Part shown: positions 1 through 64,000 of the stretch, in pieces
Position numbering within the stretch: position 1 is the first letter of the stretch
How the letters are laid out: each line of letters starts with the position of its first letter
Sequence record: PZ229304.1
Source: a phage
Length of the DNA: 64,000 nt
Direction: 5' to 3' (one strand)
The notes under the pieces: generated by a model
What the model was told of the DNA's origin: nothing
Database searches by the model: none
Seen by the model: the letters and a program-made list of their open reading frames with translations, nothing else
Program-made: the position numbers and the translations under genes

Positions 1-1077
1 GTTTTGAGATGCTTTGGTATGTCTAATACGGTTAACACGTAGCATATGTGCCTTATACGCCATCTCCATATGTTGTTCCAACAGTTCAGTAAATAAGATG
101 CCCTTTTCACGGGACTCTGCTGCAATGATAGGTAAGTTTAAAGAAACTACGCCTAAGTTGAAACGACCATCATATTTTTCACCTTGCTCTGTTGCATAGT
201 ATGACAAGAAGCTACGGCAACCCATGCTTGTGACGCGACCATCTGAAGATCCTGTAACTTCTTTGTTTAAAGGTACAGAGATAAAATCAGGATAAATGCG
301 TTCAGCACAACACTCCATTGCCAGTTGCTTCAAATCATAGTTTGGATCGCCAGCTTTCATGTTAACACCATCTTCCAAGAAGAAGATAACTTTAGGAAAT
401 ACAGGAGTTACCCTATCTTTCCCTAAGCCTTGTTTGTGCACCATCAGGTAGTTTTTAGTGATCATTCTACCAAAAGCAGAGGTATCCAAACCTAAACTAA
501 TTGTTATAAAAGGTGACTGACCATTTACACTCATTAGGGTGTTCACCTGGTAGATTAAAGTTTGCATTGCATCGTACACCTGTTTATCTACCATACGCAT
601 AGCAATATCATAATCACCAACATCAGCATAGATTTTATTAAAACTTGCTTTAACGTATTGACTAAGCCCAGTATCAATATGTGCACAAGTTTGTCCACCA
701 TATTGGCTAGAAGCTACTGCTTGAATAATTTGAGTTAGGACAGTAGTTGCTACACCGATAGATTTTGGTTTTTCAATATGTGCATTACCAATACGGAAAC
801 CGTTCTCAAGCATATCTTGGTAATTTACCAGGCAACAATTAGTTAAAGGTGAGAGTAAATAATCTAAATCGTGGATGTGACCATACCCACTTTTATGCCA
901 TTCTGCTAAATCTTCCGGTAAAATATGGGTCATTGCCATGTGCTTGCTTAGGATACCTGCTAGTAAATCTCGGTGAGTATTAACAATCATTGCAGGTTTG
1001 TTTGCATTTTCACGAGTAAATTCTTCGGATGTTTGTTCGAGGAATCCGATTACATCCTCATATAGTTTTTGGGTCAT
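1..1077 (-). CDS. nrdD: anaerobic ribonucleoside-triphosphate reductase NrdD, N-terminal portion; C-terminus lies beyond the window start
   Basis: Own translation from ATG at 1077 (GGAGGA upstream): MTQKLYEDVIGFLEQTSEEFTRENANKPAMIVNTHRDLLAGILSKH...GHIHDLDY, matching from memory the E. coli NrdD segment ENANK..QRDLLAGIVAKH..DIHYHDLDY. Not in ORF track because the ORF runs off the window edge. Confidence 0.8.
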   Translation of the reverse strand, partial: MTQKLYEDVIGFLEQTSEEFTRENANKPAMIVNTHRDLLAGILSKHMAMTHILPEDLAEWHKSGYGHIHDLDYLLSPLTNCCLVNYQDMLENGFRIGNAHIEKPKSIGVATTVLTQIIQAVASSQYGGQTCAHIDTGLSQYVKASFNKIYADVGDYDIAMRMVDKQVYDAMQTLIYQVNTLMSVNGQSPFITISLGLDTSAFGRMITKNYLMVHKQGLGKDRVTPVFPKVIFFLEDGVNMKAGDPNYDLKQLAMECCAERIYPDFISVPLNKEVTGSSDGRVTSMGCRSFLSYYATEQGEKYDGRFNLGVVSLNLPIIAAESREKGILFTELLEQHMEMAYKAHMLRVNRIRHTKASQN

Positions 1078-1166
1078 TAATCCTCCGTGGAAAATAAAAG
1101 CCAGCTTAATGCTGGCTTTAGGGTGGATCTTTATTTTAAATCTTTTTCGTAAGATTGTCCTTGATC

Positions 1167-2117
1167 TTAGTCAAGGTTTTTGGTAATACGTGTACAACCG
1201 TCAGAAGTCAAACCGTCAACTTGAGTTTCCCAAGTACCATGAATATTTCGGAACAATGTTGTTACACCTTTTGGTTCATTAATAATGATTGCCATAACAA
1301 GTTTAGGATCGATAACAGACATAATCTTTTCCTCAATACCCTCTGTAATAACATTATTGCGCACAATATTAATTGCATCTTCTTGTACAGTAAGAACACT
1401 TACGTTCTTAAGAGTATATACCTGCTGTGTAGTGTAAATGATACGAACATAACTTACAGAACGAGTAGGCACAGGTTTACGCGGTCGGCGAAAACGTGGT
1501 TTTGGTGAAGATTCAGTTTTACTTTCATCTTTTGAATAATACTCCTCAAACAGTTTAGTAAATGTTTTTACATCAACTACAAACCGATCTTTCCGATATG
1601 GAGAATTCTTATGTGCACCATTAATACCACTGTTTTCATCGAAGAAAGTAATGTTTTCTTCAGTTGAATACATTAGATAATGATCTGCATTTTTCCAATG
1701 TGGTTGTGGACAACGAGGATTACAAACGGAAAGCAGATAATTAATATTTTCTTCCGTGGCCTCAGTATCCAGGAAACACGTATTATGCACAGTCAGTTGT
1801 ACTTTTTCAGCCATATCTTTTTCTTTATCTTCTTTAGCAAGATATTCAGTACGAATAATCTCCAGAAAACCTTCAGGTGTTACTTCCATAAATTTATATT
1901 CAGGATGAAGCTCCATATATTCAAACCCACAACCATCTAACTGCTGTAGGAAGTTAGGGTAGAAGAACAAATCATTAACACTGTGAATCAGATCATTGAT
2001 TTCTGCTTCAGTTGTGTAACCAAAACTCTTGTGAATTGCTTCGTTAAGAATATGCAGGATACCCATCTCTTCTGCTGCTTTTTTAACTTCCAGTTTATTA
2101 GCGTAAAATGCAATCAT
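1167..2117 (-). CDS. hypothetical protein
   Basis: 316-aa track ORF, ATG with GAAGGAGAA RBS; no recognisable motif. Confidence 0.5.
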   Translation of the reverse strand: MIAFYANKLEVKKAAEEMGILHILNEAIHKSFGYTTEAEINDLIHSVNDLFFYPNFLQQLDGCGFEYMELHPEYKFMEVTPEGFLEIIRTEYLAKEDKEKDMAEKVQLTVHNTCFLDTEATEENINYLLSVCNPRCPQPHWKNADHYLMYSTEENITFFDENSGINGAHKNSPYRKDRFVVDVKTFTKLFEEYYSKDESKTESSPKPRFRRPRKPVPTRSVSYVRIIYTTQQVYTLKNVSVLTVQEDAINIVRNNVITEGIEEKIMSVIDPKLVMAIIINEPKGVTTLFRNIHGTWETQVDGLTSDGCTRITKNLD

Positions 2118-2134
2118 TATGTTCTCCTTCTAAA

Positions 2135-2569
2135 TTAGTTTAAAATTTCTTTTGCAATGGTAGAAGCAAGTTTTCCATCATATTGATTCGGATACTCTGC
2201 TTTAAGGTGTTTCATCATATCTGGCATTTTCTTGCCTGTCAAGGCAAATTCTTCAGCAATAGAGCGAAGATCATCTTCAGATAGCATTTCTGGCAAATAT
2301 TTTTCCAGAGTGGTGATATCACGCATAGCTCGCTCACACTTGCTAATGGAGGCATTAACTTTCTTAAGCGAGTCTAGTTCCTCTTTAGCGTGTGCAATAC
2401 CAATCTTAACAATGTTAATCATAATATCGTCTTCTGATTTGTTTAGATTTGCCTTTTGAGTACGAGCAAGGTCAAACTCACCAATAATATTAGTTAACAA
2501 AGCAAAAGCACCCTTGTCGGTTGTACGTGCTAAGATACGATCTGCTTTCATTTGTGTCACAATAGACAT
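2135..2569 (-). CDS. GatB/YqeY-domain protein
   Basis: C-terminal LEKYLPEMLSEDDL..IAEEFALTGKKMPDMMKHLKAEYPNQYDGKLASTIAKEIL resembles the YqeY family pattern (EEYLP..LSEEEL.. then ..GK..V..K). Confidence 0.5.
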   Translation of the reverse strand: MSIVTQMKADRILARTTDKGAFALLTNIIGEFDLARTQKANLNKSEDDIMINIVKIGIAHAKEELDSLKKVNASISKCERAMRDITTLEKYLPEMLSEDDLRSIAEEFALTGKKMPDMMKHLKAEYPNQYDGKLASTIAKEILN

Positions 2570-2581
2570 TCTATTCTCCTC

Positions 2582-3154
2582 TTATTTGCTAATGCTTTGA
2601 ATGTTATTTACAACACGGTTTATTGCCAGTGAAGCCCTAGGCTCTGCAATACCTGTTGCATAGATATAAGGATGACCTCTTGGAGACTCCCTCATACCGA
2701 ATGAACCTAATTCTAAACCATATTCATCCTCTACGTCAACCCCAATATTAGTGGGTACTAAATATGTTTTAACTCCATAATAAGTAGAGAAGAAACAGCG
2801 CATAGCGTTAGCATACTCTTCAATTGTAGCATCAGGGTAGAACTCAATCAACTCCAATTTCAAGAAAATATTAAAATGAGTATCATCTAAATTTTCTTCT
2901 GTACGGTAACATGGTGTTAGTGCCATATACGGATTACCTGCTGCAAATTCAAAACCATCCTTCTCCATTTGCAGGAAAGATTGTTCTGCACTGGCTACAT
3001 AGTATTTACCGTTAGGATGCCCTAATGGGCGATCCTCTTTATTTTCTGGTAGTGTGTACGCCAGTATATCAGCATCCACGAGATATGGAACTTCCAACAT
3101 TTGTGCAAACCGACCATAGTAATCAATAGCTTGAGCTATTACTGCAACATTCAT
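2582..3154 (-). CDS. hypothetical protein
   Basis: 190-aa track ORF in operon context; fold not recognised. Confidence 0.45.
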   Translation of the reverse strand: MNVAVIAQAIDYYGRFAQMLEVPYLVDADILAYTLPENKEDRPLGHPNGKYYVASAEQSFLQMEKDGFEFAAGNPYMALTPCYRTEENLDDTHFNIFLKLELIEFYPDATIEEYANAMRCFFSTYYGVKTYLVPTNIGVDVEDEYGLELGSFGMRESPRGHPYIYATGIAEPRASLAINRVVNNIQSISK

Positions 3155-3402
3155 GATCGACCTCCATTGCGGAATGCACGTTTAGTAATGTTTGACATAG
3201 TGATCAAATCTTGAAGCGTCATATCAGGAAAATGCTGTTCAAGAACACCTTCAACAGCGCCTACAATATCTGATAACTCAATAAGTTGCATCAGTTTGCA
3301 ATCTTGATCAATAGCATCTTGAAGTTCATAAAGCTCTTCTTGAATCTTAGCAACAGAACCATATTCCTCTTTGCTAATCTCCTTCAAATGATACCCTGCC
3401 AC
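3151..3402 (-). CDS. hypothetical protein, possibly MazG/HisE-like nucleotide pyrophosphohydrolase
   Basis: 83-aa ORF, GTG start with AAGGGGG RBS; paired acidic helices (IQEELYELQDAI ... ELSDIVGAVEGVLE) fit the MazG-like pattern only loosely. Confidence 0.3.
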   Translation of the reverse strand: MAGYHLKEISKEEYGSVAKIQEELYELQDAIDQDCKLMQLIELSDIVGAVEGVLEQHFPDMTLQDLITMSNITKRAFRNGGRS

Positions 3403-3412
3403 TTTAACCCCC

Positions 3413-6187
3413 TTAGTTTACCAGTTTATTTATATCTGGTAAAAGATTTATTTCACCTAAAAAATCACCTTCACCTTCCTCTAACCAACTCTCATATGCT
3501 TGTGCATGATTATAGTTACCATCAAAAGAATCTGCAACAAATTTTTCTACAGTTTTTCGAGATGTGTCAGCGCCAAATACACCAAGTTTAATACCATTGA
3601 TCGGTAAAGTGGTACTTGTTGGTACTTTCTCTGTTGCAACACGGTTGATATCTATAATCTCCTGTACGGTTGTGTTCCATTGTAAGCATTTAACACAACG
3701 GGTATGCGCTACATACAGTAGGTTTCGCTCTGCCTCTTCCAGTCCTACCCATTCACCAGTCTTTTTATCATAGTTGGAAGGAAAATCATTAGCAACAATA
3801 ACCTGATCCCACTCCAAACCTTTAGACTTGTGTGCTGTAGTCAGTGTGACTTTTGCTGTAGGAGAATTTCTATGCGTTCTAAGTGTATGTGCTATAGTGT
3901 TTGCCTTACCAGAAACTACGATGTTTAACAAGCGTTTAGCATCTGGATCAGCCTCTGCACACTCAACAAATTCATTCCAGTCTGCGTAAGGTAATACAGT
4001 TTCATGTTTTACTTTCTCAATATCTCCTCTCCGAAGAGCATTAACACTATCTACCATAGAGATAAAATCCCTGGTATCTACGTTAATAATAATTTCTTCC
4101 CCATCTGCAATACGATCCATTGCCTCCATAAGCAAGGTTAAATTCTTGCGAAAGATGATAGTGTAAGGTTTTGTATAGTCTACAACATCTGATTTGTAGC
4201 TACCTACTACAGTATCAAAGCCTTTACCAACCAAAGGGTGACGCAAAGGTTCTTTATCGCTTAAAATCATATTGGCAATGTTTGCCACTTTGGGGCCAAA
4301 ACGGAAGCAAGCAGTTAATGGAAGCTCTGCTCCATACTTAGCTGTTTCAATCATCATATTAGAGCTACCTCTAAATTGATAAATGCAGTTGTGGCTAAGA
4401 ATTTCATTACCAAAGAAGTTAGCAGTATCCTCTACTTCAATATCATAATAGATACCTTCACTATCTACAATGTCCACAATTTCTTCTGCCGTTACAGTAT
4501 CACCATCTTTTACCAACACAGACATGCCTTTAAACAAACCCGCCGCCGGAATTAAAGTATATTTGGCGGTGTTCACAGAGGACATGCATTCTTTTAAAGA
4601 TGCAAACGGCACTATTTCAAGGATCTTTTGTGCAAAACTCAATGCTTCACGATAAGAATTGAAATATTTACGTACACGGTAACGACCTTCCAACTTAGCA
4701 ACACTTACGCTTACACCTGCTTCAATGAGTGAAGCATAGATTGACATTTCACTTTCTGTCCACTCAAAACTAACTTGTGTTCCTTTACAACCTTGTGCTC
4801 GCAAAGTCACTGTTAACATTTTTCTTTCATCTACTGCACAATTGATGCTGTGCCAATGTGGATAAGCAAAATGATAATCTTTATCCTCTAAAAGTTTAAA
4901 ACCGTTTTGTCCGAATTGTTCAAAAATGTTATTGATCCTTTCTTGATTAATGCCGCGTGAACTTGCTTCAAATACACAAGTAGGAATGCCATATTGTAAA
5001 CTGTATGCCATTTCTTTTTCCATAGCAGCTTCACGGTTTTCAACAATATCCAACACCCATAATTTCTGTGCTTTTTCAGAACGTGTACGTTGCCCCAGTT
5101 TAGAAAAACCTTCTTTATCATCGAATTTGTTAGTGATCCCTACTCGGAAACCTAAATCTTTCCTCCACATTAGGTATACCACCATCTGATCATCTTTCAG
5201 AACATAGGATGAAGCCCAAATACGATGGTTATGTGTCATATCTAAAGTTTTACCTGTGGCAGTAATAATATTCCTACCTTTTGTACGTGTAGATAAAGTC
5301 TTATTTGTTACTTTTCTAAATGTAATTTTACCATTAGAATAAGACTCTACCTTATCACCGATTTGTAGGTCTTTCATTGTAACCTGACCATTCTCGGTAT
5401 TAAGTACCGTGTTTTCCGACACACATTGGAATTCATCGCCCACTACCACAATTTGTTTTGCAGATTTAGCATTTCGCAGAATAGACAAGAATGCAGGGTT
5501 AACATCCTGGAATTCATCACCAAAAATAATGTCATAACCAAGGTCAGCACCTGATAATTCAAACAATTTTACATAGGTGTCATGCGTCATCAAAGTATCT
5601 GTGTTAGGATCGATGCGCTCTCGCCACAATTGTTTTGCATACTTAACTACTTCTGTAATTAGTTTGTGTTCGTTAATACCTTTTCTTTTAATATCTGCAA
5701 GATGTACACTAGGAAAATGTTTACGGCTGATAAAAGGATCATCCGAAAATTCAAACTTACCTACGGTTTGCTTGATCATTAAACCAATCATAGCACGAGT
5801 TAACAGTGTTTTCCCTCGTTTATCAATAAGATTATTAATCTTAAATTTCTTTGCTATCTCGCTACCTGTACCTGCAACGTTAACATACTGTCCTTCTGGT
5901 CGTGACAGTTTTGCACGTAAACGATGATCCAGGAATTGATAGCAAATAGAATGCAATGTACGGCATTCTACATTTAGTGGCATCTTACGTCGTGCTTCTT
6001 CTGCCATGCTTTTATTGAAAGCTAAGTAAAGAATGCGATCTTCTGTACTGTTAGCCAGCAAATAAAGTGTTGACGTTTTGCCTGATCCAGATTTAGCTTG
6101 GATAGTTAAAAAGCGATGGTCTGGAAAAGCCTCCTTAATAGCTGTTTGCTCTTCTGTTGGAGTGAAGCTCAACTCTTTCTTAGCCAT
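3413..6187 (-). CDS. UvrD/PcrA-like SF1 DNA helicase interrupted by an in-frame intein
   Basis: Walker A (AKSGSGKTST), motif II (GDEFQDVNP), motif III split as GDEFQ / C-IYQFRGS, motif V (TAHKSKGLEWDQVIV), motif VI (LLYVAHTRC). Start trimmed from TTG at 6226 to ATG at 6187 with RBS. Confidence 0.8.
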   Translation of the reverse strand: MAKKELSFTPTEEQTAIKEAFPDHRFLTIQAKSGSGKTSTLYLLANSTEDRILYLAFNKSMAEEARRKMPLNVECRTLHSICYQFLDHRLRAKLSRPEGQYVNVAGTGSEIAKKFKINNLIDKRGKTLLTRAMIGLMIKQTVGKFEFSDDPFISRKHFPSVHLADIKRKGINEHKLITEVVKYAKQLWRERIDPNTDTLMTHDTYVKLFELSGADLGYDIIFGDEFQDVNPAFLSILRNAKSAKQIVVVGDEFQCVSENTVLNTENGQVTMKDLQIGDKVESYSNGKITFRKVTNKTLSTRTKGRNIITATGKTLDMTHNHRIWASSYVLKDDQMVVYLMWRKDLGFRVGITNKFDDKEGFSKLGQRTRSEKAQKLWVLDIVENREAAMEKEMAYSLQYGIPTCVFEASSRGINQERINNIFEQFGQNGFKLLEDKDYHFAYPHWHSINCAVDERKMLTVTLRAQGCKGTQVSFEWTESEMSIYASLIEAGVSVSVAKLEGRYRVRKYFNSYREALSFAQKILEIVPFASLKECMSSVNTAKYTLIPAAGLFKGMSVLVKDGDTVTAEEIVDIVDSEGIYYDIEVEDTANFFGNEILSHNCIYQFRGSSNMMIETAKYGAELPLTACFRFGPKVANIANMILSDKEPLRHPLVGKGFDTVVGSYKSDVVDYTKPYTIIFRKNLTLLMEAMDRIADGEEIIINVDTRDFISMVDSVNALRRGDIEKVKHETVLPYADWNEFVECAEADPDAKRLLNIVVSGKANTIAHTLRTHRNSPTAKVTLTTAHKSKGLEWDQVIVANDFPSNYDKKTGEWVGLEEAERNLLYVAHTRCVKCLQWNTTVQEIIDINRVATEKVPTSTTLPINGIKLGVFGADTSRKTVEKFVADSFDGNYNHAQAYESWLEEGEGDFLGEINLLPDINKLVN
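4388..5425 (-). mobile_element. intein (346 aa) inside helicase motif III; central domain may be a homing endonuclease of unidentified type
   Basis: N-terminal Cys (codon aca at 5423-5425 on plus, TGT on minus), block B-like TxxH (MTHNH), C-terminal YDIEVEDTANFFGNEILSHN followed by +1 Cys (4385-4387); removing it restores the canonical motif III GDEFQ-CIYQFRG. Confidence 0.7.
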
Positions 6188-6188
6188 T

Positions 6189-6665
6189 TCAACCTCTCTT
6201 AATTTGTTTAACAAGCATAGGAACAAAGTCTCGTTTTAAAATTTGTTCAATAATATGATCAGGTAGCTGTTGGAAATTATAATTAAAAGCTACTGTCTCA
6301 CCTTTAGGTGTTTCTACCCGCACATATAACATGTTACGAAGTTTATCCACTTGTGCTGTATATTCTAAACCATGTAATTGATGCATTGCAAACATCAAAT
6401 CATCAGTTTCAGTTTGGAATCTATCCCTTCCCTGCATCAAGGACAAGGAAAAAGGTAGATTTTCCCTAAGAGCCACCTTCTTAGGCACTAGTGAAGGGAA
6501 ATACTCCCCAATAACTGCCTGTGTAAGCTGAATACACTCTTTTTCAAGCTGGTTTTGTTCCTTGAGTTCACAAACACTCTTTTGTAAAGTGTTAACCTCT
6601 TTTTGCAAAGCTGCTAGTTGAGCACTTAACTTTCTTTTTTGATTACGACCAAAACGTTTAGACAT
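6189..6665 (-). CDS. hypothetical protein
   Basis: 158-aa track ORF, ATG start. Confidence 0.45.
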   Translation of the reverse strand: MSKRFGRNQKRKLSAQLAALQKEVNTLQKSVCELKEQNQLEKECIQLTQAVIGEYFPSLVPKKVALRENLPFSLSLMQGRDRFQTETDDLMFAMHQLHGLEYTAQVDKLRNMLYVRVETPKGETVAFNYNFQQLPDHIIEQILKRDFVPMLVKQIKRG

Positions 6666-6673
6666 ATTTCCCC

Positions 6674-7189
6674 CTAGTAAAACCCTTTAACAATTTGTAT
6701 TAACTCGGCACAACGGTTGACCAACTTTTCATCGTACAATACACGTTGTGGCATATTTTGTATAATATACTCCATTTGCTCATGCCATGTCCACTTTTCT
6801 TTTTTGTCCGGGATAACATCACTAGCACGAGAATTATCTTTTAATGTTTGTATAATCCAATTACTTGGAAAGTGCTCTCCACCTTTCTTAAATGGTTTAT
6901 AGTGGCCTAGAGTGAATTGAGAATCCCCTGTTAGAGCACCCAATTTATTTAGATGGATAATCAAACTACGAAACACATAATATTCATAGATGTTATCCAC
7001 CGTATAGCAAGCATAATATTTCAAGATGCCCTTATCTCGCGGATACTTACCAACATCCAGATTGCACCAGTTGACATTTTCTGGGTCATAGTGGTGTTCC
7101 TTAAGCCATATTTCTCTTTCATCAAAGTCTGGATATATTACCGCCCTGCTTACAGAGTCAACAAGTTGAGATTGAGCATCAAAAAACAT
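6674..7189 (-). CDS. hypothetical protein
   Basis: 171-aa track ORF, ATG start. Confidence 0.45.
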   Translation of the reverse strand: MFFDAQSQLVDSVSRAVIYPDFDEREIWLKEHHYDPENVNWCNLDVGKYPRDKGILKYYACYTVDNIYEYYVFRSLIIHLNKLGALTGDSQFTLGHYKPFKKGGEHFPSNWIIQTLKDNSRASDVIPDKKEKWTWHEQMEYIIQNMPQRVLYDEKLVNRCAELIQIVKGFY

Positions 7190-7210
7190 TATATTTTCCT
7201 TATTGGTTTG

Positions 7211-7576
7211 TTAAACGTTTTCTAAATCTTTTAAGGCATTACCCAACGTTAAAACAATAACATCGTTTGCTGCCTCTTCCCCATTGATATTGGTGAAATT
7301 TGGTGTGACAAAAGTAACCATATAAAACTCGTCCACCTGGAAGATAGCAATAACACCATCCATCTTAACATCTTGACGAAAGGAAAAACCAATCATCTTC
7401 TCTTGCAAAGGCATATCCCCTTCCTTCATTACCGCTAGGGAGTTTTCAGGAATGTTATATTTATCTGCTCCTATGTAGATGTACGTAATGTTATCTTTAT
7501 CGTGATGATACAGGGTTGCTTTTTCCATATCTAAACCTGACAAATCAAATACGTTAATTTCTTGTGTAGTCTTCAT
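7211..7576 (-). CDS. hypothetical protein
   Basis: Track ORF trimmed to ATG at 7576 (GGGAGGA RBS). Confidence 0.4.
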   Translation of the reverse strand: MKTTQEINVFDLSGLDMEKATLYHHDKDNITYIYIGADKYNIPENSLAVMKEGDMPLQEKMIGFSFRQDVKMDGVIAIFQVDEFYMVTFVTPNFTNINGEEAANDVIVLTLGNALKDLENV

Positions 7577-7940
7577 AAATATCCTCCCAAATCCAATAAT
7601 CATCTGTGTAAGTAGGATGCCTTTTATCCCACTCTGTTCTAGCCCAAGCAACCGCTGCTACCAACACATCACCATGACAAGGTTGAGGTGAGCAGAAGCA
7701 AACTAAGTCTTTCCCTTCTAATTCTAACAAATCCTCAAGAGTGATTTTACCACAACGAATTTGTTCCCACAACCACTCTTTATATCTTTGTATAGTTGAT
7801 CCTCGTGGTTCGTCATCCTTTAACTTAAAAGGATTTGCAAACTTTGAGGCTTTTAACCCCATATGAGGCATAGCTCTGCCAATGTACACTGCACCTTCAG
7901 GTATTACTTTACCTAAGTGGTAAAAATTTAATACTTTCAT
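7554..7940 (-). CDS. DUF4326-like phage protein
   Basis: LVCFCSPQPCHGDVL motif typical of the DUF4326 family; trimmed from TTG at 7964 to ATG at 7940. Confidence 0.5.
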   Translation of the reverse strand: MKVLNFYHLGKVIPEGAVYIGRAMPHMGLKASKFANPFKLKDDEPRGSTIQRYKEWLWEQIRCGKITLEDLLELEGKDLVCFCSPQPCHGDVLVAAVAWARTEWDKRHPTYTDDYWIWEDIYEDYTRN

Positions 7941-7941
7941 A

Positions 7942-8292
7942 TTAACCCAAACACATCTGTGCAATCAAGCCCTGTATAAATTTATTAGCTTCTTTACTGT
8001 CGTAGTCAGTCTCTTCTGGATATCCATCTTCATCGTACACAACTGTACCTTCAATATACCCTGCCTCAATTAAGGCGCGGATCATATCAAATTGCCAGCA
8101 TGAGTTACCAAATGGACGTTTACCATTAAAACACTCTTCTTCTCTCCATAACGTAGAGAGTAGTTGTCGGAAATATTCCCGTACAGTGACAGTACCAAGA
8201 TCTGAATCCTCAAACATAACATCCAGGGCATCAGGATTGCTTTTCTCTACATAAGGAATATATTTAACACCATTAATAGTTACATCAAGCAT
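7942..8292 (-). CDS. hypothetical protein
   Basis: 116-aa track ORF, ATG start. Confidence 0.45.
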   Translation of the reverse strand: MLDVTINGVKYIPYVEKSNPDALDVMFEDSDLGTVTVREYFRQLLSTLWREEECFNGKRPFGNSCWQFDMIRALIEAGYIEGTVVYDEDGYPEETDYDSKEANKFIQGLIAQMCLG

Positions 8293-8655
8293 TTATTTCT
8301 CCTTATCATCATATTCTAGGAACATATCTGCACGATATGCTTTACGCTCTTCAAACTTAGCAGGATCTACAACAATAAGCAATACAAGGTTAACATCTAA
8401 ATACTTCTTAACAAATAGAAATAAATCTTTTCCACAGTTAAAACCTATACCAGTATAGGCATCCCCATATTGATCTACTGATTTAATCTTCTTACTAACC
8501 GTACATTCTATGCTATTCTTTTCTTCTTGGTATAAGGCTTTCCCACCCCAATATGTAAAGAATTTAGTACCGTCAGCACCAAGTTTAAAACCCTCTGTTG
8601 CATGTCCCGCAAATGAAAGTAAACATAACCAAGTGATCATCAGGTACTTTAGCAT
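8293..8655 (-). CDS. secreted protein with N-terminal signal peptide
   Basis: Trimmed to ATG at 8655; N-terminus MLKYLMITWLCLLSFAGHATEG is signal-peptide-like. Confidence 0.4.
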   Translation of the reverse strand: MLKYLMITWLCLLSFAGHATEGFKLGADGTKFFTYWGGKALYQEEKNSIECTVSKKIKSVDQYGDAYTGIGFNCGKDLFLFVKKYLDVNLVLLIVVDPAKFEERKAYRADMFLEYDDKEK

Positions 8656-8656
8656 T

Positions 8657-9139
8657 TTAACCACCCAATTGCAAATGTTTAGAAAGAACAATATCCCACT
8701 GATCACCACAACCATTATCTATGCGGAACATAATGTACGTATCATCTTCTTCTACGACATACAATACCTCATAGGAATTACAACAACCTTCCCAATTTTT
8801 AACAGCCTCTGGTGTATCATGTGTAAAAATTTCATTACCATCATATGACCAAAACAAAGGGGTGAGGTTTTCGAACGTCAGTGAAGTAGGATTTACTTCA
8901 TCTTTAACTGCTTCCTCATATTCTTTATGCGTTTGTACTGCTTTAGTTAGTGTACTCATGTCTATCTCCTTTTCTCCTTCTTGACTATGGAGGATAGCAA
9001 ACTCTCTAAACTCCACTTCACGCCATGTTTTCAGGTAGTGCTTTATAATTTTATCAACATCTGCCTGTTCAACATTACTTTTCAAGCAATAGTAATCATG
9101 GTCTTCGCCCATTCTACCCCATATGCTATACATTGCCAT
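8657..9139 (-). CDS. hypothetical protein
   Basis: 160-aa track ORF, ATG start. Confidence 0.45.
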   Translation of the reverse strand: MAMYSIWGRMGEDHDYYCLKSNVEQADVDKIIKHYLKTWREVEFREFAILHSQEGEKEIDMSTLTKAVQTHKEYEEAVKDEVNPTSLTFENLTPLFWSYDGNEIFTHDTPEAVKNWEGCCNSYEVLYVVEEDDTYIMFRIDNGCGDQWDIVLSKHLQLGG

Positions 9140-9407
9140 CTGATTGATCCTTTACATTGTTCTTGGCATACACAGGAATAACATCGTCGTGATCTTTATT
9201 ACTTTCATCTGTTAAAGCCCAAAACAATTTACCTGCTGGATGTTTAAAGATGTAGGCAATAGGTTCCTCTTCCTGTGCTTCTTTGCTACGGATACCATCC
9301 CGCCAGGCAAGCCAAGTGTAGATCATCACTTCTTGACGTTCTTCTTCGTTAGGCCACATATGTGGTGGAAAGTTTTTATCAAACCATTGCTTAAATTCTT
9401 CGGTCAT
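9126..9407 (-). CDS. hypothetical protein
   Basis: 93-aa track ORF; AAGGAG RBS upstream of ATG at 9407. Confidence 0.45.
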   Translation of the reverse strand: MTEEFKQWFDKNFPPHMWPNEEERQEVMIYTWLAWRDGIRSKEAQEEEPIAYIFKHPAGKLFWALTDESNKDHDDVIPVYAKNNVKDQSDGNV

Positions 9408-9417
9408 AATCTACTCC

Positions 9418-9582
9418 TTAGCGTACAAAGTCAACTTCTGCTTCTTTCAGCTTTGACACTTCTACATAACCACCATGATCATCTTTAATCCATTCTTTTC
9501 CTTTACGGATGATAACAGGATATGTAGAGTGAGTAAGTTTAGGTACAGATCTTTTTGTTTTAGTGATAGAAATGTTTTGCAT
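9418..9582 (-). CDS. small hypothetical protein (54 aa)
   Basis: Own translation; ATG at 9582 with AGGAG RBS; below track size cut-off. Confidence 0.3.
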   Translation of the reverse strand: MQNISITKTKRSVPKLTHSTYPVIIRKGKEWIKDDHGGYVEVSKLKEAEVDFVR

Positions 9583-9642
9583 AGTAGTCTCCTTAGTAAA
9601 TTTTACATAGAGTCTAGATTATTTAGTAGATAGAGTCAATAA

Positions 9643-9909
9643 CTAATTACTGTTAGATCTGTATTCTGTCTTCCATTCGCAATGGTAAACTTCAACAGGT
9701 TCTAACTTCCAATGTTCAGGAACTAATTCAGGACAATATCTACAAAAGAGAAATAGATAGATAACTAAGACAGGTATTAAATAGTAAAATGGTATACGAT
9801 CATAACCATACTTACGAGATAACATGTAGACATAGAGATAGGGTATAACAATTAATCCTATAACTATAAGTAAGAAGAGAAGTATAAACCTTAGTGTAGT
9901 AACATCCAT
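9643..9909 (-). CDS. small membrane protein (two predicted TM helices)
   Basis: Hydrophobic stretches FILLFLLIVIGLIVIPYLYVYML and YYLIPVLVIYLFLF. Confidence 0.45.
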   Translation of the reverse strand: MDVTTLRFILLFLLIVIGLIVIPYLYVYMLSRKYGYDRIPFYYLIPVLVIYLFLFCRYCPELVPEHWKLEPVEVYHCEWKTEYRSNSN

Positions 9910-9987
9910 AGTATTCTCCTATACAGTAATATACTCTGTTCCTGCCCCTCCATGAGTGACAGGAACAATATCTATAGAGAATACTAA

Positions 9988-10040
9988 CTCGCTTCGCTCG
10001 TCACCTTTCAGGTTTAGGGTAGCATGTTTTTCTGAAAAAG
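9988..10040. repeat. intergenic repeat element, copy 1 (CTCGCT-TCGCTCG ... TTAGGGTAGCATGTTTTT.GAAAAGT)
   Basis: Near-identical core to 36897-36950. Confidence 0.5.
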
Positions 10041-10073
10041 TCAATACTCTCCACAAAACTTTACAAAATACTT

Positions 10074-10346
10074 TTACATAGGTACAACAGAGTCTGTTTT
10101 GAAGTCGTACATATGATTTACACCTGTGATTTTTGACATAGAGATTGCACGTTTAGCACCTGCAATTACCTGGTCTGTCTTCTTAATCTCTTCACGGAAC
10201 TTACGTACAGTTAAAGAGAAGAAACGATGATCCATCCATTGACGATTCACACGATCACGCTTGAAGTGACGGAAATCCTCAATCTGTTTATTGCGCAATC
10301 GGCGCAGTACATGCAATAGTTGATAGTAAGGGTGTTTATTTTTCAT
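10074..10346 (-). CDS. hypothetical protein
   Basis: 90-aa track ORF, basic. Confidence 0.4.
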   Translation of the reverse strand: MKNKHPYYQLLHVLRRLRNKQIEDFRHFKRDRVNRQWMDHRFFSLTVRKFREEIKKTDQVIAGAKRAISMSKITGVNHMYDFKTDSVVPM

Positions 10347-10349
10347 AAA

Positions 10350-10778
10350 TTATTCTCCAAATCGAAAATCGTCAATATCATCAAACCATACACAATGGCG
10401 AGTCCTTTCTTTTTCTGTTGCAGACATTGTTTCAACAGCTTTAGGACTAAGCACAACAGGAATGTAACGAACAGGTCGTTCATAATAGTAGCCATACTTT
10501 TCTGTATTAGCTGCCTCAAAGACTTTACGGCGTTCTTCAAGATCTTCTATGGTGAATCCTACCATATAACCATCATGTTTGCTACCCCATCCTTCCTCAC
10601 TTTCAACAATCGGGATATAAAAGCCGTTACGCGTCCCTGACGCTGGTTCTTCTTGAGCCTGAAGGCAAGCCTCCCATCCTGCTTTAAAGACGTTATAGAG
10701 CGATTTACGCACGTTATGAGTGCCACTTTCGCTTGCTGGATAGAGTTCATTAAATTTGTCTTGAATTTGTTGTGTCAT
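10350..10778 (-). CDS. hypothetical protein
   Basis: 142-aa track ORF. Confidence 0.45.
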   Translation of the reverse strand: MTQQIQDKFNELYPASESGTHNVRKSLYNVFKAGWEACLQAQEEPASGTRNGFYIPIVESEEGWGSKHDGYMVGFTIEDLEERRKVFEAANTEKYGYYYERPVRYIPVVLSPKAVETMSATEKERTRHCVWFDDIDDFRFGE

Positions 10779-10921
10779 ACTCGCCCCTTAGTGATTATTT
10801 GACCAGCTAAACAAATAGCTTGTAGTACAATAAAGAAGTAGCCTAATTTTACACTACCTAATACCCAGAATGCAATGTTTGCAAACAAACAAAAAGCAAT
10901 ATTAAGTTTAAAGAATAACAT

Positions 10922-11122
10922 TTAATCCCCTTCATATTTAGGTAAAGGCATATATGCCACAATAGGAGGGTAATCAAAGTGAAAATGATGGTTCACCACA
11001 ATAATCTTACCAGACATACTTTTATGCACTTCACAATACCCTTTTCCACCATCTTCCATTACCACCACATACTCACCTAGTGGGATATCGTATGGATCTT
11101 CTACTTTTACCCATTCTGTCAT
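10922..11122 (-). CDS. small hypothetical protein
   Basis: Trimmed to ATG at 11122, which overlaps the stop of an upstream 50-aa ORF (ATGA coupling). Confidence 0.3.
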   Translation of the reverse strand: MTEWVKVEDPYDIPLGEYVVVMEDGGKGYCEVHKSMSGKIIVVNHHFHFDYPPIVAYMPLPKYEGD

Positions 11123-11286
11123 TTTGTAAACTCCTCGTAGTAAGGTAAAGCCTTGATCAGTTGTTCTGAAGTGCCATTTTGCACCCACGTAACACCATTG
11201 TCAACAGAAACATACCCTTTTTTGTCAATAAATTTACGCAGACAGCCAGTGAACTTATTTTTGTAGATAACCATGTTTACTCCTTG

Positions 11287-11640
11287 TTACATCCACAGAT
11301 TATGAAAATACTTAGCGAACAAAATGCGACCTTCTAAACGATCTTGCCGCTGTTTTTCATTAACTTCTTCTGGTGGAGTTGAGTCCTTAAAAGAAGACTC
11401 CATTTTTTCAAGAATTTCTAACCAGTGTTCTGCTGCTCGTTCTTCCATATAAGGTAGATAGTCACCTTTAGCGTGTGGGTACATCCGACGAAGTAACCCA
11501 CTAGGAATTTTAACATTGTTTGTGGCTATCACTTTTGCACGATACGCAGAAAGTGCGTTGTAGATCAGTTTACTTAGTGTCACATCCAGATCAAGAAGAT
11601 CACTCTCTTCAAATTGAATTTCATCGTGTACAATTTTCAT
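11287..11640 (-). CDS. hypothetical protein
   Basis: 117-aa track ORF. Confidence 0.45.
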   Translation of the reverse strand: MKIVHDEIQFEESDLLDLDVTLSKLIYNALSAYRAKVIATNNVKIPSGLLRRMYPHAKGDYLPYMEERAAEHWLEILEKMESSFKDSTPPEEVNEKQRQDRLEGRILFAKYFHNLWM

Positions 11641-11924
11641 CGTGCCTTCTCCCGATCTGCATCTAATTTCAACAAGAAAGCTGTATACTCTTCCGAACCT
11701 TGGTGTAAAAACATGTGATAAGAGCTTACCAGTTTCTTCGTTGTCGTATAACGTTCCATTTCCCCAACAACACCTCCACCTAGTGTGTAGAGCACAATAC
11801 CTTCAACTCCAACATAGGTTACTACTTCAACCAAATCTGTGTTATCCCAATAGTAGTTAGGTGACACAATAAGATCGCCCACTGCCAGTTTAATGTTTGC
11901 TACTTCATCTTGTGAATAGTACAT
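11637..11924 (-). CDS. hypothetical protein
   Basis: 95-aa track ORF, 4-nt overlap with downstream gene. Confidence 0.45.
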   Translation of the reverse strand: MYYSQDEVANIKLAVGDLIVSPNYYWDNTDLVEVVTYVGVEGIVLYTLGGGVVGEMERYTTTKKLVSSYHMFLHQGSEEYTAFLLKLDADREKAR

Positions 11925-11936
11925 TTTGTTCTCCTC

Positions 11937-12227
11937 TCACATTAAGACACGTTTTGTATTGATGGGGGCATTGTCGAACATGTTTATCACTTTGTCAAGT
12001 TTGTGTATTAACTCGTTCGTAATGTTCCACTCTTTGTATGATCTCCATTGCTTCTTATTCTCACCTACCTGGTGTAAAACTTTTATTGGTGCATTCAAAC
12101 GTACATTGCGTTCTTTGTCCTCTTCAAAAGAGGCTAACCATTTTTCGTTATGTCCATGAACAGCAATAATAATGCCAAAACCATCAAAAGTTTCTGTAAT
12201 ATTCTTAGTTGCTAGTGTGATGTTCAT
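11937..12227 (-). CDS. hypothetical protein
   Basis: 96-aa track ORF; first gene of the minus block, divergent from the plus island. Confidence 0.45.
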   Translation of the reverse strand: MNITLATKNITETFDGFGIIIAVHGHNEKWLASFEEDKERNVRLNAPIKVLHQVGENKKQWRSYKEWNITNELIHKLDKVINMFDNAPINTKRVLM

Positions 12228-12346
12228 ATCTAACCTCTTTTGTTACGATGCACACAGAGTACCAGAAATTAATTTCAGATCAAGTATTGACATACTGTTT
12301 TATTGTGCTAATCTTAATGCATACACAAATGAGAGGAGATAAACGA

Positions 12347-12898
12347 ATGCAAAACATCGATCTTACTTGGATAGAAGCCAAAGAAGCAATGTTAAAAGGT
12401 AAACGCGTTAAACATAAATACTTTTGCGAAGGAGAATGGTTTGAAATGCGTAACCGATCCCTTATAGATGAAAAAGGGAATGACATGCAACAATGGTTCA
12501 AAAATGAAATTTGGCAGGGAACAGGTTGGTCTGTAGTTGAAGAGCAGCCTAGCTCAAGCGCACTGTTTAGCCCTATTATGTATCGCGTTATCGGTGCTTT
12601 AGTTGTTGATCACGGGATTGCAGTGGAAAAAGAATGCTGGGAAGAGGTATCTTTTTTCAACCTGGCTTCTTATGCAAAAAGCCATATGCACTTGTTTGAA
12701 GAAGGGGATGAATTTGTTCTTCGTATGCGATATGGCAAAGAATTCAGATTACCACTTGATAACGATGTAGACACTGTTGTAAAATGGTTAGCAGAGCATT
12801 ACGCTTACGATGCAATTTGTGGTCGCAGCTTCGGCAACGAACGCTGGGACATGATTTGTGAAAAATATGATTTTGAGCCGGAGTACGGAGTTTTATAA
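12347..12898 (+). CDS. DUF2829/Tad2-like N-terminal domain fused to an uncharacterised C-terminal domain
   Basis: Trimmed to ATG 12347 (GAGAGGAG RBS). N-terminus MQNIDLTWIEAKEAMLKGKRVKHKYF..GEWFEM fits the DUF2829 pattern (L.W..A..A...GK.V) by recollection, not by alignment. Confidence 0.4.
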   Translation: MQNIDLTWIEAKEAMLKGKRVKHKYFCEGEWFEMRNRSLIDEKGNDMQQWFKNEIWQGTGWSVVEEQPSSSALFSPIMYRVIGALVVDHGIAVEKECWEEVSFFNLASYAKSHMHLFEEGDEFVLRMRYGKEFRLPLDNDVDTVVKWLAEHYAYDAICGRSFGNERWDMICEKYDFEPEYGVL

Positions 12899-13149
12899 TG
12901 TTAAGTATCAAACCTAAAATGATAACAGAAGACGAAGCAGACTTTATTTTCAAATGTGGACGTGTATGGAGAGAATTCACAAAAGGAAATGAAGTGGTTG
13001 TTGTTGTCGAACACAAGATATCTATCCAGGATCTGTTTGGACAATATGTTGATGTTATTAAATTAGGTATTGACAAGGGTTTAGTTGAGGTGTTAACATT
13101 AGATCAAGTTGAAGCAGAGCACCTCGATAAAGTGGTGGTTGAATTTTAA
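12898..13149 (+). CDS. hypothetical protein
   Basis: 83-aa track ORF, start overlaps upstream stop. Confidence 0.4.
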   Translation: MLSIKPKMITEDEADFIFKCGRVWREFTKGNEVVVVVEHKISIQDLFGQYVDVIKLGIDKGLVEVLTLDQVEAEHLDKVVVEF

Positions 13150-13169
13150 AATACAGACGGGAGAAAGGT

Positions 13170-13343
13170 ATGAGTTTCTTTGTTACAGTATTTATGGCTA
13201 TCTGGATTGTAGTCTCACTCGTTCTTTTCCTGGTGGGTTGTCTGGAAGAGATTAAGAAAGCGGTTATTTGCGGTTTCTTTGGCTTTATTATCTCTCCTGC
13301 CTGGATGTGGTTCTTCATTATGATTGGTTTCCTTAAAAGGTAA
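13170..13343 (+). CDS. small membrane protein (57 aa)
   Basis: Own translation MSFFVTVFMAIWIVVSLVLFLVGCL..; GGGAGAAAGG RBS; below track cut-off. Confidence 0.35.
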   Translation: MSFFVTVFMAIWIVVSLVLFLVGCLEEIKKAVICGFFGFIISPAWMWFFIMIGFLKR

Positions 13344-13357
13344 GTGAGGAATAAAGA

Positions 13358-13795
13358 ATGAGTAAAACAAACGCAATCGCAGATAAAGCAACGGATGTAC
13401 TTCTGAACATGGTTAACGTCACTATTCAAACAATGAGTGATGTTGTAGAGTTTGGAAAACAACAAATTCCAGAAGTAATCCATCAATTATTAGTGTGGAA
13501 AGCAGTATCCGCAGGTTTATGGCAACTTTTTAGTATTTGCTTTATGTTTATTACTTTTATTGCTGTGCGGAACCTCGTAAAAGCAATTAAAGATAAAGAA
13601 TGCCTGTGGTCACGAGATCGCTATGGTGAAGTATCTCCTTTACCTATTGTTGGCCTTGTTGTCTGTGCTTTCTTTTTCTTTTTAGGATTTGTTATTTTCT
13701 TTTCGAATTTTGATTGGCTAAAAATCATTATTGCACCAAAAGTGTATCTGATTGAATTTGCTGCTGATTTAATTCGTTCATCTCAACAAAAATAA
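13358..13795 (+). CDS. membrane protein (predicted TM helices)
   Basis: Hydrophobic segments AVSAGLWQLFSICFMFITFIAV and IVGLVVCAFFFFLGFVIFF. Confidence 0.5.
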   Translation: MSKTNAIADKATDVLLNMVNVTIQTMSDVVEFGKQQIPEVIHQLLVWKAVSAGLWQLFSICFMFITFIAVRNLVKAIKDKECLWSRDRYGEVSPLPIVGLVVCAFFFFLGFVIFFSNFDWLKIIIAPKVYLIEFAADLIRSSQQK

Positions 13796-13806
13796 AAGGG
13801 GTTAAA

Positions 13807-14934
13807 ATGAAATACACGATTTATGGTGATATTGTAAGTGTAAATAAAGATATGGGCGTGGAATCTAACTATCTTCCACCTGGATTCTATACTGTTAGTC
13901 GTGATCCCCTTGGCAATTACTTTTTAAGCCGTGGTAATCTAACAGGTGTACCGGATGTTCTGTATGGTGAAACAGAAAAACGAGCAAATCACGTTATTCG
14001 TACATTCCATCGCCGGAGTGCACAAGGTAAAAATACAGGCTTGCTTCTGACAGGAACTAAGGGCAGTGGTAAAACTATGTTAGCCAAACTCATTAGTCGT
14101 GACCTTGTAGAAGAAGGTATTCCAACTATTATGGTTACTCAAGCCTACAGTGATGCTAATTTCATTGAACTTATTAGTAAGATCACCGACAAAGCAGTGA
14201 TTATTTTTGACGAATTTGATAAAGTATATGAGAAGAAACAAGATCAAGAAGCACTTCTCACTTTGTTAGATGGTACTGGCAGTGGTAATAAACTGTTTAT
14301 TCTAACTAAAAACAGTGGCTTTATCTCTGAATTCTTTCTAAATCGTCCTAGTCGTGTGTTTTATAATTTTAATTATGATAAAATCTCACTAGAAACTATG
14401 ATTGACTATTTAGATAAAAACCTGGATAACAAAGCACACTTGGATAATTTCCAAAGGCTTTGGGATGTAAGTTTAGAGTTGTCCTTTGATGTGATCCAAG
14501 GTATAGTAGAAGAACTTAATTTCTACCCTGATTTATCCTTTAAAGAATGCATCTCTATGATGGGCGTTTCTTTGGGTGGTGGTAATAAGTGGGATATCAG
14601 CAGCGTTGTTATTAATGGGAAACTTCAGAAAGTTAGCTGGGTATCTAGTTGGCATAACTTCACACCTGCAATCTTTTTAGGTGGCTCGTGCACACTAGAC
14701 GTGTACTTGTCATCTCCAAGTGATGCAGACTCTAAAGAAGCCCTTGCTAATAGCTCTTACGTGGTTTTTGATGATGAAGGAGATGCTCGAATTCCATTGA
14801 ATGCGACAAAAATGAAAGCAGATCTTATTACAGGCGGTAAAATCGTTGTGTTTAGTGATGATCCAGAAGATTCTTTCCGTATTGTTCTGGAACCAACTAT
14901 CACCAATGGTGCAACTTTGGCAAGTGTGTTTTAA
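13807..14934 (+). CDS. AAA+-type ATPase with uncharacterised C-terminal domain
   Basis: Walker A GTKGSGKTMLAKL and Walker B VIIFDEFDK. Confidence 0.6.
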   Translation: MKYTIYGDIVSVNKDMGVESNYLPPGFYTVSRDPLGNYFLSRGNLTGVPDVLYGETEKRANHVIRTFHRRSAQGKNTGLLLTGTKGSGKTMLAKLISRDLVEEGIPTIMVTQAYSDANFIELISKITDKAVIIFDEFDKVYEKKQDQEALLTLLDGTGSGNKLFILTKNSGFISEFFLNRPSRVFYNFNYDKISLETMIDYLDKNLDNKAHLDNFQRLWDVSLELSFDVIQGIVEELNFYPDLSFKECISMMGVSLGGGNKWDISSVVINGKLQKVSWVSSWHNFTPAIFLGGSCTLDVYLSSPSDADSKEALANSSYVVFDDEGDARIPLNATKMKADLITGGKIVVFSDDPEDSFRIVLEPTITNGATLASVF

Positions 14935-14949
14935 GTAAGCCAGCAAATA

Positions 14950-14974
14950 AAAACCCGCTTCGGCGGGTTTTCTT
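14950..14974 (+). terminator. intrinsic terminator
   Basis: AACCCGCTTCGGCGGGTT hairpin followed by TTCTTG. Confidence 0.6.
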
Positions 14975-15008
14975 GCATTAATGCCAGATTTAATAAGAGG
15001 AGTAGTAG

Positions 15009-16202
15009 ATGGCAGCACCAAAATCATGGGAACAATATAAAGAAGAGTGTCAACCTATTGCGAATAATAAAGGGATTGAGATCCTAGGATATGTTGAACC
15101 GTTTATAGGTTGTGATACGAAAATGATTCTACGCTGTAGGCAGGAACATGAATGGAAGACTTGTAGTATTAGTAATTTCAAGCACGGTAACAGTTGTCCT
15201 ATCTGTTCTGGTAAGAAGCCGTTAACATGGGAAACAGAATTGCCGATCTTGGAAGAGATAGCACAGAAGAAGGGGTATCAGGTGTTAGGGTACGTTGGAG
15301 AATGGAAAGGGAATAAAACAAAACTTGATTTGTTGTGCCATTGTGGGAATAGATGGCAAAGTACAGCAATTCATCAATTTAAAGGCGGTCGAGGTTGTCC
15401 ACAATGTAGGGGGGAGAATACAAGGAAGGCACTAACAATGTCCGACGATCAACATATTGCAGATTTCTTTTCTACAGGGAAATTTAAGGAAGGCACTATC
15501 TTCACTAACACAGGAACACGGAGTAAAGGATGCAGGCATAGTATCTGGATGGTTGAATGTCCTGTTTGCTCTCATGATGAATATGTTCAAGCAGGTGTTT
15601 GTGATGGTAAATTTTACTCTGAAGGAAATAACCTTAAACGAGGGTGCATTCCGTGTCGTTGTGGAAACTATCGGTATACAGAAGACCAGATCACCTATAG
15701 GGTAAAAAAGGAAGTAGAAGGGCAAGGGTATGTCTGGGTAGGTTGGATCGGTAAACCGTCTAGAAGTCACGGTAAGTTTAAATATCTTTGTCTTGTGCAT
15801 GGGGAACAGACAGGGAGGGCTAATAACTTATTAAGCCTCGGTCAAGGTTGTCCACAGTGTGCTGGTCATAATCAACAGCAATTATATATTAATATTGTTA
15901 AAGATAATGATATTATAGTGGCTCTTAAGTTTGGTATAGCTAAAGATAGTGATAGGCGATTAAATAGTCAAAATAGTTGTAATATGTTTTTTATGGAGCG
16001 TATTTGTTTATATGATTTTAGCACAGTGAAACAATGTAAGGCTGCTGAAAGAGCTATAAAGAAAAAATTAAAAACTGGTATTTTAACGGAAAGAGAGTTG
16101 AAAGACGGTTATACAGAAACAGTAAGTGTTTCTGATTTGGAAAATCTTCAAGAAATTATTACACAACATGGTGGCAAATTAGTATATAATAAGGAGATGT
16201 AA
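15009..16202 (+). CDS. tandem zinc-ribbon repeat protein with C-terminal GIY-YIG-like (T5orf172-type) putative nuclease domain
   Basis: About four repeats of GY..G.....K......C..GH.W.....F..G..CP.C.G (CPICSGKK, CPQCRGEN, CPVCSHDE, CPQCAGHN); C-terminus YINIVKDNDIIVALKFGIAKD..RRL..N...ERI.LYDF resembles the T5orf172/GIY-YIG pattern by recollection. Confidence 0.5.
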   Translation: MAAPKSWEQYKEECQPIANNKGIEILGYVEPFIGCDTKMILRCRQEHEWKTCSISNFKHGNSCPICSGKKPLTWETELPILEEIAQKKGYQVLGYVGEWKGNKTKLDLLCHCGNRWQSTAIHQFKGGRGCPQCRGENTRKALTMSDDQHIADFFSTGKFKEGTIFTNTGTRSKGCRHSIWMVECPVCSHDEYVQAGVCDGKFYSEGNNLKRGCIPCRCGNYRYTEDQITYRVKKEVEGQGYVWVGWIGKPSRSHGKFKYLCLVHGEQTGRANNLLSLGQGCPQCAGHNQQQLYINIVKDNDIIVALKFGIAKDSDRRLNSQNSCNMFFMERICLYDFSTVKQCKAAERAIKKKLKTGILTERELKDGYTETVSVSDLENLQEIITQHGGKLVYNKEM

Positions 16203-16754
16203 ATGCGGATTACTGATAAATATGTGTTCTTCTTCTCGGCAAAAGATGAATTTAGCAACTGGTATCTATCATCTTTTATTGAACCTTTAGCTCCCAAGTA
16301 TAATAATTCTATTACAAGTTCTGTTGAATTTACTTGTGTGGAACAATATATGATGTGGAGAAAAGCATGTTTGTTTTATGATTACAACATTGCATCTTCT
16401 ATTTTAACCGGAGATCTAAGATATACAGGAGAAAAAGAACAGGCATATTATAAGCGACTAGGTAGATTAGTTAAAGATTACGATGAAGCTACTTGGACTT
16501 CTTTACGGGAGAAGATTGTCAAGCGTGGTTTGTATCTTAAATACACACAAAATGAAGATCTCAAAAATAAACTTATCGCTTACGCAGATAAGGAGTTCGT
16601 AGAGGCAAGCCCTTATGATTCTATTTATGGTATCAAAATGGGAATGTGGGATCGTGATGTGGAAAATAAGGACTGTTGGAAAGGACAAAATCTTTTAGGA
16701 AAATGGCATACAGACCTTGCTGTTTATCTAAAAGCACAATCTGATATTTCCTGA
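16203..16754 (+). CDS. NADAR (YbiA-like, DUF1768) domain protein
   Basis: FFFSAKDEFSNWYLSSF, FTCVEQYMMWRKACLF and SPYDSIYGIKMGMWDRD..KDCWKGQNLLGKWHTDLAV parallel the YbiA motifs FYS..D.YG.FSNF, TSEHYFQA.KF and D.YWG.G..G.G.N.LG. Confidence 0.7.
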   Translation: MRITDKYVFFFSAKDEFSNWYLSSFIEPLAPKYNNSITSSVEFTCVEQYMMWRKACLFYDYNIASSILTGDLRYTGEKEQAYYKRLGRLVKDYDEATWTSLREKIVKRGLYLKYTQNEDLKNKLIAYADKEFVEASPYDSIYGIKMGMWDRDVENKDCWKGQNLLGKWHTDLAVYLKAQSDIS

Positions 16755-16967
16755 TATTTTGAAAATTTTTATTTTTATAAAAAGGGGTGTGGGTTTCATG
16801 TACGGAAATCCACCCTCTGAATAATATATCCAGAGTAAATATTATTCTGTACTCTGTTAATAAAGTATTTAATTTGTTTGTTGGACTATGGTATCTGATC
16901 TTTAAAAGGCATACTATCTCTTAACTACTACTTATAACAGAACAGTAAAATCATTTTTATAAAAAGG

Positions 16968-17170
16968 ACAAAATTATTTAAAGTTTTTACAGATTTTTGG
17001 GTACAAATTTTGAAAATGAAAAGTTCAAGTTTGGTCAAAATTATTTAAAGTTTTTGTATGTATTTCTATCCAGATTTTGAAAATGAAAACTTCAATTTTT
17101 TAAAAATTCCCCAGTTTATTTAAAGTTTTTTTGCCTTTTTCCGTAGAAAAATCAAAAATGAAAAGTTCAA
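16968..17170. repeat. three tandem direct repeats of about 67-72 bp (TATTTAAAGTTTTT ... TTTTGAAAATGAAAAGTTCAA), iteron-like
   Basis: Read directly in non-coding DNA. Confidence 0.6.
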
Positions 17171-17196
17171 TTTCGTGTTTTTATAGGTGTGCGTAT

Positions 17197-17306
17197 GATA
17201 ATCATTCTCATTTGTAAATGAGAATCATTATCATTTAAGTATGTAAGTGATAATCATTCTCATTAAGAGAATGAGAATCATTAGCAAATGAGAATTTTTC
17301 TCATTT
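17197..17306. promoter_or_regulatory. cluster of Fur-box-like palindromes (GATAATCATTCTCATT x2, AATGAGAATCATTATC)
   Basis: AAATGAGAATCATTATC matches the Fur consensus GATAATGATAATCATTATC at about 16/19 by hand. Confidence 0.45.
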
Positions 17307-17567
17307 AGAGAATAACGCGCAGGGGCGGTGTTTGTCTCGCGCTCCCGTGTCCCCTCGCCATACAATAAGAATAGCATAACCAACAACAAAAGCAAGCGAT
17401 TATTTTTATCTTTACATTTCTTTACAAATTTATTTTAGACGAGCTACCGGCGATCAACCTTCCAACCAGTGCCCCCTGGTATGTTAGCCCCGCCTTTACG
17501 CCGTGGGGGTGGCGCTTCCTCTTCTGTATGTAAAACAGTATAAGCCCGATCCCTGGGCTTGTCAAGA

Positions 17568-17834
17568 TTATTTTTTGTTTTCTTGCCAGGATAGGACACC
17601 TAACCAAAAATACATGTCGCCCCGCGCCCCTGGTGGGATCTTGCTTTCCCCGCCGCCACTGCAAGCCCATAGATAACCATTAGCGAACGGATCAAAGTTT
17701 TCTATTTCTTCCACCTTATGATCGCCCAGGTTGAGAACGGTTTCGACCTTTAAGCCCGTTGCGCTTGCTACCTGGTGCACCGTGCCGCCTTGCCAGCCCA
17801 ATGAGTGCATAAGGTGTAAAGTAGTATTTGTCAT
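17568..17834 (-). CDS. hypothetical protein (uncertain)
   Basis: 88-aa ORF with ATG and weak RBS in a GC-rich stretch where overlapping spurious frames are common. Confidence 0.25.
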   Translation of the reverse strand: MTNTTLHLMHSLGWQGGTVHQVASATGLKVETVLNLGDHKVEEIENFDPFANGYLWACSGGGESKIPPGARGDMYFWLGVLSWQENKK

Positions 17835-17933
17835 GGTATCGCCCTTTCTTTGATGTGCGCCCTGGTTGGCGCGGTAGAAAGATAATAGCCGTTTCCTTTA
17901 TAGATAGCAAGCAAAAAAAGAAATGAAAAAAGA

Positions 17934-18266
17934 TTAAAAAAATGGTTGACGTTCCTCACCTGGTAGCGTAATATTCATCTTGTCGAGGGGGGCAAGGCAC
18001 AACGACAATAAACAATAGGCGGGTGCAATGCATGACGGGCAAAGGTGAGGATCTCCACAATCCACCGTCACAATAACATTACTTATAAAAGGTTGATAAC
18101 GATGATCAAGAAAGAAAATAGCTTGACGGTTGGAACGATTAACGCTATCATTCTCGCCGTTCCATTTTGGATTGTAGTGGCGGTTGTTATTTTCTAAAAA
18201 ATATTCTTGACAACGTTTTTTAATCTGATAAGATGTATCACATAGGGCGGCAATAGTGCCGCTCAT
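17934..18266 (-). CDS. hypothetical Cys-rich protein (uncertain)
   Basis: 110-aa ORF with ATG start, but its 5' end overlaps the promoter/hairpin of the first plus-strand cassette. Confidence 0.2.
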   Translation of the reverse strand: MSGTIAALCDTSYQIKKRCQEYFLENNNRHYNPKWNGENDSVNRSNRQAIFFLDHRYQPFISNVIVTVDCGDPHLCPSCIAPAYCLLSLCLAPLDKMNITLPGEERQPFF

Positions 18267-18286
18267 AACAGAAGAGAGAAATAATC

Positions 18287-18559
18287 ATGGCATCATATAG
18301 CGCATCAATGATCGTAGCTGGCATCACTGGTAAACCTATGCGCGGTGGCGGATCTTTCGCTAACATCAATATTGATGGACGTTTATCCCTGGACGCAGCG
18401 ATCACCGTGGCACGGGAAACGTTTAAAAAAGAATGTAATTTCAATAAACAAGATTATCTCGGTTTCGCTATTGAAAAAACCGCGCGATTTGTGGATTATA
18501 AAAGCCCGAAAATGATCGACACTACACTAAAAGCGCAAGATGTAGCGTTTTTGCTTTAA
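18287..18559 (+). CDS. hypothetical protein (cassette gene)
   Basis: Preceded by TTGACA promoter, CACATAGGGCGGCA..TGCCGCT hairpin and AGAGAG RBS. Confidence 0.5.
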   Translation: MASYSASMIVAGITGKPMRGGGSFANINIDGRLSLDAAITVARETFKKECNFNKQDYLGFAIEKTARFVDYKSPKMIDTTLKAQDVAFLL

Positions 18560-18562
18560 GGC

Positions 18563-18622
18563 TTGACACTGAAAAATACTTTGTTAATATATACCACATA
18601 AGGCGGGGAAATGGTTTCCCGC
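18563..18622 (+). promoter_or_regulatory. sigma70-type promoter (TTGACA-N16-TAATAT) plus 5' leader hairpin GGCGGGGAAATGGTTTCCCGCC
   Basis: Read directly; same architecture recurs through the array. Confidence 0.6.
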
Positions 18623-18645
18623 CAAATCAAAGAAAGGGTAATGCA

Positions 18646-19008
18646 ATGAGCAAGCAAATCAATACTATCATGTTTAATCTGGTATCTTTCCGCGATGACG
18701 TGAAAAACCTTTCGCGTGGTGCAGTGGATGCACGGATCGAAAGCTATCGCACACAGATCGCAACGTTACCGCTGAAACGTGATCAACATGCCGCTAATAT
18801 GATGCTTGATGCTATGATTAAAAAGATGATTCAATGTGATCTTACTCTGGCTTATGAATATGCTGGCGATCTCTTTGTAACGTATAACAAGCCCGTTCCA
18901 GGTATGAGCACCACGGAAGAATTGCATGCCTTAAATCTGCGACAAGATGCATGGGATAACATGCGCCGTGTTATGGTATGGGTAGAAAGCGGCAAAATTT
19001 ACGCGTAA
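18646..19008 (+). CDS. hypothetical protein (cassette gene)
   Basis: 120-aa track ORF downstream of promoter-hairpin unit. Confidence 0.5.
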   Translation: MSKQINTIMFNLVSFRDDVKNLSRGAVDARIESYRTQIATLPLKRDQHAANMMLDAMIKKMIQCDLTLAYEYAGDLFVTYNKPVPGMSTTEELHALNLRQDAWDNMRRVMVWVESGKIYA

Positions 19009-19083
19009 AGATTGACATTACACGAAAACCTGATAAGCTATCTTAAAGCGGGAATAGTTCCCGCTTACATAGGATAAAACTTT

Positions 19084-19230
19084 ATGAAACAATATGTAAT
19101 GAGTATTCATACCAAAAACGGCGCTACTGTTACGACTCCGGCACGGTTTGCACTTGTAAACCGTTGCAAGAGACTAAAACGAGAGCTAAAAAATAACCGT
19201 GCAACCGGTTTTAAACGCTGGGGAGGATAA
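19084..19230 (+). CDS. small basic protein (48 aa)
   Basis: Own translation MKQYVMSIHTKNGATVTTPARFALVNRCKRLKRELKNNRATGFKRWGG; preceded by TTGACA promoter and GCGGGAATAGTTCCCGC hairpin. Confidence 0.3.
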   Translation: MKQYVMSIHTKNGATVTTPARFALVNRCKRLKRELKNNRATGFKRWGG

Positions 19231-19232
19231 TC

Positions 19233-19493
19233 TTGTTTTTTCTAAAAGTTTTTGATAATGTGATCGCTTTTGAACATGCTACGACGTTCGACCTGGCGAG
19301 ATACGCTATCAGGTTTAAAGATAATGTTTATCCCCGTGCTGGCGGCGGTTACACTATTTTTAATCATCGTAACGCTCAATTAACGGATATAACTAATCCA
19401 GGCCCTGGAGTGTATCGCATAGGCTGGCTACCGTCAAAAGACGCGGCAAGCATGTTTAAGGTATGTAAACTACTAACAGAAGAGGCGAACTAA
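19233..19493 (+). CDS. hypothetical protein
   Basis: 86-aa track ORF, TTG start just after GGAGGA. Confidence 0.35.
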   Translation: MFFLKVFDNVIAFEHATTFDLARYAIRFKDNVYPRAGGGYTIFNHRNAQLTDITNPGPGVYRIGWLPSKDAASMFKVCKLLTEEAN

Positions 19494-19494
19494 C

Positions 19495-20049
19495 ATGGGG
19501 CGTGAGTATGTGATCCAGTCCTGGGTAAAGCATGACGCTAATGATCCGCGCATAATACCAGATGACATGATCGATCACATGGTAGGGTATAGCGGGGAGC
19601 AGATAGGAAATCGAGCGGCAAAGAGCAACGGCAACACAAAGGCGCGATCCGTTCGCCCTGGTTGGCTGGCAAATGGTAACGCTGACATTGCAAGCGCCGC
19701 AGATCCAAGCGATGACGCTAAAAATAATCCCTTGTACAGCATTGATCCGGCTTTTAAGGTGTTGGAAGAGTATCCCGCTAAATTAGCCGCACTAGATAAG
19801 GCATACGAAGAAAAGCGCATGGCATGGACTGTATACAACACCGCTAAAATGGTGCTAGATGCAAAATTGATTAAAGCCCAGGAGAAGATCAATAAACTTG
19901 TTACCATAGCGCAAGAGGAAGACCAGGACGACCAGGAGGAAGAGGAAGAAATCATGCCTATCCTGGAAGAGGAAGAGATCCAGCCATACATGCCGACGGA
20001 AGAGGAAAAAAGACAAGCCCTAAAAAATTACGAAAATTGTATTGTGTAA
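19495..20049 (+). CDS. hypothetical protein with acidic C-terminus
   Basis: 184-aa track ORF; the longer antisense frame 19575-19991 is treated as a shadow. Confidence 0.45.
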   Translation: MGREYVIQSWVKHDANDPRIIPDDMIDHMVGYSGEQIGNRAAKSNGNTKARSVRPGWLANGNADIASAADPSDDAKNNPLYSIDPAFKVLEEYPAKLAALDKAYEEKRMAWTVYNTAKMVLDAKLIKAQEKINKLVTIAQEEDQDDQEEEEEIMPILEEEEIQPYMPTEEEKRQALKNYENCIV

Positions 20050-20195
20050 GGCTTGACATATGCAAACAAGCCCCGTAATATGTACCACATAAAGCGGGGC
20101 AACGCCCCATAAGGTGAAATAAAAAATCACTTGACACCTGAAATCAGTAAGCTATAATGCTTATATAGATTGAAACATTACTAAGGAATAAAAGC

Positions 20196-20375
20196 ATGGC
20201 TATTATTGCAAAGACTGAGATCGTAGGTTTAGATTCTATCATCCTGGCATATGAGGAAGCTATAGAAATGTATGTGGTTTCCTATGGTGATTATATCCGT
20301 GAATATAAATCTATTGATCTAGCTTTTGAATGTTATATTCGCCAGGTAAATAAAGCATACGATGATTATCGTTAA
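20196..20375 (+). CDS. small hypothetical protein (59 aa)
   Basis: Own translation; TTGACA-N17-TATAAT promoter at 20131-20160 and AAGGAA RBS. Confidence 0.3.
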   Translation: MAIIAKTEIVGLDSIILAYEEAIEMYVVSYGDYIREYKSIDLAFECYIRQVNKAYDDYR

Positions 20376-20470
20376 AAGTTTTAGTCTTGTGCTATTGACA
20401 ACGAACGATAGTACAAGCATAATAACTTTTATCGGGAATACTCCTAACTAATCAAAAGAGATTAAAGACT

Positions 20471-20836
20471 ATGGCTAAAAATATCAATGTTTCTGCTTAT
20501 GCTACCCTGGCTAACACTGCTAAAATTGAACTATCCAGCATTGAAGCGGTACATATTAGCGCCCGTCGCTGGTTTCAAAAGTCTTATGGTAATACTTATT
20601 TCTCTTTGATGGTTGACGTTGAGATCGGCGGTAAACTGATTGAAGTCGTTAACGTTCCGTTTCAATATGGCTACGGGGATCATTTTGATACCGTTGCCCT
20701 AGAAGAGTTTAGCAAGGTTATCAACCTGGAAGGTAAAGACTTTTCAAATTATGCTTACCTTTCCCGCTTTTGCCGTGATAATGGGATCGCTGTATACAGT
20801 CATGCAAGCGATGTTAAACGTAAAAAAGATTTATAA
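20471..20836 (+). CDS. hypothetical protein (cassette gene)
   Basis: 121-aa track ORF with TTGACA promoter at about 20394. Confidence 0.5.
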   Translation: MAKNINVSAYATLANTAKIELSSIEAVHISARRWFQKSYGNTYFSLMVDVEIGGKLIEVVNVPFQYGYGDHFDTVALEEFSKVINLEGKDFSNYAYLSRFCRDNGIAVYSHASDVKRKKDL

Positions 20837-20924
20837 AAAGCATTGACAGCACGAATAAAAAGCATATAATACTTATATCGAGAGCGGGAATAGTTCCCGC
20901 CTCACTGAAAAAGAGATTAACATC

Positions 20925-21164
20925 ATGGCTAAATCTAAAATGTACAACGGTCACAAAAATAAAACTCATTGGAATGTAAGCCTTTGGATCAACAATGATG
21001 AAGGTTTTTATAATCTTGCACGTGAATTTATTGCAGCTAACACCAATAAGAATGACGCAGCGCGTGATATGATGCTATTTCTTGAAAGTATGGATCAAGA
21101 TAAAACGCCAGACGGTTACAAGTTCAGTAAAACTGCAATCCGCGCCGCGATGGTTGGAATGTAA
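20925..21164 (+). CDS. hypothetical protein (cassette gene)
   Basis: 79-aa track ORF; TTGACA-N16-TATAAT and GCGGGAATAGTTCCCGCC hairpin upstream. Confidence 0.5.
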   Translation: MAKSKMYNGHKNKTHWNVSLWINNDEGFYNLAREFIAANTNKNDAARDMMLFLESMDQDKTPDGYKFSKTAIRAAMVGM

Positions 21165-21259
21165 AGGAGACATAAAAATGAAACATCGTTCGACCTATCT
21201 CACAAAACGTTTTAGCTTAGATCATAAATTGGGCTATTACGGAAGAAATAGAAAATAAT

Positions 21260-21319
21260 TTGACAACGTTTTAAATTAGTGTAATATATATCACATAGGG
21301 CGGGAAATGGTTTCCCGCC
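21260..21319 (+). promoter_or_regulatory. sigma70-type promoter (TTGACA-N17-TAATAT) plus 5' leader hairpin GGCGGGAAATGGTTTCCCGCC
   Basis: Read directly. Confidence 0.6.
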
Positions 21320-21341
21320 AAATCAAAGAAAGGTTATCATT

Positions 21342-21569
21342 ATGGCTATCGTTATTGTTCGCGTATCCGGTACGGTTGGAATCTCTCAGGTAGTAGCAGT
21401 TATCACAGAGAAGAAAGGAGATGATCTTCACTCCTCCTTGAATAGCTGGGCGGTCGCTAATTTTGGGCAATGGTCGAGCGTTGAGTACATCGAATCCTAC
21501 CAGGTGCCAACGATTAGCCTGACCGATCTGAATGTTGATCGCTTGTTGTGCCTGGATCAATTAAATTAA
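21342..21569 (+). CDS. hypothetical protein (cassette gene)
   Basis: 75-aa track ORF. Confidence 0.45.
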   Translation: MAIVIVRVSGTVGISQVVAVITEKKGDDLHSSLNSWAVANFGQWSSVEYIESYQVPTISLTDLNVDRLLCLDQLN

Positions 21570-21655
21570 AAATAATATTGACAAGATAACTAAAATCAGT
21601 AAAATGTAATGCATAGGGCGGCACTATTGCCGCCCTAGTGAGAGAGATTATCAAA

Positions 21656-21871
21656 ATGGCTAATATCCGCACACTGTTAAAAAATGCAAGTCAAGTTTTA
21701 TTTTCAGATGACGAATATTTTAATAAAGATATTACAGGCGTGAAAAATTTAAAAGACGTGAAGGATGTTATCGGTATCCGTGGATCTTTACGTAAAGGTG
21801 ACATATACGGTAACAAGGTGCAGTATAAACTGTCAAAAGATTATGATTTTACTTTGACAATTATTTCATAA
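21656..21871 (+). CDS. hypothetical protein (cassette gene)
   Basis: Trimmed to ATG at 21656 (MANIRTLLKN) because the track start lies inside the leader hairpin. Confidence 0.45.
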   Translation: MANIRTLLKNASQVLFSDDEYFNKDITGVKNLKDVKDVIGIRGSLRKGDIYGNKVQYKLSKDYDFTLTIIS

Positions 21872-21962
21872 AACTACTTGCAAACCTGGTAAAATAAAGT
21901 AAACTATATTCATTAAGGCGGTGGAATAGCCAACCGCCTAACAAAGAGAAGAGGAAAACATC

Positions 21963-22133
21963 ATGATCACTTTCGCTACCCGTGAAGCCGCTCGCAACGT
22001 TGCACGTAAAGTTAACGCCGCCAACCTGGGCGCTACGCTTAAAGCCCCGGTAAAAGATGAATCAGGAAAATGGATCTTCCCTGGTCTGCGTCACGCTGAT
22101 AAGCTGGGAACATTAACGTTAAAAAATAAATAA
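21963..22133 (+). CDS. small hypothetical protein (56 aa)
   Basis: Own translation MITFATREAARNVARKVNAANLG..; promoter, hairpin and AGAGAAGAGGA RBS upstream. Confidence 0.4.
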   Translation: MITFATREAARNVARKVNAANLGATLKAPVKDESGKWIFPGLRHADKLGTLTLKNK

Positions 22134-22140
22134 TATTCGC

Positions 22141-22199
22141 TTGACAGTAGCATCATTTATAAGTAAAGTAACAACAACGGCGGGAAATGGTTTCCCGCC
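22141..22199 (+). promoter_or_regulatory. sigma70-type promoter (TTGACA-N17-TAAAGT) plus leader hairpin GGCGGGAAATGGTTTCCCGCC
   Basis: Read directly. Confidence 0.6.
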
Positions 22200-22219
22200 A
22201 TCAATAAAGAGATAAGATT

Positions 22220-22579
22220 ATGAAATCAGCAAAAGCAATTAAAACTTACATTTTGTCGGCTATTTCTTTTGATGGTACTACAACCGAAAAAGAAAAAATC
22301 ACCGAACTGATGCGCCGTTTTAATTCTGAATACTGGTATCCCGATAATCAAAAACGTTACAATTATAACGTGATCAAGGCGATAGCCTCATGGTTACAAG
22401 GTTTACCGTCAGAAATCAATATTGCTTTTGATTATAACGAGATCGATCACTTGTTAATTGAATGGAAGTACATAAAAGAAACAAGCAAAGAAACAACCGT
22501 TACCCGTGAGCGGGAAAATTATTGGTTATATATTGCAAGCATGATCGTAATCCTGGCAAAACAGCATAACGTGGCGTAA
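22220..22579 (+). CDS. hypothetical protein (cassette gene)
   Basis: 119-aa track ORF. Confidence 0.5.
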   Translation: MKSAKAIKTYILSAISFDGTTTEKEKITELMRRFNSEYWYPDNQKRYNYNVIKAIASWLQGLPSEINIAFDYNEIDHLLIEWKYIKETSKETTVTRERENYWLYIASMIVILAKQHNVA

Positions 22580-22594
22580 TTAAGAGGAAGAAAC

Positions 22595-22732
22595 ATGAAC
22601 GCATCACAGCAGATCGAAAAATTCAACCGCAGCAAGGCGCGTAAAGATTGGAACGAAGAGATCACCAAAAAAGGTGACAAGCGGAACAAAACAAAGAGAG
22701 ATCGCAGCACAAAAAGATACTGGAACGAATAA
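22595..22732 (+). CDS. small basic protein (45 aa)
   Basis: Own translation; AAGAGGAAG RBS; terminator immediately after. Confidence 0.3.
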   Translation: MNASQQIEKFNRSKARKDWNEEITKKGDKRNKTKRDRSTKRYWNE

Positions 22733-22735
22733 CAA

Positions 22736-22762
22736 AAAAGGGCGCAATAAGCGCCCTTTTAG
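22736..22762 (+). terminator. intrinsic terminator
   Basis: AGGGCGCAATAAGCGCCCT hairpin plus T-run. Confidence 0.6.
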
Positions 22763-22850
22763 CTTATATAGAGGCTTGTTACCCATAGGCAATGGTAACG
22801 CCAGGGCAAGCCTATAAATCAACGTTAGACGGCTTTACAGGAGCTTTAAA

Positions 22851-23033
22851 ATGAGATTAGAAGAAATAAGCAAGGCACTAGCCCAGGGGCAAAGGTTAAA
22901 CGCCCGTTATCGTGATCAATATGGTTTCATAACTAGCGGCGTGATCCTGGGGATTGAAGACAATAAGATTTTTATTGACACGTTGAAAAACGTTGTATAT
23001 AGTGACAATATAATCTCAATAAAACATATATGA
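22851..23033 (+). CDS. hypothetical protein
   Basis: 60-aa track ORF. Confidence 0.35.
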   Translation: MRLEEISKALAQGQRLNARYRDQYGFITSGVILGIEDNKIFIDTLKNVVYSDNIISIKHI

Positions 23034-23041
23034 GGCAAGAA

Positions 23042-23443
23042 ATGAAAAAATTATTGATCGCTGGTTTACTCTCTTTTGGCATGGTTGGAACATCTAGCGC
23101 GGCGATATCCTCCACAGTAGCAGAATTAAGCGCCGTTGATGCAATGGAAAACGTCATGCTTATTAACAATGCGATCCCCGATGAAATCATGGAGGATTCA
23201 CACATGATCGCTTATGGTGCTGTTACACAACTAACGGCAAAAATAGATAAATCTATTGTTAATGGCTTAAATGAAGATGTACCATGTGAAATTATTACAA
23301 GTGTGCTGACTACTCAAAATTTTACGCCGTGGTTAAAAAGTATTCAAAAAGTACACAGTACAGCCGCAGATCGTAGCAATGAAAAACTAGTGTCAGCACT
23401 TGCAACGTATACCCTGGCAAAATGCACCGAGATAAAAGATTGA
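23042..23443 (+). CDS. secreted protein with signal peptide
   Basis: Trimmed to ATG 23042; MKKLLIAGLLSFGMVGTSSAA is a typical Sec signal. Confidence 0.5.
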   Translation: MKKLLIAGLLSFGMVGTSSAAISSTVAELSAVDAMENVMLINNAIPDEIMEDSHMIAYGAVTQLTAKIDKSIVNGLNEDVPCEIITSVLTTQNFTPWLKSIQKVHSTAADRSNEKLVSALATYTLAKCTEIKD

Positions 23444-23490
23444 CAACATAGAAAGCACGTTATAAGATACACACAACAAAGGAGAACTAC

Positions 23491-23787
23491 ATGAACGGCA
23501 TAGCTAAAACGTTTTTTCTTTTTTCTGGTGTAAATGATCCATCAATAAAAGTCGATAGTGTAAAAGAAAACAATACTATCACAGCTAAATTGTATCAAGA
23601 TGAAACAAATAACGTGCTAATCATTAATCTTAAAGAAATAACAAAAGGTTATTATGCTATTGCTTACCATGCGATTTATCATGCTGGTACTAGTGAGGAA
23701 GTGCAAACAAGCAACAACGAAAGCGCGGCGCTACCTGGTGATCTGGTGCTGGGCGTTATCAGTTTAATTGTCAATGATTTTTTTTAA
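23491..23787 (+). CDS. hypothetical protein
   Basis: 98-aa track ORF with TTGACA promoter at about 23443. Confidence 0.45.
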   Translation: MNGIAKTFFLFSGVNDPSIKVDSVKENNTITAKLYQDETNNVLIINLKEITKGYYAIAYHAIYHAGTSEEVQTSNNESAALPGDLVLGVISLIVNDFF

Positions 23788-24123
23788 GGAGTAAAACCAT
23801 GCCCTATTTACATTTATTTTTCGGTATCTTATTGACGGGATCTTTTTTCTTCTGTATGCTTGTTTCTATTGTAAACCACGTTTTAAGACATTAAGGAAAC
23901 AGCATGAAAATTATTCCCGTACAATATAGCGTAATAAATCCAGCATACGAGGAAGGAAGGAAAACAAGCATGGCTTTATGTTGTATTACTACTATAGCCA
24001 TGTTGTTATACATTGTGTTTTAATAGGTTTTATAGTTGTACGCTTTAAAGGCTTGACAATTTTTTGTTATGCTTTAAACTATATCTTGAAAACGGCAAAG
24101 GCCGCAAACAAAAGGGTAAAATT

Positions 24124-24447
24124 ATGAAATCTGTGATCGGTGTTTATTTGGATAACTCTGATTTTTTCTATCATCGCGCTCGTTTCCTTGATGCGATTGA
24201 AATGATAGAATCAGGCTTTAAAGAGTATCGCCTTGCACATGATGACCTGGAAGCATTACAGGGCAATAGTGTTTTTACATTGCAAGCGAAAGCACTATGT
24301 AAAAGCCGGATCGACATTGCGAGCAAAAAGATAGAACGCGGCATGTCCTGGTTGCGCACCGCAGAAATCAACATGGGGCAATGGCACGGCGAAAACTTAG
24401 AAAATAAACATACTTTTGTCAATGTAGAAAATATTGAAGATTATTGA
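24124..24447 (+). CDS. hypothetical protein
   Basis: Trimmed to ATG 24124 (MKSVIGVYLD). Confidence 0.45.
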   Translation: MKSVIGVYLDNSDFFYHRARFLDAIEMIESGFKEYRLAHDDLEALQGNSVFTLQAKALCKSRIDIASKKIERGMSWLRTAEINMGQWHGENLENKHTFVNVENIEDY

Positions 24448-24510
24448 TTGACAGCACACCTGATAAGTAGTATATTGTATCTCATAGAGCGGGGAAATGG
24501 TTTCCCCGCC
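24448..24510 (+). promoter_or_regulatory. sigma70-type promoter (TTGACA-N17-TATATT) plus leader hairpin GCGGGGAAATGGTTTCCCCGC
   Basis: Hairpin carries a compensatory G:C pair relative to the common GGCGGGAAA/TTTCCCGCC form. Confidence 0.6.
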
Positions 24511-24529
24511 TTAAAAGAAGAGATAAGCT

Positions 24530-24814
24530 ATGAAGATCACAAAAGCACTTTCCAACTATGCAGCACGTCGCGGCTTATGTTTAACCGTTGAAAACCTGGG
24601 GAAAGAAGATTTTTTGTGCTTTTGGGAGCTTGAGAATGATAATGAGTGGATCTTCTCTTATTCTATCTGCGAAGATCAAAACGGTTGTTTATTAACCTGG
24701 CGCGGTAATATCTATCTACCGGAAGAAATCAAAGAAGAATTGCCAGGCACGATCATGACTGAGAAACAGCTTAAGGAAGTGATCAATTTTGTAGGGCAAA
24801 ACATTAAAAAATAA
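24530..24814 (+). CDS. hypothetical protein (cassette gene)
   Basis: 94-aa track ORF. Confidence 0.5.
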   Translation: MKITKALSNYAARRGLCLTVENLGKEDFLCFWELENDNEWIFSYSICEDQNGCLLTWRGNIYLPEEIKEELPGTIMTEKQLKEVINFVGQNIKK

Positions 24815-24815
24815 T

Positions 24816-24875
24816 TTGACACCAGGCAAACAACGTAGTAAAGTTTATCACATAGGGCGGGAAATGGTTTCCCGC
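24816..24875 (+). promoter_or_regulatory. sigma70-type promoter (TTGACA-N17-TAAAGT) plus leader hairpin
   Basis: Read directly. Confidence 0.55.
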
Positions 24876-24897
24876 TCACAACAAAAGAGAACAAATC

Positions 24898-25068
24898 ATG
24901 ATCCCGACTATGTTTTACGTATCGCGCAAAGGTCACAATATTTTTTGGTCTGAAGATTTAAATGAAGCCATGACGTTTGCCCGTGATCGTGTTGCTATCG
25001 GTGGCGTTAACATTACTGTAACCGATGAAAACGGCATTGAATACTATAACGGCGACGATGAAGAGTAA
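24898..25068 (+). CDS. small hypothetical protein (56 aa)
   Basis: Own translation MIPTMFYVSRKGHNIFWSEDLNEAMTFARDRV.. Confidence 0.35.
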   Translation: MIPTMFYVSRKGHNIFWSEDLNEAMTFARDRVAIGGVNITVTDENGIEYYNGDDEE

Positions 25069-25115
25069 TTAATGAGGCGGGGGAGTATTCCCCGCCGTCA
25101 ATAAAGAGGTAAATC

Positions 25116-25385
25116 ATGAAAATATCATTTGACGTTGCAATCAAGGCCATCGAATCCGGTTACACCCTGGTAAAAGATGATAAGGCTAAAATAGTGCATC
25201 ATGTTAACAAGGAAACAGGCGAAAGCATGATCACATATAAAGCCGCCTACTTTCTCCAATCAGTAGCAGATCCGCGCGTACAGCGCCAGGTCACGGCGGC
25301 TATTGCTAAAAAATTATGTGCTTTACAGGGCACAAGTTTTAACGAGATCCCGCCGTGTTTTGACTGGTCGAGCTTGAAAAAATAG
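25116..25385 (+). CDS. hypothetical protein (cassette gene)
   Basis: 89-aa track ORF; hairpin variant GGCGGGGGAGTATTCCCCGCC upstream. Confidence 0.5.
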   Translation: MKISFDVAIKAIESGYTLVKDDKAKIVHHVNKETGESMITYKAAYFLQSVADPRVQRQVTAAIAKKLCALQGTSFNEIPPCFDWSSLKK

Positions 25386-25581
25386 TTTGACAATATGCGG
25401 TTATCTGGTAAAGTGTACCACGTAGGGCGGGGCAATAAGGCAACGCCCACTAATGAGGGTAAAATCATGTTAGAGAAAATTTTCACGGTTGTAGTAGTGG
25501 GCCTGGCGTTATCGGTTGGATTGGTTGCAACTATGGCTAACATGATCCTATCTTCCCACGGTATTGGATAAGGTGAATCAA

Positions 25582-25815
25582 ATGATCACGAATAAGACAG
25601 GTAAAACAGAATTTTTACGCGGCTTGCAAATAGGTAAACCTGAAATCTGGCATTGCACTAAAACACCACGTGACGAAATGAAAGATTTCACCGCTACTTT
25701 ACAACGTGTTAAAATATCTATCACACAGAAAAAAGCCTTGTTAGTAGTAGAAAACGAGATCCCGCAAACCAGATCGGGAATGATTTACATTTTACCCGTA
25801 ACGGTCACGGCGTAG
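25582..25815 (+). CDS. hypothetical protein
   Basis: Trimmed to ATG 25582; a 34-aa membrane peptide ORF lies just upstream (25468-25572). Confidence 0.4.
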   Translation: MITNKTGKTEFLRGLQIGKPEIWHCTKTPRDEMKDFTATLQRVKISITQKKALLVVENEIPQTRSGMIYILPVTVTA

Positions 25816-25943
25816 GCTTTTGGGATCGCCCTGAAATATACACTACTAACACCGCCAACCGCCTAACAAATGCGGCTAAATTAATGCCATCGGTGCATGC
25901 TTACATTGGTGAAGATAATTTGATTTATATTGAATAAAAAGTA

Positions 25944-26003
25944 TTGACACCGATCCCCCAATATGTTACTATTTACCACGTAGGCGGGAAATGGTTTCCC
26001 GCC
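25944..26003 (+). promoter_or_regulatory. sigma70-type promoter (TTGACA-N17-TACTAT) plus leader hairpin GGCGGGAAATGGTTTCCCGCC
   Basis: Read directly. Confidence 0.6.
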
Positions 26004-26026
26004 AGGTAATCAAAAAGGTAAATACT

Positions 26027-26416
26027 ATGCGCAACCTGGTTTCTGTTTCTAACGTTGAAAAATTCCAATCTTTACAGGGTATCGTTAACAACGTAGCGCC
26101 TTTTTTAGTCAATGGCTTGATTGCAAAGATGAAGAATAAACATCATGCCGCATGGTCTGCTTACTGCTTTGACAATGATGAAAAAGCGGCTGAAATGATG
26201 TTAAATATGCTGTTAGACAGTGTAGAATCATCTTTACCGGAAAACATCGCAGAAGAGATCACCTATCGTTATAATATGGCGATCACTTACCAGGAGGTTG
26301 CGCAATTTAATATGATGGACGATGACGAACAACAGGATCAGGAAATATTCTGGGAGTATGCGGATCGTCAATCGGCTTTTGATGAAAAGTTAGCGATGTA
26401 TTATAACGAATATTAA
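26027..26416 (+). CDS. hypothetical acidic protein
   Basis: Trimmed to ATG 26027 because the track start lies in the hairpin. Confidence 0.5.
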   Translation: MRNLVSVSNVEKFQSLQGIVNNVAPFLVNGLIAKMKNKHHAAWSAYCFDNDEKAAEMMLNMLLDSVESSLPENIAEEITYRYNMAITYQEVAQFNMMDDDEQQDQEIFWEYADRQSAFDEKLAMYYNEY

Positions 26417-26430
26417 TACACGGTAAAAGA

Positions 26431-26457
26431 AAGGGGCGCACTAAGCGCCCTTTTTTG
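26431..26457 (+). terminator. intrinsic terminator
   Basis: GGGGCGCACTAAGCGCCC hairpin plus TTTTTT. Confidence 0.65.
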
Positions 26458-26878
26458 TATTCTTTTTTCACAATGGAAGCGACACGTAAAGAATAGGCGT
26501 AAAGGTGGCGTAAAACCATCTAAAACCGACTGTAACCGCTTAAACAAGGTAGGAATGATTAATCACCTTACCAGGATGAAAAAGCTGTTATAAAGCTATA
26601 TAGGGCGTTTAAAGCACATAGGAAATAATTTGCTTTTTATCTTGCCTTTTATTCTGCTTTTGATTATTATTATGGAACGGGCGGCACCTGGGAACAGGGG
26701 AAGATAATCACCGGACGACCCCGCTATATATTGATAGCTAACATCTATCAAACAACAAAACATCAAAGGAATAAACTATCAAATCTTTACAATCTCATCT
26801 ATTGACCGGTAAATCATAGCAGTTTAATATTGTTTTTAGAGGGTAGAACATACCCAAAACGAAAACAGGAAAAAGAAA

Positions 26879-27115
26879 ATGAAAGAAGTCATGATCCTCA
26901 AAAAATCACCTATTTTACGTGGTGGCTTTATCGCTTACTCTGATGATCTGTTAATTGCAACGGTTGCAAAAATACTAAAATCAGAAGAGGATAGTAAAAA
27001 CGGCGTTTATCGTATCTGTTTCACCCGTGGGAAATTGCAAGGCAAGATCGCCTATGCTTTTGATTTACAAGATGTAAATGATAAAATCTGCGCTGTTATT
27101 GATTATGCAAAATAA
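26879..27115 (+). CDS. hypothetical protein
   Basis: 78-aa track ORF; TTGACC..TAATAT promoter about 26790. Confidence 0.45.
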   Translation: MKEVMILKKSPILRGGFIAYSDDLLIATVAKILKSEEDSKNGVYRICFTRGKLQGKIAYAFDLQDVNDKICAVIDYAK

Positions 27116-27202
27116 TTAACTTTCTTATTGACACCGGATCACGCTTACATTATTATTTATCACGTAGGGCAAATCATTTTAAACGGTAAACGAGGAATCA
27201 CC

Positions 27203-27586
27203 ATGAGCAATATCATCAACCTGGCGGCTACTGTAAACGGTAAAGATTTTAACGGCGCTGTAGATCGTGATCCTATGTGGTGCTTATCCGTGTTTAAAGG
27301 CGATCTGGTTGAAGTTAGAACAACCGAAGGTTATAGCGACGATTATAAATGCGAGATCCATTTACACAACTGGTACACGGGTAAAACTTATGCGCTGAAT
27401 CATGCGTTTATCGGCAAGGTTGAATATAGAGAAATGATCGACGAAGAAACGGGGCAAGATTTTAGCGATTATGTTTATATCCGTTCCGAGACATTAGCAG
27501 AACGTTTGATCGAGAAAATGAAAGCAAAAAATAAAATTAATTTAGCTCATTGGATTGATATAACAAACGATCCAGCTTATAAGTAA
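27203..27586 (+). CDS. hypothetical protein
   Basis: Trimmed to ATG 27203 (AGGAA RBS); TTGACA promoter at about 27131. Confidence 0.5.
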   Translation: MSNIINLAATVNGKDFNGAVDRDPMWCLSVFKGDLVEVRTTEGYSDDYKCEIHLHNWYTGKTYALNHAFIGKVEYREMIDEETGQDFSDYVYIRSETLAERLIEKMKAKNKINLAHWIDITNDPAYK

Positions 27587-27600
27587 ATGACACTTCACAC

Positions 27601-27629
27601 CAGGGCGCACAAAGCGCCCTTTCTTTTTA
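27601..27629 (+). terminator. intrinsic terminator
   Basis: AGGGCGCACAAAGCGCCCT hairpin plus TTCTTTTT. Confidence 0.65.
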
Positions 27630-27833
27630 CCTAAATAAAGATGATAGCTTTTACCTATCAAAAACGTTCACCGAAAAAAGTGAATAGATCGCGGTATCGA
27701 GCTAATCAAGGAGCAGATGAACAACCATACCATGAAGATCATAAGGCGCTTACAGCGTGTTTTAGACCGCTTATTTTTAATTTCTTCATGCAACTATTTG
27801 GCAAAAACAGCCTTTTTCTTGTCTTTCCTCTTA

Positions 27834-27907
27834 AATGATAATCATTCTTATTTATAGCTGATTATTTATGCAATAAACTGCATAATGCAATAATGATAAT
27901 CATTCTT
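27834..27907. promoter_or_regulatory. two Fur-box-like sites (AATGATAATCATTCTTA and AATAATGATAATCATTCTT)
   Basis: Second site about 16/19 to the Fur consensus by hand. Confidence 0.45.
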
Positions 27908-27909
27908 AA

Positions 27910-28255
27910 CTTATGACCATCTAACCTATAAAATAATAAGTTATCTAACTAAATTAAAACTAATTATCTTACTTTTATTTATAACTTACTGTTACTATCT
28001 CATTGATAACCTTATATTAAACAACAATAACTAATATAAATCATTACTAAGCTAAATATAATCTATCTAACCTTTAAAACTATAACTATAATCTATTGAA
28101 TTATTGCACAAAGTAACTATTAAATCGTTAGTAACATTACTAAATAATTAATATCCTATCTATTTATGATCTAATCTTTACATTCCTATCTATTACCTAA
28201 ATAATCATTTCATATAGTAATCATTTCATACAATAACTATAACAAGAAATATAAT
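27910..28255. other. G-poor, AT-rich non-coding tract with short reiterated motifs (CTAAC, CTATC, TAACT)
   Basis: Strong strand asymmetry visible by eye; no ORF. Confidence 0.5.
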
Positions 28256-28274
28256 TCGCAAGCGTATCATTAGC

Positions 28275-28440
28275 AGCCTATGCCGGACACATAGGCGGCT
28301 AATAATAACGCAACTACACACCCCACATAATAACTATCACCGATAGTTATTATTTGTGCTTATGTAGCTTGCAACAACTGCAAGCGCAACAATATACATG
28401 GTATATTGTATCCCTTACATTGTTGCGGTGCGTTATTATT
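28275..28440. repeat. cluster of nested palindromes / inverted repeats
   Basis: GCCTATG..CATAGGC, ATAATAACTAT..ATAGTTATTAT, CTTGCA..TGCAAG, ATATAC..GTATAT, and a long-range pair TAATAATAACGCAAC / GTTGCGGTGCGTTATTATTA. Confidence 0.55.
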
Positions 28441-28766
28441 AGCTAATGTTTAGAACATTGGCTATAATATAAGCTAAATCATAAGCTATGCAATAATAAA
28501 CATGGTGAATAATGACATTGATGATCATAATGCGCCACCTTCCAGGGGGCGCTATGTGAACACAAAGAAATCTTTCTTGTCAAGAAAATATTACTACTAT
28601 TGCGCAAAATTATTTATATCTGAATAGATGATTTTTTATGCTATTGCCCCCTTGATTATTACTATTTGTTGCCCTAACTATTGTCATTTGTTGAGCCTAC
28701 TTTCTTAAAAGCGCAATAAATCAGAATTATCTTGATTTTTAGTCGGTTTTATAGTACAGAAAGTAT

Positions 28767-28785
28767 GCAAATGATAATCATTATC
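28767..28785. promoter_or_regulatory. near-consensus Fur-box-like site GCAAATGATAATCATTATC
   Basis: 17/19 identity to GATAATGATAATCATTATC by hand. Confidence 0.5.
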
Positions 28786-28951
28786 AGCTATCTTCCACGG
28801 GTGGCACTATTTCACGCCAGATCATTTCATTTGGCAAGGTGTATATAGATGTTTAGAAATGCCAAGCCATTGATTTACTTAGAATTTATCTGTTTTGTTG
28901 TGAGTAGTGCCTTTCTTGCTCAGAAAATAATCAAAAGTCTTATAAGTCATT

Positions 28952-28983
28952 GAATGATAATGCAAATGATAATTATTCTCATT
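28952..28983. promoter_or_regulatory. degenerate Fur-box-like repeats
   Basis: GAATGATAATGCAAATGATAATTATTCTCATT. Confidence 0.35.
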
Positions 28984-29428
28984 GATATTTGAGGGGGACG
29001 GTCGGCAGAAATCGGGGGGCGCTGAAAATCGCGTTAAGCACCTCTCGCAAGCGAGCAGTATTTTGCGGCAAGTTATTGATATTATTGACTTTACGCTTAA
29101 GAAAAGGGGGCGTGTCGAAATAAATCGGGTATACCGGAAAATTTTTGTGGCATAGATATTTATTTGTCTATATTATGTACAAAGGGGTGTGTTAAAAATA
29201 ATAGGTATATATAGAATAATTGATAGGGAAATCCTATACTAAATCCTTCATTAATGATGTTCCTATGTTGCTGTTCTTGTAATAGATGAAAAGACGCTAT
29301 ATGATGTGTGGCATGAAACGTAAACTTATAAGATGCAAATAATGCTTGCATTGAATAGAAATGTCTATACACTGTGTTTCATAAGATATGCAATATCGCG
29401 CATAACAAACTACTAATGAGAGGTGTAA

Positions 29429-29887
29429 ATGAAAACTGTATCTTTGTATCTTGCTAACACGGAGCGTGTACATAATCTTGTAAAAGAATGCGGTGTGAGT
29501 GTTCAATTTAACATAGGAAAGCCTTCCGTGGTGACAGGCAGTGAGATGTGTGTTATTGATTTCCTCAATGAATATTTTCGTGGAAAACCTATTGCTCGTC
29601 ACTTCATTCGAGAAATGCGAGATGTACAACAGGATTATGAATTCTACCCAGAAATTTGTGAACGCTATGAAACTATTCTTAGTTCTGTAGAAGATCCAGA
29701 TACCAGTGAAACAGGTGTTTCCCACTTACTGTGGATGTTGAATGAAATTCAGGATGGGTGTAATGGTATGTCTGAAACCAAACGCCATCGTTGGCTAGGC
29801 TATATTCAGGGTGTTATGGTTATGAAAAACCTTATTACAGTGAGTGATGAACGTAACGCTACACGCCCCGTCTTTAATGGAGCATAA
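29429..29887 (+). CDS. hypothetical protein
   Basis: 152-aa track ORF; GAGAGG RBS; first gene of the AT-rich plus block. Confidence 0.5.
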   Translation: MKTVSLYLANTERVHNLVKECGVSVQFNIGKPSVVTGSEMCVIDFLNEYFRGKPIARHFIREMRDVQQDYEFYPEICERYETILSSVEDPDTSETGVSHLLWMLNEIQDGCNGMSETKRHRWLGYIQGVMVMKNLITVSDERNATRPVFNGA

Positions 29888-29888
29888 C

Positions 29889-30104
29889 ATGAAAAGCATT
29901 CAGGTGTGTATTGAAAATAATTGTGGTTATCTTGGGTTGACACATGTTGCTTTCCCTCTTATGTTAGATGCTGATATCGCTTACAGCGGAGTTGCTTATG
30001 TGTCATTCAAGACAATGAGCCAAGTACCTGGCTGGAAGTGGGAAGTAGTTGATGTTGTTGAAGGAGAAGATTATGTTTTCCTTCCACACGAATATACTGT
30101 TTAA
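29889..30104 (+). CDS. hypothetical protein
   Basis: Trimmed to ATG 29889 (GGAG RBS). Confidence 0.4.
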   Translation: MKSIQVCIENNCGYLGLTHVAFPLMLDADIAYSGVAYVSFKTMSQVPGWKWEVVDVVEGEDYVFLPHEYTV

Positions 30105-30119
30105 AGAGAGGAAAAGAAG

Positions 30120-30302
30120 ATGGATAAACAAACTACTGTGTACTTAGTAACAAAGAATACCCTAGACTGGAACCAATGCAGCACTGTCCCTTACAAGATC
30201 TGTGCAACATTAGAACTAGCACAACGCGCAGAAGCAGAAGTGGATGCCATGCAAATGCAACACAGCTATGGTGAGATCATTCCTCTTACTCTTGAACAAT
30301 AA
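30120..30302 (+). CDS. hypothetical protein
   Basis: 60-aa track ORF. Confidence 0.4.
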   Translation: MDKQTTVYLVTKNTLDWNQCSTVPYKICATLELAQRAEAEVDAMQMQHSYGEIIPLTLEQ

Positions 30303-30313
30303 GGATTTGTGTA

Positions 30314-30766
30314 ATGTTTGAAATTGGTAAAGTGTATCGTTTTAAAAACCCATCTTATATCCGTAAGTTTGCTAACATGTCTGAGTGCAATAGCAGGATT
30401 GCTTCTTTTTTAGGTGATTCCTATTTTCGTGTATTAGATGTGGATGATTGGTATGGTGTCACTGCTTTGCAATCCTTAGCAGGAGAACAAGAAATTATCG
30501 CTCAAAATGAAGGAGACTTTCTTCAGTGTTACACGTTGCTTGCAAAAAGTGAGTTTGAGTATTTTGTAGAAGTAGTAGAGGAAGCACCAAAAAGTAAACA
30601 CGAAGAGAAATACCTGCTTGTAGTGGATGGAGTTCCGATCATGGAAACCATCTCCCGTGAGGAAGTTGAAAAAGAGGCGAAACGTTACAAGCTGGATCGT
30701 ACACAGGGTGTAGTTGAAATCTATTCTCTTGTTGGTGTTGCAGATATTAGTGTGAACATCGTATAA
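30314..30766 (+). CDS. hypothetical protein
   Basis: 150-aa track ORF. Confidence 0.5.
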   Translation: MFEIGKVYRFKNPSYIRKFANMSECNSRIASFLGDSYFRVLDVDDWYGVTALQSLAGEQEIIAQNEGDFLQCYTLLAKSEFEYFVEVVEEAPKSKHEEKYLLVVDGVPIMETISREEVEKEAKRYKLDRTQGVVEIYSLVGVADISVNIV

Positions 30767-30769
30767 TAT

Positions 30770-30982
30770 ATGTGTAATGACAGATACATTCTTCGTGTAT
30801 CTGATAAGTCTCCTATGTTTGACTGGCGGGGCTGGTGGCTACTAGCTCCGATGCAAGGTCTGACAGACGTGGAAAAGGAGGCTTATGTGTATACAAAAGA
30901 AGAGATAGAAGATAGTCTTTATTTGACAGATAACATTAAGAATGGTATCTTTGAGTGTAAATTGAAAGGAGAGGAAGAATGA
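30770..30982 (+). CDS. hypothetical protein
   Basis: 70-aa track ORF. Confidence 0.4.
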   Translation: MCNDRYILRVSDKSPMFDWRGWWLLAPMQGLTDVEKEAYVYTKEEIEDSLYLTDNIKNGIFECKLKGEEE

Positions 30983-31278
30983 CTGTTACAGAAAAACTGC
31001 GTTGTATTGCAAAGCAAAGTGGAGAAGGTTTATGGTTTCCTATTGATGAAGTTATTCAGGACTGTTATGACCAGGCTAAGACTGGCAAATACTCCAAAGC
31101 ATTTAAACCATCTGTTTTCGGTTTGGATGACTATCCGACAAATGAACAAGCAAGGAAACGCCAAGTTGATTTGATTGATCTTGCTATGGAAGCACTACGA
31201 GAGCGTGGGCTTAGTAAGGTGTATGCTTTAAACACCAAAGAGGGTTTTGTAGATTCAGTGATCGTAGATTGGCATTAA
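30979..31278 (+). CDS. hypothetical protein
   Basis: 99-aa track ORF, 4-nt overlap with upstream gene. Confidence 0.45.
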   Translation: MTVTEKLRCIAKQSGEGLWFPIDEVIQDCYDQAKTGKYSKAFKPSVFGLDDYPTNEQARKRQVDLIDLAMEALRERGLSKVYALNTKEGFVDSVIVDWH

Positions 31279-31291
31279 GGAGAATAGTAAA

Positions 31292-31642
31292 GTGTGTAAC
31301 ATGAAAAGCAGCCCTTATTTGCTACAATTTTATGAATGGTGGTTAGAACAAGAAGATACAAACTTTAGCAAAAAGCATTATGGTCTTTGCACGTGTCTTG
31401 TAGACTTCTTATACAATATTGCTTGGATAAAAGATGTTGAGAATGTAGCAAACCTCCAGTCTTCTGTACGAGAGGAAATGAAGGAACAATTTAAGAAAGC
31501 AGGTTTGAACCATTTACACCCATTTAATACAGATTTCTCGCACTACTTTACGGAAACAGAGCTAGGCATTGCACACCTTAATAAAGAACGTGTACAATGG
31601 GTGATTGATCGTATTCGTGATATGGAGGAATACAATGGTTAA
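31292..31642 (+). CDS. hypothetical protein, paralogue family A
   Basis: Shares LLQFY..W, L..LHPFN and HLNKER.QWV..R motifs with 32266-32850. Confidence 0.5.
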   Translation: MCNMKSSPYLLQFYEWWLEQEDTNFSKKHYGLCTCLVDFLYNIAWIKDVENVANLQSSVREEMKEQFKKAGLNHLHPFNTDFSHYFTETELGIAHLNKERVQWVIDRIRDMEEYNG

Positions 31643-31853
31643 GTTTAAAACTTTCTGTGCAATCACTGTTTGTCTTATTCTTGCATACGTGTTATTCTCT
31701 GGTATCGTTCGTTTAGGTGAATATATGGCAAGAGAAGCTCGTGAAAGTGAAGCTAAAAAAGAACAGTGTATTGTGTTCAAGCATCAAAGAGATGCTGAAA
31801 AGTTTCTCGCACTTGATTGCAATCGTTATGTATCTTATCAAATGTATGAGTAA
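31635..31853 (+). CDS. small membrane-anchored protein, paralogue family B
   Basis: Trimmed to ATG 31635 (GGAGG RBS); N-terminal TM helix; EQCIVFKHQRDAEKFLALDCNRYVSY resembles EKCTILKHNKQAEDFLKNKCYNYIDY in 36343-36567. Confidence 0.45.
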   Translation: MVKFKTFCAITVCLILAYVLFSGIVRLGEYMAREARESEAKKEQCIVFKHQRDAEKFLALDCNRYVSYQMYE

Positions 31854-31862
31854 GGAGGATTT

Positions 31863-32087
31863 ATGGTAAAACGTCTGGAATGGGATGCGTGTACTGCTCA
31901 CGCTTGTCACTGTGATATTGTGGAAGATCCTAATGGAGAAATGGTGTATTATGAGGATTACGAAGCATTGCATAATGCTGTGATCGCTTTACTGGATGAT
32001 ATTAGCTCACGCTATCCAGGACAACAGTTTACGTGTCCACATATCCAACTATTAGCCGAACTTACGGAGTATCCAAGTGTTCCATAA
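31863..32087 (+). CDS. hypothetical protein, paralogue family C
   Basis: CDIVEDPNGEMVYYEDYEALHNA resembles CDIVPDPEGDYVLLADYNKLEER in 37228-37491. Confidence 0.45.
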   Translation: MVKRLEWDACTAHACHCDIVEDPNGEMVYYEDYEALHNAVIALLDDISSRYPGQQFTCPHIQLLAELTEYPSVP

Positions 32088-32265
32088 TATGGGTATCCCT
32101 GAACAACTGCTCTTTATTGTAGGATTAGTAGGCTTACTGGCGGCTGGCGCTAAAGCCGCTTCTCACACGCATCACATAATGTTAAGATTTCTATTCCTAC
32201 TCCCTTCTATCCTCGTACTATTAGTCATACTGATCGATAACATTTTGCACAATTAAGGAGAGGTT

Positions 32266-32850
32266 ATGAGTAAAATTATACCAAGCAGTTATGAATTATT
32301 GCAGTTTTATGTGTATTATATAGACTGGGTTAATAGATCGAATGTTAAAGACAATGCGATGTTTAGTAAAAACATCTGTTTAACAGAAAGTATCTTCCGT
32401 TACTGGCACACAGGTAGAAAGTGTACACACAGTGAAGCTATGCGCATTGTAGGAGAATATCTGGAGCAATTGCAAAAAGCAGAGCTACCTGTCCTTCACC
32501 CATTCAATGAATCTAAAGAAGAATTAGAACAAGAGTGTAGAGAAGGTAAGTGCCATTTGAATGAAAAACGTATCGAATGGGTGAGGCAACGTTTAGCCGA
32601 TGCAGGGAATCCTCCTAGTGACTCTGACTATACGTGGTATGATGTAGAGGGTTTAGTTCAAGGTTTTGAGGCTTGTGCTATAGATAATACCAACTTTGCC
32701 AAAGTTTTATGCGAGGCTTATGACTTGGCAGATAAAATCCGAAATCATGGATGGAAACAAGAGCATAAAGAATCATATGAACGCCTTGACAAGATTTTCA
32801 AACAGATCTATTCTAACCACAAGAAGATGTTCCAAATGGAGGATGTGTAA
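32266..32850 (+). CDS. hypothetical protein, paralogue family A
   Basis: See 31292-31642. Confidence 0.5.
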   Translation: MSKIIPSSYELLQFYVYYIDWVNRSNVKDNAMFSKNICLTESIFRYWHTGRKCTHSEAMRIVGEYLEQLQKAELPVLHPFNESKEELEQECREGKCHLNEKRIEWVRQRLADAGNPPSDSDYTWYDVEGLVQGFEACAIDNTNFAKVLCEAYDLADKIRNHGWKQEHKESYERLDKIFKQIYSNHKKMFQMEDV

Positions 32851-33533
32851 TGAAAGAGATTATGTTTGAAGGGCATCGTTACGAAGTTCCAGACAATGCA
32901 AATTTCATGGCTCGTGATATCACTGGAGATGTGTTCTGGTTTGAAGATGAACCTGTGTTTTCGAACAAACACTGGTTTTCACAACAATCTTCTTCGGAAA
33001 ACATGACTTTTGGCTACGTAGAGCCTAAAGTGCGCTGCAAAGCAGCTTCTTCTTTGGTAAAAATTTCCCAAGATGATCAAGAAAATACTCCATATGTTGT
33101 TAGTGCACTACTGAAGTACATTGCAGAACTTGAGAAGAAAATTAAAGAAGCAGAAACTAAGGTGAAAGCACGATCAGCCATCATTGAAGCTATGTCTGAA
33201 CGTATCTTAGAGCTAGAAGATTTGTGTGGAGAGGCTTATCAAGTGGTCGGTGCGCTGGCTTGCGAAGCACAAATGTTTGAAACTTCAGAACAAGTTTCAC
33301 ATATGTTAGATAATTTAAGTGAATGTAAAATGATTCATGATGATGTATTGCCATTTTGTTGCAATGTTAACAAAGCAGAGCAAACAGAAGATTCAGAAAC
33401 AGTTTATGTTCCGCTGATGTGTGTTCCAGATCATCTAAAAGGTGTATTCTCTTGTAAATGGTCACTGTTGAGCGTTACTAATTGTGGCGAAAACTATTCT
33501 GCCAACATTGAATTGCTAAAACACGTTAAATAA
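32850..33533 (+). CDS. hypothetical protein
   Basis: 227-aa track ORF. Confidence 0.5.
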   Translation: MKEIMFEGHRYEVPDNANFMARDITGDVFWFEDEPVFSNKHWFSQQSSSENMTFGYVEPKVRCKAASSLVKISQDDQENTPYVVSALLKYIAELEKKIKEAETKVKARSAIIEAMSERILELEDLCGEAYQVVGALACEAQMFETSEQVSHMLDNLSECKMIHDDVLPFCCNVNKAEQTEDSETVYVPLMCVPDHLKGVFSCKWSLLSVTNCGENYSANIELLKHVK

Positions 33534-33543
33534 GGAGAGTAAT

Positions 33544-33948
33544 ATGTGGTCTGTTAAAATCAAATATAATGCGCAGTATTATGGTGGAAAGCCTTACGAA
33601 GTTGTTATTTGTGACTGTATCTCTAAAGAAGTTGCACAGCTTTGTGGCGCTGGGGTTAGTGAAGCTATGAACAAAATGCATAACTCGACTGTGCGTTACC
33701 TGGATCAAGATATTCCAGAAGATGTAAATGATTATGCTTACGAAGTTATTTTCAGTGAAGGTAAGAAGCTCTCTATTGAAGATGCACTTAAAGCACTACC
33801 TGCTATGTGCAGCCCAACACCAGAAGCAGTTAAAGAGATTTTACCAGAATCCAACCCCGATGAATATGCCTCTATGGTTGCTTCAGACATGTGGAATCTC
33901 TGTCGAGAAACTATGATTAAAAATCTTGTGGAAATGGCGCATGAGTAA
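33544..33948 (+). CDS. hypothetical protein
   Basis: 134-aa track ORF. Confidence 0.5.
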   Translation: MWSVKIKYNAQYYGGKPYEVVICDCISKEVAQLCGAGVSEAMNKMHNSTVRYLDQDIPEDVNDYAYEVIFSEGKKLSIEDALKALPAMCSPTPEAVKEILPESNPDEYASMVASDMWNLCRETMIKNLVEMAHE

Positions 33949-34159
33949 AACACACTTTATACATCCGTTTGATCCAAAGAACAAGGCGGTTATACACCGC
34001 CGTTGGACTGAAACGCGCATTACAAAATGTCCTGTGCCAGCGGCACAGGAATATAACAAAACATATAAAGCAGAATTTGTGGAGTATACCTTTGTAAATA
34101 ACAAAGGGAAGGAGGTTTATGTTCCAGAATACTGCCTTTGGATAAAATGGGAGGAATAA
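33941..34159 (+). CDS. hypothetical protein
   Basis: Trimmed to ATG 33941, overlapping the upstream stop. Confidence 0.4.
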   Translation: MSKTHFIHPFDPKNKAVIHRRWTETRITKCPVPAAQEYNKTYKAEFVEYTFVNNKGKEVYVPEYCLWIKWEE

Positions 34160-34326
34160 TGCAAACATTTTTTATCGACAAATTCAATAAAAGTATGAAC
34201 ACGTGGATGGCAACATTCACTATGCAATTTGCGTCATTTAAAGAAGCTCAAGAATGGTGCGATCAACACAAGGATTTTGATTTTTACTATCAAATTAATG
34301 CAAACCTTTCTCCAGAGGAGAAATAA
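34159..34326 (+). CDS. small hypothetical protein
   Basis: Trimmed to ATG 34159 (GGGAGGA RBS). Confidence 0.35.
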   Translation: MQTFFIDKFNKSMNTWMATFTMQFASFKEAQEWCDQHKDFDFYYQINANLSPEEK

Positions 34327-34327
34327 T

Positions 34328-34672
34328 ATGTTAGCTGATATTGAAATCCTTATGTACCGACAAGGTATGATCAAAATGTGGCTAGATTCTTTTAGCAATA
34401 TATACTGTACAGTACGATCAGCAGACGAGCGTAAAACGCTTATCTTATCTGCTATTGTTGATAAACAACGTTTCTTCAAAGAAGTTTTGCAAACAGGTTT
34501 CTCCGATGCAGGAGTAGAAATTGCAACTCTTAGTCTTGGGGTGCTGTCTTACTTGGAATCCGTTGTTTTATATGTCTTCTCTTTAGAAGAACACTTGCAA
34601 TTTGAAGCATTAAAACTTATCTTAGATGCTGCAATTGACATAGAACAAAATCGAATTGACTCTTTTGAATAA
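34328..34672 (+). CDS. hypothetical protein
   Basis: Trimmed to ATG 34328 (GGAG RBS). Confidence 0.45.
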   Translation: MLADIEILMYRQGMIKMWLDSFSNIYCTVRSADERKTLILSAIVDKQRFFKEVLQTGFSDAGVEIATLSLGVLSYLESVVLYVFSLEEHLQFEALKLILDAAIDIEQNRIDSFE

Positions 34673-34688
34673 AAATAAGGAGAAAACT

Positions 34689-35147
34689 ATGCAAGAGGTT
34701 AAACATCATCCACATGGTCGTAGTTTTGTAGCTGTATGGCATGTTCCTGCTCGTAATGAACTGTTTTGTGCATCTTTTCATTACAAAGATGGACAATATT
34801 TCACCTATGACGAGACGATGGATGATTTTATCCCAGAGTGCGATCATGGGTATACACCAATGTTCTTTAAACGTATGAAAGCTCGTTTCTTCGTTACAGA
34901 TGTTGATGGTGAACCTACTTGGCACATCGAAGAAGATTGGCAAGATTCTGTGGATATTAAAGAAGCCCCAGAATGGGCTACATTACTGGTACACGTCAAA
35001 ACCCCTACCCTTGACGTTATGGCGTGGGTTAATCATGATGATACCCATTACCAATACATAAATGGTAGCACAGAGATTTCTGGTGAGATTATTGGTCGTT
35101 GGAAGCCTACGAATCAGGTTGCCATTGTCGGGTATAAGGCAGTATAA
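34689..35147 (+). CDS. hypothetical protein
   Basis: Trimmed to ATG 34689 (AAGGAGAAA RBS). Confidence 0.45.
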   Translation: MQEVKHHPHGRSFVAVWHVPARNELFCASFHYKDGQYFTYDETMDDFIPECDHGYTPMFFKRMKARFFVTDVDGEPTWHIEEDWQDSVDIKEAPEWATLLVHVKTPTLDVMAWVNHDDTHYQYINGSTEISGEIIGRWKPTNQVAIVGYKAV

Positions 35148-35148
35148 T

Positions 35149-35343
35149 ATGAAAAATAGTGTAGATTGGGATGATTTATCCGATTTTGAAAAATGGTTCT
35201 TAGTTAGTGGTTGTTATGCAGATGGGGATCTCGAAAGAGATCCTTCTGGAAACTACACTATGCCACTAACTCAAGGTTTTTATGAGTGCTGGTGCGCAGC
35301 ACAAAACAACGTACTAAATAAGGAGACAACACAATGCAATTAA
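35149..35343 (+). CDS. small hypothetical protein
   Basis: Trimmed to ATG 35149. Confidence 0.35.
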   Translation: MKNSVDWDDLSDFEKWFLVSGCYADGDLERDPSGNYTMPLTQGFYECWCAAQNNVLNKETTQCN

Positions 35344-35573
35344 ACATCGGACAACCAATTTTTGATGCAGATACTGGTCAATATGCAGTGATTGTTGCTC
35401 GTATGAGCGGTGATGACCTTATTGTTTCAGAACTACTCGGATCAGATCCGCAACTCCGCGTAGTATGTGACCTATATCTTCGAGACGAAAGTGATCGCAT
35501 TGCACTGAAAGAAGATGGTATGCTCTACTACACCTGGACTAGAGATCCTGGGGTAACGGAGGTAGAGGTCTAA
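35334..35573 (+). CDS. hypothetical protein
   Basis: 79-aa track ORF, GGAGAC RBS. Confidence 0.45.
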   Translation: MQLNIGQPIFDADTGQYAVIVARMSGDDLIVSELLGSDPQLRVVCDLYLRDESDRIALKEDGMLYYTWTRDPGVTEVEV

Positions 35574-35867
35574 TGGTAAGGAATAGGGTTTACATAAAAG
35601 AAGACACCTTACTTACTGGCATCGTAAAGTACATGAACCTGTATCAAAGAAAGAATGGCAATATCTGCCTTATGGGAAGGAGCGAAGAAAGTATCTGTTA
35701 GCTCACTTAAGGGTACATGGTTCTCTTCCTGTTAACAGTAAGTGGCAATTGCAAACAGCTTATGACGAAGATATGAAATATTTGTTAAAGAGAGGCATTA
35801 TTTGCCTTGTTAAGATAGGGCGATGGAAATCTCGTCAATCCTATATCGTACTTAAACAGGAGAAACC

Positions 35868-36119
35868 ATGAATATCAAAGATGTTGTAGCATACGTAGCA
35901 GATGAAGTTAAAAACCATACAAGTTTACTGAAAGTAATGGTTGTGGTTAAAAATGGCATTGGACAAGTAAACGTACAACATGTCTTATCTGATACTGTAT
36001 ATAATGTGTTTGAATGTAAAGACACACCTCATGGAGTACGTGTGGTGTATATTGATAACAATTTCAAAGAGTGTGTGAGACATACCTTAAAAAATGAGCT
36101 AAGGATCACAACCTTATGA
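35868..36119 (+). CDS. hypothetical protein
   Basis: 83-aa track ORF, AGGAGAAA RBS. Confidence 0.45.
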   Translation: MNIKDVVAYVADEVKNHTSLLKVMVVVKNGIGQVNVQHVLSDTVYNVFECKDTPHGVRVVYIDNNFKECVRHTLKNELRITTL

Positions 36120-36289
36120 GTTATTATGTTGTACCCTATGCTAATAAGTGGAGAGTAAGAGAAACTTGTTTTCTATTCTCCTGGTGGGCTACGTTCGGAG
36201 ATGGTTGTGGAAATGATACAGGGAAGCCTGTAGAGTATGACACAAAAGAAGAATGTGAACAGTGGATAAAATTAACACAAAGATGTTGA
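36116..36289 (+). CDS. small hypothetical protein (57 aa)
   Basis: Own translation MSYYVVPYANKWRVRETCFLFSWW..; ATGA overlap with upstream stop. Confidence 0.3.
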   Translation: MSYYVVPYANKWRVRETCFLFSWWATFGDGCGNDTGKPVEYDTKEECEQWIKLTQRC

Positions 36290-36342
36290 CACGATCTTAA
36301 CTTCTTGTTAGTATCAATGTGTACTAACGATAAGGAGGGTTT

Positions 36343-36567
36343 ATGAAGTCTGTAAACAAGTTGCAACAATTTTTGTTATCAACAGCAATCTTTTTGCTTT
36401 TGTTAATTGGTATTCTGTATGGTGCATCTAACTTATACAATCTACACAACAATGTAGAACATAATATAGAGAAGTGCACCATTCTAAAACACAATAAACA
36501 AGCAGAAGATTTCTTAAAGAATAAGTGTTACAATTACATTGATTATGAGGAGACAAACAATGATTAA
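36343..36567 (+). CDS. small membrane-anchored protein, paralogue family B
   Basis: AAGGAGGG RBS; TM helix; see 31635-31853. Confidence 0.45.
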   Translation: MKSVNKLQQFLLSTAIFLLLLIGILYGASNLYNLHNNVEHNIEKCTILKHNKQAEDFLKNKCYNYIDYEETNND

Positions 36568-36802
36568 AGAATTAGGGATGCGAGTATACAGTGAGTGGAC
36601 TCCAAGCAATGGCCCAGGAGTTGTTGCAGCTAAGTGTATCAATGGTCGTATTGAGTACCTGGAAGGTTATGAAGATAATGAAGAGTTAGTAGATTATGCT
36701 AAATCTTTTATTGAAGATGATACAGACTTTATTGTATTATATGATACAGGAGAGTTAGAGTATGGATATGATGGAGATGGGGATATCTTTGAACTTCAAT
36801 AA
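36560..36802 (+). CDS. hypothetical acidic protein
   Basis: Trimmed to ATG 36560 (GAGGAG RBS). Confidence 0.4.
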   Translation: MIKELGMRVYSEWTPSNGPGVVAAKCINGRIEYLEGYEDNEELVDYAKSFIEDDTDFIVLYDTGELEYGYDGDGDIFELQ

Positions 36803-36896
36803 GAGTAGTAAGTAAGATATAAAGAGTATATAGTTAGTTATAGAGTTAGTAACATTACATATACTCTTTCCATGTATAACATGGAATATTCTCTAC

Positions 36897-36950
36897 CTCG
36901 CTATCGCTCGGTATATAAGATTAGGGTAGCATGTTTTTTACGAAAAGTAA
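36897..36950. repeat. intergenic repeat element, copy 2
   Basis: CCTCGCTATCGCTCGG ... TTAGGGTAGCATGTTTTTTACGAAAAGTAAAA, matching 9988-10040. Confidence 0.5.
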
Positions 36951-37009
36951 AACTGTTTGTACCGATTGATAGCAGGTTTTTAATAGATTTTATCTATGAG
37001 GAGTAGAAA

Positions 37010-37228
37010 GTGTACAAATTATATAAAGCAAAAGATAAGTTTACGGGTAATACATCTGGTTTCTATGTAACACCTCGTGGTGTTGCTGTGTTCGATTGGA
37101 TCTCTGGTACTCCAGATCGTGAAATGATCTCTCTTGTAAAACTGTCGGAACAAGAGTACACTTACGGTGACATTACAACATTCTATTCTCGTGCAGAAAA
37201 TCCAAAACTGATTGCGGAGTGGGAATAA
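37010..37228 (+). CDS. hypothetical protein
   Basis: 72-aa track ORF, GTG start 6 nt after GAGGAG. Confidence 0.4.
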   Translation: MYKLYKAKDKFTGNTSGFYVTPRGVAVFDWISGTPDREMISLVKLSEQEYTYGDITTFYSRAENPKLIAEWE

Positions 37229-37491
37229 TGGTTACACGATATGGCTTAGAGGTGTACAGCCAAGGTGCTGCTGGTCAATGTGATATTGTACCAGATCCAG
37301 AAGGGGATTATGTTCTTCTTGCTGATTACAATAAGCTAGAAGAAAGACTTCTGGCTGTGTATGCTAAAGAGAACAAAACAATCTGCCCTTATTGCAGTGG
37401 AATGGGTTGGGTAGTTGCAGATGTTGGACAAATGTATGAATGTGTGCCTTGTAAAACCACAGGATTTATTGAAAAGGATACTAACAAATGA
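37228..37491 (+). CDS. hypothetical Cys-containing protein, paralogue family C
   Basis: Trimmed to ATG 37228; CPYCSG..CVPCKTTG suggests a zinc ribbon. Confidence 0.4.
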   Translation: MVTRYGLEVYSQGAAGQCDIVPDPEGDYVLLADYNKLEERLLAVYAKENKTICPYCSGMGWVVADVGQMYECVPCKTTGFIEKDTNK

Positions 37492-37736
37492 CTGTAGCAG
37501 ATAAAATGAGAGAACTGGCAGAAAACGCAGAACTTAACAAAGCAAAGGATAGTCTACAAAATATCTACTCGTATATTGAGAGAGCAGCTAAAGATGGAGA
37601 TAGAGAAGTTGCTATATACACGCTTTATCCAACTTTTGTAAAAGTTCACTTGGATGCTGAAGGTTTTTCAACTTTTATTGATACAGAAACATCTCATTAC
37701 GACGAAAACTTTACTCGAATAGTTATTCGATGGTAA
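37488..37736 (+). CDS. hypothetical protein
   Basis: 82-aa track ORF. Confidence 0.45.
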   Translation: MTVADKMRELAENAELNKAKDSLQNIYSYIERAAKDGDREVAIYTLYPTFVKVHLDAEGFSTFIDTETSHYDENFTRIVIRW

Positions 37737-37841
37737 ATTTCTGACATTTATGCGCCCTGGCTACCTGGGCGTAATAAATTCAGCTTATATTTGATCCGCG
37801 CCTTCGGCGCTTAGGCAAAGCCACGCCACACAGGAGGGTTT

Positions 37842-38252
37842 ATGTTCAAATGGTTAAAAGGGTTTCTAACATCTTTGGCAGAACCTAAGCAAGATGTTAT
37901 TAAAAGCTCTATCACAGGAAAACCGCTTGTTATAGTTACAGGCGGCTTTGGTCATGGGTTTTCTCTTAAACAAACAGATATAGGTTTACAGGGATGTTTG
38001 ATTAGTTTTAGAATCACTCAATTAGGAGATAATAGACAAACAATCTTAGACCTTTTCAATGGGGAATTTGATGACTATTTATCCAAGAGTGGTAAAGAAC
38101 GTCTGATCGAGCATATAAAACACCGCTATGAGCATGGTGGTTACTACTTAGATACAAAACGTAATACACAAGGTGATCTTGACATAGTTCGTATAGCGTG
38201 GGATAATGAATTTAAAACTAAACTTGGTAAACTTCTGGAGGAGTTATGGTAA
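37842..38252 (+). CDS. hypothetical protein
   Basis: 136-aa track ORF, AGGAGGG RBS. Confidence 0.5.
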   Translation: MFKWLKGFLTSLAEPKQDVIKSSITGKPLVIVTGGFGHGFSLKQTDIGLQGCLISFRITQLGDNRQTILDLFNGEFDDYLSKSGKERLIEHIKHRYEHGGYYLDTKRNTQGDLDIVRIAWDNEFKTKLGKLLEELW

Positions 38253-38428
38253 ATATTAAAACAGGTGATATTGTACGTCTTGCTAGTGAAGAAATGTTAA
38301 TGACTGTAATGGTATCTACCTATGATACTTGCGAAGTGGTGTGGTTTGATGTTAATGAACAACTACAGAAAGCTACATTTGATAAACGTATGCTTCGTAA
38401 AGTTGAAGAAGTGAAGGAGGAAGAATAA
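38246..38428 (+). CDS. small hypothetical protein
   Basis: 60-aa track ORF, GGAGGAG RBS. Confidence 0.4.
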   Translation: MVNIKTGDIVRLASEEMLMTVMVSTYDTCEVVWFDVNEQLQKATFDKRMLRKVEEVKEEE

Positions 38429-38429
38429 T

Positions 38430-38642
38430 ATGACAATGTTGCTTCGTATGTTTGTGTTTCTTATGTTCTGGATTATCGTTGGTAACGGTATTGTGTTTTT
38501 GATTTTTCCTGAAGTAATGACAGGTAATGAAAATAAGGCAGTGCCTTACATTATGCTTATCGGTTACGGTATTGGTACACTTGGATTACTGTTTGCTGAC
38601 TGGTTAGTCAATACTTTGTTCTCTAAGTACAGGAACAACTAA
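38430..38642 (+). CDS. small membrane protein (two TM helices)
   Basis: MFVFLMFWIIVGNGIVFLIF and IMLIGYGIGTLGLLFADWLV. Confidence 0.45.
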   Translation: MTMLLRMFVFLMFWIIVGNGIVFLIFPEVMTGNENKAVPYIMLIGYGIGTLGLLFADWLVNTLFSKYRNN

Positions 38643-38643
38643 T

Positions 38644-38916
38644 ATGTCGGAAAAATTACCTAATGTTTTCTTTTGTTTTGTAGATTGTGTTACACAAGAA
38701 ATTATAGTTGACGAAGAAGGTATGTTTACTTATTTTGCATCTGAAGAAGAGGCAAAACTATCAGCTATGAAATGTATAAGCCAATTGTCAGTACCTGCTG
38801 TCAACAGGTTCGGTATTGCACAGGTGTATAAAACAGTAACAGAGTTTACACCAGATCGAAAACTAACTTTTCTTAACGTTCACTTTGTTTGTAAGTTTAG
38901 TGAACTACGACATTAA
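38644..38916 (+). CDS. hypothetical protein
   Basis: 90-aa track ORF. Confidence 0.4.
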   Translation: MSEKLPNVFFCFVDCVTQEIIVDEEGMFTYFASEEEAKLSAMKCISQLSVPAVNRFGIAQVYKTVTEFTPDRKLTFLNVHFVCKFSELRH

Positions 38917-38929
38917 ATCAGGAGTAAAA

Positions 38930-39529
38930 ATGAAAGAATATTGGAGTGGTGAGAAGGGCTTGCTAAAGCCAGGAATGCTTTTGCGAGTAAAGAACATGTT
39001 GATCACACAAGATTACATAATGCCTAATCCTGGAGCATTAGTAGAATTCCTTACTGCGCGAGATCAACCTGGGGTTGGTGAAATGTGGATTGTAACGTGG
39101 ATATCTCTCGATAGTAAATTACGCGTTGCTCCTATTGACCCAAAACACTTGGAATCTCCTTACGCCAGCATTGATTCTCGGATCATAGATTTGGCTAGAG
39201 TTTATAAGGCTAGGACTGGTGTAGAATTAGATGTAGAAATTTTAAATCAATGTATTGACTTCTTACCTGAAAAAGTGCATAATGCACAACAAGAAGATAG
39301 CGGTTTAGAAGTTATTCTTCTGAATGATGGGATGTTCTCTGGTCTGGCATCTGTAGATTTTCCAATAACATTAAGATTGTTACCTGGGGAATACGTACTG
39401 GATGACACTACTATTGCTATATCCTCTAAAATTTTAGAACTCATTCCAGGTGCAAGGTGTGTTGGTGATACATCTTCCTTGCTGTTTACTCTGAATGAAG
39501 AAGCCATTATAGTTAAAAAGGAGAAGTAA
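38930..39529 (+). CDS. hypothetical protein
   Basis: Trimmed to ATG 38930 (AGGAG RBS). Confidence 0.5.
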   Translation: MKEYWSGEKGLLKPGMLLRVKNMLITQDYIMPNPGALVEFLTARDQPGVGEMWIVTWISLDSKLRVAPIDPKHLESPYASIDSRIIDLARVYKARTGVELDVEILNQCIDFLPEKVHNAQQEDSGLEVILLNDGMFSGLASVDFPITLRLLPGEYVLDDTTIAISSKILELIPGARCVGDTSSLLFTLNEEAIIVKKEK

Positions 39530-39685
39530 ATGATGACGTTTATTGTTGGTGTTGTTGTTGGTTATTTTGGTCACAAGTACCAGGATGTTATCATCGCTAA
39601 AGTTGACGAAGTAATCGAAAAATTTAAACACTAATTTTTAAAAAGGCTGTACTGCTGTGCAGCCTATCTTTCAAAGGAGAGTAAA

Positions 39686-39859
39686 ATGTTCAAAGATACC
39701 AATTATAAATGTGTACATTGTGGTAAATCTTTTGGTGATCACAAAGCTAAAACATTCAATTGTCCACGAAAAGGGCGAGGTAGCTTTAAAGGTTTTAATC
39801 CATCCCACGTTTATTCTCCCAACTACGAGAAACCAGAAGAAGAAAAATTTGTAATCTGA
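39686..39859 (+). CDS. small zinc-ribbon-like protein (57 aa)
   Basis: Own translation MFKDTNYKCVHCGKSFGDHKAKTFNCPRKGRG..; AAGGAGAG RBS; replaces track ORF 39657-39854, which begins inside a hairpin. Confidence 0.35.
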   Translation: MFKDTNYKCVHCGKSFGDHKAKTFNCPRKGRGSFKGFNPSHVYSPNYEKPEEEKFVI

Positions 39860-39868
39860 GGAGGCAAT

Positions 39869-40156
39869 ATGGAACTAGTGCAAGAAGTTTATGAAAAACT
39901 GAAAGAAGAGAATCTTGATTGGCCTGAACATGCTCTTATTGTCGTCAAAGATACTAATGGTGAAATAAAATTCTCAAGTGTAAGTGAAGATGATGTTGTT
40001 TTAAGTCCTACAGGATATTATATGAGAGGTGTTACGTGTCTATTCAACACCAAAGTGTATCCTGAAATTAAACTTAGTTACGGTGAACCTGATCATCCAG
40101 AAATCGTTACACGTAATGAATATGAAAATTATTATTTTGCTCGTGAAAGCAAATAA
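39869..40156 (+). CDS. hypothetical protein
   Basis: 95-aa track ORF, GAGGAGG RBS. Confidence 0.45.
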   Translation: MELVQEVYEKLKEENLDWPEHALIVVKDTNGEIKFSSVSEDDVVLSPTGYYMRGVTCLFNTKVYPEIKLSYGEPDHPEIVTRNEYENYYFARESK

Positions 40157-40164
40157 GGAAAACT

Positions 40165-40488
40165 ATGCAAAAAATAAACACTGGTTCTCGTCCTAAACAG
40201 AAGCAAACAAAAGCAAGGGTATCTTATGTTGACAACTCTTGTTATAATTTCAAAAATGTTAAAGAAGTTATCATTGATGAAAAAGAAGGTTTGATTCACA
40301 TTTCATCTGAACGTTTGAAAGGTAGTGTTACTCTTCGTGAGAATGTATCTATACCTATGAAAGTTGTGGCTACACTTTGTGTTGATAAACCAGATGTTGT
40401 TAACTACTATGTGTTCCGTGATAGTTGTATTTCATTACATAATAAGATTTTTAAATCTTCGCACGTTAAAACAAAACACATTGTATAA
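40165..40488 (+). CDS. hypothetical protein
   Basis: 107-aa track ORF. Confidence 0.45.
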   Translation: MQKINTGSRPKQKQTKARVSYVDNSCYNFKNVKEVIIDEKEGLIHISSERLKGSVTLRENVSIPMKVVATLCVDKPDVVNYYVFRDSCISLHNKIFKSSHVKTKHIV

Positions 40489-40493
40489 CACAT

Positions 40494-40518
40494 AAACCCG
40501 CTTCGGCGGGTTTTCTTG
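40494..40518 (+). terminator. intrinsic terminator (same hairpin sequence as 14950-14974)
   Basis: AAACCCGCTTCGGCGGGTTT plus TCTTG. Confidence 0.6.
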
Positions 40519-40562
40519 TATGTGTGTTTTTATTTATCTTAGCATAAACAATAGGAGGTATT

Positions 40563-40784
40563 ATGTCTGTAGTTGTAGAAGGTAGTATTGGTTTCTTAGT
40601 AGATAACCCTCACCCTTTCGTGGTTAAGGTTCATGTTCAAGAAAAGGTAAGCAACAATACGTGGTTGTGCTTGTTAGATAGTAAGATACACTCTTATACA
40701 GAGGTTTATCTTCACACTTGGCAAATTGGTACGATAACAGCAGAGGATGAATTGATAATTGAACTATATGAACGAGATTTATAG
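40563..40784 (+). CDS. hypothetical protein
   Basis: 73-aa track ORF, AGGAGG RBS. Confidence 0.45.
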   Translation: MSVVVEGSIGFLVDNPHPFVVKVHVQEKVSNNTWLCLLDSKIHSYTEVYLHTWQIGTITAEDELIIELYERDL

Positions 40785-40855
40785 ATGACTTTATTAGAGA
40801 GTATTGTAGTGTTAATCATCTTTATCATTGTTGTCATAGGATATTTTACAGAAGA

Positions 40856-40895
40856 CTAAAATAAAGCCCCTAGAATCGCTTCTAGGGGCTTTTGT
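40856..40895. terminator. bidirectional terminator at the convergence of plus and minus blocks
   Basis: AAGCCCCTAGAATCGCTTCTAGGGGCTT hairpin with A/T runs on both sides. Confidence 0.6.
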
Positions 40896-40959
40896 CTACA
40901 TTAGGTAGGGAAACGTATTACTAAAATAAAAAGCGCGTTAGAATGCGTTACAGGAGGTT

Positions 40960-41217
40960 TTAGGAATGCATAAAATCTTCTTCAGGGCAGGTTGAGAGAT
41001 AAGAGATGCATGTTGGGACAACAACAACATTGTCTTTAAGGTTTTCAACCAAGCCTTTTGTAATCCCAGCCACTGCCCCGTTAATATCTGCTTGACGGAT
41101 ACCAAAACCTTGTTGTGCGGATAGATAACAAAATCCTTCACCTTTCTGTTGATTGTTATTGAAGTAATAAACGTAGTGCATCATAAAATGGTCTTTAACG
41201 ATTTGTTCTGTGGTCAT
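40960..41217 (-). CDS. hypothetical protein
   Basis: 85-aa track ORF. Confidence 0.4.
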   Translation of the reverse strand: MTTEQIVKDHFMMHYVYYFNNNQQKGEGFCYLSAQQGFGIRQADINGAVAGITKGLVENLKDNVVVVPTCISYLSTCPEEDFMHS

Positions 41218-41225
41218 AATATTCT

Positions 41226-41252
41226 CCTATAAGAAAAGGGGCTTTCGCCCCT
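41226..41252 (-). terminator. intrinsic terminator
   Basis: GGGGCTTTCGCCCC hairpin with T-run on the minus strand. Confidence 0.55.
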
Positions 41253-41260
41253 TGGTCAAG

Positions 41261-42073
41261 TTACTTAGTCAAATGATCTTCTATCATTTTTATGAAAGCA
41301 GGATTGCTAAAAGCATCTGCTGCCTTTTCTCTATAAACAAAGACTCCTCTATCTTCGTAAAGAAGAGTTTCTTCGTAATTAATTCCTGGGTTAACAACAA
41401 TCATTTTTGTACCCATAGTAAGTGCAGGGAATAATTCCCAATTAAAATTGATAACTTGGTTTGAACATCCTACTACAACAACCAAATCTTGCATGGTCAA
41501 AGTATCAAACAAGTGAGCCATATCTGCATACAAAGGTGCAGCCTCACCAAAAAATACAACATTAGGCTTCACCCAGTTATAATCATCTATGTTTATACTA
41601 TTGTAACCAATGTCTACCAGTGTTTTGTAATCTCCAGGATGCATACGGTAAACTACTTCAGGAAGATATCCGTGCACGTGAATAACAGAATCCCTGTCTA
41701 CACCTGCTCGCTCTAGTAGGTCATCAACGTTTGTTGTCAAGTTTACTACTTGGTTAGGATATTCCTTAAACCACTTTGCTATTTGAATATGTGCAGCATT
41801 AGGTTGTACATCTTTAAGCTCAACACGTCTTTTGTTATAAAATTCGTGTGTTTTGGCATACAAATCCATACCGTTTTCGTCTACACCACCAACCACTGGA
41901 AGATCTGGTGATGTTCTCACACGATAACCTGCTTGGAAAGCTCCAATATCGCAGATCTCTTCTAAATCCCATTCTTCCCATAGGGCACGACCACTATCTG
42001 TGTCTGTTCGGAATGTTCGAATCCCACTGTCTGCACTTAAACCAGCTCCACTAACAAAAATTACTCTTCGCAT
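41261..42073 (-). CDS. Sir2-family (sirtuin-like) NAD-dependent protein lacking the zinc-binding Cys module
   Basis: GAGLSADSGIRTFR, TTNVDDLLERAG, HG, PNVVFFGE motifs; no CxxC..CxxC pairs. Confidence 0.7.
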   Translation of the reverse strand: MRRVIFVSGAGLSADSGIRTFRTDTDSGRALWEEWDLEEICDIGAFQAGYRVRTSPDLPVVGGVDENGMDLYAKTHEFYNKRRVELKDVQPNAAHIQIAKWFKEYPNQVVNLTTNVDDLLERAGVDRDSVIHVHGYLPEVVYRMHPGDYKTLVDIGYNSINIDDYNWVKPNVVFFGEAAPLYADMAHLFDTLTMQDLVVVVGCSNQVINFNWELFPALTMGTKMIVVNPGINYEETLLYEDRGVFVYREKAADAFSNPAFIKMIEDHLTK

Positions 42074-42615
42074 TCAATATCCTCTTCGTAATCATCATCC
42101 CAAGAAGATGCGTCGTAACGCTCTTCCTCTTCGAAATCCCAATTAATTTCTACTCCAAAATCTAAAAACAATTTAACAATGTTTTCTGTAGAGTAGTATT
42201 TATCATAAGCGTTAGCTAGTTCCCAATACTTGTCACTCAATTTTTTATATTTAGGATCATTATAGTCATAATCTACTTTATAACCATAATCATACATCTC
42301 TTGTTCAGCTTTAAGCATAGCTTCTGGTGTAAGAAGATTAGGGAACGGACGATTTCTTTCTTTTAACTTAGAAACAATCCAGTTTGCAACATTTGCCACT
42401 TCACCATCTTGATTATCACCTAAACAACTTGCATAATCTCCATCTTCGTAAGTGCCTAAATCCCCACAGACTTCATGTACAATAGATGAATACGATCCAC
42501 ACGTTTCACAATCTGAAAAAGTGTCTACTGTTGTAATATCAATAGATAAAACTGGTAAAGCCATAGCTTCTTTCACACAAGCCTCCTCATATAATAACAT
42601 ATCATCAAAACCCAT
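42061..42615 (-). CDS. hypothetical highly acidic protein
   Basis: Trimmed from TTG at 42630 to ATG at 42615 (GGAGGA RBS). Confidence 0.4.
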   Translation of the reverse strand: MGFDDMLLYEEACVKEAMALPVLSIDITTVDTFSDCETCGSYSSIVHEVCGDLGTYEDGDYASCLGDNQDGEVANVANWIVSKLKERNRPFPNLLTPEAMLKAEQEMYDYGYKVDYDYNDPKYKKLSDKYWELANAYDKYYSTENIVKLFLDFGVEINWDFEEEERYDASSWDDDYEEDIECEE

Positions 42616-42669
42616 ATATCCTCCACACAAATAAAGCCCCTGATTGGGGCTTTGGTTAAGTTTTACGGA

Positions 42670-43278
42670 TTATACCAGACTTTTAAGGTACTTGTCAAGG
42701 GCTTCTTGATCACCTTGACAAACATAGCAACGGAAGTCTTGAGCAGAAGGTTCTTTGTCCTCGTCCCAATCCCAATAAACAGTACCTTTATAACGTGAGC
42801 CTGGGAACTCGAAATATGCTGTATGAGTAATATGATGTGGGCCACCCCAAAACTGTGTAAAAGTAAATTGAGGATACGCTGCTTTAACTGTATTTTCAAA
42901 CCAAGTTTTACGATCTAATGCTTCGTTTATAAAATAAGCATGGCGTTCCATTTCATCCCAGTCTTTCCAAACGCATTTTTCATCCAGAGAAAAAACAAAA
43001 TCCTTGCTGTTGAATTCATCTGTATCTTCCAAAATATCATAATCATGTGCACTAGGTATCCACCATCCAGCTTCTAATAGTGCTTTCACGGGTACAAAAC
43101 CTTTTTCAGCATATTGATCAAATTCTTTTACTCTACGTACAGTGCAGTATTCATCTTCACCACCAATGTCCAGTAGACAAGCACCTTTGCGTCTTGCTGC
43201 AAGACCATGTGTATCAAAAACTACAACACTACCTTCACCATCTTCACGATCTACTTGATATGCAACTTTTTGAGTCAT
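42670..43278 (-). CDS. hypothetical protein
   Basis: 202-aa track ORF. Confidence 0.45.
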   Translation of the reverse strand: MTQKVAYQVDREDGEGSVVVFDTHGLAARRKGACLLDIGGEDEYCTVRRVKEFDQYAEKGFVPVKALLEAGWWIPSAHDYDILEDTDEFNSKDFVFSLDEKCVWKDWDEMERHAYFINEALDRKTWFENTVKAAYPQFTFTQFWGGPHHITHTAYFEFPGSRYKGTVYWDWDEDKEPSAQDFRCYVCQGDQEALDKYLKSLV

Positions 43279-43401
43279 ATTACCCCCAATGTATATGGGA
43301 AATTAACCAAAAGATAAATTCCCAAAAACACCAACCAAGAAAAGTTAATGGAATTATAAAAGCTATCAGAGCAGTCTTCCAGCCTTTCCACAATGTTTCC
43401 A

Positions 43402-44391
43402 CTATTCCTCCATACATTTAAGAATATGTGCAATGACAGGTATAGTCCAACCGTTACCTAACATCTTATATGCTTGTGTGTTACTACTCAGCTTAAAGTA
43501 GTCATCTGGCACACCTTGCAAGCGACAACACTCTTTAACCGTTAACTTTCTATAATGTACGCCTTCACTCAATTTTTCAAAAGCATCTAGATATCTTCCA
43601 GGTGGAATGTAGGCTAATAGTACGTCTTTAGGCACAGTCGTGAGGCAACGAGTTTTTTCACTGTCCTGAACTTCCAAACAATGTACCAAACGATCAGTTT
43701 TAGATGTACTACGTTTGCCATTTTCATTAATTCTACGCCCATATATTGCTGCCGGATAAAAAACCAGTTGTCTGCGACTCTTTTCAAAATACTGTTCTAT
43801 ATTACCACCTTTGGCATAATTTGCATCTATGCAATAAGCCTTATCTCTGTCTACAATACTATCATCTTCAATGATATCTTGCAACACTTCATTGGTGATC
43901 TCCCAGGGTTTTATTTCCCAGTTGCACCAGTATAAACGTTGTCTATTCTGTGCCGTGAAATCTGCGGAGTTAATGAATACGGGATCAACACCTAAGTAAC
44001 TTGTGATCACGTTTTCCCACTCCACTTTCATCTTAACGTTTTCAAGCATGAACTTAACATTAGGATTAAACTTTTTAATATGTTCAAGAATTTCAACATA
44101 TTCGAAGAATAGCTTAGATCGCGGATCTTGAAAGTTCAAACCCTTACCAGAAGAAGAGAAGCCTTGACACGGACTACCACCTAACAAAAGATCAATTTCT
44201 CCCCACGGGATATCCCATTCTCTCCATTTTGTAACATCACCTAACTGAATAATATCTGGAAAATTTGCTTGGCTTTCAGCTATGGCAAATTTGTCTAATT
44301 CTGAAGCATAATATGTATCTACTTCAATACCTGCACTTTTTAGCGCAAGCATTCCTCCTGACATACCATCAAAAAGACTTAAAACTTTCAT
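43402..44391 (-). CDS. DNA (cytosine-5)-methyltransferase, orphan
   Basis: Motif I LSLFDGMSGG, motif IV GGSPCQGFS, motif VI ENV, motif VIII QNRQR, motif X GNGWTIPV; no adjacent restriction endonuclease recognised. Confidence 0.8.
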   Translation of the reverse strand: MKVLSLFDGMSGGMLALKSAGIEVDTYYASELDKFAIAESQANFPDIIQLGDVTKWREWDIPWGEIDLLLGGSPCQGFSSSGKGLNFQDPRSKLFFEYVEILEHIKKFNPNVKFMLENVKMKVEWENVITSYLGVDPVFINSADFTAQNRQRLYWCNWEIKPWEITNEVLQDIIEDDSIVDRDKAYCIDANYAKGGNIEQYFEKSRRQLVFYPAAIYGRRINENGKRSTSKTDRLVHCLEVQDSEKTRCLTTVPKDVLLAYIPPGRYLDAFEKLSEGVHYRKLTVKECCRLQGVPDDYFKLSSNTQAYKMLGNGWTIPVIAHILKCMEE

Positions 44392-44393
44392 TA

Positions 44394-44804
44394 TTACTTC
44401 TTCTCCTTAACACTAGCTGGTAACTCTACCTTGAGGCAGAAGTTTAAACGGTAAGCCTCATTCTCATTTAAAAGTACAGATTCACACGATAACCAGAACA
44501 AGAGATCCTCAATACTAGGGCTGTTAAGCCAACAGTGCAAAAGAGAATGTTGTTCTATATCAATGTAATTTAGTAACAAGGCTTGTAAGGCGTAACTAGT
44601 TCCTGTCGTTTTTGCTTTTTCAAGGATGATATTGTGTTTACTAACAACTTTCTTCCTAAGACCAAACCATTTATTAACAACAACAGTCTCCTCTTGTAGT
44701 TGTTTTCTTATTTTCTCACATTCTTTAACTACAATCTGCATCTTATCCACTGCTGATTGAAGCTGTTCTTTTGTTGGGTTTACAAAATAGTCACTATAGT
44801 ACAT
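44394..44804 (-). CDS. hypothetical protein
   Basis: 136-aa track ORF. Confidence 0.45.
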   Translation of the reverse strand: MYYSDYFVNPTKEQLQSAVDKMQIVVKECEKIRKQLQEETVVVNKWFGLRKKVVSKHNIILEKAKTTGTSYALQALLLNYIDIEQHSLLHCWLNSPSIEDLLFWLSCESVLLNENEAYRLNFCLKVELPASVKEKK

Positions 44805-44859
44805 GCTAATCTTCTCCTCTTCTGTTTTTCTGTAGTTTATTTGAAAAAACTGGTGTTGT

Positions 44860-44886
44860 CAACAAAAAACCCGCCGAAGCGGGTTT
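44860..44886 (-). terminator. intrinsic terminator
   Basis: AAACCCGCCGAAGCGGGTTT hairpin with T-run on the minus strand. Confidence 0.55.
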
Positions 44887-44889
44887 ATA

Positions 44890-45147
44890 TTATTCTACAG
44901 GAACTTCTTCACCAAGAGAAACTTCTAAACGGAATGCTTTACTTTCAATACACTCACTACCTTTTAGAAAATCAAATTGCACTATAGACTGACTTAATAG
45001 GATAGATAGAATCACATCGCAATCTTCACTGGGCGCTAGATGTTTGTATTCTTCCTTCAAGGTAACATCATAAAAACATAAATCCCCTACTCCTAGTTCA
45101 TCCCATCCTTCCCACGCATCTACAAAGTTAAACTCTAAACCTTTCAT
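44890..45147 (-). CDS. hypothetical protein
   Basis: 85-aa track ORF. Confidence 0.4.
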   Translation of the reverse strand: MKGLEFNFVDAWEGWDELGVGDLCFYDVTLKEEYKHLAPSEDCDVILSILLSQSIVQFDFLKGSECIESKAFRLEVSLGEEVPVE

Positions 45148-45668
45148 ACAACCTCCTCGTAATTGTTATTGTGTTTTACTGTCTCAACATACAATAAAGA
45201 TTCCATCTGTAATACATTACCAGAAATAATAAACCCATAAGCCATTTCAGATGTGTCTATATCATATGCCCCGTCTTCCGGTTTAGCAAAGTGTAAAACT
45301 ATTTCATCTGGGTTTTCTTCATCCCATAGTTTAGAAATTTTCCGAACCAGAATGTTAGCTAAAATAGTTGACATTCGGGATAAAGCTGTATCCTCATATC
45401 TTTTAAAACCTAGCCAATAGAGGTTAAGAATTTCTACTTCTTCTTGTGTTAAGTTTTTATCTAAAGTAATCAGATCTGTAGAGCACGGCGTTTTTGTTGA
45501 ACCTACTGTTACAAAACCTGGAGTGTTATGAAAAACAATCTTAACTTTATCACGTATAAAGTTTAAACCTTGTGCCTCAACTATATATTGTATTGTAGGT
45601 ACAATATCGTTTGTTACATCAATAAAACTATCTTTAATGACGCTTATATTATTTCTGGACAAGACCAT
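45144..45668 (-). CDS. hypothetical protein
   Basis: 174-aa track ORF. Confidence 0.45.
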   Translation of the reverse strand: MVLSRNNISVIKDSFIDVTNDIVPTIQYIVEAQGLNFIRDKVKIVFHNTPGFVTVGSTKTPCSTDLITLDKNLTQEEVEILNLYWLGFKRYEDTALSRMSTILANILVRKISKLWDEENPDEIVLHFAKPEDGAYDIDTSEMAYGFIISGNVLQMESLLYVETVKHNNNYEEVV

Positions 45669-46227
45669 TCTCCTCTAAAATAGGCTTAATAAATTCGAAA
45701 ATTTGTTTTTTACTTTTACCTCTAATATTAAAACAAGGAACATTAAACTTTTTAGCCAACATCCAAGCTGTTCTTGTACCACCTAAAGGATCTCCATTTT
45801 TATCTGTATTTGCACAAGCTAAAAGAAAACAAGATGGTTTTGGATTCTCAAGATCCCTGCCAAGAACTTGGTGGATATTTCTTTGATGTAATTTTTTAGC
45901 ACCTTGAGATAATCTGTCCCAAGCTGGATGCAATTCTTTTGCATATTGCAAGGTTAGAGCATAGTTTACACTATCTGGTCTGTCAAGAACAATAACCTCT
46001 CCCTCTATCTCATTACCTTTAAACGAAGGCCAAGGAATGTATATTTCTTTCTTTGTATTGTTTCCACTATCATACACCCCGCATTCAAATGCGGAATCTG
46101 CACCTTCTGCTTTACCAGATCGTAAAATGAACCATGTAGATAACCATTTTGCAACAGCTACCATAGTGTCCCATTCTTCGTCTGTAATATCTCTGCTACC
46201 AACACCTGTGTAGAATAAATCGCTCAT
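45649..46227 (-). CDS. DprA/Smf-like (SLOG-type Rossmann) protein
   Basis: Trimmed to ATG 46227 (AAGGAGAAAA RBS); YTGVGSRDIT..SGKAEGADSA resembles the DprA GSR..SG.A.G.D pattern; weak. Confidence 0.3.
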   Translation of the reverse strand: MSDLFYTGVGSRDITDEEWDTMVAVAKWLSTWFILRSGKAEGADSAFECGVYDSGNNTKKEIYIPWPSFKGNEIEGEVIVLDRPDSVNYALTLQYAKELHPAWDRLSQGAKKLHQRNIHQVLGRDLENPKPSCFLLACANTDKNGDPLGGTRTAWMLAKKFNVPCFNIRGKSKKQIFEFIKPILEENGLVQK

Positions 46228-46237
46228 GGTTTTCTCC

Positions 46238-46558
46238 TTAACAAGTAATATTTGGAATAATACTGGGAGTAACAATTGGAGTAATAGGGTACGTAAACCA
46301 AGGGCTTCCAATTTCCCAAGGACTATAAGGTGTACGAGGATCAAATGGAGGCGTTACTTGAGGCTTTTTCCAAATCTCCGCTAGTTGTTTCTTCCATTTA
46401 TCCCTTGCTGTATCGTTATCTTCATCCAACTGTTCGTCATTATCTTTTATTTCTGATTTTGGAAATAAAAGCTCTTTGACTAACTCAACGTCTTCCGTTT
46501 CAATAGTAGTTTCTTTCGTAATATTCCCTACCGTCTCTTTAATTGTGACTTTATACAT
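46238..46558 (-). CDS. hypothetical protein
   Basis: 106-aa track ORF. Confidence 0.4.
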   Translation of the reverse strand: MYKVTIKETVGNITKETTIETEDVELVKELLFPKSEIKDNDEQLDEDNDTARDKWKKQLAEIWKKPQVTPPFDPRTPYSPWEIGSPWFTYPITPIVTPSIIPNITC

Positions 46559-47304
46559 TAGTCCTCCTCTAAAGTAGAATAAAATTGTAACGTATTTGAA
46601 TCATCAAAATATGCAAAGGTTAAATTACCATTGAAGCAAGATCCTGTGTCCATATATACCCTATTACTGCTAATTACAGGTTTAGGAACATAAGAATGCC
46701 CGTGAAATACATAATCTACTCCTGAAACTCTAGGAAGAAGAATCCCTTCAAGGGCGCAATCTATCATATCACGATCCCACATTAAAGATTCTGTGAATCG
46801 AGATACTTGCTCTTTATTCATATTCAAACAAAATGGCAAAACTTCTGTCACTGGTAAATGTTCCAAAACTGAAGGATACCCACCGTGAATAAAGCCTAGT
46901 TTCATATCACGATAATTGACAACAAGTACAACAGGTAAATCTTCTAGCATCAAAGCAAGAGCAGTTGCACCCTCTTCTCCACACTCGTCTAGAACTGTAT
47001 GGCCTCCGTTCTGAAACCAACATTCGTAATATCGTCTATCACCTTCTAGCAACCCTTTAATCATCATATCTTCATGATTTCCACGAATACCATAACGATT
47101 TAGCTTTCTGGTGAATTCAACAACACAACGAAAATTCTGCTTGCCGCGATCTGTAAGATCTCCTAAAGATACAACAACATCTTGATCTCGGATACCTAAA
47201 GTATTAACACCTTTCTGGTACAAATCAAAGCAACCATGTAAATCACCAATAATAAATAGGTCTTGATCATCTTTTACACTAATTTCTTGATATACTAGCA
47301 TCAA
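46558..47304 (-). CDS. Ser/Thr protein phosphatase (metallophosphoesterase, lambda-PPase-like)
   Basis: GDLHGCFDL, GDLTDRG and GNHE motifs. Confidence 0.75.
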   Translation of the reverse strand: MMLVYQEISVKDDQDLFIIGDLHGCFDLYQKGVNTLGIRDQDVVVSLGDLTDRGKQNFRCVVEFTRKLNRYGIRGNHEDMMIKGLLEGDRRYYECWFQNGGHTVLDECGEEGATALALMLEDLPVVLVVNYRDMKLGFIHGGYPSVLEHLPVTEVLPFCLNMNKEQVSRFTESLMWDRDMIDCALEGILLPRVSGVDYVFHGHSYVPKPVISSNRVYMDTGSCFNGNLTFAYFDDSNTLQFYSTLEED

Positions 47305-47627
47305 CTCTCCTCAAAATCCATAAGTATAAAGATATTAACTTTACCTTCTATATTATGTTCTACAACAAGATCTGCAAATTCTTTGTAGGCTTTTTCTTCT
47401 ATTTGTTCAATGTGAGACGCTACATCTTTGTATATAGCGTCACCATCTACTTTAACAAGGAGGAATAGAGATCTTACTTCAATCTCTTTATTTTTACGGG
47501 GTAGAAAATCGACGGCTTCTTGTATACGCCAGCCGAGATACCCTGGAGTCCTTTGAATATCCTCCAAATGACTTTCTAAGATTTCCCTTCCTTTGTCTAT
47601 TAAAGCCTGTTCTGTCGTTATTTTCAT
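47301..47627 (-). CDS. hypothetical protein
   Basis: 108-aa track ORF. Confidence 0.45.
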   Translation of the reverse strand: MKITTEQALIDKGREILESHLEDIQRTPGYLGWRIQEAVDFLPRKNKEIEVRSLFLLVKVDGDAIYKDVASHIEQIEEKAYKEFADLVVEHNIEGKVNIFILMDFEES

Positions 47628-47637
47628 CCCCTTCTCC

Positions 47638-48210
47638 TTAATGTGTTAATGAAACTGCGTAGCTAAACACAGGTTCAGATATTACATCGGCTACAGTAAT
47701 AAAAACGTCTTCGTCTTGAGTTGTTTCTACACGACATACAGTTACACCATTCACCACGAATTCAACGCAATGTGGAATATCTTCACAAACGAAGGTAGTG
47801 TAAGTAACACCCAAAGCATCATACAAAGATTTAACAGTGTTTGCAAGTGCCGCAGTTTCTTCTTTTTCTGAGACAATGAATGCTGTAACAACAAGATTGT
47901 TTGCATAGTTTAGACTGTCCTCTATAGCCAATGATTTACAAGGTAGTAATGCAAAATATTTACCTGGTTTAATCAGACCTGCTTCCCATTGATTCAAAAT
48001 TGCTTGGGATGGTTTAGTAATATAAAACAGATTTTCACTTGGGTTATCAATATTACTTCTGGCGATACAACGTGAAGGATTATTAATATCAAACACATGA
48101 TCAAAATCTACACAAACTGGTAAACTGAAAGGTGTGAATTTTTTACCTAATAATCCTACTGCTGACAATATGTTTACTGTGCTTATCTTCCCGTTAAAAG
48201 CTAAACGCAT
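47638..48210 (-). CDS. hypothetical protein
   Basis: 190-aa track ORF. Confidence 0.45.
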   Translation of the reverse strand: MRLAFNGKISTVNILSAVGLLGKKFTPFSLPVCVDFDHVFDINNPSRCIARSNIDNPSENLFYITKPSQAILNQWEAGLIKPGKYFALLPCKSLAIEDSLNYANNLVVTAFIVSEKEETAALANTVKSLYDALGVTYTTFVCEDIPHCVEFVVNGVTVCRVETTQDEDVFITVADVISEPVFSYAVSLTH

Positions 48211-48221
48211 ATTTAACTCCT

Positions 48222-48425
48222 TTAACTAGCAACCGTAACTTCCGAACTTTCTTCTTTCGTACTGTCTACGATATGCCTGGTGGCAATATACGAGACTTGC
48301 CAGTTACCATCTGGTGTAGTCTCAATAAGTACCCTATCTACTTCGAGAAAATGCAAAAATTCAACCATCGCTCGCTTCGATAGGAATTGTTTTTTAACAG
48401 TCTCCTCAAAAGATTGAACTGCCAT
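48222..48425 (-). CDS. hypothetical protein
   Basis: 67-aa track ORF. Confidence 0.4.
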   Translation of the reverse strand: MAVQSFEETVKKQFLSKRAMVEFLHFLEVDRVLIETTPDGNWQVSYIATRHIVDSTKEESSEVTVAS

Positions 48426-48434
48426 GTTTCCTCC

Positions 48435-49097
48435 TTATTTAATATTCAATTTTGCACAAAGACGTTGTACCGCTTTGGCATCGAACAAACTCCCACGAAT
48501 AGTTCTCTTTCCTGATTCATTCAGATGCTTTGCAATCGTCATATATGGCGTTTTACAAGCTCTGTATGCAACTAAAGAATCTTTTAAAGAAAGCGCAAAC
48601 TCTTTTGAGCGTTTTGCTTCTTCCGTTTTCGTATAATCTGTTCTTTTGTATTTAGGGTTTGCTGCACCAAGAAGCGTTCCCTTCGCTTTTGCTACCTTAA
48701 GGCTCTTCTTAACACGATCAGATATTGCACGAGCCTCTTCTTCTGCCAGAACTGCTAAAATATTTATTATCATATTTTCAGCGGAGGGCATAGTTGCTAT
48801 TCGTACATTAATCATCTCTAACAAGGTTGCAACAGAAGCTGTGTTACGTCCAAGACGGTCAACCTTAGCAACAACAAGTGTAGCACCTGTTTCTTTGCAA
48901 AGATTAACAGCTTTTACAAGCTCTCTACGTTGCTTCCAATCGCCTTTACCAGAATAAAACTCTGCAAAGCTACCTACAATAGTATAATTTTCTTGTGAAT
49001 CCAGGAAGCGTTGAATATCTGCTTCCTGTGATTCTATACCATACTGGTTGCCTTGTTGTTTCTTCTTAGAAAGTCGATGATATAGTACAAACTTCAT
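48435..49097 (-). CDS. serine recombinase (resolvase/invertase family)
   Basis: N-terminal YHRLSKKKQ (candidate catalytic Ser), LVVAKVDRLGRN, AEEEARAISDRVKKSLKVAKAKG; about 220 aa, so the small resolvase/invertase class. Confidence 0.65.
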   Translation of the reverse strand: MKFVLYHRLSKKKQQGNQYGIESQEADIQRFLDSQENYTIVGSFAEFYSGKGDWKQRRELVKAVNLCKETGATLVVAKVDRLGRNTASVATLLEMINVRIATMPSAENMIINILAVLAEEEARAISDRVKKSLKVAKAKGTLLGAANPKYKRTDYTKTEEAKRSKEFALSLKDSLVAYRACKTPYMTIAKHLNESGKRTIRGSLFDAKAVQRLCAKLNIK

Positions 49098-49154
49098 AAT
49101 ACCCTCCTGTTCTGTTACAGGAAGTATGCACTACCTTAATGTTAAAGTCAACAG

Positions 49155-49358
49155 TTAAGTAGTGGTAATATCATCCTCTTGAATACCAGGGTCAACTTCT
49201 GCAAAGATAGCCTCTACAGGAATTTCTTCACCTGCTATTCTAGAAAGAAGCACTGAACCAATAGCTTTTGCGTGTTCTTCGGATTCCGCATAAACATTAG
49301 TTCCTGTGTCTTTTTTCTTAGTTTCGTTAAAATATACCAGATAGTAATTGTATGCCAT
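49155..49358 (-). CDS. hypothetical protein
   Basis: 67-aa track ORF. Confidence 0.4.
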   Translation of the reverse strand: MAYNYYLVYFNETKKKDTGTNVYAESEEHAKAIGSVLLSRIAGEEIPVEAIFAEVDPGIQEDDITTT

Positions 49359-49609
49359 TATTCATCCCAATCGCCGTTACGAGCACTTTCAAGAACCTTG
49401 ACAACTTCTGCATACTCTACAGCTAAACCAGCACATACTTCAGCTTGTTTTGCAATTGCTTGCTTAAAGAACATAGCGATTGCAACACTCTGTGTTGTGT
49501 GAATGTTATCTGCTTTAGTTGATACATGAAGATCAAAATCTTCTTCATCAAAGGTGAGTTCCATAGTAACAATAAATTTCTCGGTCATAAAAATGCTCCT
49601 CTTAAACAA
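49358..49609 (-). CDS. hypothetical protein
   Basis: 83-aa track ORF. Confidence 0.4.
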   Translation of the reverse strand: MFKRSIFMTEKFIVTMELTFDEEDFDLHVSTKADNIHTTQSVAIAMFFKQAIAKQAEVCAGLAVEYAEVVKVLESARNGDWDE

Positions 49610-50111
49610 AATAGAAAGGTTGAGTTAAACCCAGCCTGTTTTTTGGGTCGTAGACGTACCAAGCATATGCTGTCTTATCAGTACCACCTGCAACAAAAGA
49701 TGGTCGTTCAGAAAGAACAATCAAATTTGTTGGTGGATTCTGTTTATGGAATTCCCTTCGTTTAATAGACTCTAGGAACCCAAGACGCAACAAGTATATG
49801 CAAACGTCTGCTTCTTTTAAGCTCTTTTGCAAGAACTCAAGTGCAAGTTTGAATGGGGGATTTGTGATTATAATATCCGGCTTAGTATGCCATTCGTGGT
49901 TAAAATAATCTTTCCCTTCTTCTAACTCACAATATTCTGATCCTTCTGGAAAATGTTGATAAATTGCAGCAGCAGCGCCTTTACACGGTTCTGCAAAAAT
50001 AAAACCTTCTTCTTTAAGGTTATTAAAATCTATTACACTAAATAATGCATTTATACATTTTTGTGGAGTAGGATAGTAATCAGTTGGTGGACGATCATAC
50101 TTATTTGCCAC
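49602..50111 (-). CDS. DNA N6-adenine methyltransferase (phage Dam-like), orphan
   Basis: DYYPTP near the N-terminus and catalytic IITNPPF motif. Confidence 0.65.
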   Translation of the reverse strand: MANKYDRPPTDYYPTPQKCINALFSVIDFNNLKEEGFIFAEPCKGAAAAIYQHFPEGSEYCELEEGKDYFNHEWHTKPDIIITNPPFKLALEFLQKSLKEADVCIYLLRLGFLESIKRREFHKQNPPTNLIVLSERPSFVAGGTDKTAYAWYVYDPKNRLGLTQPFYFV

Positions 50112-50529
50112 TACTTAAAATCTCCTCTTTTGTGATTTCAGGGTCTTCTTCAAAAACCATAATATCTCTTAAGAACGTTAATTCTTCCATAGATACTGGT
50201 ATTGTATCTTCTTCTGTTTTTCGTTTACATAAATCGTCAAGAAAGTTTTTAAAGTTTTCTGACAAATCGTAAAATTTCAACAGTTGATAATCACAGGAGG
50301 AGATCCTATCTAGTTCTAACATTCTTTCTAAGATATTTTCTGTGTTGCCATACAGCACACGAACTTCTCCGAAAGGGTTGACTGAGTATTGTGAAGTTCT
50401 GAACCATCCCTTTTTAGATACAGTGTAACGCTGTTCTGCTAAACTTTCAATAAAATTTTTAGCTCTTTTACAGTTTTGTTCTAAAGAGTAGTAGGCTTTT
50501 TCTACAAAGGTTACAGGTACTGGTAACAT
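50101..50529 (-). CDS. hypothetical protein
   Basis: 142-aa track ORF. Confidence 0.45.
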   Translation of the reverse strand: MLPVPVTFVEKAYYSLEQNCKRAKNFIESLAEQRYTVSKKGWFRTSQYSVNPFGEVRVLYGNTENILERMLELDRISSCDYQLLKFYDLSENFKNFLDDLCKRKTEEDTIPVSMEELTFLRDIMVFEEDPEITKEEILSSGK

Positions 50530-50569
50530 ATCTCCTCCTAATAACCCCCTCGCGGGGGTTTATACTAGA

Positions 50570-51223
50570 TTAATTATCAGAGGACACTTTATCAAGTTTT
50601 TCAGAGACTGTCAATACTTTTTCTTGTGATTCTTTCATTTCTGCTAAAATACTTTCAGCTTCATCACTATCAGGATCACCAGTCAACAGCATACTAATTA
50701 GTTGCTCCTTGCTGAAGTTCAGAATATCTTCCGCTGTTAACTCCAGTTGTTCTTCGATCTCTTCGATAAAAGTTTCACCGCCTGAAAAAGCATCTCGCAG
50801 TTTTGCAACTTCCATCGCTTCTTCTGGAGTTGCCCCTGCATCTAAAGCTGCTAAAGCAAAATCTGCCCCACTACCAACAGCATAATAATCTTCAGTTAAA
50901 GGATATGCTCGCGTTGGATTATTACCCTCGTGCATATAAATTTTACCGTCTGGGTGAACAACCAATGCCACAAACTCTTCATCTTCTTTATCAGGATCGG
51001 ACTGGATCACCAAACCTGGGATTGTCTCTTGTGCTGCTTGGCATTGTAAGTTTTGTTCGAACCAAGAAAAGAAAGTCAGGATAGAAGACAGACGTCCTGC
51101 ACCACCAACAAGGTAGTCCCCAATTTTACGCACTTTCTTGAAATTTAAAGTGTCTACACGACTACCTACTGTTACTTTACCGTCAGACAGAATTTTGTTA
51201 CGTGTTGCAATAATTGTTGTCAT
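50570..51223 (-). CDS. HslV-like Ntn-hydrolase peptidase with acidic C-terminal extension
   Basis: MTTIIATRN (Thr right after initiator Met), KKVRKIGDYLVGGAG, AVGSGADFALAALDAG parallel HslV TTIVSVRR, KKVRR, AIGSGG.YA. Confidence 0.5.
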   Translation of the reverse strand: MTTIIATRNKILSDGKVTVGSRVDTLNFKKVRKIGDYLVGGAGRLSSILTFFSWFEQNLQCQAAQETIPGLVIQSDPDKEDEEFVALVVHPDGKIYMHEGNNPTRAYPLTEDYYAVGSGADFALAALDAGATPEEAMEVAKLRDAFSGGETFIEEIEEQLELTAEDILNFSKEQLISMLLTGDPDSDEAESILAEMKESQEKVLTVSEKLDKVSSDN

Positions 51224-51714
51224 TGTACTTCCTCCTGTAGTGTTTTAAGGACTGCTTTACCACCGCTTACATATTTACGGAGGTAATCAATAGCTCTTAG
51301 TGTTTCTTTATCCACAAGAATTTTATTAGTTCTTGTTAGTGGATGATTTAGTAAATCACTGCAATTTCTTACTAACATAGATTTCTTGTGAAAAATACTG
51401 CTAAGAAAAAGAAGTTTAGAATCTTCTTCATCAATCAGGAGTAATTCTGAATTAGACCCAGCTACATTTATTATACACTCAAACAAGCCTTCTTGACTAT
51501 CAGATAATTCCTGGTAATATTTAGTTAGCCAATCCTCGCCTTTTAACCAACTAAAAAACATCTGAACTTTTTGCAAAGTTGTCATGTTCTCTAAACGAAG
51601 AGATATTTCTTTTTCAATCTTGTCAATATAAATCTGTCTAAACTCATTCGGCTTAACTAAGCCAGCTTGATAGCATTCATCAATACCATTGCGATCAATC
51701 TCAATTAGCGTCAT
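51220..51714 (-). CDS. hypothetical protein
   Basis: 164-aa track ORF. Confidence 0.45.
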   Translation of the reverse strand: MTLIEIDRNGIDECYQAGLVKPNEFRQIYIDKIEKEISLRLENMTTLQKVQMFFSWLKGEDWLTKYYQELSDSQEGLFECIINVAGSNSELLLIDEEDSKLLFLSSIFHKKSMLVRNCSDLLNHPLTRTNKILVDKETLRAIDYLRKYVSGGKAVLKTLQEEVQ

Positions 51715-51750
51715 TTAACCTCCATAACAGGCATCCTTGCCTTGTAATTA

Positions 51751-52503
51751 TTAGTATACTTCCGTGATGAACTGAGACAAACGGGAACGTTGGTTATCAG
51801 CAGTTGTCATTTCAACATAACCAATAAAATCCACAATAGCTTCCCTTTCTCCTTCTTCATTAATAGGAACAACACGATCTAACAAATCACCTAACCCGTT
51901 AGCTCTTCGTTTAATTGCATATGTTTGATTAACATCGCCCATAATGACAATACGTGTATTAAGACCTGCTCGCTCAAGGAGAAGTTTTACTGTATTTGGT
52001 GACATAAGTTGAACTTCATCAATAAGAATAATGCTGTTATCCCACGTAGCACCTAGTGCATAGTTTGGAATATTAAGTTCAATTTTGCCACTTGCAATAT
52101 CGTTTTCCAATTTATTTGCAGTCATAAACTGTTGGAAAATTCTTTTAGTTGATTCGTAGTGTGCTGCTAGTTTATCAGTCTTATCTCCAGATAAGAAACC
52201 AATTTGATCATCACCTACTTCTGTCGGGTTTTTAAGGAAAATCAACTTTCTGAAATCACCAGCTTTAAGCATTTGCAATGCTTTCCACAGTGCTGTTGTC
52301 GTTTTTCCTGTTCCTGCTGGGGCATTAACAATGGTTAAATCATTCCAAACCATGCTTCTTACAATAGCTTCTTGATTCCCAACAGGGGTAAATTCATCAA
52401 GACGGTAATCATCATTTCCTACTGCTTTAGCCGCATAACGACTGGCACGTTTGTCATCATTGGCTGCTGATTGACGACGAGCCTTTGCGGTTTTATTTCC
52501 CAT
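51751..52503 (-). CDS. phoH: PhoH-like ATPase
   Basis: Walker A NAPAGTGKTTTA, Walker B IILIDEVQ, PhoH-like length. Confidence 0.8.
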   Translation of the reverse strand: MGNKTAKARRQSAANDDKRASRYAAKAVGNDDYRLDEFTPVGNQEAIVRSMVWNDLTIVNAPAGTGKTTTALWKALQMLKAGDFRKLIFLKNPTEVGDDQIGFLSGDKTDKLAAHYESTKRIFQQFMTANKLENDIASGKIELNIPNYALGATWDNSIILIDEVQLMSPNTVKLLLERAGLNTRIVIMGDVNQTYAIKRRANGLGDLLDRVVPINEEGEREAIVDFIGYVEMTTADNQRSRLSQFITEVY

Positions 52504-52515
52504 GTTTGCACTCCT

Positions 52516-52540
52516 TATAAAAGGGGCTTTCGCCCCTTTG
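52516..52540 (-). terminator. intrinsic terminator
   Basis: AGGGGCTTTCGCCCCT hairpin with T-run on the minus strand. Confidence 0.55.
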
Positions 52541-52541
52541 T

Positions 52542-53042
52542 TTAGTTATAAGCGTCTAATGTTCCAGTTTTAAGTACCTGAATTACACGCTCTGCGCGAT
52601 TAGGCGTTTGGCGATACCATTTACTTTTACGTAAATTTATAGAGGCTTGAGTATAATATGAATTACTCACTAAAGTCAAGCTATTTTTGAAAGATTCTGC
52701 ACCTTTCAATCCCATTTGAAATACCATATTGATAATAGCCATTTTACGATTAGGACTTACTTTATCGTAAATAGGAGATAATATGGTGCTTGAATGGATC
52801 TGTTGTATCGCTTTCTTTACGTCACTCTCAAAGATTTTTCTAGCTTCCGCTTCAGTAATAACCCCATTGGTTTTTCTACCTACTAAGTTATCAAGAATGC
52901 GTATAGCTTCTGCTTTATCTTTGCGTTTTGTCAGAAGGTGTCCAATACCAACTGTCCAATACCCTTCGGTATCAGGATACACAGTTAGCTTTAGTCCTTC
53001 ATCAAAACGTAACATATCAAACACATCAACTACTTTAGCCAT
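52542..53042 (-). CDS. T4-type lysozyme (GH24 endolysin)
   Basis: MAKVVDVFDMLRFDEGLKLTVYPDTEGYWTVGIGHLLTK..INMVFQMG..KSKWYRQTPNRAERV closely parallels T4 gene e lysozyme, including catalytic E, D and T positions. Confidence 0.85.
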   Translation of the reverse strand: MAKVVDVFDMLRFDEGLKLTVYPDTEGYWTVGIGHLLTKRKDKAEAIRILDNLVGRKTNGVITEAEARKIFESDVKKAIQQIHSSTILSPIYDKVSPNRKMAIINMVFQMGLKGAESFKNSLTLVSNSYYTQASINLRKSKWYRQTPNRAERVIQVLKTGTLDAYN

Positions 53043-53202
53043 GTTTTCCTTATATTAGTCGCCCTCCCCATGATCTAGCTCTTGAAACAGTAGGTGTTCA
53101 GGAGACATTTCACGTTTAGGCTTCGTCTTTTTAGTTTGGGACTTAAGCTCTGTTGCCAAAGCACGAGAAAAGATCTTACGTTTCTGTTTACCTTTCATAT
53201 TG

Positions 53203-53469
53203 TTACTCCGCAATCTGAGCCATGAATTCACGTAGTTCAGAAAAACCTCCTACGTGGGTTAGCTGTTCACCATCTTCCACAAAAATCTGAGGAAATGTGC
53301 GTGGTAGAACACCTGTTTTCTCTAAAACCAGATTCTGAATCTGATCTAAAGAATAGTCTTCATCTAAGGTAAGGTATTTAAAATCCTGTTCACGCTGTTC
53401 TAGTAGAATCTTAGCGTTAGTGCAGAAAGGACAATTTGGTTTACCGTAGATAATAAAATTCATTTTCAC
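53203..53469 (-). CDS. glutaredoxin-like protein
   Basis: CPFC active-site motif near the N-terminus, 88 aa, positioned with the RNR genes. Confidence 0.7.
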   Translation of the reverse strand: MKMNFIIYGKPNCPFCTNAKILLEQREQDFKYLTLDEDYSLDQIQNLVLEKTGVLPRTFPQIFVEDGEQLTHVGGFSELREFMAQIAE

Positions 53470-54296
53470 TCCTTGTTTAAAAGTATAGTTAAAGTTCTTA
53501 CAATACCGCTATCAACACTTCGCGGATTTAAAGTAGGATCTGTTTTTAAATAAGATGTTGCTGGTCTGACTGCTTTGGAATTATAGGTTGAAGCAGATAC
53601 AGGATTAACTGTAACAGACAAATCTATAACAAGAAATATCTTTCGTGCAAAATCATACCAAGAAATATAATCTGCACCTGCATAGTGTACAATTTTACTA
53701 TTTACACCATCTTTTACAAGTTTAAAAATTGTTTCTGCAAGATCAGGTGCATAAGTAGGACATGATAAATGATCACATACTACATTAAATTCTTTTTGAC
53801 CACCGTTGTAGCGTTCCAACATAGTTTTCAAAAAGTTATGTCCAAATTCACTATAAACAGAAGCTGTTCTGATAATAAGTGCTGTAGGACAAACTGCTTG
53901 TACTAAAGTTTCACCTAATTGTTTACTGTAACCGTAGGTGTTCAAGGGGTTTGTTTTACTCTCTTCTGTGCCAGCAACATGTCCATCAAAAACATAGTCT
54001 GTTGAAATATGTACAAACTGTATCAGTAAATCATTACATGCTTTGGCAATGTTTGTTGCACCGTATGCATTAACATTTATACAGGTGTTAACATCTTCTT
54101 CAGCTTTATCTACTGCCGTGTAAGCCGCACAATTCACAACAACATCAGGCACGTGCTGTACAAGACTATTCATAACATCTTTAAAGTTGGTAATGTCTAT
54201 ATCACTTGCTTCAATCAAAATAACATCTTCGGGCGCAACTTTTGCCAAAGACTGTCCTAATTGACCTTTTGAACCAAAGACTAAAAATTTTGTCAA
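53466..54296 (-). CDS. rmlD: dTDP-4-dehydrorhamnose reductase
   Basis: GSKGQLG, PDVVVNCAAYTAVDKAE, HISTDYVFDG, YGYSK motifs. Confidence 0.75.
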   Translation of the reverse strand: MTKFLVFGSKGQLGQSLAKVAPEDVILIEASDIDITNFKDVMNSLVQHVPDVVVNCAAYTAVDKAEEDVNTCINVNAYGATNIAKACNDLLIQFVHISTDYVFDGHVAGTEESKTNPLNTYGYSKQLGETLVQAVCPTALIIRTASVYSEFGHNFLKTMLERYNGGQKEFNVVCDHLSCPTYAPDLAETIFKLVKDGVNSKIVHYAGADYISWYDFARKIFLVIDLSVTVNPVSASTYNSKAVRPATSYLKTDPTLNPRSVDSGIVRTLTILLNKE

Positions 54297-54847
54297 AATA
54301 TGATCTCCTTTAGTGTTTTGGCTTGCTGATCTTTTTGTGACAAGATAGGTTTAAAATTAATATCATTAAAGATTAAATCAAAACCCCAATCTATATTGAT
54401 ATCTGGATCATTCCACGCAAGACTACACTCTGAAGTCGGATCGTAATATTCTGTACATTTATATTCAAAATCAGCAATGTCGCTAATCACAACAAAACCA
54501 TGAGCGAAACCAGGAGGAATCCAAAATTGTGTTTTATTCTTTTCAGATAAAAGAACACCTACCCATTCTCCAAATGTTGGACTACCAACCCTAATATCTA
54601 CAGCAACATCATAAACTTCACCACGAACACAACGTACTAACTTCCCTTGTGGGTTTTTCTTTTGAAAATGAAGCCCACGTAGAACTCCTCGAATAGAACG
54701 TGAGTGGTTATCCTGGACAAAGTTTTGTTTACCTATGTATTGATCATATAAAGCCTGATTAAAACTTTCTAAGAAAAAGCCACGTTCATCTCCGTAAACG
54801 TCAGGTTGAATGATCAACAAATCTTCGATTTTTGTTGCTTGAATCAT
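54293..54847 (-). CDS. rmlC: dTDP-4-dehydrorhamnose 3,5-epimerase
   Basis: YGDERGFF, VLRGLHFQ, KLVRCVRGEVYDVAVDIRVGSPTFGEW, IPPGFAHGF. Confidence 0.8.
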   Translation of the reverse strand: MIQATKIEDLLIIQPDVYGDERGFFLESFNQALYDQYIGKQNFVQDNHSRSIRGVLRGLHFQKKNPQGKLVRCVRGEVYDVAVDIRVGSPTFGEWVGVLLSEKNKTQFWIPPGFAHGFVVISDIADFEYKCTEYYDPTSECSLAWNDPDINIDWGFDLIFNDINFKPILSQKDQQAKTLKEIIF

Positions 54848-54860
54848 TTAATTCCCCCTT

Positions 54861-55730
54861 TTATTTTAATTTAAGTAAATACTTACCGTAGTCTGTTTTA
54901 CTTAAAACCTCTCCAGAACTTTTTACAGAGTCTAAAGTAATCCATTCATTTTTAAAAGCAATCTCTTCCAGGCATGCAACCTTCATACCTTGTTGCTTTT
55001 CTATTGCATGAACAAATTGAGATGCTTCCATAAGACTTTCATGTGTTCCTGTATCCAGCCAAGTGAAACCTCTTCCTAGTTTACAGACACGTAAAGTCTT
55101 TTCTTTCCAGTACATCTCATTTATATCTGTAATCTCTAACTCCCCTCTAGCAGAAGGTTTAACGCTCTTAGCTTTCTGTATAACAGAATTATCGTAAAAG
55201 TACAAGCCTGTGATTGCGTAGTTGCTTTTTGGTGCTTTTGGTTTTTCTTCAATACTCACCACTGTACCTTCAGAATCAAACTCAACAACACCAAATCTTT
55301 CAGGATCATTTACGTGATACCCAAAAATATTAGCTCCACCATTCTTTTCAATATATTCTTTAGCAGAATCTAAAATGCTACCAAAACTCTGACCAAAGAA
55401 TAAATTATCACCTAGCACAAGTGCTACAGAATCTTCACCAATAAAGTTCTCACCAATAATAAATGCTTCTGCTAAACCTTTTGGGCTATCCTGTATTGCA
55501 TACTGTAGGGAAATACCAAAAGAAGAGCCATCACCTAGAAGATTTACAAAATTAATTTGATCTTCTGGTGTTGTAATTATTAGTATTTCCCTAATTCCAG
55601 AAAGCATTAGGACAGAGAGTGGATAATAAATCATAGGTTTATCGTAAATTGGTAATAGTTGTTTACTAACCCCTTTAGTAACTGGGTAAAGTCTTGTTCC
55701 ACTACCACCTGCTAAGATAATACCTTTCAT
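54861..55730 (-). CDS. rmlA: glucose-1-phosphate thymidylyltransferase
   Basis: [35 protein letters not shown] signature. Confidence 0.85.
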
Positions 55731-55738
55731 ACTCCTCC

Positions 55739-56728
55739 TTAAACTTTATTTTCCCACCACTCTTTGTTATCTACATACCAATCAATGGTTGAATAAAGTT
55801 TTTCTTCAAATGTGCCTTTAGCTTTCCACCCTAATTCCTTTTCAATCTTATAAGGATTCACTTCATATCTTAAATCATGCCCAGGCCTATCTGTAACCAT
55901 CTCAATGAGGCTACAAGCATCTGTTTCAGATGGATATACCGCATCCATATAATCACAAATCATATAGATTACATCAATATTAGTTCTAGGGTTTCTGCTC
56001 CCAATATTATATGTCTCTCCAGATTTGCCTTTAGTTACTACTAGGTGTAATGCCTCTGCGTGATCGTCAACGTATAACCAGTCTCTTACTTGAAGACCAT
56101 TACCATAAACAGGGATTGGTTTATGCATTAAGATATTTGTTATCGTTTTAGGTATTAGTTTTTCTGGATGATGATATGCTCCAAAATTATTTGAACAATT
56201 TGTTATAACTGTCGGAATACCATAAGTACGATGCCACGCTCTTACCAAATGATCGCTTGCAGCTTTAGATGCAGCATATGGACTACTTGGTTTATAAGGA
56301 TTCTGTTCTGTAAACGGATAATCTCCTTCTTCCAGATCACCATATACTTCATCTGTTGAAATATGATGGAACATTTTAAGATTTGATTTATCTCCCATTA
56401 AACGAACAGCTTCTAGAAGATTAAATGTCCCAACAATATTTGAATTTATAAAAACACTCGGTGATGCTATTGAATTATCTACGTGACTCTCTGCTGCAAG
56501 ATGCATTATATAATCTGGATTAACATCTGCCACAATCTTAGCAGTTAACTGCGCATTTGTCAAGTCAACACGACAAAACTTTACATTAGGTGTTTCTGAT
56601 AAATTCCTAGGGTCTGAAGCGTAACCCCATTTATCTATAACGTAAATATCATTCTTAGTATTTTTAGCTAGGAAACGAACTACCGCACTTCCAATAAAGC
56701 CTAAACCACCTGTTACTAAGTATTTCAT
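55739..56728 (-). CDS. rmlB: dTDP-glucose 4,6-dehydratase
   Basis: [10 protein letters not shown]-terminus and SDR-extended YxxxK (YAASKAASD). Confidence 0.85.
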
Positions 56729-56922
56729 TTAGTCTCCTTCCAATTATTCCCTTCAGTAAAAATAATACCTTCATAAAACAACCATCTGGAACCTTTTTCA
56801 ACAGGAACAGGAAGCTCTTCTTCAGTAAAGTTATAAACCTCTCTAGCATCTTCTAAAAGTGATGCAAATGTTTTTGGACTTACTGTTACGCGAGGAGCAT
56901 TGATCAGTTGATCTAGCATCAT
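56725..56922 (-). CDS. small hypothetical protein
   Basis: Trimmed to ATG 56922 (AAGGAGGA RBS). Confidence 0.35.
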   Translation of the reverse strand: MMLDQLINAPRVTVSPKTFASLLEDAREVYNFTEEELPVPVEKGSRWLFYEGIIFTEGNNWKETK

Positions 56923-56935
56923 TCTACTATCCTCC

Positions 56936-57262
56936 TTACCAAACGTGTTGAGAAATAATAGTTTCCGTTTCAATGTTATATTTTTCAAGAAGTTGTGCAT
57001 AGGCTTCTTTTGCATTTTTATTTAGTTGCTCAAGATCTACAGCTACACTTCCTTCGCCACCTTCTAAATAAATGCCATATATGCAATAAGATTCATCAGC
57101 GTCATAGAAAGGAGAGATACGACTTAAATCAAGACCTTCTTGTAAGAACCAGTTAAAGTCTCCATCAAATTCTTCTTCAACTCTAGGATCTTCTCCTACA
57201 GCTTCTTCCCATTTATTAAAAGGTGCGCCCTGTAACATACGCCATTCAATATTAGTCCCCAT
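56936..57262 (-). CDS. hypothetical protein
   Basis: 108-aa track ORF. Confidence 0.45.
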   Translation of the reverse strand: MGTNIEWRMLQGAPFNKWEEAVGEDPRVEEEFDGDFNWFLQEGLDLSRISPFYDADESYCIYGIYLEGGEGSVAVDLEQLNKNAKEAYAQLLEKYNIETETIISQHVW

Positions 57263-57394
57263 TATCTTCCTCTTCTTCTTCAGTATGAACGAAACCTAAA
57301 CCGTTACAATTCCAACAAGGAATAAATTGTTCCATACTAACAATAAAATTCCCAGTACCACCGCAGATAGGACAAATACTTACATCATCCATTA

Positions 57395-57601
57395 TTAAAG
57401 CTCCTCAATCTTTTCTAACATCTGTTTTAACTCATTCTCTGTTAACAGAATTTCTGTGATACCATCATAAGTTTCCACCATCAGAGTAAAACATTTCTCT
57501 CCATCTGAACACACAAAAGCACCACCTTCATCTTCTGTTAAGTCAGAATTAATATCTACATCAACAAAATCAATCATCTTTTTCTCCTTTGATAATTTCA
57601 A
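57395..57601 (-). CDS. hypothetical acidic protein
   Basis: 68-aa track ORF. Confidence 0.4.
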   Translation of the reverse strand: MKLSKEKKMIDFVDVDINSDLTEDEGGAFVCSDGEKCFTLMVETYDGITEILLTENELKQMLEKIEEL

Positions 57602-57788
57602 ACTTGGCTACACCATTAACTATAATGTGACCGCAAGACATAACTCCTAGCCAATGATCACCATTCTTTTTTAAACGTTTACCGTAAACATCACAGAAAC
57701 CATTCTGTAATTCGGAAGCCTCATAAGAGGCTCCCTTTTCGAAAACGTCTTTGAAGTCAGAAATTAATCCAACACAAAGTAGTTTCAT
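57570..57788 (-). CDS. hypothetical protein
   Basis: 72-aa track ORF. Confidence 0.4.
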   Translation of the reverse strand: MKLLCVGLISDFKDVFEKGASYEASELQNGFCDVYGKRLKKNGDHWLGVMSCGHIIVNGVAKFEIIKGEKDD

Positions 57789-58873
57789 TAAAAATCTAAC
57801 TCCTCGTCATCACTTACATCTTTATTTGCTGAATTCAGTTTGTAAGCTGTAATTTGGATCTCCTGTGCTGCTGCTTGAATTTGATCTGGATTTAACCAAA
57901 CATCCATCCAAGGCAGTGGACTTTTCTTCGGTGCACGGAATTTGTGTTTCATTTTCAGTCTGCGATAGATAGGCGCAGCATTGAAGTAAACCCAAAGTTT
58001 GAACAGCTCTGCGTTACCACCAACGATAATCCTTCCTTCACTAAACAGATAGTCACACCAATCTTCCTCTTGTCCAACTACCGTGTCAAGAATTGCTGTC
58101 AGAACGTCGATATTATCTTCGTATACTTTTCTCCAGACAGGATCTTTCAGCAATGCATCAATAATAGCATAATCCATTTTAACGTGCAATAGTTCATCCA
58201 ACATAATTTTTTGAATGAGTTTAGCTGCACCTACAAACAGTTGCTGCTCTGCTAAGGCAAATGTTGCAGCAAAAGATGATATGAATTGAATGCCTTCCAG
58301 ACCGATAAGTGCAATCATTCCTTTCAGAATCAGTAGACGAAGGTTATCATCCTTCTCAATCAGACCTAGAGCATACTTATGCCCTGCCTCTGCCAGATCA
58401 CTCATTATCTCTTCAACTATACCCATCCTCTGGAAGATTCTTTCGTTCTCCATAATCTGATCGATAACTTCATTTGGATTAGGGATACACTGACGAATAA
58501 TTTCAGAATATGTCAAAGCGTGTAAAACTTCCATTTCTGATTGCTTCATCATCATTGCACATGCTTCGTTGTTGCTTAAAAATGGTGCAAACAAAGTGAT
58601 GATTGATTTAGCAAGTGAATCATTTTCCCATTGGAAAGATAGGTTTTTGATCATAACATCATAGTTGCTTTTAGAACAAGCTACGAAATCTTTTCGTGTC
58701 TGATCTAAGTTTACTTCGTTTTCATCCCAATCTTGCTGTTTTTGTAGTTTGTACAGACGATGCATTTCTGGGTATGTTACATTAATAGAATCAAAAATAC
58801 CTAACTGTTCTCCCAAAAACACAGGGTAGAAACCTTCTTTGTAAGTGTCGTTGTATAAGTTAATTGCTGCCAT
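57788..58873 (-). CDS. nrdB: ribonucleotide reductase class Ia beta subunit
   Basis: Ferritin-like di-iron protein of NrdB length with EMEVLHALTYSEI-type iron-ligand region. Confidence 0.8.
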   Translation of the reverse strand: MAAINLYNDTYKEGFYPVFLGEQLGIFDSINVTYPEMHRLYKLQKQQDWDENEVNLDQTRKDFVACSKSNYDVMIKNLSFQWENDSLAKSIITLFAPFLSNNEACAMMMKQSEMEVLHALTYSEIIRQCIPNPNEVIDQIMENERIFQRMGIVEEIMSDLAEAGHKYALGLIEKDDNLRLLILKGMIALIGLEGIQFISSFAATFALAEQQLFVGAAKLIQKIMLDELLHVKMDYAIIDALLKDPVWRKVYEDNIDVLTAILDTVVGQEEDWCDYLFSEGRIIVGGNAELFKLWVYFNAAPIYRRLKMKHKFRAPKKSPLPWMDVWLNPDQIQAAAQEIQITAYKLNSANKDVSDDEELDF

Positions 58874-59195
58874 TTAAATCCTCCACAATATCGCACATTG
58901 CTTTTATTGTATCAATGTGTTCTCTCTCCATACCATGCTCTATGTAAGCCTTCTCTAATGCGTCCCATACACTCTTTGTGAGTAGTACAGTAACCTCTCC
59001 CTCATACCTTGCCCTGGTTAAAGCATACCAGGTAGCTATGGGATCATTGGAAGCCCATATTTCAACACTGGAAAATTGAAAACCTGCAATATAATTGCAA
59101 CACCAATCGAATGTAAAATCTTTACTATCTACCAGTGTATAATTTCCCCAACGCCTTTGTGGTGTTGCTCCAGGTAATACAACTAATGTAGGCAT
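58860..59195 (-). CDS. hypothetical protein
   Basis: Trimmed to ATG 59195 (AGGAGGA RBS). Confidence 0.4.
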   Translation of the reverse strand: MPTLVVLPGATPQRRWGNYTLVDSKDFTFDWCCNYIAGFQFSSVEIWASNDPIATWYALTRARYEGEVTVLLTKSVWDALEKAYIEHGMEREHIDTIKAMCDIVEDLNGSN

Positions 59196-59204
59196 ATTCC
59201 TCCT

Positions 59205-59232
59205 TAAGAAAGGGGGACAAAGCCCCCTAGTT
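59205..59232 (-). terminator. intrinsic terminator or attenuator between nrdA and downstream genes
   Basis: AGGGGGACAAAGCCCCCT hairpin with T-run on the minus strand, immediately after the nrdA stop. Confidence 0.5.
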
Positions 59233-59235
59233 TCA

Positions 59236-61497
59236 TTACATCTTACAAGCCTCACAACCGGATTCTTCATCCTCTTGAGCGAGTGAGGTTGCCGATTTTG
59301 TTCTACTATTTAGATAGTACAAAGATTTACCACCAAGTTTTGCAAACTGAAGGATATATTGCATTTCTGATTTAATGGATAAACGACCACCTTCCATCTT
59401 AGAGTAGTCAATCCACTTATCACATGATGCACCTTGATCTAAGAATTTAGTCAACAGGCCATATGCTTCAGCCATATCTTTATCTGGCGTATCCCAAGCC
59501 GATTGGTAAATATCTTTTAGTTTATCGTAATCTGGCACAATAAACAGAACATTACCTTTTTGGCTTTGTTTATAAACTATAGTATCTCGTACAGGATACA
59601 CAGAGTTAGTCGTATTACTTACAAGACTACTGGACTCATTTGGAGCAATAGCTGCTAATACGCTATTTCGGATACCACCTTGTGCAATGATATCTTGTCG
59701 TAAACCTTCCCAATCCATTTTAAGTTTAAAATTGCCGATATCGTCTACAGCTTTAGCGTAGGTATCAATAGGCAACCATCCTTCAGGCCACTTGGTTTTA
59801 TGCATCCATTCTGCATTACCTTTCTCTTTTGCCAAACGAAGAGAAGCTCTTGCTAACCAGTAATAATGTCTTTCTGCTAATTCGTGAATTAGTTTTTTGC
59901 CGTAAGGATCTGAGTAAGTAACAAAATTACTTGCCAGATAATGTGCAAGGTTTGTAATACCTACGCCGATAGACCTACGTGCTTTAGCAGTGATTTCGTT
60001 ATGTTTAAACGGATACTGCATTGTTTCAATAACATTATCAATAGTCAGAACGGTATAATATGCAACATCTTCATATTCTTCTGGTGTAACACGACCAGCT
60101 ACAATAGAAGACAGGAAGCATAATGCCAATTCTTGATCTTCTGTATTCTCACCTGTGAAAAGATCAGTCATATTGTGAAATGCTTTCGTAGGTAAGAAAA
60201 TTTCTTGGCACAAGTTTGACTGGTAAATAACATCCTTAAACGGAGTATGCTTATTAGCATTATCCGCAAAGAACATATAAATACGTCCTGTCTCTGCTCT
60301 TTGTGTAATAATTTCTGCCAGAAGATCTCGTGCTTTTACAAACTTCTTCTTAATTCGTTTGCGACTAACTTTTTCATATACTTCTTCAAACTCTTCCTCG
60401 CTTTTATAAAGCGCCTCATAGAGTTCTGGTGCTTCGTCATAACTGACTAGCATCCAATCTTTACCTTTTGCTGCACGGCGCAGGAAAGCATTGTTTACTA
60501 CAATAGAGTAATCAAGTTTATCTACTCGTTTTTCACTAACAGTAGTTGGATTTTTCAAACGTACCAGATCTTCAAAATCAGGTTCTAATATTGTAAACGT
60601 TACTGTTGCACTTCCACCACGGCTTGCTTGTTTTGATGCTCCAACACTTGTTTCCATCCATTTCAGATATGGTAAAAGACCACCGTGAACGATACGGTTG
60701 TTCTTAACACCTTGTCCTGTAGCACGGGTTTGGAGGTTAACACCAATACCTGCATTATTCAATGTATATTCATGAGCAAGATAGTTAGCAATTGCTAAAG
60801 ATTCTGCTGTATCATCTGCTCTAAACAGACAACAAGAAGCACTACCTTTAATCTTAGTACGCAAAGTTGTTAAATAAGGCGATGGTAAATTAATCTTAAG
60901 ATCACTTACGTAGGTATATAGACGTTTAATGTCTTCTACTCTGCGATCTTTTGGTTGAATTTCCATTACCTTCATTGCTACACCAATGAATAAAAACTGT
61001 GGTGATTCAAAAACAACATCATTGATCGCATCTTTCACAAGATACTTATCAACCATCTGGCGCAGTACGGAATAACCATAAGTTAGGTTTTTATCGTGAT
61101 TGACAATTTTACCAATCTCAATAATTTCTTCTTCTGTATAATCCATTTTTCCCCAATAGCCTTTACTTACAGACATATTGTAGAAATCCAGGAGGGAGGG
61201 GATATTGTGATATCCCCCATGAGCCTGTTTATAAATCATACCAAGAAGTAACCGACCTGCCATATCACTATATGCCTGATCTTTCTTATCAATACATGCT
61301 GCTATCATAGCTTTATGTAAATCACGAGTAGGCACACCGTCGTAACAACGTTTAACAGCTTCGAGTTCAATTTCAGACCAATTTAATTTACCAGCAGCAA
61401 ACTCTGACCATTTACGAAGTTTTTCTGGATTAAATTCTTCTTTCTTGCCGTTTGTTTTTGTTACATAACGGATAGATTTGCTTAGATACTGAGTCAC
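59236..61497 (-). CDS. nrdA: ribonucleotide reductase class Ia alpha subunit
   Basis: 753-aa ORF with NLCQEI and C-terminal CEACK Cys pair; adjacent to nrdB and glutaredoxin. Confidence 0.85.
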   Translation of the reverse strand: MTQYLSKSIRYVTKTNGKKEEFNPEKLRKWSEFAAGKLNWSEIELEAVKRCYDGVPTRDLHKAMIAACIDKKDQAYSDMAGRLLLGMIYKQAHGGYHNIPSLLDFYNMSVSKGYWGKMDYTEEEIIEIGKIVNHDKNLTYGYSVLRQMVDKYLVKDAINDVVFESPQFLFIGVAMKVMEIQPKDRRVEDIKRLYTYVSDLKINLPSPYLTTLRTKIKGSASCCLFRADDTAESLAIANYLAHEYTLNNAGIGVNLQTRATGQGVKNNRIVHGGLLPYLKWMETSVGASKQASRGGSATVTFTILEPDFEDLVRLKNPTTVSEKRVDKLDYSIVVNNAFLRRAAKGKDWMLVSYDEAPELYEALYKSEEEFEEVYEKVSRKRIKKKFVKARDLLAEIITQRAETGRIYMFFADNANKHTPFKDVIYQSNLCQEIFLPTKAFHNMTDLFTGENTEDQELALCFLSSIVAGRVTPEEYEDVAYYTVLTIDNVIETMQYPFKHNEITAKARRSIGVGITNLAHYLASNFVTYSDPYGKKLIHELAERHYYWLARASLRLAKEKGNAEWMHKTKWPEGWLPIDTYAKAVDDIGNFKLKMDWEGLRQDIIAQGGIRNSVLAAIAPNESSSLVSNTTNSVYPVRDTIVYKQSQKGNVLFIVPDYDKLKDIYQSAWDTPDKDMAEAYGLLTKFLDQGASCDKWIDYSKMEGGRLSIKSEMQYILQFAKLGGKSLYYLNSRTKSATSLAQEDEESGCEACKM

Positions 61498-61508
61498 TTC
61501 CTCTCCTA

Positions 61509-61757
61509 TTAATTATGCATATTTAGAACATCTACATCATAACCGCCACGCATCTCATTATATAAGCCATTTGCGTATAGAAAACCTTCAAAATGATCTA
61601 TACCTTCAAAACCTTTTGCCTTTGCTTTGCGGTCTGCTTCTTGTCTTTTTGGGGATAATCTTTTAGATGTATCAAGGATAACTGTTACATTGCAACCTAA
61701 TGTTTCATCAAAATAGACTTCAATTTCACAGCCTTCATATTTATTACTTTCTGTCAT
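61509..61757 (-). CDS. hypothetical protein
   Basis: Trimmed from TTG to ATG at 61757 (GAGAGG RBS). Confidence 0.4.
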   Translation of the reverse strand: MTESNKYEGCEIEVYFDETLGCNVTVILDTSKRLSPKRQEADRKAKAKGFEGIDHFEGFLYANGLYNEMRGGYDVDVLNMHN

Positions 61758-61769
61758 TTGGCCTCTCAA

Positions 61770-62180
61770 TTAGAATTCAGAATCATCATCTCGTGATGGA
61801 TCATGTTCATTTCCGAAGTCTTCCATTTTGATATGAGAGCTACCCCAACCTGTAAAATCTTCTTCTCCAAAGTGCAAAATATCCACACCTTGATAGATTC
61901 GCTTATATTTATAGTCTTGTCGAACTGGGAAAGTATACAATGTAGTATTTGCAAACACCACACGTCGATTGTTGTTACTACGAATATTAACACCACGTTC
62001 TACTGTATAATGTCCATCGGTAGACATACCAAGCATTACTAATGCTGCTCGCAATGTAGTGTTATGATACTCGTGAGGAATTTTTCCTCCGTGCTTTTTA
62101 GCCATTTCTTTCCAGATCGGTGTAGCCTTAATGGTAGACATACTTACGGTCGCCCAAATGGTTGTATTAATTAGTGACAT
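61770..62180 (-). CDS. hypothetical protein
   Basis: 136-aa track ORF. Confidence 0.45.
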   Translation of the reverse strand: MSLINTTIWATVSMSTIKATPIWKEMAKKHGGKIPHEYHNTTLRAALVMLGMSTDGHYTVERGVNIRSNNNRRVVFANTTLYTFPVRQDYKYKRIYQGVDILHFGEEDFTGWGSSHIKMEDFGNEHDPSRDDDSEF

Positions 62181-62277
62181 AAATTCTCCTTCTCTCTTTT
62201 AAGGAGAGCATAGCTCTCCTAACGTTAGCCTATACTACACGAATCTCAATTAAAAGTCAACTATAATTTTAAGTTGA

Positions 62278-63249
62278 TCACCATTTTGTATGATTAGTCA
62301 AAAGTTGACGATGTTGAATCCAACCACAGAAGTTTCCACTCCACAAACGATGTTTACGATCCATATGTGTAATACCTTCCTCCCAAGAAGAAGGGAACGG
62401 AGGCATATTAATACCATCTTTCTGTTGTTTTAATCCTGACAGATCCATTTCTTTCATTGGCGTTGCCTGGTGTTCAAACGGAGATGCATGTACCTTTTGT
62501 CCAGACAGCAAACGAGAATAGATATCCAATGCTTTATCTTTAGTATCATTCAATTTACGATAACTTACCTGAGCGCAACAAGAAGCTGAAATAGCTTTTG
62601 CTTCCTCTTCTGTCAACATTTTCTCGTTGGAGAAGGTTTCACCCAAGAAATAACGGATCATACCAGTTTCTGGATCTCGATCACGATTAACGTAAGGTGT
62701 ATGCCATTCCCCTGGGAAAAGAAGATATGGTTCAGAAGATTCATACAGTTTTTTAATTTCTTTAGCAAGAGCCTCAATAGTAGGATCTGCATCAGCATCC
62801 ACGCGCAACCACAAGAAGTTTTCTAGCTCTGTAGTTGTTACTACAGTCTTCATACGTTGGAATGGTTCTAGTAGGCGGTTTGCAACCTGTTTATGATAAC
62901 CAGCAAGGGCAAACTCTTCTGCAAAACGTGCAGCACTTAGCGCAGCTAAGTCCCACCATTCTTTTGCAGTGTAACCTGCATCAATCAGGGCATCGTGATC
63001 TGTGCCTTTATCTTGCATACCTGGTTGGTTAGCACCAAAACGATAAGGACGTGCTGGAGATTGCCGTACCATTTCAATTAGAGTTTTAACAGGAATAGCT
63101 CGACTTGATGCGGCATTACGAGAAAACAAACGATGCGTCATCAATTCAGAGTGAATGATTCGGGGATATTCAAGTTCAAAGGTAACAATATCTTTACCTT
63201 CAGATGTTTGAGAGTGTGCAATAATTTTTGCTGAAATAGAATTTGTCAT
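62278..63249 (-). CDS. ThyX-like flavin-dependent thymidylate synthase homologue (atypical)
   Basis: THRLFSRNAASSR fits the ThyX RHR-x7-S signature except the first Arg is Thr; protein is longer than typical ThyX. Confidence 0.55.
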   Translation of the reverse strand: MTNSISAKIIAHSQTSEGKDIVTFELEYPRIIHSELMTHRLFSRNAASSRAIPVKTLIEMVRQSPARPYRFGANQPGMQDKGTDHDALIDAGYTAKEWWDLAALSAARFAEEFALAGYHKQVANRLLEPFQRMKTVVTTTELENFLWLRVDADADPTIEALAKEIKKLYESSEPYLLFPGEWHTPYVNRDRDPETGMIRYFLGETFSNEKMLTEEEAKAISASCCAQVSYRKLNDTKDKALDIYSRLLSGQKVHASPFEHQATPMKEMDLSGLKQQKDGINMPPFPSSWEEGITHMDRKHRLWSGNFCGWIQHRQLLTNHTKW

Positions 63250-63258
63250 TATTTCTCC

Positions 63259-63849
63259 TTAAGGTAGTAAAATACTTTCAATTTCTTCCCACTGATTATC
63301 TAAACCAGTGATAATTACATTAGGAAGTTTCTTTAACTCTTCCAAGTATGGATCTTCGTAAATAGTGTTGAAATATATTTTCAACGTTTCATCTGGAAAT
63401 AGGACAAGATTTTCAGCCCTATCGTCAATAGTTACGTCGCAAGGTAATAAGTATTTTTCTTTTGTTGCGAAAAAACCATTACCAGATGTTCTACTAAAAT
63501 CCACTTTATCTAAAGATCGTGTTACGTGTCTATATTTAGAACTAAGGTGTCCACCCTTAGTGTGGCTCGCTATAGATATATTAGCTCCATTTGCAATTAT
63601 ACGATGAACAACATCTGTACTATTAGGTACTACTCCCATAGTATCATATAGATGTTGGTTATCCCAAAAAGAGTAAGGATCTACACCAAATTGCTTTTTA
63701 AAATCAGGGAAATATTTCGTAATATCGTAGTGCACAGTTTTATGTGTCTTATCAAATTTGATATTAGATCTACTTACCGCATTTAACCAATTTAACCATT
63801 CTATATCTGCTGGAGCTATTACTAAATCCCAATCACATACTAGACGCAT
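63259..63849 (-). CDS. putative HAD-family 5'-deoxyribonucleotidase
   Basis: Trimmed from GTG at 63963 to ATG at 63849 (AGGAG RBS); N-terminal LVCDWDLV resembles the HAD DxD motif; weak. Confidence 0.35.
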   Translation of the reverse strand: MRLVCDWDLVIAPADIEWLNWLNAVSRSNIKFDKTHKTVHYDITKYFPDFKKQFGVDPYSFWDNQHLYDTMGVVPNSTDVVHRIIANGANISIASHTKGGHLSSKYRHVTRSLDKVDFSRTSGNGFFATKEKYLLPCDVTIDDRAENLVLFPDETLKIYFNTIYEDPYLEELKKLPNVIITGLDNQWEEIESILLP

Positions 63850-64000
63850 TATTTCTCCTGTTATAACATTTTCTACACATTGTTTCGTAAATGTCTTCTC
63901 CTCCAATAACAATCTGTTCTTTAGAGTCGATAAGTCTAGCATTGAAAATAGCTTTTCTTCCACATTTACAAATGCTTTTCAATTCTGTAATTGAATCTGC
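63833..64000 (-). CDS. tdk: thymidine kinase, C-terminal part; N-terminus lies beyond the window end
   Basis: Own translation of the minus strand from 64000: ..ITELKSICKCGRKAIFNARLIDSKEQIVIGGEDIYETMCRKCY.., the zinc-ribbon C-terminus typical of Tdk; stop at 63833-63835. Confidence 0.7.
   Translation of the reverse strand, partial: ADSITELKSICKCGRKAIFNARLIDSKEQIVIGGEDIYETMCRKCYNRRNNASSM

What the first reader, a model, noticed from the sequence alone, without database searches (positions are those of the whole stretch)
4388..5425. Intein inserted in motif III of a UvrD-like helicase
The helicase reading frame is continuous, but the motif III signature is split by a 346-aa insertion that starts with Cys, contains a TxxH block and ends ..SHN followed by Cys. 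The central 200 residues are large enough for a homing endonuclease, though no LAGLIDADG or HNH motif was recognised by eye.
Basis: partly seen in the sequence, partly recalled or inferred. Interest (0 to 1): 0.65.

Follow-up and report, generated by a model that had tools for sequence, protein, structure and literature searches.

The report
Mobile intein in phage helicase
A 346-residue self-splicing protein element (intein) really does interrupt motif III of the UvrD-like helicase of this phi92-type E. coli phage; it is already annotated in sister phages, but its central, probably DNA-cutting domain belongs to a widespread family that no database yet describes.

Summary

About 22 near-identical phi92-like phage records lack exactly these 1038 nt and have an intact GDE[YF]Q-SIYQFRG. 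About 38 carry the intein.

In the ten alleles compared, the intein moves with about 77 bp of foreign flanking extein (a co-conversion patch). It is also far less diverged between distant phages than the helicase around it. Both are hallmarks of homing.

The intein is not new. GenBank records of sister phages (PaulScherrer, JohannJBalmer, vB_EcoM_ZYD) already annotate it, and UvrD inteins are a known class.

The central ~210 residues are less ordinary:
- They are neither LAGLIDADG nor HNH.
- They match no Pfam, NCBIfam, PHROG or PDB sequence.
- They occur in at least 1411 protein clusters, nearly always inside SF1 helicases at motif III or II.

Free-standing relatives sit next to intact helicase genes.

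The parts
3413..6187 (-). UvrD/Rep-like SF1 helicase precursor CDS: 924 aa plus stop, ATG at 6187. The mechanical ORF extends to a TTG at 6226.
   Evidence: ORF list. Pfam UvrD-helicase, UvrD_C and AAA_19; PHROG 1967 'DNA helicase' E=4e-162. Same CDS limits as annotated in phages PaulScherrer and phi92.
5426..6187 (-). N-extein, 254 aa, ending ...VVVGDEFQ (first half of helicase motif III).
   Evidence: Alignment with intein-free alleles; lengths.
4388..5425 (-). Intein, 346 aa, 39.3 kDa, CVSENTVL...EILSHN.
5201..5425 (-). Hint N-terminal splicing lobe, residues 1-75. Block A Cys1 (5423-5425); block B T64xxH67 (His67 at 5225-5227).
   Evidence: TIGR01445 and Pfam Hint matches. C1, G13, G58 and H67 invariant in 36 relatives. 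Beta strands 7-71 in the model.
4841..5200 (-). Central subdomain 1, residues 76-195. A beta-beta-alpha-beta-alpha core plus two helices. Invariant Y84, G92, R94, G96, E117, W123, E138, P148; R113 in at least 90%. Putative nuclease core, GIY-YIG-like.
4565..4840 (-). Central subdomain 2, residues 196-287. An alpha/beta module (beta hairpins 196-223, helix 230-235, strand 248-255, helix 258-271, strand 275-282). Possibly DNA recognition. The most variable part of the intein.
4388..4564 (-). Hint C-terminal splicing lobe, residues 288-346. Block F Asp328 (4442-4444); block G His345-Asn346 (4388-4393).
   Evidence: TIGR01443 above cut-off. A294 and N346 invariant; D328 and H345 in at least 90%. 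Strands 288-345 in the model.
3416..4387 (-). C-extein, 324 aa, starting with the +1 nucleophile Cys (4385-4387): CIYQFRGSS... (second half of motif III).
5426..5452 (-). Upstream arm of the co-conversion patch (-26 to 0). Substitutions here are perfectly linked to intein presence.
   Evidence: Six occupied versus four empty alleles; similarity to the KP2025 flank.
4337..4387 (-). Downstream arm of the co-conversion patch (+1 to +51). Includes the Ser-to-Cys change at +1 and the Gln-to-Ser change at +9.

Best explanation
This is a class-1 intein that is mobile by homing. It sits in motif III of the UvrD-like helicase of a phi92-type (Justusliebigvirus) E. coli phage.

How it works:
1. The helicase is translated as a 104.6-kDa precursor.
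2. The Hint domain, made of residues 1-75 and 288-346 folded together, excises the 39.3-kDa intein. The steps are an N-S acyl shift at Cys1, trans-thioesterification to Cys+1, Asn346 cyclisation and an S-N shift.
3. This ligates a 65.3-kDa helicase with motif III restored as GDEFQ-CIYQFRG.
4. At the DNA level, the central ~210-residue domain is most likely a site-specific endonuclease. During co-infection it would cut intein-free helicase alleles at the motif III coding sequence.
5. Repair from the occupied allele copies in the intein together with a short stretch of flanking extein.

Shown here: the in-frame insertion, the Hint fold, all the splicing residues, the precise presence/absence polymorphism, the linked flank patch, intein-versus-extein divergence discordance, and purifying selection on the central domain.

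Inferred: that splicing occurs, that the central domain cleaves DNA, and that its catalytic core is GIY-YIG-like (Tyr84, Arg94, Arg113, Glu138).

My sub-probabilities:
- genuine intein: 0.97
- spread by endonuclease-driven homing, now or recently: 0.8
- nuclease core derived from GIY-YIG: about 0.5
For: Intein identity:
- Continuous frame with C1, T64xxH67, D328, H345-N346 and C+1.
- Pfam and NCBIfam intein/Hint matches. All 36 relatives match Intein_splicing.

Not a helicase domain:
- Alleles ~98% identical lack exactly 1038 nt and read GDEYQ-SIYQFRG.
- About 38 phage records are occupied and about 22 phi92-like records are empty.

Mobility:
- About 25 substitutions between -26 and +51 nt are perfectly linked to intein presence in 6 occupied versus 4 empty alleles. 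Polymorphisms further out are shared between the two groups. Window versus Nernie: 4 differences in 700 nt upstream, 27 in the central 200 nt, 9 in 875 nt downstream.
- The linked flank resembles the flank of intein-bearing Klebsiella phage KP2025 (68/84) more than the empty alleles of its own genus (57/84).
- Intein dS against KP2025 is 0.33, while the N-extein dS is saturated.
- The same intein sits at the same site in KP13-16, whose helicase is only 49% identical overall.

Functional central domain:
- dN/dS 0.095 over residues 76-195.
- Y84, G92, R94, G96, E117, W123, E138 and P148 are invariant in 36 relatives that are 28-50% identical.
- The central-domain residues are also kept in free-standing relatives that have lost Cys1 and the terminal Asn. 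The domain's function is therefore independent of splicing.
- There are 1411 cluster representatives. Nearly all of the top 150 sit inside SF1 helicases at motif III or motif II.

GIY-YIG lead:
- Beta81-88 / beta92-98 / alpha111-116 / beta121-128 / alpha131-145 topology.
- A 'VVY-x9-RVG' motif.
- The only hhalign segment places E138 on the catalytic E75 of I-TevI.
Against: No experiment exists: neither splicing nor DNA cleavage has been shown for this intein or, as far as I could find, for any member of its family.

The nuclease assignment is weak:
- No Pfam, NCBIfam, PHROG or PDB-sequence match to any nuclease.
- hhalign against an I-TevI-type GIY-YIG profile is not significant: probability 1-2%, P 0.025-0.05, against 0.08-0.14 for reversed controls.
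- The first Tyr of the 'YIG' motif is Arg here, and no equivalent of the conserved GIY-YIG Asn was identified.

The linked flank block has nearly the same limits in all six occupied alleles. That fits one old invasion followed by ordinary recombination as well as it fits repeated recent homing.

Today's empty alleles differ from the intein-linked flank at about 25 of 77 positions. They may no longer be cleavable targets.
Confidence: 0.8

Rival explanations
1. A splicing-competent intein whose central domain is no longer, or never was, an active endonuclease. It could be a DNA-binding or purely structural module. In this reading the intein persists by vertical descent and spreads only through the frequent general recombination between co-infecting phages.
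Against: dN/dS is 0.095 on the conserved half of the central domain. Charged and aromatic residues are invariant across relatives 28-50% identical. The domain is retained in free-standing descendants that have lost the splicing residues, which is hard to explain for a passive spacer. The same intein sits in helicases 49-86% identical, with intein divergence far below extein divergence. General recombination alone would not be expected to carry an insertion into such diverged flanks.
Confidence: 0.15
2. An active homing endonuclease domain whose catalytic core is not GIY-YIG-related. It would be a different nuclease fold, or a new one, that only shares a small beta-beta-alpha-beta-alpha unit by convergence.
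Confidence: 0.35
3. The insertion is a lineage-specific accessory domain of the helicase that stays in the mature protein and is not spliced.
For: The phi92 RefSeq record describes the protein only as a helicase with '2 discontinuous domains'. Most records call it simply 'DNA helicase'.
Against: It has a Hint fold with every catalytic splicing residue. It interrupts the invariant motif III between Gln and Ser/Cys. Viable sister phages lack it precisely. It occurs at the same motif in more than 100 unrelated SF1 helicases, always bounded by Cys/...His-Asn + Ser/Cys.
Confidence: 0.02

Closest known systems
The intein annotated in the UvrD/Rep helicase of Escherichia phages PaulScherrer (Bas60, MZ501100), JohannJBalmer (MZ501084) and vB_EcoM_ZYD (PQ110661)
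   Same: It is the same element: 96.5-98.1% nucleotide identity, same gene, same insertion point.
   Different: The PaulScherrer mat_peptide is 1041 nt, so it includes the +1 Cys codon, which by convention belongs to the C-extein. Those records give no endonuclease assignment. Most other sister records, phi92 included, do not annotate the intein at all. A 2024 paper still states that no inteins have been reported in coliphages (PMC11162368).
Bacterial UvrD inteins (Novikova et al. 2016, PMC4760082: 16 UvrD inteins in Acidobacteria, Actinobacteria, Deinococcus-Thermus, Firmicutes and Proteobacteria)
   Same: The host protein family is the same. My survey shows the same intein type in more than 100 diverse UvrD/PcrA/AddA-like proteins at GDxxQ|C...HN|[S/C]IYxFRG.
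   Different: This copy is in a virulent E. coli phage. The survey paper does not describe the insertion site or the endonuclease type in the text I read.
PI-SceI (VMA1) and other LAGLIDADG-bearing homing inteins (PI-PfuI, PI-PkoII, Tli/Pho VMA)
   Different: The central domain is unrelated. Foldseek TMq is 0.30 or less over the whole protein, there is no LAGLIDADG motif and no DOD profile match.
GIY-YIG nucleases (I-TevI catalytic domain, UvrC N-terminal domain 1ycz, PD-T4-3 9u75)
   Different: No significant sequence or profile similarity. 'YIG' is R-[VI]-G. No conserved Asn was identified. The domain is embedded in an intein and followed by a different alpha/beta module rather than the I-TevI linker and helix-turn-helix domain.
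Yeast HO endonuclease (a free-standing, intein-derived endonuclease; Taylor & Stoddard 2012, PMC3384342)
   Same: This applies to the free-standing relatives (P0003, P0004). They are Hint-flanked endonuclease proteins that have lost the splicing residues and are encoded as independent genes.
   Different: The nuclease domain is different. They occur in phage-like contigs immediately downstream of an intact copy of the presumed target gene. Nothing is known of their activity.

Membership tests
Intein (class 1, Hint superfamily) | Hint (horseshoe beta) fold formed by the N- and C-terminal segments | tested here: met
Intein (class 1, Hint superfamily) | Block A nucleophile (Cys/Ser) as residue 1 | tested here: met
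   Cys1 at window 5423-5425. Invariant in 36 relatives.
Intein (class 1, Hint superfamily) | Block B TxxH | tested here: met
   T64-H-N-H67. His67 is invariant; relatives mostly have SPNH.
Intein (class 1, Hint superfamily) | Block G penultimate His plus terminal Asn, followed by a +1 Cys/Ser/Thr | tested here: met
   H345-N346 | C+1. N346 invariant, H345 in at least 90%. Relatives have Ser or Cys at +1.
Intein (class 1, Hint superfamily) | In-frame insertion in a conserved host motif, with intein-free homologues in which the motif is contiguous | tested here: met
   Empty alleles read GDE[YF]Q-SIYQFRG, with a gap of exactly 346 codons.
Intein (class 1, Hint superfamily) | Autocatalytic protein splicing of the precursor | not testable with these tools
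   Indirect evidence only. About 38 isolated, viable phage records carry the interrupted helicase. The predicted products are 65.3 and 39.3 kDa.
Homing (mobile) genetic element | Sporadic presence/absence among close relatives at one precise site | tested here: met
   About 38 occupied and about 22 empty phi92-like records. The genes are otherwise ~98% identical.
Homing (mobile) genetic element | Co-conversion of flanking markers | tested here: met
   A -26 to +51 nt block is perfectly linked to the intein in 6 versus 4 alleles, and is donor-like (closest to KP2025).
Homing (mobile) genetic element | Element less diverged than its host gene between lineages (horizontal transfer) | tested here: met
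   Intein dS 0.33 against a saturated extein dS, window versus KP2025. The same intein is present in the KP13-16 helicase, 49% identical overall.
Homing (mobile) genetic element | Site-specific cleavage of the empty allele by the encoded endonuclease | not testable with these tools
   No experiment was possible. No report was found in the searchable library.
LAGLIDADG (DOD) homing endonuclease | One or two LAGLIDADG motifs and an alpha-beta-beta-alpha-beta-beta-alpha fold | tested here: not met
   No DOD/LAGLIDADG profile hit in any of 36 members even at E up to 10. LAGLIDADG-bearing inteins match only on the Hint part, TMq 0.30 or less.
HNH homing endonuclease | HNH / beta-beta-alpha-metal motif | tested here: not met
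GIY-YIG nuclease superfamily | Three-stranded sheet with a beta-beta-alpha-beta-alpha core topology | tested here: met
   Strands 81-88, 92-98 and 121-128; helices 111-116 and 131-145 in the pLDDT-93 model.
GIY-YIG nuclease superfamily | GIY and YIG motifs 10-11 residues apart, plus conserved Arg, Glu and Asn | tested here: inconclusive
   V-V-Y84 ... R94-V-G96 with Tyr and Gly invariant and about the right spacing. R113 is present in at least 90% and E138 is invariant. However, the first Tyr of YIG is Arg and no conserved Asn was found. The reference set A8 shows Y6, Y17, G19, R27, H31, E75 and N90 invariant.
GIY-YIG nuclease superfamily | Significant sequence or profile similarity to family members | tested here: not met
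   Pfam: none in 36 members. PDB profile search: 0 hits. hhalign probability 1-2%, P 0.025-0.05. Only I-TevI-type references were available, so other branches of the superfamily were not tested.
GIY-YIG nuclease superfamily | Structural similarity to solved GIY-YIG domains | tested here: inconclusive
SF1 UvrD/Rep helicase (host protein) | Walker A, motif II (DExQD), motif III (GDxxQSIYxFRG) and UvrD_C domains | tested here: met
   Pfam UvrD-helicase 1.2e-11, UvrD_C 8.4e-11, AAA_19 5.8e-10. AKSGSGKT, GDEFQDVN and the restored GDEFQ-CIYQFRG are visible in the alignment.

The most novel reading that the evidence does not exclude
The central domain founds an undescribed but very widespread family of intein-borne homing endonucleases: at least 1411 clusters at 50% identity. 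It would combine a highly diverged GIY-YIG-type catalytic core with an alpha/beta DNA-recognition module, and would be specialised on the motif III and motif II coding sequences of SF1 helicases.

The same family has repeatedly escaped its intein. The result is free-standing endonuclease genes, still carrying Hint remnants, that sit beside uninterrupted helicase genes in phages. This would be a prokaryotic parallel to the origin of yeast HO. It would add a further structural class to the short list of nucleases known to mobilise inteins.
Probability: 0.4. Interest if true: 0.55.

Novelty: already known. Interest (0 to 1): 0.3.

Why it matters
The finding as stated is correct but routine. It is an intein in a helicase ATPase motif, already annotated in sister phages, and belongs to a known class of UvrD inteins.

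Practical value:
- Most of the ~38 public phi92-like records, the phi92 reference included, label the gene only 'DNA helicase' or 'hypothetical protein' and could be corrected.
- The BASEL collection holds both intein-plus phages (PaulScherrer, JohannJBalmer) and an intein-minus phage (EmilieFrey). These are closely related, genetically tractable E. coli phages, so this is a convenient natural system for measuring intein homing and co-conversion in crosses.

Scientific value lies in the central domain. Current surveys treat anything other than LAGLIDADG as a rare, non-canonical intein endonuclease. This is a non-LAGLIDADG, non-HNH domain with no database model that is nonetheless present in more than a thousand protein clusters. 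Characterising it would fill a real gap in the catalogue of homing endonucleases. It might also supply new long-target nucleases.

Tried and rejected
1. Reading the interval on the + strand gives stop-filled nonsense. The gene is on the minus strand.

2. A single-sequence AlphaFold run failed (pLDDT 31). It was replaced by a run with a 36-sequence alignment.

3. Word-indexed homologue searches found only 2 and 4 relatives, and not even the phi92 protein itself. The exhaustive HMMER search was needed to see the family.

4. The central domain found nothing credible in Pfam, NCBIfam, PHROGs or PDB sequences. It was tried alone, as a 4-sequence profile and as a 36-sequence profile. The best hit was a chance match to a TPR protein at E=0.077.

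5. The GIY-YIG idea came from eye-reading 'VVY...RVG'. I tested it with a reference profile built from I-TevI, whose sequence I verified at 100% identity against T4-type phages, plus ten annotated relatives. hhalign was not significant, so I report it as a lead only.

6. The AlphaFold-database fold libraries were not available. I therefore could not check the spatial clustering of the invariant residues or search the central domain alone.

7. A nuclease encoded in another frame or on the antisense strand, as described for some actinophage inteins, is unlikely. No alternative ORF of 80 aa or more lies inside the intein; the longest are 79 and 77 aa. I did not search these against profiles.

8. 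The idea that the insertion is a helicase accessory domain was rejected (see rival explanations).

9. No tRNA genes occur in the window. Neighbouring genes gave only YqeY-like and DUF4326 matches, which are unrelated to the intein.
Full report
WHAT THE WINDOW IS

The helicase region is 97-99% identical to phi92-like E. coli myoviruses (genus Justusliebigvirus, subfamily Stephanstirmvirinae). The best match is phage vB_EcoM_ESCO32 at 99.0%.

THE OBSERVATION

On the + strand the interval 4388-5425 is full of stops. On the minus strand it is an open 346-codon stretch, CVSENTVL...FFGNEILSHN. It lies inside one long ORF, 3413-6226(-). The CDS annotated in sister phages corresponds to window 3413-6187 and gives a 924-aa protein starting MAKKEL.

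The flanks are ...VVVGDEFQ and CIYQFRGSS.... Together they make the SF1 helicase motif III. The precursor matches Pfam UvrD-helicase, UvrD_C and AAA_19, and PHROG 1967 'DNA helicase'. Only the strand was left unstated.

IS IT AN INTEIN?

Four independent lines of evidence say yes.

1. Profiles. Pfam Intein_splicing E=3.9e-8, Hint 1.2e-6 and Hint_2 2.3e-4. The NCBIfam intein C-terminal region scores above its cut-off and the N-terminal region just below.

2. Residues. Cys1, T64-x-x-H67, Asp328 and His345-Asn346 are present, followed by Cys+1. In an alignment of 36 relatives only 28-50% identical, C1, G13, G58, H67 and N346 are invariant, and D328 and H345 are present in at least 90%.

4. Empty alleles. 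Phages inny, Nernie, ESCO8, JLBYU50, EC_OE_11 and 92CQ match the gene at 97-98.5% in two pieces spanning 1776 nt, which is 2814 minus 1038. Their proteins read VVGDEYQ-SIYQFRGSQ with a gap of exactly 346 residues. The more distant Phapecoctavirus ukendt shows the same.

IS IT MOBILE?

The intein DNA occurs in about 38 records at 96-99.6% identity. It also occurs in Klebsiella phage KP2025 (89.5%) and Klebsiella phage KP13-16 (66.8%). About 22 phi92-like records, and about 97 Phapecoctavirus-like records, carry the empty site.

Comparing the window with inny, 27 of the 43 extein differences fall between -26 and +57 nt of the insertion point.

I extended this to six occupied alleles (window, PaulScherrer, phi92, PHB05, muut, pEC-M2929) and four empty ones (inny, Nernie, 92CQ, EC_OE_11). 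About 25 substitutions from -26 to +51 are perfectly linked to intein presence. Polymorphisms further out are shared between occupied and empty genomes. Window versus Nernie has 4 differences in 700 nt upstream, 27 in the central 200 nt and 9 in 875 nt downstream.

The linked patch changes the protein from DEYQ|SIYQFRGSQNMMKETS to DEFQ|CIYQFRGSSNMMIETA. It is closer to the flank of intein-bearing KP2025 (68/84) than to the empty alleles of its own genus (57/84). Those empty alleles in turn resemble empty Phapecoctavirus (70/84). This is the footprint expected if the intein was copied in by break repair together with a short tract of donor extein.

Between the window and KP2025 the intein has dS 0.33, while the N-extein dS is saturated. 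In KP13-16 the same intein sits at the same site in a helicase that is only 49% identical overall. Both results indicate horizontal transfer of the element independently of its host gene.

Caveat: the block limits are almost the same in all six occupied alleles. One old invasion followed by recombination cannot be excluded, and present-day empty sites may have diverged from the target.

THE CENTRAL DOMAIN

Residues about 76-287 match nothing in any of these:
- Pfam, NCBIfam or PHROGs, even when all 36 relatives are scanned at E up to 10;
- PDB sequences, whether queried as a single sequence, a 4-sequence profile or a 36-sequence profile.

The domain is nevertheless common. A profile search of 1.84 billion cluster representatives found 1411 proteins at E of 1e-3 or better, and 115 at 1e-30 or better.

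The ten hits I scanned are UvrD/PcrA-type helicases carrying the Intein_splicing signature, or short intein-like ORFs. Boundary extraction from the top 150 shows the insertion at GDxxQ|C...HN|[S/C]IYxFRG (motif III) in more than 100 of them. It also appears at two motif II sites: VDE|C...SHN|CQDLN and DEAQDLNK|C...SHN|[T/C]Q.

Within the central domain Y84, M86, G92, R94, G96, E117, W123, E138, P148 and P189 are invariant. R113 is present in at least 90%. dN/dS against KP2025 is 0.095 for residues 76-195.

The model shows strand 81-88, strand 92-98, helix 111-116, strand 121-128 and helix 131-145, then two helices. A second alpha/beta module follows (residues 196-282).

This places Tyr84 in the first strand, R94-x-G96 in the second, Arg113 in the first helix and Glu138 in the second. 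That is the layout of GIY-YIG nucleases as I know it from the UvrC and I-TevI structures (my own knowledge).

I built a GIY-YIG reference profile from I-TevI, verified at 100% identity against T4-type phages, and ten annotated relatives. Its invariant columns are the textbook Y6, Y17, G19, R27, H31, E75 and N90. hhalign against the intein domain gives probability 1-2% and P 0.025-0.05, compared with 0.08-0.14 for reversed controls. The only aligned segment puts E138 on E75.

I therefore rate a GIY-YIG-derived core at about 0.5. Topology and residue pattern support it, structure supports it weakly, and sequence statistics do not support it.

The domain is clearly not LAGLIDADG or HNH. Solved and predicted LAGLIDADG-bearing inteins align only on the Hint part (TMq 0.30 or less). 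In the viral structure library, apart from the phi92-type helicase itself, only two other proteins share the whole architecture: a siphovirus helicase and a protein annotated as an adenine methyltransferase, both at TMq about 0.6. No alternative-frame or antisense ORF of 80 aa or more lies inside the intein.

FREE-STANDING RELATIVES

Several family members are 300-350-aa proteins that begin around intein residue 15-20, so they lack Cys1. They end in His-Ser, His-Glu or similar instead of His-Asn.

P0003 and P0004 are separate genes. Each starts about 46-48 nt downstream of a complete, uninterrupted UvrD-like helicase of 499 or 489 aa, and each arrangement is seen on more than one contig. The L006 helicase has motif III GDTNQ-AIYGFRG, with Ala at the position an intein would need as a nucleophile.

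These proteins keep all the central-domain invariants. That argues the domain has a function of its own, most simply DNA cleavage.

WHAT IS ALREADY KNOWN

GenBank records for phages PaulScherrer and JohannJBalmer (BASEL collection) annotate an 'intein-containing UvrD / Rep family helicase precursor' with an intein mat_peptide. vB_EcoM_ZYD is annotated as 'intein-containing UvrD'.

The BASEL paper says only that inteins were identified by comparative annotation (PMC8594841). The phi92 reference notes '2 discontinuous domains'. A 2024 paper states that no inteins have been reported in E. coli or coliphages (PMC11162368).

UvrD is among the 15 most frequent bacterial intein hosts (PMC4760082).

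Reviews and a 2025 survey list these intein endonuclease types:
- LAGLIDADG, treated as canonical;
- in-frame HNH, VSR-like, antisense LAGLIDADG and out-of-frame EndoVII-like, treated as rare.
GIY-YIG is mentioned only in passing (PMC3384342, PMC7765530, bioRxiv 10.1101/2025.01.02.630785).

I found no description of the domain studied here. My literature access is limited to open-access full text.

VERDICT

The element is a known kind of thing and is already annotated in sister genomes, so novelty is 'already known' and interest is modest (0.3).

The residual interest lies in three points:
- the uncharacterised but widespread endonuclease-like domain;
- its free-standing derivatives next to intact helicase genes;
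- the convenient E. coli phage system for testing homing.

Noticed in passing
L006:4001-5002 (JGI 3300045700 Ga0486075_000056, 163-kb contig) and L007; L025:1943-2929 and L026: There are free-standing 328-333-aa genes (P0003, P0004) homologous to the whole intein. They lack the first ~15-18 residues, including Cys1, and end in His-Ser or His-Glu instead of His-Asn. Each lies ~46-48 nt downstream of an uninterrupted UvrD-like helicase of 499 or 489 aa. The L006 helicase has motif III GDTNQ-AIYGFRG, with a non-nucleophilic Ala at +1. They look like intein-derived free-standing homing endonuclease genes sitting beside their presumed target gene.
   Followed up: partly
L005:2206-5802 (Klebsiella phage KP13-16, OP617741, annotated 'hypothetical protein'): This 1198-aa helicase carries two inteins. 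One is the motif III intein studied here. The other is a LAGLIDADG-type intein in the Walker A P-loop (AKAGTGK|AQPLTAVV...FIVTHN|TSTL). It appears to start with Ala rather than Cys/Ser, which suggests a non-class-1 splicing mechanism.
   Followed up: partly
Proteins P0006-P0011, P0013, P0072, P0087 (1800-2500 aa): Some very large SF1 helicase-like proteins contain two or three copies of this intein type in one polypeptide. The sites are motif II (VDE|C...HN|CQDLN and DEAQDLNK|C...) and motif III. The same intein family therefore targets at least three neighbouring sites of the ATPase core.
   Followed up: no
window 4565-4840 (-), intein residues 196-287: Between the window and KP2025 this second central subdomain has dS 0.97 and dN 0.215. 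[quoted passage not shown] That gives a mosaic pattern suggesting recombination or module exchange inside the intein, possibly in the DNA-recognition part.
   Followed up: no
Public records MG065639, MG065645, MG065656, MG065689, MG065650 ('Campylobacter phage' A150, A145, C3, A110a, B15): In the helicase region these records are 98.5% identical to phi92-like or Phapecoctavirus-like E. coli phages, and they have similar genome sizes (146-151 kb). The host labels look doubtful, perhaps from contamination or mislabelling.
   Followed up: no
BFVD entry A0A8S5TZY8: A 782-aa protein annotated as 'Adenine specific DNA methyltransferase' from an uncultured myovirus shares the full Hint + central-domain architecture (TMq 0.59). 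Either the intein type also invades a methyltransferase, or the annotation is wrong.
   Followed up: no
window 2135-3154 (-) and 7554-7964 (-): Neighbouring genes encode a YqeY-like protein (Pfam E=9e-7), a 190-aa protein annotated in PaulScherrer as a 'putative tRNA synthetase' but with no Pfam match here, and a DUF4326 protein. ARAGORN finds no tRNA genes anywhere in the 64-kb window.
   Followed up: partly
PaulScherrer MZ501100 mat_peptide 69265-70305: The public intein annotation is 1041 nt (347 codons), so it includes the +1 Cys codon. By convention, and by the splicing chemistry, that codon belongs to the C-extein. This is a minor annotation inaccuracy.
   Followed up: yes

Follow-up and report, generated by a model that had tools for sequence, protein, structure and literature searches.

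What is a short, bipartite intergenic sequence doing at two places about 27 kb apart in a phage genome, in the same orientation each time, once inside a block of minus-strand genes and once inside a block of plus-strand genes? The window analyzed here, a stretch of 64,000 nucleotides from the phage record PZ229304.1, contains such a pair. A first-pass annotation had judged a plain promoter insufficient, the first copy being antisense to the genes around it, and had suggested a small RNA gene, a recombination or homing target, or a regulator binding site. Based on the geometry, conservation, and gene contexts of the element, we propose that it is most likely a host-type promoter followed by a structured leader, placed on the strand opposite to the one on which it was first written.

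Copies, conservation, and placement of the element

The window comes from a phi92-like coliphage of the genus Justusliebigvirus, subfamily Stephanstirmvirinae; the 2-kb stretches around copies 1 and 2 matched 56 phage records at 95-99% identity, all of them phi92-like Justusliebigvirus. Reading the sequence confirmed the two copies and their shared orientation on the plus strand. As written on that strand, copy 1 consists of box 1 at 9988-10000 (CTCGCTTCGCTCG) and box 2, an 18-mer, at 10014-10031 (TTAGGGTAGCATGTTTTT). Box 1 of copy 2 lies at 36897-36910 (CTCGCTATCGCTCG), and the same 18-mer follows at 36921-36938. The boxes are separated by 13 and 10 nt, not by the 13-20 nt first proposed. Box 1 differs between the copies by a 1-nt indel, CTCGCT-TCGCTCG in copy 1 against CTCGCTATCGCTCG in copy 2, so the 14-nt pattern CTCGCT.TCGCTCG given in the first-pass annotation describes copy 2 only, copy 1 being 1 nt shorter. 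The 18-mer occurs exactly twice in the window; with up to three mismatches allowed, shuffled sequences gave a mean of 0.11 matches, and none of 100 shuffles reached two. Similarity between the copies extends on the right to GTCAATAC/GTAAAAC and on the left passes a hairpin of differing sequence, up to a common ATATACTCT. The repeated unit is therefore about 120 bp long (9928-10048 and 36858-36955).

Both copies sit in gaps that the curated phi92 annotation leaves non-coding (gp208/gp209 and gp023/gp024), in agreement with the intergenic placement assigned to them earlier. A search for further copies, as had been recommended, found a third one in phi92, outside the window, at 47,892-47,971 on the minus strand; it is inverted and occupies the divergent gap between gp106A and gp107. 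Using a profile built from the first 13 distinct copies, we scanned the whole phi92 genome and obtained exactly three sites (E ≤ 3.4e-14), the next best having E = 2.5. All three sites recur in phage phAPEC8, oriented as in phi92, and Citrobacter phage Tr1 and Klebsiella phage FKP3 keep the first two in both position and orientation.

BLAST placed the element in 134-149 phage records, mostly at two places per record, and almost all of these belong to the Stephanstirmvirinae (Justusliebigvirus, Phapecoctavirus, and their Klebsiella and Citrobacter relatives). With pattern scans of viral and metagenome collections, the number of distinct copies rose to 45, over which CTCGC, CGCTCG, TAGGGTA, CAT, and most of AGTCAA are invariant. 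The element is real and conserved across the whole subfamily; it is non-coding, and its further copies and its presence in relatives run counter to what the first-pass annotation had named as grounds for refuting it. No copy was matched in 5,426 complete E. coli genomes, a search whose sensitivity is limited by so short a query. In the literature searched, the conserved 11-mer was absent from the relevant papers on either strand, and neither a transcriptome nor 5'-end data were found for any Stephanstirmvirinae member.

The two copies can also be placed relative to the ends of the genome. The annotated 343-bp direct terminal repeat of phi92 has a single match in the window, at 28694-29036 (a 342-bp repeat has been reported for phage BME3; PMC12210895). 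This match is flanked by copies 1 and 2, so the physical genome ends lie between them; the left end is about 8 kb away from copy 2, and the right end about 19 kb away from copy 1. We considered a role in genome ends or packaging and rejected it, given that the repeat is 8 and 19 kb away and that most records do not start near copy 2. A few database records do begin near copy 2, the majority elsewhere. Proteins neighboring the element had no Pfam matches, and a tRNA and tmRNA search of the window found none.

Promoter geometry on the opposite strand

Read on the opposite strand, the stretch from AGGGTA to AGTCAA becomes TTGACT-N17-TACCCT with a TGn extended -10 (TG at -15/-14). A -35 element, a 17-bp spacer, an extended -10 TGn, and a -10 element make up the architecture used by E. 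coli sigma-70 RNA polymerase. On the minus strand of copy 1, the -35-like TTGACT is at 10039-10044 (the reverse complement of AGTCAA; with its flank, GAGTATTGACTT), the 17-nt spacer at 10022-10038 ends in the TG (CA at 10023-10024 on the plus strand), and the -10-like TACCCT at 10016-10021 (the reverse complement of AGGGTA) is followed by an invariant A; promoter geometry predicts a start near 10009. In copy 2, likewise on the minus strand, a weaker TTTACT occupies 36946-36951 (the reverse complement of AGTAAA), the 17-nt spacer 36929-36945 ends in TG (CA at 36930-36931 on the plus strand), and TACCCT lies at 36923-36928, with a predicted start near 36916 that would be antisense to the plus-strand genes around it. 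The two -35 elements match TTGACA at five and four of six positions, respectively. This canonical geometry exists only on the opposite strand, where copy 1 runs with its genes and copy 2 against its own. The earlier dismissal of a promoter had assumed the written strand, and it fails on the other one.

The pattern of conservation is what one would look for in a promoter. AGGGTA and AGTCAA are 17 nt apart in 41 of the 45 distinct copies and 18 nt apart in the other four, while the sequence between them varies; beside this fixed spacer, the distance between box 1 and box 2 takes values of 11 to 15 nt over the same copies. Among 38 aligned copies, the -35 bases are T38, T38, G28/T10, A38, C37, and T34/A4, so that T-35, T-34, and A-32 never change. 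T-15 and G-14 are invariant, and the sole variable base of the 11-mer TAGGGTA[G/C]CAT is position -13 (C/G), the "n" of TGn. Positions -12 to -6, including T-12, A-11, and T-7, are identical in 38 of 38. Thus, spacer length and per-position conservation both appear to follow promoter logic. Against a promoter, the spacer sequence shows partial conservation of an A-run (-22 to -19) and of a T-run (-29 to -27). The -10 hexamer TACCCT also matches the consensus at only three of six positions (T-12, A-11, and T-7 are kept), and plain sigma-70 recognition fails to explain why its CCC core is invariant.

The window has a promoter grammar of its own into which the copies fit. It contains 19 sites of the form -35 / 17-18 / TGn / TAnnnT, compared with about 9.3 in Markov controls, and copies 1 and 2 are both among them; a perfect TTGACA is present at eight sites, seven of which are oriented like the genes around them. 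A generic promoter scan did not flag the element, such scans performing at chance level in this AT-rich genome. In the related phage rV5, sigma-70-type promoters have been reported, 11 of 33 with an extended -10 (PMC3606486).

Downstream of the predicted start comes box 1. On the opposite strand it reads CGA-GC-G(N)NA-GC-GAG and is 13-15 nt long: CGAGCGAAGCGAG in copy 1 (9988-10000, minus strand), with GCGAAGC at 9991-9997, and CGAGCGATAGCGAG in copy 2 (36897-36910, minus strand), with GCGATAGC at 36900-36907. These fit the two forms of a mini-hairpin DNA motif, GCGNAGC and GCGNNAGC (PMC13037366), which is defined by two G-C pairs and a sheared G-A pair. Judged from sequence, seven of the eight variants of box 1 agree with it, among them GCGAAGC, GCGCAGC, GCGATAGC, GCGAAAGC, GCGGGAGC, and GCGTAAGC, the exception being GCGAATGC (Tr1 copy 1); the loops GAA, GCA, GATA, GAAA, GGGA, and GTAA agree with G(N)NA, and GAAT does not. 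Indels and substitutions in box 1 are confined to the N positions, that is, to the loop, and the indel amounts to a three-base versus a four-base loop. That the indels fall exactly in the GCGN(N)AGC loop on the opposite strand argues for a putative promoter and leader there.

Between the boxes there is always a small palindrome, whose sequence differs among copies (ACCT/AGGT, ACCC/GGGT, CAC/GTG, AAC/GTT, ATC/GAT, or GTAT/ATAC) and which in copy 1 is ACCT-TTC-AGGT at 10003-10013, with no strand assigned. Its mean best stem is 2.96 bp, compared with 2.10 ± 0.13 in shuffles (0 of 2,000 reach 2.96), and its covarying pairs number AU 9, CG 9, and UA 6, although both sets of figures overstate independence because the sequences of the copies are related. 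This palindrome straddles the predicted start, so a transcript beginning there could not hold the whole hairpin, which counts against our proposal. Farther along in copy 1, folding places a variable hairpin at 9937-9967 (no strand assigned), between box 1 and the next minus-strand gene start at 9909. The minus-strand leader folds with z = -2.9, and its AGUAUUCUC is predicted to pair with the Shine-Dalgarno region of the gene at 9643-9909. At the corresponding side of copy 2, TTCCATGTATAACATGGAA forms a terminator-like hairpin at 36868-36886 on the plus strand, for the plus-strand operon ending at 36802. We also attempted to assign a strand to the upstream hairpin from G-U asymmetry and abandoned this: the opposite strand folds 5.4 kcal/mol better on average, but shuffles behave likewise (z = -2.15 against -2.45; 21 of 40 favor the opposite strand), so the bias reflects base composition.

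Copies of the element occur in three gene contexts: with minus-strand genes on both sides, with plus-strand genes on both sides, or in a divergent gap. In the first, the stop codon of the upstream gene lies just past the -35 side (22 nt away or less for most genera, 29 nt for the copy in the window), and the next gene starts about 65-80 nt beyond box 1. This spacing is the layout of a candidate internal promoter, and copy 1 points leftwards into a block of about 37 kb with helicase, ribonucleotide reductase, and DNA polymerase genes. The opposite-strand direction also fits a copy in a bacterial island (below) and, ambiguously, copy 3. It does not fit copy 2, which runs against the genes of its block in all genera examined, and this is evidence against a promoter. 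A further difficulty comes from one group of relatives with a conserved 46-55-aa ORF (MKINLDQ) whose ribosome-binding site lies 8 nt past the -35 side; the element there must be transcribed in the written direction as well.

The island copy is located in a 505-kb Scandinavium chromosome contig, beside a tyrosine integrase gene. On its other side are small ORFs, an endonuclease VII-like gene, and a DUF5906 primase-like gene, all co-directional, with a divergent HTH gene beyond them. The integrase, the small ORFs, and the primase-like gene are all co-directional with the opposite-strand promoter. The rest of the island showed no other resemblance to phi92 or phAPEC8, and the contexts of related integrases lacked the cassette in nine of nine cases. 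The island copy keeps the whole cassette, odd -10 core and box 1 included, and its retention in an unrelated mobile element suggests that these two parts are read by a specific factor. Possibly, to judge from this one instance, the island times its genes to phage infection; if it is a case of hijacking, it points to a satellite of this phage group.

Taken together, these observations lead us to a co-regulated promoter-leader cassette on the opposite strand, probably read by a dedicated factor, a proposal that we hold with about evenly balanced confidence. Besides the conservation described above, it draws on the promoter grammar of the window, the rV5 precedent, the gene layout around copy 1, the predicted leader pairing, and the island copy. 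Each cassette of about 120 bp would present a -35 TTGACT, a 17-bp spacer, TGn, and TACCCT followed by A, and transcription would start about 7 nt downstream of the -10. The transcript would then pass through the short palindrome, the 13-15-nt box as a GC-G(N)NA-GC mini-hairpin, and finally the variable hairpin. Copy 1 would fire leftwards with its genes into the replication block of about 37 kb, copy 3 lies in the divergent gap outside the window, and copy 2 would transcribe, in antisense, the terminal part of the plus-strand operon (ending at 36802) near the left genome end, where it may have a silencing role. Invariance of the CCC core and box 1 across genera, and their retention in the island, lead us to infer a dedicated factor, either phage-encoded or from the host. 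The regulator binding site that had been suggested earlier would in this way survive as a part of the cassette, namely box 1 and the invariant -10 core. The copies would then constitute a small co-regulated promoter class, probably delayed-early or middle in timing.

By analogy, one can go further. The box 1 mini-hairpin, exposed on the non-template strand after a promoter with a weak core, might load a dedicated phage-specific or host factor onto RNA polymerase, in a manner like ops and RfaH with a different code; two long gene blocks and an antisense transcript across the early operon would be switched on together, and a satellite-like island would have copied the cassette to sense infection. 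We regard this fuller scheme as speculative and rather improbable as a whole.

Phages like phi92 and phAPEC8 are widely isolated and used in therapy cocktails, and their transcription programme is unmapped; we know of no middle or late promoter class for them. A three-copy cassette would offer exact candidate start sites and a candidate switch of timing, part of which may be that antisense transcription shuts off the early operon at the left end, and the 13-15-nt box 1 is a defined bait for the factor that would read it. We put at about one half the chance that this is a promoter-leader cassette found throughout the subfamily and so far unannotated, with a mini-hairpin box and a -10 core that is unusual and invariant. 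Such a cassette is of interest for phage gene timing, yet it is no novel kind of element.

Alternative readings

The alternative that survives best, which we nevertheless consider unlikely, is an RNA on the written strand. The element would then form an irregular hairpin serving as a leader signal of the downstream operon, for processing, attenuation, or antitermination, and would be an antisense RNA at the position of copy 1. In this structure, GCU/GCUC of box 1 pairs with GGGU/AGC of box 2, with a variable apical stem on top, and RNAalifold recovered it independently from 29 copies. The apical stem, formed by the palindrome described above, covaries (AU 9, CG 9, UA 6), with 22 doubly changed cells compared with 8.4 ± 2.8 in shuffles and lower values in slid controls. 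Two G-U pairs of the lower helix exist on the written strand only, the box 1 indel sits in a predicted bulge, and two copies have a C(UUCG)G apical loop. Counts of G-U pairs within the apical stem cannot be relied on, since some rows are out of step with the consensus register. Transcription in the written direction is in any case required for the next gene in the copy 2 context and in the MKINLDQ-ORF relatives.

Several features weigh against such an RNA. Seven pairs of the lower helix never vary and hence give no covariation evidence, and the consensus energy is weak, at -4.6 kcal/mol. A fixed G-to-C change in copy 2 of Phapecoctavirus breaks a lower pair, yet falls on the free "n" of TGn. 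Such an RNA accounts neither for the constant 17-nt spacing to AGTCAA nor for the conservation of that hexamer, and an unexplained antisense promoter would be needed at copy 1 and at the island copy. There is no Rfam family: with Rfam 15, the window gave no gathering-score matches, and permissive scans of both copies returned chance-level hits only. The T-run, which begins 3-4 nt past the predicted stem, is missing from several copies, and a scan for intrinsic terminators found none at the boxes of copy 1 and, at copy 2, only the separate upstream hairpin. The small RNA gene envisaged in the first-pass annotation thus finds no support in Rfam, in a terminator at the boxes, or in a consistent T-run.

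Further candidates were also discarded. A hairpin between the T-run and the A-run downstream of box 2 is disrupted in several copies, GCATATATAAAAAC and GCATGAATTTTTCTTTT among them. A terminator was not detected at the boxes, and the T-run is not universal. Pairing between mRNAs bearing opposite copies was set aside, as the two copies within a genome do not change in step.

Somewhat less probable still, and resting on analogy, is a DNA-level initiation site that would act in single-stranded or R-loop form, either for priming or as a replication origin. A purine-rich primer RNA would come from the promoter-like part, the displaced-strand mini-hairpin and the small hairpin would mark the site, and orientation would be set by fork direction, independent of the local genes. 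The predicted initial transcript is indeed purine-rich, there are only three copies per genome whose orientation is independent of local gene strand, and on a concatemer map all three are directed outward from one point lying between 8 and 48 kb. The opposite strand of box 1 fits the mini-hairpin motif in seven of eight variants, and this motif has been reported at the complementary-strand origins of phages G4, St-1, and alpha3, at RSF1010 ssiA, and at N4 early promoters (PMC13037366). However, the analogy hangs on a motif of 7-8 nt, and no conserved AT-rich unwinding element lies downstream. GC skew in the window tracks gene strand only, without an inflection at copy 1 or copy 2, and we dropped skew as an uninformative sign of an origin. 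Separate from the element, the window has a cluster of iteron-like repeats at 16953-17304, a more conventional origin candidate.

Far less plausible is the notion that the direct copies are crossover or homing sites, used, for example, by the phi92 serine recombinase gp053 to excise or exchange the 27-kb segment with the genome ends and early genes. Direct repeats do flank the early region, and a gene of the resolvase/invertase family is annotated in phi92 and phAPEC8. However, the element lacks a dyad-symmetric core of the kind used by such enzymes, copy 3 is inverted, and the recombinase gene is found at different places in the two genera. Excision would also take the packaging ends along, the terminal repeat being located between the copies. 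At least 80% of the flanking 2-kb query was matched in 56 of 56 close relatives for copy 1 and in 54 of 56 for copy 2, and no deletion or inversion variants were seen among the 56 relatives, contrary to the recombination or homing target proposed earlier. In sum, the first-pass description holds for the non-coding status, the further copies, and the conservation, and we depart from it on the dismissal of a promoter, the small RNA, and recombination or homing.

Finally, we give almost no credence to a small protein-coding gene, even though 41-45-aa ORFs called by some annotators overlap both copies and the plus frames of both share an RVACF motif: the ORFs drawn in several GenBank records lie on opposite strands at the two sites, the box 1 indel shifts the frame, copy 1 has a GTG start only and no apparent ribosome-binding site upstream, both gaps are empty in the curated phi92 annotation, and conservation over the 45 copies is blockwise with no codon pattern. 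Translations of both plus frames and the minus ORF have only RVACF in common, with frame and strand inconsistent between the copies, and RVACF recurs because the DNA itself is shared. A non-coding element corrects those GenBank records that draw small ORFs over it.

Comparison with known systems

The proposed cassette most resembles extended -10 sigma-70 promoters such as T7 A1, in its TTGACT, its 17-bp spacer, TG at -15/-14, T-12, A-11, and T-7; the copy 1 -35 element with its flank, GAGTATTGACTT, is a 12-mer identical to that in the T7 A1 promoter as printed in PMC5995543. It differs in the invariant CCC of its -10 core, where the family is A/T-rich, in the invariant box and the palindrome after the start, and in having three copies per genome, one of them against its gene block.

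The pairing of a promoter with a hairpin also has parallels. The PeSL elements of T4-type phages, reportedly described by Arbiol et al. in 2010, are said to be promoter-stem-loop cassettes, and the window has a family of its own of the form TTGACA...TAAGAT + GGGCGGGAAA..CCCGCC. Both are likewise short, portable, intergenic repeats between small genes in which a host-type promoter is followed by a conserved hairpin. The -10 and leader of our cassette are different, and its three dispersed copies contrast with a dense early-region array; it is found instead at fixed genome positions across genera and also in an integrative island.

Box 1 invites comparison with the RfaH ops element (GGCGGTAGCGTG, non-template strand), which its opposite strand, AGCGATAGCGAG, matches at 9 of 12 positions. 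It likewise lies shortly downstream of a candidate promoter and could form the same C:G-closed GNNA loop on the would-be non-template strand. We defined ops by the non-template sequence GGCGGTAGnnTG, in which RfaH reads G5 and T6 and positions 11-12 are a TG pause. Box 1 has A at the equivalent of G5, or nothing in the triloop variants, and the T11-G12 pause reads A-G; the G5A change in ops abolishes RfaH recruitment (PMC5995543). Given these differences at G5 and T11, box 1 is not an ops site, and the likeness would be a mechanistic analogy at most.

Mini-hairpin DNA, as in G4-type origins, RSF1010 ssiA, and N4 early promoters, is matched by seven of eight box 1 variants, with changes only at N. 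The known elements act on single-stranded DNA with primases or the N4 virion polymerase, whereas the motif here adjoins a double-strand promoter geometry. We know of no such enzyme or single-stranded stage for phi92-like phages.

The distribution of the cassette is closest to that of the late promoters of P2 and the Psid and PLL promoters of its satellite P4, in which late promoters of the helper have been copied by the satellite and are activated by Ogr/Delta. Here there is one island, and its integrase relatives lack the cassette. As with P2 and P4, the same cassette is common to a lytic phage family and an unrelated island that bears an integrase and a primase-like gene, a pattern of sharing that would be expected if the island times its genes to a regulator of its helper.

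A third copy of the element and the reading frames around it

Outside the 64-kb window there is a third, inverted copy of the repeated intergenic element, in a gap flanked by divergent gp106A-like and gp107-like genes. It occupies 47,892-47,971 on the minus strand of phi92 (FR775895.2; 11892-11971 in L023, the phi92 sequence) and 17382-17455 in L025, from phAPEC8. In a set of metagenomic relatives (L047, L048, L058, L059, L063, L076, L079 and L080), an ORF of 46-55 aa (MKINLDQVKDLTPK...VVYHP.KENG) is conserved; it has a strong ribosome-binding site and begins 16 nt past the element, which is flanked there by back-to-back canonical promoters. Several GenBank records also place hypothetical proteins of 41-44 aa over the element itself, at window 9919-10056 (minus) and 36872-37006 (plus). 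These ORFs run on opposite strands in copy 1 and copy 2, and they are probably over-calls.

Promoters and terminators elsewhere in the window

Window 18207-27170 contains about eight promoters of the early type (TTGACA, 16-17 nt, TGn, TAAGAT/TAATAT). Downstream of each, no more than about 10 nt away, comes a conserved stem-loop, GGGCGGGAAAtggTTTCCCGCC, and then small plus-strand genes; these units are similar to the promoter-stem-loop cassettes found in T4-type phages. Inside the plus-strand early gene block, a promoter-like site on the minus strand at 21836 (TTGACA-18-TGnTACCGT) is antisense, and it is the only one of the window's eight perfect -35 sites to oppose the local genes. Near-identical bidirectional terminator hairpins, AAACCCGCTTCGGCGGGTTT, were found in three places (14946-14971, 40492-40514 and 44866-44891), one of them at the meeting point, near 40.5 kb, of the converging plus-strand and minus-strand blocks.

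Repeats at the terminal repeat and at 17 kb

Repeated words of the GCAAATGATAATCATTATC type are grouped in and beside the terminal repeat (28694-29036), at 28765-28786 inside it and at 28512, 28960 and 27835, and again at 17.2 kb, where they lie in a cluster of inverted repeats (17185-17304). Words such as GCAAATGATAATCATTATC agree at about 17 of 19 positions with the E. coli Fur box consensus. A unit of about 70 nt is present three times in tandem (72% identity) at 16953-17173, within a 0.8-kb non-coding gap that has gp223-like and gp224-like genes on either side. These repeats appear iteron-like and are conventional candidates for an origin of replication or a regulatory region.

A cassette copy in a bacterial chromosomal island

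The cassette was also found in a chromosomal island of a Scandinavium sp. MAG (contig NZ_DATBBJ010000073.1, L083 5320-5402), the only such instance found. The island carries, in order, an integrase, the cassette, small ORFs, an endonuclease VII-like gene, a DUF5906 primase-like gene and an HTH regulator, a layout that resembles that of a phage satellite.

Follow-up and report, generated by a model that had tools for sequence, protein, structure and literature searches.

The 64,000-nucleotide stretch of phage DNA analyzed here (sequence record PZ229304.1; hereafter the window) contains a run of plus-strand genes that raises a simple question: do they form one coordinated system, or do they merely share a promoter? 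The initial annotation had proposed an undescribed counter-defense or DNA-modification-reversal module. Our analysis favors a different reading, in which the promoter-proximal operon of the rightward region is probably a row of functionally independent genes under one promoter, with no multiprotein machine.

Organization of the operon and its surroundings

The 4.4-kb plus-strand block was confirmed as seven closely packed open reading frames (ORFs) between positions 12347 and 16754 (Table 1), and close relatives carry the same gene annotations. A ~29-kb rightward region of this phi92-like E. coli phage (Justusliebigvirus), with positive GC skew from 12 to 41 kb, begins with this operon. A minus-strand block to the left of the operon ends at 12227. 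The second minus-strand block, which the initial annotation had placed to the right, proved to be a single conserved 88-amino-acid (aa) ORF (17568-17834), beyond which plus-strand genes continue to about 41 kb. A tRNA search found none.

A sigma-70-like sequence upstream of the first gene would be the promoter of the operon. This candidate was not among the matches of a consensus promoter scan; it resembles the TTGACA...TAnnAT early promoters that are repeated downstream (repeat families D3 and D6). Just 3' of the last gene, a stable hairpin lacking a U-tract likely marks the end of the operon transcript, where it would act as a terminator, and in phAPEC8 a terminator is annotated at the corresponding place. 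A literature search found no transcriptome paper on this phage group, which is also outside the scope of the HIDEN-SEQ essentiality paper; the operon would be expressed early and as a single transcript.

The repeat-rich non-coding hub previously noted after the block is indeed present. Searches against Rfam at gathering and permissive thresholds found no RNA family, and miRNA matches over the Fur-box repeats were rejected as palindrome artifacts. A conserved non-coding segment was likewise rejected as a stable RNA: its single-sequence fold was no better than those of shuffles (z +0.5), and a covariation analysis of the segment yielded one covarying pair only.

Table 1. Features of the operon and the adjoining non-coding stretch (positions in the window)
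Feature	Position	Strand	Description
Promoter candidate	12287..12314	+	sigma-70-like; TTGACA, 16 nt, TGcTAATCT; read directly from the sequence
Ribosome-binding site GAGAGGAGA	12332-12339	+	upstream of the start at 12347
p1	12347..12898	+	183 aa, phi92 gp217; Tad2/AcrIIA7-fold N-domain and chaperone-like C-domain
p2	12898..13149	+	83 aa; phrog_4868; without Pfam match
p3	13170..13343	+	57 aa; phrog_22950; hydrophobic segments about 1-29 and 31-55
p4	13358..13795	+	145 aa; phrog_3054; hydrophobic segments about 49-77 and 89-126
p5	13807..14934	+	375 aa; classical-clade AAA+ ATPase; phrog_2376
p6	15009..16202	+	397 aa; DNA-binding array of four CapR zinc fingers, then C-terminal T5orf172 (GIY-YIG-like)
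p7	16203..16754	+	183 aa; NADAR ADP-ribosyl-guanine glycohydrolase, orthologue of NADAR^Bas60
Stable hairpin	16783..16818	+	just 3' of the last gene; centroid -19 kcal/mol, z -2.7
Repeat-rich non-coding stretch	16755-18286		tandem repeats (three, ~70 nt each) and clustered Fur-box-like sites

The NADAR gene and the predicted nuclease gene upstream of it

Profile searches bore out the earlier calls for the last two genes of the operon, a NADAR protein preceded by a protein with zinc-ribbon repeats and a T5orf172/GIY-YIG-like end. p7 matched PF08719 with an E value of 2.3e-36 (126 bits, cutoff 35.1) and TIGR02464 with 109.8 bits (cutoff 73.7). It differs at 3 of 183 positions from the Bas60 protein encoded at the same locus, and at 1 of 183 from each of the Bas61 and Bas62 proteins. 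In an alignment with the solved NADAR 8bau, residues E47, K54, and E134 fall on its catalytic Glu/Lys/Glu (EQY..K and EAS motifs). The active site of NADARs has a Glu, a Lys, and a second acidic residue, which are E88/K95/D171 in E. coli C7; E43/E125 are the corresponding acidic residues in the solved P. nicotianae enzyme. E134 is the YbiA-type glutamate, in contrast to a histidine in T4-type AdfN and an aspartate in DarT1-linked NADARs. NADAR^Bas60 and AdfN belong to the orphan NADARs of phages, antitoxin-like enzymes that counter DarTG1 (PMC11257639; for the enzymology, PMC11543638), and NADAR^Bas60 alone strips DarT1-made ADP-ribose from DNA guanine and restores phage growth on DarTG1 hosts (PMC11257639). 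p7 belongs to this family and to the same phage lineage, with no substantive difference, and would be expected to act against DarTG1 as does this orthologue, on which the experiment was performed. The "DNA methyltransferase" label found in relatives was rejected, since the gene so labeled is the NADAR gene.

In p6, PF21817 (CapR) matched four stretches (E = 1.1e-38, 131.7 bits), five CxxC motifs are present, and PF10544 (T5orf172) matched residues 298-356 with 22.1 bits, a narrow margin over its cutoff of 20. The protein falls into phrog_681, "endonuclease" (E = 4e-84), and is 32% identical to putative homing endonucleases of ICP1 (ORF165 region). It has the same domain order as the T5orf172 homing endonucleases of Vibrio phage ICP1, from which the proteins CapR and Odn are derived (PMC10448857, PMC8096241), and the combination of CapR repeats with T5orf172 is a homing-endonuclease design (PMC10448857). 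Judged by this architecture, p6 is predicted to be a T5orf172 nuclease guided by its CapR zinc-finger array. Near-identical phages carry p6 alleles with 3, 4, or 5 repeats and a conserved C-terminal half, a repeat-number polymorphism shared with ICP1 gp174. Identity across the genus ranges from 68 to 100% in p6, whereas it is at least 99.5% in the flanking AAA protein (55 genomes).

Unlike the patchily distributed T5orf172 genes of ICP1, p6 is present at a single locus in all genomes of two genera (56/56 Justusliebigvirus genomes, with homologues in Phapecoctavirus) and lies directly upstream of an anti-defense gene. Such fixation in both E. coli genera differs from the patchy occurrence that active homing would be expected to produce. 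p6 may be a fixed selfish element, the cutting of which could spread the adjacent NADAR gene during coinfection. Alternatively, it might be a domesticated, Odn-like targeting nuclease directed against satellite, competing phage, or host DNA, with an arms race behind the changes in its repeat array. The fixed locus would suit domestication, as would the GIY-YIG-like motif positions, which look intact in an alignment read by eye, and the concentration of variation in the N-terminal DNA-binding repeats next to a conserved nuclease domain; moreover, the related phages Inny and Muut have a separate T5orf172 protein, for which satellites are the proposed target. However, repeat gain and loss has also been described for actively homing T5orf172 genes (PMC10448857), and Klebsiella phage phi1_175008 lacks the gene at the corresponding position, consistent with a mobile gene having inserted. 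We consider domestication of p6 possible, if somewhat unlikely.

The predicted Tad2-like fold of p1 and the small proteins that follow

p1 had initially been described as a DUF2829/Tad2-like domain fused to a second domain. The fold of this proposal stood, but its family assignment by profile did not: p1 had no match to PF11195 (DUF2829/Tad2) in Pfam at E ≤ 1, and 5 of 32 homologues matched that profile, with a best E value of 0.0028. The best PDB profile match of the N-domain family (about residues 1-69 of p1) was SptTad2 (E = 0.088), to which the family profile aligns at the ends only (residues 3-22 and 82-100). In the predicted structure, an N-terminal helix is followed by an antiparallel beta sheet, and residues ~1-65 superpose on ModTad2 and AcrIIA7 with 1.5-1.8 Å over 57-58 residues; two motifs, one in the N-terminal helix and the W...W at the C-terminal end, can be aligned with SptTad2. 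The model thus supports a DUF2829/Tad2 identity of p1 at the level of fold only. Tad2 and AcrIIA7 (DUF2829, PF11195) are sponges for gcADPR, His-ADPR, and cyclic dinucleotides, and AcrIIA7 has also been reported to bind tracrRNA (10.1101/2023.11.15.567273, PMC13133391). Tad2 is a tetramer, and its central insertion and loops form the gcADPR and cyclic-dinucleotide pockets. The p1 domain differs from these proteins in its length (~65 residues against 86-104), in lying below the Pfam threshold, and in its fusion to a second domain.

This C-domain (residues 73-183) resembles type III secretion chaperones (CesT, SycT, and AvrPphF ORF1) and the YbjN family, with an identity of only 7-22% and, unlike the chaperones, in a phage context without a secretion system; the likeness is one of fold, and homology is not claimed. 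Fused to this C-domain, the N-domain is present in 32/56 Justusliebigvirus genomes; it is absent from 24/56. It also occurs as a separate ~60-aa gene (phrog_3474) in many phages of Klebsiella, Salmonella, Citrobacter, Erwinia, and other enterobacteria. What is new here, modestly, is a short Tad2-fold family of ~65 residues and its fusion to a secretion-chaperone-like domain. Possible binding partners of p1 are small nucleotides, RNA, and host proteins. It is doubtful whether the ~60- to 65-residue phrog_3474 domain is a new minimal Tad2/AcrIIA7 branch missed by Pfam, working as an immune-nucleotide sponge or RNA binder that is tethered to a chaperone-like domain and shares an operon with an anti-DarT enzyme.

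The start of p2 overlaps the stop of p1 (TAATG). Homologues of p2 (77% identical in phAPEC8, 61% in phi1_175008) lie downstream of a homologue of the p1 C-domain, adjacent to it in phAPEC8 and with one gene between them in phi1_175008. BLAST searches with p3 against the block genes of phAPEC8 found no homologue, and other small proteins occupy its place there. In phi1_175008, a p4 homologue with 44% identity is encoded just 5' of the AAA gene. The two hydrophobic segments in each of p3 and p4 agree with their first description as small membrane proteins, and both may be lineage-specific early membrane proteins. Pfam, NCBIfam, and PADLOC searches returned nothing useful for p1 to p4; the roles suggested for p1 to p5 derive from fold or family resemblance only.

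The AAA+ ATPase and the probable independence of the genes

p5 matched PF00004 (E = 1.5e-9, 38.9 bits, cutoff 21.2), as expected from its earlier identification as an AAA+ ATPase. Walker A, Walker B, and the NRPxR arginines are invariant across 46 homologues (G83, G86, K89, T90, D135, E136, N169, R180, and R183). Foldseek neighbors of its AF2 model (pLDDT 86) were Bcs1, proteasomal Rpt, FtsH, Cdc48, and Bacillus subtilis YjoB, with which p5 shares the AAA core fold, Walker A/B, and the arginine-finger motif. Unlike classical AAA+ remodelers, p5 has no protease or membrane domain but its own additions to the core, a small beta domain at the N terminus and a beta-rich one at the C terminus. The label "FtsH-like protease" in BASEL records was rejected for lack of a protease domain. 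No aromatic pore-loop motif was seen in p5 by eye. p5 would be a hexameric protein remodeler, present as a stand-alone gene in many large virulent phages. Its family occurs in 380 phage records, among them jumbo phages and phages of Gram-positive bacteria, and the gene stands alone, without other block genes, in Aeromonas, Salmonella, and jumbo Yersinia phages. The AAA counts (56 and 77 records) equal those of NrdA.

The AAA, T5orf172, and NADAR genes are each present in 56/56 Justusliebigvirus genomes of the collection, a distribution at odds with the term "accessory" first applied to the block, and each has homologues in Phapecoctavirus. The order AAA-T5orf172-NADAR is common to both genera, with two extra genes between T5orf172 and NADAR in phAPEC8. 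This conserved order and the one apparent promoter speak against functional independence; because the order is kept in two genera and the promoter is apparently shared, a functional link between neighbors is possible. A single coordinated module of all seven genes could further be argued from the tight promoter-proximal packing, in which stops and starts overlap or abut, and from the presence of a proven anti-defense gene and an anti-defense-fold domain in one operon. We nevertheless regard such a module as improbable. NADAR is sufficient alone, and it is found without the other genes, in differing contexts, in phages FBKp34 (Klebsiella) and Mydo (Proteus); the AAA gene is alone in many unrelated phages, and the Tad2-fold domain is missing from almost half of the genus. 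Parts of the operon are also exchanged: p3 and p4 are replaced in phAPEC8, and phi1_175008 retains the p1 C-domain, p2, p4, and AAA, but has two different genes where T5orf172 and NADAR would be. Outside the immediate lineage, the components were not found as a coinherited set, as AAA, NADAR, and the p1 N-domain each occur alone, and the sole PADLOC match was to the NADAR model. The initial proposal is supported in part: counter-defense would hold for NADAR, whereas the parts of the operon occur apart and no joint system was found. That the block serves core replication or morphogenesis, for example with the AAA protein as helicase or clamp loader, is highly improbable: the AAA gene occurs throughout the subfamily and in many large phages, and it has weak profile matches to DnaC-like and clamp-loader families, but these cover the generic P-loop core only and lie far below the family cutoffs, the fold neighbors and the NRPxR second-region-of-homology motif place p5 in the classical protein-remodeling AAA clade, which led us to reject it as a replication loader, and the other six genes have no replication or structural signature.

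Independent genes under one promoter thus remain the preferred reading, and current concepts are unchanged by it. The clearest counter-defense gene, NADAR against DarTG1, is already known by experiment on NADAR^Bas60. The analysis is of practical value for annotation: across about 130 candidate phages for therapy, phi92-like and phAPEC8-like, the labels "hypothetical," "FtsH-like protease," "DNA methyltransferase," and "endonuclease" can be replaced by anti-DarTG1 NADAR, T5orf172/CapR homing-type nuclease, classical AAA+ remodeler, and Tad2-fold-domain protein. The short Tad2-fold family is a cheap screening candidate against Thoeris and CBASS. Finally, a homing-type nuclease gene just upstream of an anti-defense gene offers a testable case of how such nucleases might spread useful neighbors, and the Klebsiella relative, in which the end-of-operon slot is taken by another gene whose NADAR-like signal is weak, provides another testable example.

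Layout and strand context of the predicted operon

The 4.6-kb region matched 91 phage records, and its top matches, Escherichia phages arall and Eryne (98.8% identity), are members of the phi92-like genus Justusliebigvirus (subfamily Stephanstirmvirinae); the block opens with p1, which is phi92 gp217. The proposed gene block is real: positions 12347 to 16754 are filled almost without gaps by seven plus-strand ORFs, and the same genes were called in close relatives by both curated and automatic annotation. The p1 stop and p2 start overlap (TAATG), p6 and p7 abut, and a stable hairpin (16783 to 16818) lies 3' of p7. Upstream of the start at 12347, GAGAGGAGA and also TTGACA(12287)-16 nt-TGcTAATCT were found.

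The initial annotation had described an opposite-strand island between two minus-strand blocks. On the right, there is only a single minus-strand ORF of 88 aa, followed by plus-strand genes up to ~41 kb. Since plus-strand genes extend this far and GC skew stays positive between 12 and 41 kb, the block is the predicted opening operon of an extended rightward region and not an island. Three minus-strand genes to its left (11287 to 12227) are homologues of phAPEC8 genes 242, 244, and 245, which in the phAPEC8 locus (L003, 2027 to 3502) are on the plus strand and co-oriented with the block. This difference in strand indicates that the segment was inverted between the genera, with a breakpoint at the block promoter region. 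One of the three products, a 95-aa protein encoded at 11637 to 11924 (minus strand), was 100% identical across both genera; its neighbors share 64 to 66 identical residues of ~96 to 118 between genera.

Coordinates of features in and beside the operon
Feature	Position	Strand	Remarks
p1	12347-12898	+	ORF
p2	12898-13149	+	ORF
p3	13170-13343	+	ORF
p4	13358-13795	+	ORF
p5	13807-14934	+	ORF
p6	15009-16202	+	ORF
p7	16203-16754	+	ORF
Three tandem AT-rich repeats	16953-17173		~67-75 nt each, 72% identity between copies
Fur-box-like main cluster, overlapping sites	17194-17312		non-coding stretch directly 3' of block
GC-rich non-coding segment	~17315-17565	-	core ~17409-17534
88-aa ORF	17568-17834	-	phrog_19316, E = 7e-59; annotated in relatives (bas62_0108)
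Other Fur-box-like sites	27832-27907; 28767-28785; 4867-4885

The non-coding stretch downstream of the operon

As the initial annotation had noted, the block is followed by a repeat-rich non-coding stretch (16755 to 18286). Its tandem repeats, situated between the operon end and the Fur-box-like cluster, could be origin-like or protein-binding iterons. Fur-box-like sites were named by similarity to the E. coli Fur box consensus, GATAATGATAATCATTATC; allowing up to three mismatches, the window contained 6 such sites versus 0.04 expected by chance. The cluster could confer iron-dependent control on a phage promoter or titrate Fur.

Positions 17300 to 17900 showed ~94% identity between Justusliebigvirus and Phapecoctavirus, compared to only 57 to 64% for neighboring proteins. 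The core of the GC-rich segment still showed 81 to 85% identity in Vequintavirinae phages infecting Klebsiella, Cronobacter, and Pectobacterium, where the equivalent site is mostly unannotated. A near-consensus minus-strand candidate promoter (TTGACA-17-TATACT, 17565 to 17537), conserved in the alignment, would drive a leftward transcript through this core. RNAalifold revealed one clearly covarying pair in the segment, formed as A-U in 5 sequences and as G-C in 4, along with G-U pairs consistent with the minus strand; the segment had no match in Rfam, and its single-sequence fold was no more stable than those of shuffles. It may represent a conserved non-coding RNA or DNA element. The 88-aa ORF is conserved and stands alone on the minus strand within the non-coding stretch. 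Each of the small plus-strand genes between 18207 and 27170 has a repeated cassette upstream (at least 8 copies), in which a TTGACA...TAnnAT promoter is followed by CACATAGG and then by the stem-loop GGCGGGAAATGGTTTCCCGCC, an arrangement similar to the promoter/stem-loop cassettes found in T4-type early regions.

Products of the operon

The NADAR assignment of p7 was confirmed (PF08719, E = 2.3e-36). Its locus is the same as that of NADAR^Bas60, which is encoded by Bas60, Bas61, and Bas62 (Johannesman and colleagues, PMC11257639), and of the 183 residues of p7, 3 are changed relative to the Bas60 protein, against a single one relative to each of the Bas61 and Bas62 proteins. When aligned with the solved NADAR 8bau, p7 has E47, K54, and E134 at the catalytic positions. 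Expression of NADAR^Bas60 alone gave several-log higher titers for three DarTG1-sensitive phages and neutralized DarT1 toxicity; phage growth was not rescued against DarTG2 (PMC11257639). Going by this correspondence, the predicted function of p7 is already explained by the published NADAR^Bas60. Counter-defense thus holds for one function, NADAR, which is not an undescribed one.

Four CapR zinc-finger stretches (PF21817, E = 1.1e-38) and a T5orf172 domain (PF10544, 22.1 bits versus a cut-off of 20) were detected in p6, in agreement with the zinc-ribbon repeats and T5orf172/GIY-YIG-like domain proposed initially. This design is exactly that of the T5orf172 homing endonucleases defined in phage ICP1, in which a C-terminal nuclease follows an N-terminal series of repeated CapR-type zinc-finger DNA-binding domains, and recombination adds or removes repeats (Barth and colleagues, PMC10448857); p6 is 32% identical to the putative ICP1 homing endonucleases. 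Across Justusliebigvirus, p6 identity ranged from 100% down to 68%, whereas the flanking AAA protein kept an identity of 99.5% or more in 55 records. In an alignment of Bas60, Bas61, Bas62, and the window, the repeats numbered 3 in Bas61, 4 in the window and Bas62, and 5 in Bas60, and the C-terminal half, nuclease included, was conserved. The gene occurs in 56/56 Justusliebigvirus genomes and also in phAPEC8-type phages; Klebsiella phage phi1_175008 lacks it at the position 3' of its AAA gene. By its design, p6 belongs to a known class of protein, and it may still be homing or may have been domesticated.

The AAA+ ATPase assignment of p5 likewise stood (PF00004, E = 1.5e-9), with Walker A, Walker B, and NRPxR arginine motifs invariant across 46 homologues. 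The structures nearest to its AF2 model (pLDDT 86) were protein remodelers: Bcs1, proteasomal Rpt subunits, YjoB, FtsH, and Cdc48. By tblastn, the family was present in 380 phage records, including jumbo phages and phages of Aeromonas, Proteus, Bacillus, Staphylococcus, Enterococcus, and Lactococcus; in 3/3 distant genomes inspected, the other block genes were absent beside it. The same search hit two places per Justusliebigvirus record versus one in Phapecoctavirus, indicating a second, weaker match elsewhere in the genome; the window contained no second copy.

PHROGs and exhaustive searches resolved p1 into two fused modules, of a ~60-aa and a ~111-aa family, both of which also occur as separate genes elsewhere. 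The trimmed family profile matched SptTad2 at its two ends only (residues 3 to 22 and 82 to 100); therefore, the p1 N-domain is a short version of the Tad2 fold, and it appears to lack much of the Tad2 central region, which holds an inter-strand insertion and several pocket-forming loops. The Tad2/DUF2829-like label applies to the fold and not to family membership. Searches of Pfam, NCBIfam, and PADLOC gave no match for p1. Both p3 and p4 contain two hydrophobic segments.

Conservation and variation of the gene combination

Genera were counted by the core gene NrdA (at least 95% identity, Justusliebigvirus; 80 to 90%, Phapecoctavirus), which gave 56 and 77 records, respectively. The AAA protein yielded the same numbers, and 56 records were also obtained for NADAR at ≥95% (Phapecoctavirus copies, 56 to 59%) and for p6 at ≥60% identity. 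Hence, these three large genes are universal in Justusliebigvirus, and "accessory" does not describe them.

The remaining parts are less constant. Fusion of the two p1 modules was found in 32 of 56 Justusliebigvirus genomes, and Bas61 and phAPEC8 have the C-module only. In phAPEC8, the order p1C-p2-...-AAA-T5orf172-(two extra genes)-NADAR is retained, with p3 and p4 replaced by other small proteins. Phage phi1_175008 retains p1C, p2, p4, and AAA, and its operon closes with two other genes; the final one (6005 to 6622 of its locus, L013) encodes a 205-aa DUF6939 protein (E = 1e-9) that also weakly matches (E = 0.012) a DarT1-associated NADAR model. Interchangeable enzymes of similar purpose may occupy this end-of-operon slot. 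The NADAR homologues of Klebsiella phage FBKp34 and Proteus phage Mydo have unrelated gene neighborhoods.

Because p1, p3/p4, and the 3' genes vary and NADAR occurs in unrelated contexts, the combination is a lineage-specific juxtaposition, whose backbone is stable and whose 3' slot varies, and not a co-inherited system. Of the initial interpretation, the gene content and one counter-defense function remain, but not an undescribed single module. New, modest elements are the short Tad2-fold family with its fusion to a chaperone-like domain, and a homing-type nuclease adjoining an anti-defense gene.
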